Shown here piece by piece: positions 1 to 4,275 of a stretch of DNA of 4,275 nucleotides. The stretch comes from a virus (lineage: Duplodnaviria > Heunggongvirae > Uroviricota > Caudoviricetes). The notes beneath the pieces are model-generated. The model saw nothing but the letters and a program-made list of their open reading frames with translations. It was not told where the DNA came from and searched no databases. How positions within the stretch are numbered: the first letter of the stretch is position 1; every line of letters starts with the position of its first letter. Both the position numbers and the translations under genes were made by a program. The stretch lies in the IMG/VR virus record IMGVR_UViG_2671180432_000004. The stretch is one strand, 5' to 3'.

Positions 1-167
1 ACGGCAGCAAGCCAGTAATGGGTTAAGTGATAACAGGTGTCTGGAAATATAGGGGCAAATCCAGCGTTCATCAGCCCCCGCATTGCCGACAGGATCACAG
101 ACGGGGGGCGCAACTGGTTGTCGTTCAACTGGCCCAGCTACCGTTCTTGTATCAGAGGTGTGGCTGC

Positions 168-1466
168 ATGACAACACCAGTCTGGCGTAATGATGACCTG
201 GAAGGCGCTGTCATTGGCGCATTCTTTCTGCGTGGGGCAGATCATGAAGTGATGGATATTCTGATCACACTACCGGCGGACATTTTTTCTGTACGAGCGT
301 ATCGGGATATCTACACAGGCATCTGCAGACAGGCCCGTGTTTCAGGAGTGATTGACCCCGTGCTGTTGTGTAATGAGATGCCGGAACTTGCCCCGGTGAT
401 TACTGATACCGGGCGTAAAACCTGGGTGAAGTCTTCACTGGAGCACTATGTTGCAGCGTTGCGGCGCAATGCCGCACTGCGCGATGCAGAAAAAACACTG
501 AATGAGGCGCTGCAGAAATTACGTGATGCGCATACCTGTGAAGCAGCTGAAGATGCCCTGAAGGATGCGCAGAACATGATGGTCACACTGTCGACAGGAA
601 AGGGCGTCATTCAGCCGGTACATATTGATGATGTGCTTCCGGAAGTGGTTGAGCGTGTTGAATGCCGGAATCAGGGGCTGGAGAAATCCAGGACGTTGAT
701 GACCGGTATTGATGAACTGGACGCAAAAACAGGCGGTATGGAGCCCGGAGACCTGGTATTCATTGCCGCCCGTCCTTCGATGGGGAAAACCGAACTTGCG
801 CTGGACATCATCGACAAGGTGACTGAGCAGGGGCATGGTGTGCTTCTGTTCACCATGGAGATGGCGAACATCCAGATTGGTGAACGTATGGTGTCTGCGG
901 CTGGAGGGATGCCAGTATCACGCCTGAAATCTGTGGCTCACTTTGAAGATGAAGACTGGGCGCGTTTCTCACAAGGGGTGGGGCGGATGACCGGGCGCAA
1001 TATCTGGATGGTGGACCAGGCGAACCTGACCATTGATGAGATATGCGCAACAACGAAACACCATCTGATTAAACATCCGGAAACGGCGCTGGTGGTGGTT
1101 GATTATCTCGGGCTGATAAAAACCCGAACCACGGGGCGTCATGACCTTGCCGTGGGTGAAATCTCAAAGGGGCTTAAAGGCCTGGCAAAATCCGGTGGTT
1201 TTCCGTTGATTGCGCTGAGCCAGCTCTCCCGCGGTGTGGAGTCCAGATACAACCCGGATACACAGGCTACAGGCATAGCAGAAATTAATATCACGAAACA
1301 ACGTAACGGTTCTCTGGGGACGATTTACCGGCGTTTTTATAACGGACATTTTCTGCCTGTGGACCAGGAAAGCGCACAGGTTCTTTCCACCCCAATGCGG
1401 CAGCCCCAGCCGCGCAGATACAGCAATACACGTACCGACAGCAGTAAGATGGAGCGTTTCTTTTGA
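168..1466 (+). CDS. DnaB-family replicative DNA helicase (phage replication module)
   Basis: Long ORF in frame 3. Walker A motif AARPSMGKT (about nt 766-792) and Walker B-like ALVVVDYLGL, plus EDEDWARF and GIAEINITKQRNG motifs, align with E. coli DnaB as recalled. The N-terminal DLEGAVIGAFFL block matches the DnaB N-terminal domain. ATG at 168 has an AGAGGTG Shine-Dalgarno 7 nt upstream. The ORF track starts at GTG 27, but that extension (HQPPHCRQDHRRG...) does not look protein-like, so the start is uncertain. Confidence 0.88.
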   Translation: MTTPVWRNDDLEGAVIGAFFLRGADHEVMDILITLPADIFSVRAYRDIYTGICRQARVSGVIDPVLLCNEMPELAPVITDTGRKTWVKSSLEHYVAALRRNAALRDAEKTLNEALQKLRDAHTCEAAEDALKDAQNMMVTLSTGKGVIQPVHIDDVLPEVVERVECRNQGLEKSRTLMTGIDELDAKTGGMEPGDLVFIAARPSMGKTELALDIIDKVTEQGHGVLLFTMEMANIQIGERMVSAAGGMPVSRLKSVAHFEDEDWARFSQGVGRMTGRNIWMVDQANLTIDEICATTKHHLIKHPETALVVVDYLGLIKTRTTGRHDLAVGEISKGLKGLAKSGGFPLIALSQLSRGVESRYNPDTQATGIAEINITKQRNGSLGTIYRRFYNGHFLPVDQESAQVLSTPMRQPQPRRYSNTRTDSSKMERFF

Positions 1467-1477
1467 ACAACCAGACA

Positions 1478-1720
1478 ATGACTTTTACCTCTGAACAATT
1501 GCGTAAACACGCGCAGGAAATGTTGCGACAGGCGGAACAACTGGAAAAAACAGGTGTAACAAAAGATGCCATTCGTCGGGATATGGTGCCAGCGCTCAGG
1601 GAACTGATGCAGGCGAAACATCGCGCACAAAAAGCGGTGGATGAGCTCGTTGATTGTGTGGCAGAGCTGGAAACCAAAGTTGGAAAGTTTGAAAAAATGG
1701 TGCAGGAGGTGCTGCGCTGA
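1478..1720 (+). CDS. Small hypothetical protein, predicted coiled-coil, nin-region-like position
   Basis: ORF between the helicase and rusA in the same orientation. Its stop overlaps the rusA start as TGATG (1718-1722), which suggests translational coupling. The sequence is charged and helical-looking (EQLRKHAQEMLRQAEQLEK...). Alternative start is TTG 1463, which has a GGAG 8 nt upstream; ATG 1478 has no obvious SD. Function unknown. Confidence 0.5.
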   Translation: MTFTSEQLRKHAQEMLRQAEQLEKTGVTKDAIRRDMVPALRELMQAKHRAQKAVDELVDCVAELETKVGKFEKMVQEVLR

Positions 1721-2091
1721 TGCGCCATGAGTTTATTTTACCTTATCCGCCGACGGTGAATACTTACTGGCGACGTCGTGGCAGCACATATTTTGTATCA
1801 AAAGTTGGTGAGCGTTATCGCCGTGATGTGACGCTAATTGTTCGCCAGCAGCGGCTGAAATTAAACCTGTCCGGAAGGCTGGCGATAAAGATTATTGCAG
1901 AGCCACCGGATAAGCGCCGTCGTGACCTGGACAATATCCTGAAAGCACCACTGGATGCGCTGACGCATGCCGGACTACTCATAGACGACGAGCAGTTTGA
2001 TGAAATCAATATTGTGCGCGGTCAGCTCGTTCCTGGTGGGCGACTGGGCGTGAAGATTTATGAAATCACAGGTGATAACGATGGCGCGTGA
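1720..2091 (+). CDS. rusA: Crossover junction endodeoxyribonuclease RusA (Holliday junction resolvase)
   Basis: 123-aa product with the LPYPP..N.Y.R N-terminal motif, DKRRRDLDN acidic motif, DALTHAG, IDDEQ and GGRLGV, all matching E. coli RusA (about 120 aa) as recalled. Sits immediately upstream of Q as in the DLP12 prophage. Confidence 0.85.
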
Positions 2092-2467
2092 TATTCAGCA
2101 GGTTATGGAACGGTGGGGGGCTTGGGCTGCAAACACTCATGAAGATGTATCCTGGGCGTCGATCGCTGCTGGTTTTAAAGGGTTAATTCCGTCGAAAGTG
2201 AAATCACGCCCTCAGTGTTCTGATGATGATGCAATGATAATTTGTGGCTGTATGGCCCGGTTGAACAAGAAAAATCAGGATTTGCACGATTTGCTGGTGG
2301 ATTATTACGTAGGTGGAATGACTTTTATGAGTCTGGCACGGAAACATGGGTGTTCGGATACCTGTATTGGCAAGCGCCTGCAGAAAGCGGAAGGGGTTAT
2401 TGATGGCATGTTGATGATGCTTGATATCCGGCTGGAGATGGACAGATACGTAGAACGAATTATGTAG
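2081..2467 (+). CDS. Q: Late-gene antitermination protein Q (short QuuD-like family)
   Basis: Product [23 protein letters not shown]...[20 protein letters not shown]...[23 protein letters not shown]...GKRLQKAEG matches my memory of the E. coli prophage antiterminator QuuD family (about 127 aa), including the cysteine cluster. ATG 2081 has AGGTGA 5 nt upstream and overlaps the rusA stop by 11 nt. The ORF track start at 2060 would add 7 residues not seen in the homologs I recall. Confidence 0.8.
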
Positions 2468-2471
2468 GTGC

Positions 2472-2502
2472 TTGACCAGACACATTGTCCGGGGCTATAT
2501 TC
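2472..2502 (+). promoter_or_regulatory. Candidate late promoter (pR'-like) immediately downstream of Q
   Basis: TTGACC (2472-2477) begins 5 nt after the Q stop, with TATATT (2497-2502) as the -10. The spacer is 19 nt, which is suboptimal. The position matches where pR'/qut lies in lambdoid phages. Confidence 0.3.
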
Positions 2503-2560
2503 CTCACGCGCCAGCAAAATCTGGCGTCGGGATTGGAACCCCGGATAGAGACCGCGACAG

Positions 2561-2587
2561 ACACACGCCGCGAGCGTGTTTTTTATT
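2561..2587 (+). terminator. Candidate intrinsic terminator (tR'-like)
   Basis: Hairpin ACACGC (2563-2568) / GCGTGT (2574-2579) with loop CGCGA, followed by TTTTT-A-TT. It lies about 60-80 nt downstream of the candidate promoter, which would give a short leader transcript. Confidence 0.45.
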
Positions 2588-2712
2588 GTCGTATGCACGC
2601 GCACATCTGAATTATGGTGGGGCGCATGGGGGAGCTGAAAAGCTCGCCGGTCGGTTTCCCGGTAGTTCCAACCCTGTGCGTCTCACCACCCGATGATTGG
2701 AACCTGACGGTG

Positions 2713-2741
2713 TTGACAGTTTCAGGTTTGCAGTTTACATT
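2713..2741 (+). promoter_or_regulatory. Candidate sigma70 promoter upstream of the ORF6N gene
   Basis: Perfect -35 TTGACA (2713-2718), 17-nt spacer, -10 TACATT (2736-2741; 4 of 6, with the conserved T, A and final T). Could be the promoter of the ORF6N gene or the true Q-modified late promoter. Confidence 0.4.
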
Positions 2742-2776
2742 TCCCCGCGGTGCTCAAAACACCTCGAAAGCGGTAT

Positions 2777-2804
2777 CCACACCCGATAGCCATGTGGTTT
2801 TTTT
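2777..2804 (+). terminator. Weak hairpin plus T7 tract (possible attenuator or terminator)
   Basis: CCACA (2777-2781) pairs with TGTGG (2793-2797) across an 11-nt loop, followed by seven T (2798-2804). The stem is weak, hence low confidence. Confidence 0.2.
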
Positions 2805-2947
2805 GTGTCCAGAATTCTTGGTTTATGACCGGGTGTGCGGCTAATACAATACCAGCAATGGAAATACGCCCGCCGACTTTCGACGGTTTTGAGCGCCCGG
2901 TCACCCTCTCAAAAGGGGTAAATCAAAATATTCGAAAGGACATGTCT

Positions 2948-3511
2948 ATGAATCGCACGTCTATTGAAAAACTCCCGTCACTTACGCATAACCATCTTCC
3001 TGTCATGACAACAGAGCTGCTGGCTGATTTGTACGGAACAGAGCGCCAGCGTTTGACAAACAATTTCAATCGAAACAAAGAACGGTTTATAGAAGGTAAA
3101 CATTTTTTCCTGATAGAAGGTGATGCGTTACGAGAGTTGAAGAACGAAAACTCTTTAAGAGTTTCTGTGAAAATTGCCCGTAACGTTCGCTCCCTCATCC
3201 TCTGGACAGAACGTGGCGCAGCCCGTCACGCCAAAATGCTCGAAACCGATCAGGCGTGGGAAGTGTTCGAAAAACTGGAAGACTGTTATTTCAACCAGAA
3301 ACAGCCACCAGCGGCACAAAACACATCTATCGAAAATGATGGATGCGCATTACTGAGCCACTTCGATAAACACGGTCAGGTTGAGTTCACGGAAAAGGTA
3401 CCCGCCGATGCGATGGTATGTACTCTGGAACGGTTTAAATTTTATCTGGAGCAACACGGGTGGATCGTTGCCCGTAAAGAGCAACTGGTGGAGCGGTTGA
3501 TGCGGTTTTAA
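2948..3511 (+). CDS. ORF6N/KilA-N-like domain protein (phage accessory 'moron' gene; antirepressor-like family), function unknown
   Basis: ORF with AGGA 7 nt upstream of ATG 2948 (ATG 2942 is an alternative). The N-terminal half (LPVMTTELLADLYGTERQRLTNNFNRNKERFIEGKHFFLIEGDALRELK...LWTERGAARHAKMLETDQAWEV) fits the ORF6N domain pattern as I recall it. The C-terminal 70 aa are unassigned. Spot counts give about 41% GC in the first 240 nt versus about 57% in a sampled helicase stretch. Followed by a strong intrinsic terminator. Confidence 0.7.
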   Translation: MNRTSIEKLPSLTHNHLPVMTTELLADLYGTERQRLTNNFNRNKERFIEGKHFFLIEGDALRELKNENSLRVSVKIARNVRSLILWTERGAARHAKMLETDQAWEVFEKLEDCYFNQKQPPAAQNTSIENDGCALLSHFDKHGQVEFTEKVPADAMVCTLERFKFYLEQHGWIVARKEQLVERLMRF

Positions 3512-3528
3512 AAATTTTTTCCGAAAAC

Positions 3529-3542
3529 TTTACGATCGTAAA
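3529..3542. repeat. Perfect 14-bp palindrome TTTACGATCGTAAA with central GATC
   Basis: Read directly from the sequence; the flanks extend it to an imperfect palindrome of about 24 bp (AAAACTTTACGATCGTAAAAAGTT). Starts 18 nt after the ORF6N stop. Confidence 0.5.
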
Positions 3543-3587
3543 AAGTTGAATATCCTGTTAAGAGTGGTTACTACGCCACACAGCTTA

Positions 3588-3612
3588 AACCCGCCGATGA
3601 GCGGGTTTTTTT
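3588..3612 (+). terminator. Rho-independent terminator downstream of the ORF6N gene
   Basis: Stem CCCGC (3590-3594) / GCGGG (3601-3605) with loop CGATGA, extendable by A:T pairs, then a 7-T tract (3606-3612). Canonical intrinsic terminator structure. Confidence 0.7.
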
Positions 3613-3700
3613 ATACCTGAAAAACGGCACAGGACGTTAAACGTGCTGGTGGTCAGATGAGTTTGCAGATGTGATGACATATGGTTATTATTCTGCCTCC

Positions 3701-3777
3701 GGCCCTTTAGCTCAGTTGGTCAGAGCGAGCGACTCATAATCGCCAGGTCGCTGGTTCAAGTCCAGCAAGGGCCACCA
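3701..3777 (+). tRNA. tRNA with CAU anticodon, most likely tRNA-Ile2 (lysidine; ileX/ileZ-like), automated tools would call tRNA-Met(CAT)
   Basis: Cloverleaf folded by hand: acceptor GGCCCTT (3701-3707) / AAGGGCC (3767-3773), anticodon loop CTCATAA with CAT at 3735-3737, T-loop TTCAAGT, discriminator A and encoded CCA (3775-3777). Nearly identical to E. coli ileX as recalled. Confidence 0.85.
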
Positions 3778-3778
3778 A

Positions 3779-3855
3779 CCACCACTAGCTCATCCGGATA
3801 GAGCATCAACCTTCTAAGTTGACGGTGCGAGGTTCGAGTCCTCGGTGGTGGGCCA
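3779..3855 (+). tRNA. tRNA-Arg (anticodon UCU, reads AGA)
   Basis: Acceptor CCACCAC (3779-3785) / GTGGTGG (3845-3851) is a perfect 7-bp stem. D-stem GCTC/GAGC, anticodon stem TCAAC/GTTGA, loop CTTCTAA with TCT at 3813-3815, T-stem CGAGG/CCTCG with loop TTCGAGT, discriminator G, encoded CCA (3853-3855). Only 1 nt separates it from the previous tRNA. Confidence 0.85.
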
Positions 3856-3857
3856 GC

Positions 3858-3933
<76 letters not shown>

Positions 3934-3936
3934 TAT

Positions 3937-4011
<75 letters not shown>

Positions 4012-4045
4012 GCGAGATTTGAGACGAAGGTTGTTATTTGCACTG

Positions 4046-4059
4046 ACACAATATTGTGT
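4046..4059. repeat. Perfect 14-bp palindrome ACACAATATTGTGT
   Basis: Read directly from the sequence, about 35 bp downstream of the tRNA cluster and about 130 bp upstream of an open frame that starts at ATG 4189. Confidence 0.45.
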
Positions 4060-4275
4060 GGGAATGTCTGACTCCTTACCATCTCCTGTTCTGTGATGTT
4101 GTTTTGTTGCAGTTCCAGTGCTCTTTTTTCAGCACCAGAATGGTGCATTGTCGGTCAGGTTACGTAGTGAACCTCTGGCAGGGGACTGATGATTCATCAT
4201 TCTGGTGTTGTAAATATCTCTTCGGACAACTTACAAAATATTCTAAGCAAACCCCGGGAACACACTCTTAACTGC

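Follow-up and report, generated by a model that had tools for sequence, protein, structure and literature searches.

In phage lambda, nine annotated genes fill the 3.6 kb between P and Q. Almost every junction in this nin region (ren and ninB to ninI) overlaps, including an 11-nt overlap of ninF and ninG. The nin terminators tR2-tR4 lie between the replication genes and Q and make the expression of Q dependent on N. A shorter arrangement is found in phiP27 (L19, L20 and L21) and in Stx1a-converting phages (e.g. LC567819), where the helicase gene is followed by a single gene for a hypothetical protein of 85 aa and then directly by Q. In PhiR49_2 and Stx2 phages, ydfU is placed between the 85-aa gene and Q. 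UTAK-5 has rusA at this place, and in 90-3040 the small gene is likewise followed by rusA and then by Q.

The gene block and its relatives

We analysed a stretch of 4,275 nt of viral DNA (hereafter the window), which has the same gene order as UTAK-5. Four genes follow one another on the + strand, co-oriented and with zero intergenic space between them. These are a gene for a DnaB-type replicative helicase (168-1466; stop codon TGA 1464-1466; 432 aa in this copy), a small conserved gene homologous to L20 of phiP27 (1463-1720; 85 codons from TTG 1463, stop codon TGA 1718-1720), the gene for the Holliday-junction resolvase RusA (1720-2091; ATG 1720, stop codon TGA 2089-2091; 123 aa) and the gene for an antiterminator Q of the Q21/PF06530 type (2081-2467; ATG 2081; 128 aa). 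The + strand of the window also carries an ORF6N anti-repressor gene and four tRNA genes. Read from the sequence, the interval from helicase to Q comprises two genes in 614 nt. It occupies the same position as the nin region of lambda, between the replication genes and Q, and its overlapping junctions are of the same style. RusA is the functional counterpart of lambda NinG/Rap as a junction resolvase. With a probability of roughly 80%, we consider the block to be a short early-right segment in the nin position of a phiP27-like lambdoid prophage, which has a non-lambda replication module and is present here as a decayed copy identical to that of Shigella-type chromosomes.

The left part of the block is closely related to phiP27 and the Stx1a phages, with which it shares 94-95% protein identity in helicase and small ORF, the TTGA overlap between these two genes, the TGATG motif at the stop of the small ORF and the family of the Q protein. 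The differences lie downstream and within the helicase. In phiP27, Q is located directly 3' of the small ORF, whereas the window has a rusA-Q module from position ∼1720, and the helicase of the window is 31 residues shorter. In line with this, homology with phiP27 and the Stx1a phages ends at position 1724, and from position 1717 onward the window matches a widespread rusA-Q module (3253 of 5426 E. coli genomes match part of the query). In other prophages this module follows ydfU/DUF968. An example is the ydfU(DUF968)-rusA-Q module of E. coli FORC_042, in which rusA and Q have ∼88% DNA identity with the window and the annotated 11-nt rusA/Q junction, ATGGCGCGTGA, is identical. In FORC_042, however, DUF968 and a short spacer precede rusA, while in the window rusA is joined to the small ORF by TGATG. 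The sequence TGATGCG at the joint is common to both partners. By these comparisons, the block is a mosaic, in which a helicase and small-ORF module of the phiP27 type has been joined at TGATG to a rusA-Q module.

Both products of the right-hand module are readily assigned. RusA scores 56.1 bits against PF05866 (cut-off 22.8), matches phrog_34 with an E-value of 1.6e-54 and can be aligned gaplessly with the E. coli protein (1Q8R; E 5e-22). Its residues D69, D71 and D90 correspond in this alignment to the catalytic acidic residues of E. coli RusA, D70, D72 and D91. As this aspartate triad is retained, the RusA of the window is probably active. Q matches Phage_antitermQ (PF06530) with 176.4 bits (cut-off 26; E 2e-52), with residues 3-119 covering profile positions 2-118, and residues 9-86 match the Q21 structures 6P18 and 6JNX (E 3e-7). 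Downstream of Q, the + strand shows a promoter-like site (2472-2501; TTGACC-18-TATATT) and a terminator-like site nearby (2563-2579; a stem-loop plus T-run). Both are recognised at consensus level only, and a late promoter followed by a terminator that Q can override is what is expected for a Q antiterminator.

The helicase is less well preserved. Apart from a 93-nt gap, the window shows 100% identity with published complete Shigella-type chromosomes on both sides of the gap (L010 and L012-L014). This gap is a clean in-frame deletion between positions 1247 and 1248 of the window relative to helicases of 463 aa; no repeat flanks the deletion site. The 31 missing residues are conserved in all four aligned relatives (L001, L002, L003 and L007), and the segment that contains them presumably holds, as in E. 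coli DnaB, the region of the DNA-binding loop and arginine finger. The helicase matches Pfam DnaB_C with an E-value of 3e-49, but only over positions 2-187 of the 255 in the profile; the C-terminal RecA-like domain is thus incomplete. Judged by its sequence, the helicase of the window is very likely inactive. In the Shigella-type chromosomes, an IS3-family element, the final 63 bases of which are present in the window, abuts the helicase gene, with nothing phage-like further upstream, and some chromosomal copies contain a second IS inside the helicase gene. By the IS cut upstream and the deletion in the helicase, the prophage is a remnant, from which the upstream early promoter for the block appears to have been lost. 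With an internal deletion in the helicase and an operon cut by the IS, it is doubtful that this copy of the block is expressed from a phage early promoter.

Coding status, start codons and junctions

The small ORF was compared in eight loci from four genera, comprising the Shigella-type sequence of the window, prophages and phages of E. coli and one phage each of Klebsiella and Hafnia. In all eight, it is exactly 85 codons long, with zero indels. Pairwise dN/dS values range from 0.08 to 0.24, and the differences are enriched at third codon positions (11 of 14, 15 of 20 and 42 of 81 in three comparisons). The first-pass annotation had treated conservation as a coding frame in related prophages as decisive for the small ORF, and by dN/dS and third-position bias the frame is indeed conserved. 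The pattern of substitutions shows that purifying selection acts on the 85-codon ORF, which is thus a real gene.

Where this gene starts had been left ambiguous between TTG 1463, which is preceded by a GGAG, and ATG 1478, which has no Shine-Dalgarno (SD) sequence. That description of the two sites is correct, and the ambiguity itself can be lifted by comparison. The GGAG (1451-1454) is located 8 nt 5' of TTG 1463, within the 3' end of the helicase gene, and has an anti-SD duplex energy of -6.2 kcal/mol, set against a median of -2.8 kcal/mol for the background of the window. The value upstream of ATG 1478 is +0.4 kcal/mol. Moreover, a clade with 66% identity (L007 and L003) has ACC or ATC in place of ATG 1478 but retains both TTG and GGAG; here the next in-frame start would cost the protein its conserved TPEQLR motif. 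At the codon that corresponds to TTG 1463, the Klebsiella homologue starts with ATG and the Hafnia homologue with GTG, and PGAP annotates the gene as a hypothetical protein of 85 aa. The agreement of SD energies, the lost ATG 1478, the Klebsiella and Hafnia starts and the PGAP call identifies TTG 1463 as the start codon. It also speaks against the annotation of phiP27, in which the small ORF begins at the internal ATG and encodes 80 aa. The start of Q can be placed in a similar way. An alternative ATG at 2060 is ACG in two relatives (L001 and L030) and the Pfam match opens at residue 3 of the protein as read from ATG 2081, which is therefore the start of Q.

At the junction of helicase and small ORF, the stop codon TGA 1464-1466 and the start codon TTG 1463-1465 overlap by 4 nt in the sequence TTGA (1463-1466). 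This junction is identical in five loci (L001, L002, L003, L007 and L008), and the GGAG upstream of it is kept in the same five. The small ORF and rusA overlap by 1 nt in TGATG (1718-1722). TGATG is kept in seven of the eight compared loci, whether rusA, Q or another gene comes next; the Hafnia locus has TGAAT in its place. The third overlap, of 11 nt (2081-2091), extends from the ATG of Q at 2081 to the rusA stop codon TGA 2089-2091 and is conserved in other prophages. On rereading the sequence, we found TTG 1463, TGATG at 1718-1722 and the rusA/Q overlap at 2081-2091 exactly, to the base, where they had been reported at first pass. Overlapping stops and starts are the rule in operons of this kind, and their occurrence here is not in excess of expectation.

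The SD sequences of the two downstream genes differ widely in predicted strength. An AGGAGG (1704-1709), located 10 nt 5' of rusA within the 3' end of the small ORF, has a duplex energy of -11.6 kcal/mol, which falls under the 1st percentile of the window. Upstream of ATG 2081 of Q there is only a weak AGGTGA (-3.8 kcal/mol). A scan for intrinsic terminators, to which Rho-dependent sites are invisible, found no terminator-like site on the + strand between 221 and 2562. In addition, positions 1300-2200 contain only short two-copy repeats in place of iterons or an origin, and there are zero matches to Rfam families of structured RNA in 1463-2091.

Together, these features suggest how the block may work. 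As there is no terminator-like site in 221-2562, helicase, small ORF, rusA and Q would probably be transcribed on one transcript with the replication genes, and the expression of Q would meet no lambda-style nin terminators. The small ORF would be translated via the TTGA overlap and its moderate SD, and rusA from its own strong SD. Initiation at Q, in turn, would mostly be achieved by ribosomes that terminate at the rusA stop codon, 11 nt past the weakly SD-ed ATG. The weak SD and the closeness of this stop codon make Q the gene that would most likely depend on coupling. The tight coupling from helicase through to Q that was implied at first pass is thus plausible from the gene geometry, for Q above all, although in the decayed copy of the window the chain "from helicase" is partly vestigial.

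Could the compactness of the block itself result from decay, such that nin genes were lost from a defective prophage and the present arrangement is a remnant with no working design? The copy in the window is degraded, as seen in the IS that abuts the helicase, the 93-nt deletion and the second IS within the helicase of other copies. However, the interval is equally short or shorter in complete phage genomes (phiP27, the Stx1a phages and PhiR49_2), which were deposited as Stx-converting or isolated phages and in which the junctions are intact and overlapping. In line with this, a survey of the early regions of Stx phages reported very short cI-to-stx regions (PMC8951638). Decay is therefore a very improbable explanation. 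As the intervals of phiP27 and the Stx1a phages are even shorter, the compact interval from helicase to Q is an ordinary trait of the lineage of phiP27-like phages. The early description of the interval as very compact is accurate in that it holds two genes against the nine annotated in lambda, but this is not unusual, as the phiP27 and Stx1a phages carry a single ORF at this place. Scarcely credible is the idea that the 85-codon ORF is no gene, being either open by chance or set opposite the true gene, a 145-codon antisense ORF (1291-1728). None of the eight loci interrupts this antisense frame, its dN/dS is also low (0.08-0.48), and the small ORF lacks a Pfam family. But the third codon positions of the antisense ORF coincide with those of the sense frame, which explains its low dN/dS, and the antisense dN/dS exceeds that of the sense frame in seven of eight comparisons. 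The sense frame, on the other hand, begins and ends at the same places in all four genera, with a length of exactly 85 codons, and has an SD and a significant heptad pattern. Its product has protein homologues down to 26% identity, also as a domain of longer proteins, whereas the antisense product is a low-complexity string of Ser, Cys and Ala. We reject the antisense ORF as a frame-register artefact of the shared third positions.

Family and possible role of the small protein

The small protein matches phrog_2565 (E 5.3e-31), with residues 2-84 aligned to positions 121-203 of the 204 in the profile, and phrog_2539 (E 9e-16). This means that the whole small ORF corresponds only to the C-terminal ∼83 positions of profiles that are ∼204 and ∼229 positions long. 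The long members of both PHROGs have an extra N-terminal domain, which is absent from the small ORF of the window. An exhaustive HMMER search of 1.8 billion representatives returned only 27 clusters for the family. Most of these proteins measure 80-93 aa, and several of 133-249 aa carry the domain at their C-terminus, among them the long forms of 173-249 aa. The N-terminal domain that the long members have in common has no match in Pfam. The two domains are encoded by separate, overlapping ORFs in one phage contig (L024) and are fused in another contig (L022). Two residues, P43 and D64, do not vary within the family.

Between residues 44 and 85 of the small protein, 11 of the 12 a/d heptad positions are hydrophobic, a pattern equalled by 0 of 5000 shuffles. 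AlphaFold (AF2) predicts an all-helical protein with a pLDDT of 84-85. Two runs differ in the arrangement of the helix, which is modelled as a hairpin in one and as a single helix of 75 residues in the other, the latter with an alignment of 19 sequences. By its heptad periodicity, the small protein is predicted to be a helical coiled-coil.

The first-pass annotation could assign no function to this protein, and our homology and structure searches likewise yield no characterised relative. Scans of the small ORF and 19 further family members with Pfam, NCBIfam and PADLOC returned only coiled-coil noise; for the small protein itself, the anti-phage defence profiles of PADLOC gave E-values of at least 0.002 at about 13-16 bits. 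A profile search of the PDB with the small protein retrieved only designed helical proteins and GCN4, and Foldseek found no match with E < 0.6 for the hairpin model in either the PDB or BFVD. No mention of the accessions of the small protein was found in the literature. The small ORF has the same position as lambda ren, directly after a replication gene, yet the two sequences are unrelated (hhalign probability 0.2%, E 0.31), and identity with Ren is rejected.

The small ORF is present in 349 of 5426 complete E. coli genomes (about 6%). Within E. coli, its surroundings are constant. It adjoins the replicative helicase in 40 of 40 rows sampled evenly from the 349 genomes, and it overlaps the helicase stop codon in every E. 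coli phage examined. Distant homologues, however, have a variety of upstream neighbours, which include a P2 GpA-type initiator (Phage_GPA), an HTH_36 initiator (also in Hafnia), DUF551 (immediately before Q), N (in the early-left operon) and a large DNA methylase. What homologues of the small ORF have in common is that temperate phages carry them in early operons, in many cases at the boundary between replication genes and Q, without a constant partner.

What might such a protein do? Our tentative proposal, which draws on structure prediction and domain architecture, is that it may be a non-enzymatic, self-associating coiled-coil protein, an early accessory factor that would act by protein-protein contact and be carried along with replication or early modules. 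In the two-domain proteins of other phages, the same domain would form the C-terminal end and mediate oligomerisation. A different role is suggested by the constant position of the small ORF behind the helicase within E. coli and by its overlap with the helicase stop codon. The protein could be dedicated to the DnaB-type helicase of the phage as its cofactor, for instance as a subunit for loading or regulation, or could inhibit the helicase of the host; with a cofactor, the 4-nt overlap would set the stoichiometry of helicase and small protein. The constant adjacency fits such a helicase-specific role as well as it fits simple linkage. Outside the E. coli clade, though, the homologues follow other genes than the helicase, as described above, and fusions of the domain to a different N-terminal domain also occur. 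We therefore favour a portable accessory gene over a helicase-specific subunit, and consider the dedicated helicase partner unlikely. A broader version has the 85-aa protein as a hitherto unrecognised accessory factor of the replication module, which would physically contact either the DnaB-type helicase of the phage or the replisome of the host and, in other settings, different initiators. We give this version slightly less credence still. If it were true, the protein would, by means of its coupled translation, adjust the loading of the helicase or the time at which late transcription comes under Q, and the two-domain relatives would represent a DNA-tethered form of the protein.

Meaning for the phiP27-like phages

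The helicase, small-ORF, rusA and Q block is an ordinary feature that is already known and present in public annotation, and it carries little weight beyond annotation. What our analysis adds is a settled start codon, proof that the small frame is conserved as coding sequence and the placing of its product in a family of portable coiled-coil domains without an assigned function. In practice, the annotation of phiP27 L20 and its homologues should begin at the TTG in the overlap with the helicase stop codon, which gives 85 aa, and not at the internal ATG. The C-terminal domain of PHROG 2565/2539 is carried by Shiga-toxin phages and by ∼6% of complete E. coli genomes, and has a consistent place in early operons. 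This makes it a reasonable, if not urgent, target for a knockout. For the lineage as a whole, only a few hundred bases separate Q from the replication genes, which leaves no room for lambda-style nin terminators. The short interval may affect the speed with which the late genes are expressed after induction, among them the toxin genes in the case of Stx phages.

The IS-interrupted upstream edge and the helicase gene

Bases 1-63 of the window are the 3' terminus of an IS3-family element, probably IS2 to judge by its terminal repeat. In L010, one of the published Shigella-type chromosomes matching the window, the element spans ~1.3 kb (3269-4497). Base 64 is the first with phage homology, indicating that the prophage was cut just upstream of the DnaB-type replicative helicase gene. 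The genomes carrying this IS-cut prophage (L010 and its kin) lack the genes for loader, initiator and repressor.

The helicase gene itself lacks 93 nt at 1247/1248 relative to L010 and L012-L014, to which it is otherwise 100% identical. The deletion is clean and in-frame, is not flanked by a direct repeat, and costs the DnaB C-terminal domain 31 conserved residues. It could be an assembly artefact or a true strain variant.

The small coiled-coil gene and its relatives

A 145-codon ORF on the minus strand (1291-1728) covers the entire small gene between the helicase gene and rusA, and its frame is uninterrupted at each of the eight homologous loci. It stays open because its third-codon positions are shared with the sense frame, which contains neither Tyr codons nor NNT-CAN codon pairs. 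The antisense frame is not a gene.

The small-ORF family has undergone gene fusion or fission between two phage contigs. L022 encodes a two-domain protein of 199 aa in a single ORF (411-1010), immediately 3' of an N-like gene, whereas in L024 the corresponding two ORFs, of 122 and 81 aa, share a 19-nt overlap (3651-4246). Both versions lie in the early-left operon, and their N-domains are 75% identical. A frameshift, programmed or mutational, could underlie the difference.

The region downstream of Q

Downstream of the antiterminator gene Q lie four tRNA genes (Met-CAT, Arg-TCT, Thr-TGT and Gly-TCC; 3701-4011), placed like those of Stx phages, where tRNAs precede the toxin genes. Lysis genes, and no toxin gene, follow the cluster in the source genomes.

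The first feature 3' of Q is a late-promoter-like site (2472-2501). The leader continues with c4-a1b1 targets (2495-2547; Rfam), isrK (2508-2584), a terminator (2563-2579), a C4 antisense RNA (2610-2693) and sRNA-Xcc1 (2827-2910). These features immediately precede an ORF6N anti-repressor gene (2948-3511; 187 aa as called in L009-L014), which probably starts at ATG 2948, with the Shine-Dalgarno sequence AAGGA (-5.3 kcal/mol), and not at ATG 2942. The leader (2472-2910) together with the ORF6N gene looks like an antisense-controlled anti-repressor module inside the late transcript, comparable to P1 immI and Gifsy isrK.

Follow-up and report, generated by a model that had tools for sequence, protein, structure and literature searches.

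The window examined here, by which we mean the whole stretch of 4,275 nucleotides, carries an open reading frame for 187 amino acids between its Q antiterminator gene and its tRNA array, and the question raised by the locus is what kind of protein this frame encodes and how its expression would be controlled. The sequence-only reading had described it as an uncharacterised ORF6N/KilA-N-like gene in a 'moron' slot, with a promoter, a terminator and a base composition of its own. Our results point to a known kind of protein under what appears to be a variant c4-type RNA control, which is for the gene itself a deflationary result. We consider it fairly probable that 2468 to about 3515 is a portable 'immunity-I-like' cassette, set between Q and the Q-proximal terminator/tRNA backbone and carrying an RNA-gated antirepressor gene of the AnrP type (Table 1).

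Table 1. Coordinates of the features of the window, with the basis of each assignment.
Feature	Position	Strand	Basis and details
Q antiterminator gene	2081-2467	+	PF06530, E 2e-52; left border of the cassette
Module 1 promoter (P_isrK equivalent), TTGACC-18-TATATT	2472-2501	+	Scan, 10/12 matches; aligns to the Gifsy-1 isrK promoter region
IsrK-like sRNA	2508-2584	+	a1/b1 sites (UUGGAA 2533-2538); Rho-independent terminator 2563-2579 plus U run
C4-type antisense RNA, module 1	2610-2693	+	Rfam C4, 71 bits (gathering 45); b' UUCCAA 2666-2671
Gifsy-1 orf45 homolog	2614-2844	+	Both AUGs conserved; 76 aa; ends 104 nt before the ORF6N start
b2-like copy GAUUGGAAC after the C4 RNA	2695-2703	+	
Module 2 promoter, TTGACA-17-TACATT	2713-2741	+	Promoter-like, 10/12 matches
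Module 2 short leader, IsrK analogue	2749-2804	+	Alignment of nine loci
sRNA-Xcc1-family RNA	2827-2910	+	Rfam RF02221, 77.4 bits (gathering 53), full model length
Target sites a2 CUCAAAA (2908-2914) and b2 UCGAAAG (2932-2938)	2908-2940	+	
AnrP-type antirepressor gene (predicted)	2948-3511	+	187 aa; Pfam, PHROG 2379, AF2 model, BFVD
Backbone block	3521-3615	+	Palindrome TTTACGATCGTAAA (3529-3542); weak promoter-like TTTACG-16-TATCCT; terminator 3587-3608 plus T run
tRNA array: Met/Ile2(CAT), Arg(TCT), Thr(TGT), Gly(TCC)	3701-4011	+	

The frame itself proved real, its ATG at 2948 being kept among relatives while the ATG at 2942 is not, and its placement among the ORF6N/KilA-N-like proteins was borne out by the Pfam search, in which ORF6N (PF10543) was matched over residues 13-97 with an E value of 8.8e-21 and 74.4 bits against a gathering threshold of 27.8. 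This was the sole Pfam report at E <= 0.1; the KilA-N (PF04383) and Bro-N (PF02498) profiles gave no match, the C-terminal 70 residues, in which the sequence-only reading had recognised no domain, likewise matched no Pfam family, and NCBIfam gave no family for either this protein or Q. The AF2 model consists of an ORF6N/KilA-N-like N-domain (residues about 12-116), a disordered linker (116-131) and a small C-terminal domain (133-186), the last modelled with a pLDDT of only about 60-68. In BFVD the N-domain model matched KilA-N and antirepressor proteins, a likeness to the KilA-N fold that holds against predicted viral structures only, while a PDB sequence search gave nothing at E <= 1 and a Foldseek search against the PDB no match at E <= 0.001. 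By profile search, residues 2-187 aligned to positions 3-187 of the 187 in PHROG 2379, 'anti-repressor', with an E value of 4e-85, and the identity to STM2616 (AnrP) of Gifsy-1, a protein of equal length, is 49% over 184 aa (residues 3-184), a level that need not imply a shared target. Judged from this homology, the protein is a prophage antirepressor of an ordinary kind, related to AnrP, and belongs to a family that is large, has a name and has been characterised in part; the earlier suggestion of a regulator agrees with the full-length homology to AnrP (PMC4825925), and the term 'uncharacterised' does not fit it.

From the homolog, we would expect the protein to disable a CI-like repressor, whether of its own phage or of a co-resident prophage, and so to lead to lytic expression. 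We regard as unlikely the alternative that it is a DNA-binding transcription factor which activates the early or Q operon directly through its KilA-N/ORF6N domain, with no sequestration of a repressor. This alternative draws on the BFVD matches of the N-domain model that are labelled KilA-N DNA-binding, and on the Gifsy-1 work, in which expression of AnrP raised the transcripts of the antQ operon and induced Gifsy-1 while binding of AnrP to a repressor was not shown (Hershko-Shalev et al. 2016, PMC4825925). Against it, relatives with the same N-domain carry a P22 antirepressor C-domain, and the C-terminal domain of our protein also occurs joined to a Rha N-domain, which fits modular antirepressors, though Rha proteins are also called regulators. 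The antirepressor reading matters beyond this gene, since antirepressors allow prophage induction without the SOS response and one prophage can wake another; carriers of such cassettes include Stx phages, APSE phages and the prophage remnant, probably from Shigella sonnei, studied here.

The interval ahead of the gene, 2468-2947, is not empty spacer. Four elements in it score above the Rfam gathering thresholds (isrK, c4-a1b1, C4 and sRNA-Xcc1), and we read it as two putative antisense-RNA regulatory modules in tandem. In module 1, isrK scored 77.5 bits against a gathering threshold of 50, c4-a1b1 reached 50.1 bits at 2495-2547, and the IsrK-like sRNA is about 90% identical to Gifsy-1 isrK. 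The three sites of the module co-vary, being UUGGAA/UUCCAA/UUGGAA here in comparison to UUGGCG/CGCCAA/UUGGCG in Gifsy-1. The module retains a1b1 and the b2 copy, but no ribosome-binding site goes with them. The isrK and C4 elements lie directly upstream in most of about 80 viral homolog loci, and P_isrK is unlikely to serve as a Q-dependent late promoter, because the promoter-isrK unit stands with another Q family in Gifsy-1 and far from Q in Nil2 and in PA2-type phages.

The closest known arrangement is isrK-orf45-anrP of Gifsy-1 in Salmonella Typhimurium, which shares with the window the order of Q, promoter, IsrK with its terminator, a C4-like RNA (STnc1160), a 187-aa ORF6N protein and a tRNA gene, the isrK and C4 DNA being about 85-90% identical. 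The two differ in several respects. The Q proteins belong to different families (128 aa, PF06530, in the window and 225 aa in Gifsy-1), isrJ follows the gene in Gifsy-1 and is absent from the window, where only a sub-threshold Trp_leader match on the terminator was found, and the window has about 250 more bases (2694-2947) which hold the second promoter, a leader and the sRNA-Xcc1-type RNA. The ATGA overlap of orf45 and anrP is also missing. Since the orf45 homolog ends well upstream of the gene, at 2844, the Gifsy-1 model of translational coupling, in which the orf45 stop overlaps the start codon, cannot apply unchanged and was rejected for this locus. The length of the homolog varies from 27 to 76 aa among relatives, with the overlap found only in the Gifsy-1 type, and in the window the frame probably does not serve for coupling.

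The additional bases make up module 2. Its promoter, already pointed out in the sequence-only reading, is well supported, as the TTGACA-type -35 and the -10 are kept in all nine module-2 loci. The short leader consists of a GGUG/CACC hairpin with the loop a1 CUCAAAA (2753-2759), the site b1 UCGAAAG (2764-2770) and a terminator-like hairpin (2777-2781 with 2793-2797, a 5-bp stem and an 11-nt loop, followed by U7 at 2798-2804) in which one AU-GC swap was seen; the terminator scan did not call this hairpin, and folding of the leader as a single sequence gave no stability signal. In the Xcc1 RNA, b' CUUUCGA (2877-2883) occupies a hairpin loop and is followed by a' UUUUGAG (2887-2893). The loop is complementary to UCGAAAG twice, at b1 in the leader and at b2, which overlaps the Shine-Dalgarno AAGGA (2936-2940) of the ORF6N gene. 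The results showed that b1, b' and b2 co-vary three ways, with four specificity types, among them the Nil2-type heptamer CUACUUG/CAAGUAG, in the nine loci. The b1-b' helix is 100% paired with 5 of its 7 pairs compensatory, and the b'-b2 helix is likewise 100% paired in all 8 distinct sequences compared, where both partners have changed in 5 of its 7 pairs. The covariation score of the two helices was attained by none of 500 shuffles. The a/a' pairs carry no covariation signal because they are invariant in these nine close relatives. RNAduplex gave -21.9 kcal/mol at the a2/b2 target sites, and in the minimum free energy fold of 2748-2960 a1b1 is paired with a'b'; the fold of the whole leader showed no excess stability over shuffles (z -1.6). 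An in-frame ATG at 2858, where some Salmonella records (P0006) start a 217-aa annotation, was rejected because it falls within the Xcc1 RNA and because the stretch 2858-2947 is kept as an RNA whose pairings co-vary. We read the sRNA-Xcc1-family RNA as a candidate c4-like antisense RNA that would act as a cis-encoded gate, a likeness which is architectural and not a demonstrated homology, the C4 covariance model giving no score on the element.

Homology, architecture, complementarity and co-variation are what the data show, and from them we infer the following scheme, its direction of regulation and its RNA processing included. Transcription of module 2 from its own promoter would end as a short terminated leader bearing a1 and b1, or would read through into the c4-like RNA, then a2 and b2, and finally the ORF6N gene. 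The b' loop and a' tail may pair with a2/b2, whereby the Shine-Dalgarno would be covered and translation blocked, as with c4 of P1. Alternatively they may pair with a1/b1, either in cis or in trans, the latter on the short leader, and the ribosome-binding site would be freed, as with IsrK in Gifsy-1. Module 1 (P_isrK, IsrK and C4), which has lost its own target gene here, could pass read-through into module 2 and could also provide a second, independent immunity RNA.

Citron and Schuster reportedly described the immI operon of P1 and P7 as a c4 antisense RNA with a1b1/a2b2 sites followed by icd and ant. Several traits of that system recur in the window: structured antisense RNAs lie upstream of the target on the same strand (C4 and Xcc1, both on the plus strand), target sites occur upstream and downstream, the second of them covering a ribosome-binding site (in module 2), the specificity letters vary between heteroimmune phages as the four b types do among close relatives here, and the end product is an antirepressor, predicted in our case. 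The antisense RNA of P1 is cut by RNase P from its target's own transcript, and similar processing may take place here. In contrast to P1, the Xcc1 RNA would be directed at the Shine-Dalgarno of the antirepressor itself and not at an icd-like upstream frame, and there are two modules in tandem; the predicted antirepressor of the window is one with an ORF6N domain. Among Stx phages, antB of Nil2 and the TL-2011c gene share with our gene the module-2 leader and an ORF6N N-domain about 66% identical over residues 1-124. However, Nil2 AntB joins ORF6N to P22_AR_C where the window protein has a 55-aa C-terminal domain without a Pfam family, and those two phages have a separate first gene (antA or Rha) under the control of isrK-C4. 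For Phi24B, the published knock-out of Ant lowered late-promoter activity on induction, genetic evidence that Ant aids induction, and the protein is described as differing from ours in a P22-Ant-like C-terminus (PMC3064807).

The pairing seen in module 2 recurs well outside these phages. Of 95 unique Xcc1 elements, taken from a diverse set of Proteobacteria, 58% have a downstream complement of at least 7 nt, in comparison to 15% of cross-locus controls. In the 39 loci matched through the b' hairpin, the match lies 15-60 nt past the element and an ATG follows it within 30 nt in 37. When 38 loci from diverse bacteria were examined, 34 had the same heptamer again 44-103 nt upstream (14% in the control), and more than 20 different heptamers are in use across genera. 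When the downstream proteins of at least 70 aa were considered, 20 of 28 had Bro-N, Rha, ORF6N or KilA-N domains, and loci with the three-way match mostly precede antirepressor-type genes; the copies in Xanthomonadaceae gave no clear match of b2 at a Shine-Dalgarno. RF02221 stands for a Xanthomonas campestris integron sRNA that was published as trans-acting and virulence-linked in plant pathogens, in contrast to the element in the window, which would behave as a cis-encoded c4-like gate. Elsewhere in the literature sRNA-Xcc1 is placed upstream of symE or of an ORF6N gene, and none of these published accounts gives a mechanism. We lean slightly toward the view that in most Proteobacteria the family is a c4-like 'immunity RNA' with orthogonal address classes, and that a C4-type and an Xcc1-type gate stand in tandem here. 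If so, a loop address of 7-10 nt would be repeated upstream as a decoy and again across the Shine-Dalgarno of the gene that follows, and dozens of mutually orthogonal specificity classes would control antirepressor genes or, where integrons are concerned, the toxin symE. Induction of a resident prophage could then need release from two independent RNA immunities. The b heptamer alone would predict cross-talk between cassettes, giving a testable handle on prophage-prophage cross-induction, and the annotation of an Rfam family now taken for a virulence sRNA, or even a cross-kingdom one, would change to that of an immunity RNA.

The position of the cassette bears on the earlier proposal of cargo. 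The slot between Q and the lysis genes is as had been described, with holin, lysozyme and Rz following the four tRNAs in the source genomes, and the block is variable, as had also been proposed: E. coli VL40, whose Q is related and whose tRNA and lysis genes are the same, has no cassette, and comparison with it places the left border directly after the Q stop codon. Such a variable slot is what would be expected of a free-standing moron or cargo gene expressed mainly by Q-antiterminated late transcription and serving superinfection exclusion or anti-defence, not the lysis-lysogeny switch of its own phage. To this may be added a C-terminal domain without a known fold, a resident prophage that looks defective, so that a host-level role could explain retention of the gene, and PADLOC matches to PDC-S05 (residues 19-115, E 1e-7), which are weak, concern a candidate system without tests and were not counted as evidence of defence. 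We nevertheless give this explanation little credence. A full-length homolog has induction activity (PMC4825925), other phages have this cassette among their early genes (in the nin region and beside int), and two dedicated promoters with antisense gates over the ribosome-binding site make the predicted high expression upon Q antitermination probably too simple. Composition shows no anomaly either. The GC contents of 41% and 57% that had been estimated for the gene and the helicase were measured as 46.3% and 52.8%, with 47.0% for Q, 50.5% for rusA and 50.2% for the whole window, and GC3 is 0.489 in comparison to 0.496 in Q. No compositional island was found in the GC and GC3 profiles, and with no break against the adjacent Q they give no evidence of separate acquisition.

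The terminator assigned to the gene does exist, as a stem followed by a T run, but it belongs to the Q-tRNA backbone and not to the cassette, because VL40 has it without the cassette; there the block 3521-3700 sits directly after Q. The cassette thus lies upstream of a conserved Q-proximal promoter/terminator-like block that relatives keep without it, which again speaks against cargo, and of the marks proposed for a moron the promoter alone was found with the gene. The term, with its sense of benefit to the host, suits a regulator of the phage's own lysis-lysogeny decision poorly.

The host element is a defective lambdoid prophage, probably of Shigella sonnei, flanked and broken up by IS elements and with a truncated portal gene. 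A cognate repressor may be absent, because the prophage is riddled with IS elements and the 10 kb upstream show no gene for one. That the cassette is a silent relic, passive and never productively expressed, is suggested by this erosion, by closely similar genes in E. coli that are pseudogenes or cut by IS66 and by the lost target of module 1, but is very improbable given the intact frame, Shine-Dalgarno, promoters and complementary sites and the presence of the exact protein in thousands of assemblies, though these are probably clonal. The backbone block at 3521-3615 possibly corresponds to pR'/tR', its promoter being read by eye with 8 of 12 matches, under the scan threshold. The same tRNA array is present in VL40, where it is annotated as Ile-Arg-Thr-Gly.

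The 480 bases between the Q antiterminator gene and the ORF6N gene were scanned with Rfam, and four elements were found over gathering scores, all on the plus strand. The alignment showed that promoter, isrK and C4 are conserved between the window and Gifsy-1, whose order on the minus strand, namely Q (STM2617), isrK, a C4-type RNA, a 187-aa ORF6N protein (STM2616), isrJ and a tRNA gene, matches the layout of the window, while the window differs in carrying about 250 additional bases ahead of the ORF6N gene. As judged from their sequence, these bases are a second complete regulatory unit (module 2: promoter, leader and sRNA-Xcc1-family RNA) in addition to module 1 (isrK promoter, IsrK/a1b1 small RNA and C4), and its complementarities make the control region a variant of the c4/IsrK type of antisense control.

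Features of the window, with the evidence for each
Feature	Position	Detail
DnaB-like helicase	168-1466	
85-aa ORF, predicted coiled coil	1463-1720	
RusA	1720-2091	
Q antiterminator	2081-2467	PF06530
Non-coding by ORF calls	2468-2947	480 bases
c4-a1b1	2495-2547	+ strand; 50.1 bits
isrK	2508-2584	+ strand; 77.5 bits; terminator 2563-2579 at its end
C4 antisense RNA	2610-2693	+ strand; 71 bits
Module 2 promoter	2713-2741	TTGACA-17-TACATT, promoter-like
a1	2753-2759	CUCAAAA, hairpin loop
b1	2764-2770	UCGAAAG
Terminator-like hairpin	2777-2804	U7 included
sRNA-Xcc1	2827-2910	+ strand; 77.4 bits
b'	2877-2883	CUUUCGA, Xcc1 RNA hairpin loop
a'	2887-2893	UUUUGAG, Xcc1 RNA tail
a2	2908-2914	CUCAAAA
b2	2932-2938	UCGAAAG; overlaps Shine-Dalgarno AAGGA of ATG 2948
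ORF6N gene	2948-3511	187 aa; ORF6N domain residues 13-97, E 8.8e-21
Perfect palindrome	3529-3542	TTTACGATCGTAAA; just past the ORF6N stop codon
Terminator	3587-3608	terminator scan
tRNA array	3701-4011	four genes, tightly packed; anticodons CAT, TCT, TGT, TCC

In P1 c4, complementary sites in antisense RNA and target serve as addresses, and the sequence of module 1 shows the same logic, with UUGGAA in isrK, UUCCAA in C4 and UUGGAA at 2697-2702 in comparison to UUGGCG, CGCCAA and UUGGCG in the corresponding positions of Gifsy-1. The target gene belonging to module 1 has been lost in the window, and Nil2 and TL-2011c keep antA or Rha there. Translational coupling through orf45 in the Gifsy-1 style is not applicable, because the orf45 homolog of the window (76 aa) stops 104 nt before the ORF6N gene. 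A second isrK-C4 pair was seen in the early region of the E. coli MEI7BO1-21 prophage (locus L001, 276-363 and 175-251), beside Rha and ash genes, and two such cassettes are therefore possible in one phage.

Module 2 also lies ahead of antB in Nil2, of the ORF6N gene in TL-2011c, and in six IMG/VR loci. Alignment of the module-2 loci revealed four specificity types, in each of which the antisense site b' and its complements b1 (upstream) and b2 (at the gene start) all switch together: b1, b' and b2 read UCGAAAG, CUUUCGA and UCGAAAG in the window and loci L057-L060; UCAGUAG, CUACUGA and UCAGUAG in L061; CAGAAAG, CUUUCUG and CAGAAAG in L083; and CAAGUAG, CUACUUG and CAAGUAG in Nil2 and TL-2011c. 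The b'-b2 and b'-b1 helices are each 100% paired with five of seven pairs changed on both sides, the covariation score was reached by none of 500 shuffles, and pairing falls to 20-53% when the partner is displaced one to three columns. Across the module-2 loci compared, the a pairs do not vary. The predicted duplex energy is -21.9 kcal/mol for Xcc1 RNA with a2b2 and -37.3 kcal/mol with a1b1, and the minimum free energy fold of the whole leader has a1b1 paired with a'b'.

The P1 c4 mechanism provides the analogy by which the Xcc1 RNA would occlude the Shine-Dalgarno sequence, either in cis or once processed. The same analogy, extended to IsrK (PMC4825925), suggests that the a1b1 leader would titrate the Xcc1 RNA, acting in cis or, as a short terminated RNA, in trans, and so permit translation, and that the antirepressor, once made, would inactivate a CI-type repressor. 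In Gifsy-1 the operon is driven by the IsrK promoter, the short IsrK RNA turns on translation of the read-through transcript, and expression of AnrP, the name given in 2016 to the protein matched to STM2616 by position, raises antQ-operon RNA and induces the prophage (PMC4825925). Knock-out of ant in Stx phage Phi24B, whose product reportedly has a P22-Ant-like C-terminus, lowers late-promoter activity on induction (PMC3064807).

Sequence comparison establishes that the protein is homologous to AnrP, that the control region has two modules and that co-varying complementarity covers the ribosome-binding site. The window protein shares 49% identity with STM2616 over residues 3-184, and PHROG 2379 "anti-repressor" covers it end to end (E 4e-85). 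It matches more than 4,600 database clusters, the best 120 of which share 64-99% identity with it and belong to Escherichia, Shigella, Salmonella and Citrobacter. Among named clusters, Shigella sonnei supplies the nearest, and many chromosomes encode an identical protein. The AF2 model is confident for the N-domain (about residues 12-116), followed by a disordered linker (116-131) and a small C-domain, which is built from two strands and two helices and reaches a pLDDT of only 60-68. Sequence and fold searches gave no matching solved structure; among predicted viral structures, the fold search paired the N-domain with entries labelled KilA-N or antirepressor. The C-terminal 70 residues, for which the Pfam search returned no family, are found again, 90% identical, joined to a Rha-type N-domain (PF09669) in other prophages (L087-L092, e.g. 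L087 1-558), which by homology is domain shuffling between antirepressor families; antB of Nil2 joins an ORF6N N-domain to a P22 antirepressor C-domain. Its domain make-up marks the window protein as an antirepressor of two modules, shuffled as is usual for such proteins. Some Salmonella records (P0006) annotate a 217-aa form from the in-frame ATG 2858, which is probably mis-called because it lies inside the Xcc1 RNA.

The sequence-only reading had described an AT-rich, uncharacterised ORF6N-type cargo gene with its own promoter and terminator. The ORF and domain calls and the scans, which recovered both signals, bear out this anatomy and the ORF6N-type protein, while the GC contrast failed (46.3% in comparison to 47.0% for the adjacent Q gene, 50.5% for rusA and 52.8% for the helicase gene), and by homology the mystery cargo belongs to a known antirepressor family. 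Nor is the terminator the gene's own: in E. coli VL40, which lacks the cassette, about 200 nt separate a related Q gene from the same four tRNAs and lysis genes, and the alignment matches this spacer to window 3521-3700 with its terminator. On this alignment the cassette is therefore 2468 to about 3515, from first promoter to stop codon, and the terminator is backbone. The palindrome, whose VL40 counterpart TTTACGTACGTAAA directly follows Q, overlaps a weak -35-like hexamer and looks like an operator. By our own inspection the backbone block carries a weak promoter-like pair, TTTACG-16-TATCCT, and may be a late promoter with its terminator, in which case the Q-modified transcript lies downstream of the ORF6N gene. 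Complete or in halves, the cassette is also present after Q in E. coli EC12, in the nin region of Nil2 and RMDEC465, and beside int in PA2/F765-type Stx2a phages; the whole tandem cassette was found in only 2 of 5,426 complete E. coli genomes, and parts in 1,313.

The significance is little for the protein and more for the RNA, since module 2 offers a mechanistic reading for the sRNA-Xcc1 family. In the searchable literature this family appears as a trans sRNA linked to virulence, one paper does no more than mention its presence ahead of an ORF6N gene in APSE phages, and no link to c4 was found. A core-pattern scan of one genome per species gave at least 120 stretches, and 95 unique closing-stem elements among the matches listed, to which the following counts apply. 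A perfect complement of at least 7 nt to the hairpin 2/a' region lies within the next 130 nt in 58% of the 95, in comparison to 15% in cross-locus controls, with loci from Pseudomonas, Enterobacterales, Pasteurellaceae, Azospirillum, Chromobacterium, Robbsia and Desulfovibrio included. In 39 complement-bearing loci the b' hairpin is matched 15-60 nt beyond the element, with an ATG at most 30 nt later in 37 of them, and the heptamer is repeated 44-103 nt upstream of the element in 34 of the 38 with sufficient upstream sequence (control 14%). The 28 downstream proteins of at least 70 aa include 11 Bro-N, 4 Rha, 4 ORF6N and 1 KilA-N; the other downstream ORFs, at 13-86 aa, are short and could encode leader peptides. 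Xanthomonadaceae copies, the source of the family name, showed no match at the Shine-Dalgarno sequence among the matches listed, and a preprint places them upstream of symE.

In Pseudomonas (L148, L176, L199, L210, L235, L239) the Xcc1 loop often covers the Shine-Dalgarno sequence of a conserved peptide of 27-32 aa (e.g. MDMPITPSLQPEG...RHV) rather than that of the antirepressor itself, and this peptide may be a leader similar to icd/orf45. Two tandem Xcc1-like elements with differing loops occur in L083 (2640-2760, 2871-2953), as do two pattern matches about 305 nt apart in L171, also with differing loops; a paper on Xylella reports five in succession. Stacked immunity RNAs may be common.

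In the source chromosomes the ORF6N gene is followed by tRNAs, holin, lysozyme, Rz, HNH and terminase in an IS-riddled prophage. The prophage is eroded (L007-L012), with IS flanking the replication genes and an IS4-family element cutting the portal gene, and the 10 kb upstream show neither a repressor gene nor cro. All DnaB models (Pfam DnaB_C, TIGR00665 and others) stop aligning to the helicase at residue ~362 (model position ~364 of 435) and score far under curated cut-offs; the final ~70 residues are unlike DnaB, and the ATPase domain seems to have had its C-terminal part replaced. E. coli relatives annotate a helicase of equal length and keep the 85-aa ORF, which overlaps helicase and RusA by 1-4 bases and for which a family search found none. 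The tRNA array resembles the ileZ-argN-argO arrays behind Q in Stx phages. Its first tRNA, called Met by ARAGORN, is probably a lysidine-type Ile2 tRNA, because VL40 annotates tRNA-Ile in the same array.

Follow-up and report, generated by a model that had tools for sequence, protein, structure and literature searches.

The window analyzed here, a 4,275-nucleotide stretch of viral DNA (IMG/VR record IMGVR_UViG_2671180432_000004), carries on its plus strand at positions 3779–3855 a real, intact tRNA-Arg(UCU) gene whose acceptor stem is closed by a C1:G72 pair. The pair has been inherited within a lineage that maintains it structurally, and it is neither a lesion nor a quirk of one gene. We consider it probable that the gene encodes a working elongator tRNA-Arg(UCU), carried by a prophage and belonging to a C1:G72 lineage of argN type in the lambdoid phages of Escherichia and Shigella, and that pair 1:72 is neutral for charging.

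Fold, register, and intactness of the gene

The features of the gene are as follows.

3779..3855, plus strand: tRNA-Arg(UCU) with an argN-type body, C1:G72, G73, and an encoded CCA (ARAGORN; RF00005, 56.4 bits)
3779..3785, plus strand: 5' acceptor strand CCACCAC, with C1 at 3779 and, at 3781, A3, the derived base of a compensatory 3:70 change
3798, plus strand: A20, the major ArgRS determinant (rule from PMC9976931), in the D-loop AUCCGGAUA, whose length and GGAUA motif are as in argU
3813..3815, plus strand: anticodon UCU (U34 C35 U36); its loop, CUUCUAA, is that of argU
3845..3851, plus strand: 3' acceptor strand GUGGUGG, with U70 at 3849 and G72 at 3851, followed by the discriminator G73 at 3852
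3853..3855, plus strand: encoded CCA (from the sequence)

ARAGORN called a tRNA-Arg with anticodon tct at exactly 3779–3855 on the plus strand, and the covariance model RF00005 (gathering score 29) aligned end to end to 3779–3852 with a score of 56.4 bits, E = 1e-10, a posterior of about 1, and no non-canonical pair flagged. Read from the sequence, the gene runs CCACCAC-UA-GCUC-AUCCGGAUA-GAGC-A-UCAAC-CUUCUAA-GUUGA-CGGUG-CGAGG-UUCGAGU-CCUCG-GUGGUGG-G-CCA, a class I cloverleaf of 77 nt with stems of 7, 4, 5, and 5 bp that scores higher than the curated Rfam cutoff. Watson–Crick pairing holds at all seven acceptor positions and in all 21 pairs across the four stems, with neither a mismatch nor a G.U pair, and the universal nucleotides U8, A14, G18 G19, A21, U33, G53 U54 U55 C56, A58, C61, and the 3' CCA are all present. 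An identical 77-nt gene is labeled "tRNA-Arg" by PGAP/RefSeq in 10 complete E. coli genomes and bears no pseudogene flag. The preliminary description had held that CCACCAC/GTGGTGG is the only acceptor pairing that fits, which sets C1:G72 and G73; sequence, ARAGORN, and RF00005 show this to be exact, and the covariance-model check that it proposed returned neither a G1 alternative nor a pseudo-tRNA.

A mis-registered cloverleaf, concealing a true tRNA with a conventional G1, has practically no probability. Positions 3772 to 3788 contain no G, the nearest upstream G (3771) lies within the preceding tRNA, and the base at position −1 is an A (3778), which is unable to pair with G73. The covariance-model alignment is unique, and no second tRNA alignment appeared at E<=1 in an Rfam scan of 3770–3865. 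ARAGORN, the covariance model, and the thermodynamic fold all give the same acceptor stem, and the homologs keep an identical register. Lacking a G and having a single covariance-model alignment, the region leaves no place for an alternative register or fold beginning with G1, and this candidate was rejected. The minimum-free-energy fold recovered the acceptor, D, and T stems and missed the anticodon stem (z = −1.75), but such folding is uninformative for a tRNA.

One position departs from the usual pattern. The Levitt pair, expected to join a purine at 15 to a pyrimidine at 48, is U15:G48 here and throughout the C1 lineage, against U15:A48 in relatives and G15:C48 in argU and argO. The 15:48 rule is not strict, as E. 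coli tRNA-Cys has G15:G48.

The RF00005 scores of the genes compared were as follows.

Window tRNA-Arg(UCU): 56.4 bits, the highest in its lineage and the lowest of the four tRNAs in its cluster
933W argN: 54.8 bits
2851 argN: 43.0 bits
UUU/C33 allele: 40.4 bits
PPompW copy with a D-stem deletion: below threshold
Host argU: 72.1 bits
Host proM: 65.8 bits
Host leuT: 48.5 bits

The score of the window gene falls inside the range of bona fide K-12 tRNAs (48.5–72.1 bits).

Rarity of C1:G72 in the host group

Among the 86 tRNAs of E. coli, the first base is G in 67, U in 8, A in 4, and C in 7 (Mohanty et al., PMC8860583), so the earlier statement that most bacterial tRNAs begin with G1 is borne out. 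The seven that start with C comprise three proline tRNAs and four initiators, the latter unpaired at 1x72, and across 1,546 bacteria C1-G72 accounts for about 5% of tRNAs, all tRNA-Pro included (PMC8860583). When host genes were compared directly, argU, argX, argQ/V, and argW of K-12 all had G1:C72, the pair common to the four arginine isoacceptors of the host (argU, argX, argQ/V/Y/Z, and argW), which C1:G72 replaces in the window gene. Thus, C1:G72 is atypical for an arginine tRNA in the E. coli host group. The proposal that it is a phage-specific feature proved sound in the sense that the pair marks one lineage of lambdoid-phage tRNAs, including argN, and is absent from host tRNA-Arg genes.

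In the K-12 sample, C1:G72 was confined to proK, proL, and proM, and A73 accompanies it in all three. They are the only host elongator tRNAs that, like the window gene, close the acceptor stem with this pair; they differ from it in the discriminator (A73 versus G73) and in the anticodon (G35 G36 versus C35 U36), and they are not related to it in sequence, their identity to lineage members being about 58–64%. Of the ProRS determinants, the window gene has G72 only, with A73, G35, and G36 absent. A disguised or derived tRNA-Pro was therefore rejected, given these absences and the identity of about 60% to proK/L/M.

Cluster and prophage context

The gene is the second of four tRNA genes, and its surroundings contain the following features.

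27–1466: replicative helicase gene (annotation of matches and ORFs)
1720–2091: RusA-family resolvase gene (annotation of matches and ORFs)
2060–2467: Q-family antiterminator gene (annotation of matches and ORFs)
2495–2910: immI-like RNA module (c4-a1b1, isrK, C4, and sRNA-Xcc1 matches)
Ending at 3511: ORF6N antirepressor-like gene (annotation of matches and ORFs)
3587..3615, plus strand: hairpin and T-run resembling an intrinsic terminator, closing the upstream Ant (ORF6N) unit (8-bp stem at 3587–3608, then TTTTTAT)
3663..3691, plus strand: sigma-70-like promoter TTGCAG-17 nt-TATTAT (promoter scan), ending 9 nt before the first tRNA
3701..3777, plus strand: CAU tRNA, Ile2 (ileX/ileZ-like), first gene of the cluster (ARAGORN; RF00005, 70.5 bits)
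3778, plus strand: A at position −1, the one nucleotide that separates the CCA of the CAU tRNA from C1 of tRNA-Arg (from the sequence)
3858..3933, plus strand: tRNA-Thr(UGU), almost the same as host thrU (ARAGORN; 97.4% identity to K-12 thrU)
3937..4011, plus strand: tRNA-Gly(UCC), the same as host glyT (ARAGORN; 100% identity to K-12 glyT)

The CAU tRNA at 3701–3777 is 89.6% identical to K-12 ileX and is labeled tRNA-Ile by PGAP. The spacers within the four-tRNA cluster measure 1, 2, and 3 nt, the CCA of tRNA-Arg being followed by GC (2 nt). The hexamers and spacing of TTGCAG-17-TATTAT are invariant in six diverged loci (the window, FDAARGOS_944, PhiR47_1, PPompW, 2851, and 933W), and we infer that this motif is a dedicated promoter of the tRNA cluster, as predicted from sequence.

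The region around the cluster is a lambdoid prophage. Positions 3601–4275 are 99.7% identical to a prophage of E. coli FDAARGOS_944 and the sequence upstream differs, which places a mosaic junction at the terminator. Against E. coli and S. flexneri prophages, the tRNA module shows 99.3–99.7% identity. In FDAARGOS_944, within a different prophage, the same cluster sits between a DUF1133-family gene and holin/lysozyme genes; because of this second setting, we regard the module as a mobile cassette heading the late region.

Membership of the argN-type lineage

Comparison with the argN and argO genes of Stx phages, which the preliminary description had suggested, gave a divided answer: the likeness to argN held, in that the C1 body is common to both, and that to argO did not, as argO is an unrelated G1 tRNA with the same UCU anticodon and only 60% identity. 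In the Stx phages 933W, 2851, and Stx2a_F451, argN is a tRNA-Arg(UCG), the second gene of ileZ-argN-argO, and it is annotated as "argN" in NC_049924. Its ends read CCGCCAU.../...GUGGUGG-U-CCA in 2851 and CCGCCAU.../...AUGGCGG-U-CCA in 933W, with anticodon UCG in both. The bodies of argN and the window gene are homologous (83% identity for 2851, 79% for 933W); common to them are C1:G72, the CCRCCAY acceptor strand, the D-arm, the UUCGAGU T-loop, and U15:G48. The T-stem of the window gene equals that of 2851 argN except for the A51.C63 of the latter, whereas 933W argN differs at several T-stem positions. Both genes lie 1–9 nt after a CAU tRNA and behind the same conserved upstream promoter motif. 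They differ in the anticodon (UCU for AGA/AGG in the window, UCG for CGA/CGG in argN), in the discriminator (G73 versus U73), in pair 3:70 (A:U in the window, G.U in 2851, G:C in 933W), and in what follows slot 2, namely tRNA-Thr and tRNA-Gly in the window and argO, then stx, in the argN clusters.

The window gene thus shows the C1:G72 pair, the CCRCCAY acceptor strand, and the common D-arm and T-arm sequence of the lineage, and it occupies slot 2, 1 nt 3' of a CAU tRNA and behind TTGCAG-17-TATTAT, whereas its anticodon is UCU and not the UCG of strict argN. As judged from these features, it is a new UCU allele of the known argN-type lineage rather than a strict argN. A literature search on argN, ileZ, argO, or C1 in phage tRNA-Arg found nothing relevant.

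The two other UCU readers resemble the window gene in a different way. Host argU matches it in the anticodon, the loop CUUCUAA, the D-loop length, A20, GGAUA, G73, and the 77-nt class I form; argO of the Stx phages matches it in the anticodon, the D-loop length, A20, G73, and the 77-nt class I form, with GGACA instead of GGAUA and an anticodon loop that is CUUCUAA in 2851, as in the window, and CUUCUGA in 933W. The three presumably perform the same decoding job. Unlike the window gene, argU and argO have G1:C72 and the canonical G15:C48, and in the acceptor, anticodon, and T stems they show no sequence relationship to it. Identity to the window gene is 75% for argU, its closest host tRNA, and 60% for argO. 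Equivalence with argO was ruled out by this low identity and by its G1, and recent capture of host argU was ruled out by 75% identity against the 97–100% of the Thr and Gly neighbors to their host genes.

The breadth of the lineage was surveyed with an IMG/VR pattern scan (T-arm plus acceptor, with G72 fixed in the pattern), which retrieved 120 prophage or phage contigs. With 7 exceptions among the 123 loci scored, the family tRNA is the second gene, directly after a CAU tRNA, and the exceptions lack a called CAU tRNA next to it; most copies have a 1-nt A/G spacer to the preceding CAU tRNA. The anticodons are UUU (always with C33, and the commonest in the IMG/VR sample), UCU, UCG, and a 78-nt UAU-like form with A33. 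The exact window allele accounts for 22 tRNA calls among the IMG/VR contigs and the E. coli FDAARGOS_944 locus, and besides it there are four more UCU alleles, in which position 73 is A or G. The slot-2 "tRNA-Lys(UUU)" alleles of PhiR47_1 and PPompW belong to the same lineage (84–86% identity) and share C1:G72; the PhiR47_1-type cluster is the same four-tRNA set, and that of PPompW comprises CAU, Lys(UUU), and Arg(UCU). They differ from the window gene in C33, U35, U73, and A51.C63, and they score 40.4 bits or go undetected.

An IMG/VR scan requiring a non-G base at position 72 yielded no real family members. When a base other than C was required at position 1, two U1.G72 copies were found within the family, as well as phage relatives, also tRNA-Arg(UCU), that have G1:C72 or A1:U72; the wider group includes Salmonella phage NX263 (A1:U72) and Klebsiella phage ST16-OXA48phi5.2 (G1:C72). 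In an alignment of 19 relatives, hand-picked and mutually related, so that the figures illustrate a pattern and are no formal test, pair 1:72 is CG in 10, GC in 6, AU in 2, UG in 1, and unpaired in none. Across that alignment 98.5% of cells are paired, and double changes occur in 14 of 21 pairs, well above shuffled and slid controls. That related phage tRNA-Arg genes carry C:G, G:C, A:U, or U.G argues that the identity of pair 1:72 is free to covary. Set against the remaining UCU alleles, that of the window has undergone a compensatory double change from G3:C70 to A3:U70, and 2851 argN displays the G.U state. Such paired changes, here and in the alignment, speak for selection on pairing.

The UCU alleles, that of the window included, have no stem mismatches, U33, and a purine discriminator. 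The UUU alleles and 2851 argN have the A51.C63 T-stem mismatch and U73, with C33 in the UUU alleles, and singleton UUU variants are damaged further, by U8C, by mismatches in the D-stem, or by deletion of one D-stem base. Because these sister alleles look degenerate (C33, A51.C63, D-stem deletion, U8C), loss of function in slot 2 appears to be frequent. The same damage (C33 or A33, the T-stem A.C, the D-stem deletion that drops below threshold, and U8C) would fit a window gene that is itself a non-functional or decaying relic hitchhiking with its neighbor tRNAs, C1:G72 being one of several departures; some annotations omit sister alleles, U15:G48 is unusual, and the window allele is rare. We nevertheless consider such a relic very unlikely. 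The window allele is free of lesions, with every one of its 21 pairs Watson–Crick and each universal nucleotide checked in place, and it combines the compensatory 3:70 change with a full arginine identity set and the top score in the lineage. The sequence is retained unchanged in both E. coli and S. flexneri, with several prophages of one genome carrying it, and in host tRNA-Pro C1:G72 is nothing out of the ordinary. No other member of the argN-type lineage is as clean as the window allele.

Arginine identity and probable role in decoding

The bacterial arginine identity set consists of A20 (the major determinant), C35, U/G36, and A/G73, and pair 1:72 lies outside it (PMC9976931). The window gene has the full set: A20 at 3798, C35 and U36 within 3813–3815, and G73 at 3852. 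Because ArgRS does not use pair 1:72, C1:G72 is most likely neutral for charging. The suggestion that the pair bears on ArgRS recognition was accordingly not upheld, as 1:72 falls outside the identity set (PMC9976931), all four determinants are present, and phage relatives vary at this pair. With its determinants in place, the tRNA would be charged by ArgRS through A20, C35, U36, and G73.

Codon use was counted per 1,000 codons in 16 CDS of the FDAARGOS_944 prophage, which carries the identical cluster, and in 41 K-12 genes; the baseline is thus a 49-kb sample of K-12, a strain other than the window's own host, probably a Shigella or EIEC.

AGA: prophage 8.6, K-12 sample 1.2
AGG: prophage 6.6, K-12 sample 0.7
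AUA: prophage 16.6, K-12 sample 2.5
ACA: prophage 15.2, K-12 sample 5.4
GGA: prophage 12.4, K-12 sample 6.1

AGA and AGG are about 7–9 times commoner in the prophage genes than in the K-12 sample, AUA, ACA, and GGA are the codons of the three neighboring tRNAs, and each tRNA in the cluster reads a codon ending in A that the prophage over-uses. The most likely role of tRNA-Arg(UCU), as far as its anticodon and these counts indicate, is the decoding of AGA and AGG: it would read AGA, plus AGG by wobble, both rare in the host and enriched in the prophage. That Stx-phage tRNAs supply readers of rare codons was proposed decades ago.

A different purpose would be counter-defense, in which a body diverged from argU (inverted first pair, different anticodon stem) provides a spare tRNA that survives tRNA-targeting nucleases or toxins. 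The contrast between 75% identity to argU and 97–100% identity of the Thr and Gly neighbors to host genes is in keeping with it, and the UUU alleles in slot 2 of other prophages, with an independent thrU-derived UUU tRNA, would fit pressure from a nuclease against tRNA-Lys. There are precedents: infection is rescued from the PARIS defense by T5 tRNA-Lys (PMC11464382) and from the P2-OLD defense by a phage tRNA-Thr(UGU) (PMC12445682), and a general role of phage tRNAs against tRNA-cleaving defenses has been proposed (PMC10264068); work on retrons, too, makes such a role conceivable. We give this explanation little credence. The loop CUUCUAA is the same as that of argU, so nucleases that read the loop would not be evaded. 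Colicin D is one nuclease that cuts arginine tRNAs in the anticodon loop. A literature search found no E. coli defense nuclease specific for tRNA-Arg(UCU) or reading pair 1:72, and the strong enrichment of AGA and AGG in prophage genes already explains the gene.

Proposed maturation of the cluster transcript

If the gene is the functional elongator that we favor, the sigma-70-type promoter would co-transcribe it with its three neighbors, RNase P would cut the 5' end of each tRNA, and exonucleases would trim the ends to the encoded CCA. A cut by RNase P at each 5' end is suggested because the cluster spacers are only 1–3 nt long. C1 substrates, tRNA-Pro and tRNA-fMet among them, are processed normally by RNase P. 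In an analogous case, the tightly spaced tRNAs of some E. coli operons are cut apart by RNase P alone (reviewed in PMC8860583).

C1-directed cleavage by RNase E is a possible consequence of the first pair that the preliminary description had left unconsidered. In E. coli proline pre-tRNAs, C1 directs RNase E to cleave immediately after the CCA (PMC8860583), the single effect of C1 documented in that species. Were the same to hold here, C1 would alter maturation, releasing the tRNA from the cluster in one step, without trimming by RNase T/PH and with escape from polyadenylation; this would be an addition to the favored explanation and not an alternative identity. In tRNA-Pro, changing C1:G72 to G1:C72 moved cleavage 1–4 nt further downstream and brought dependence on RNase T/PH and polyadenylation, whereas altering the downstream sequence had no effect on cleavage (PMC8860583). 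In the window, the CCA of tRNA-Arg lies only 2 nt (GC) from the next tRNA, and C1:G72 is nearly invariant in the argN-type lineage. On the other side, the effect has been demonstrated for proline tRNAs only, and the study could neither tell C1 apart from the whole 1:72 pair nor carry the effect over to pheV, whose mutant was inviable (PMC8860583). The G1 tRNAs of the same cluster have equally short spacers, and G1 or A1 versions exist among related phage tRNA-Arg genes. Overall, we regard RNase E maturation of this tRNA as unlikely.

We hold as distinctly improbable a broader proposal, in which the C1:G72 body would be a phage "chassis" whose first pair is itself functional, through Pro-like, one-step 3' maturation by RNase E or invisibility to enzymes acting on the acceptor end, and whose anticodon has been re-targeted repeatedly (UCG, UCU, UUU, UAU-like), the window gene being the AGA/AGG version fixed in Shigella/EIEC prophages.

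Significance and distribution

Taken alone, a well-formed prophage reader of rare codons is of little weight. The C1 start is of broader use as a lineage marker, since argN-type tRNAs can be recognized by it whatever their anticodon, including alleles labeled tRNA-Lys or left unannotated. The gene also offers a natural non-proline case of C1:G72 for the question of C1-directed RNase E cleavage left by PMC8860583.

Of 5,426 complete E. coli genomes, 16 carry the 77-nt allele (10 exactly, 6 at 96–97%), nearly all of them human-derived; each has 1–5 copies (median 3), making 42 places in the 16 genomes. Such multi-copy carriers (S. flexneri and a small number of E. coli of human origin) may have a larger supply of tRNAs reading AGA, AUA, ACA, and GGA, which could favor the expression of AT-rich horizontally acquired genes. 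None of the complete E. coli genomes covered more than 69% of the window, and among 50,697 deposited phage genomes the 77-nt allele was absent, the best match being 85.7%. A match to Burkholderiales in a scan of GTDB species representatives was dismissed as chance, as it lies inside GC-rich non-tRNA sequence. In that scan the family was confined to E. coli and S. flexneri, and the window allele occurred twice in each.

Anticodon variation within a single tRNA lineage

In the second tRNA position of the phage cluster, a single homologous tRNA body with a C1:G72 pair was found, the anticodon of which varies between prophages. The comparison covered L002 1589-1665, phage PPompW (L003 1589-1664), phage 2851 (L004 1579-1655), L165 601-677, and the IMG/VR loci L005-L124.

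Alleles of the second-position tRNA
UCG anticodon: argN
UCU anticodon: the window tRNA-Arg
UUU anticodon: annotated as tRNA-Lys; C33 always replaces U33; A51.C63 mismatch in the T-stem
UAU-like anticodon, 78 nt: A33

The UUU alleles are nearer to the host tRNA-Arg(UCU), argU, than to lysT. This anticodon variety is a putative case of re-targeting, or of decay, inside one phage tRNA lineage. Additionally, an 82-nt tRNA-like gene, labeled "Val aac" by ARAGORN, was identified in three IMG/VR loci (L015 1469-1550, L034 3739-3820, and L074 2535-2616). It carries a C1-type acceptor (CCGUCAC/GUGACGG-U-CCA) and a T-arm as in the C1 lineage, while its anticodon arm is disrupted; it appears to be a further decayed relative of that lineage.

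Acceptor stem and tertiary pairing

G3.U70 is the major identity element for AlaRS. This pair was observed in the acceptor stem of phage 2851 argN (L004 1579-1655) and of the PPompW allele (L003 1589-1664); the corresponding pair is G3:C70 in 933W argN and A3:U70 in the window tRNA-Arg. It is possible that some Stx-phage argN alleles are mischarged with alanine. Throughout the C1 lineage, the Levitt tertiary pair is U15:G48 (window positions 3793 and 3827, respectively), an unusual pyrimidine15:purine48 combination; the comparison tRNAs have U15:A48 (related G1 phage tRNAs) or G15:C48 (argU and argO, the G1-type tRNA-Arg(UCU) of Stx phages).

At window 3771-3785, the junction reads CCACCAA|CCACCAC, such that the last bases of the first tRNA, together with the spacer, nearly duplicate the 5' strand of the tRNA-Arg acceptor stem. 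This near-duplication occurs only in the window allele, the other alleles having CCGCCAC, and is probably a coincidence.

Threonine and glycine tRNAs of the cluster

Within window 3858-4011, the tRNA-Gly(UCC) gene matches K-12 glyT at 100% identity, and the tRNA-Thr(UGU) gene shares 97.4% identity with thrU. The host has tyrU between these two genes, and the phage cluster looks like a captured thrU-tyrU-glyT operon minus tyrU. P2-OLD has been reported to degrade the host tRNA-ThrU, causing the death of lambda-infected cells (PMC12445682). Because the CUG/CAG motif is retained in its anticodon stem, the window tRNA-Thr is probably still cleavable by P2-OLD on the criteria of that study.

The third position, otherwise a thrU copy, holds a tRNA with a UUU anticodon in five contigs, including IMG/VR L047 3480-3555, L070 5501-5576, and L088 6852-6927. 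This tRNA carries G35U and A26G and represents a second, independent path to a UUU anticodon on a non-Lys body. PARIS AriB cleaves in the anticodon stem of tRNA-Lys (PMC11464382); that the third-position UUU tRNA might be related to tRNA-Lys-cleaving defenses is pure speculation.

Elements upstream of the cluster

Strong Rfam matches to P1/P7-type immunity RNAs were obtained at window 2495-2910.

Immunity RNA matches in the window (Rfam)
2495-2547: c4-a1b1 targets
2508-2584: isrK, 77.5 bits
2610-2693: C4 antisense RNA, 71 bits
2827-2910: sRNA-Xcc1, 77.4 bits

They lie immediately upstream of an ORF6N antirepressor-like ORF, which places a predicted immI-like anti-immunity module downstream of the Q gene and ahead of the tRNAs. 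Immediately 5' of the first tRNA, the motif TTGCAG-17 nt-TATTAT was located at window 3663-3691. The motif does not vary among six diverged lambdoid loci, 933W and 2851 among them, although its flanks do; this suggests that the tRNAs have a promoter of their own, one that does not depend on Q-mediated late transcription.

Distribution of the UCU/C1 allele

The UCU/C1 allele was detected in 16 of the 5,426 complete E. coli genomes, nearly all from humans, with 1-5 copies per carrier (median 3), and elsewhere only in S. flexneri. The sister four-tRNA cluster of the UUU type is far commoner: in 603 genomes, a cluster matches the query over 80% or more of its length.
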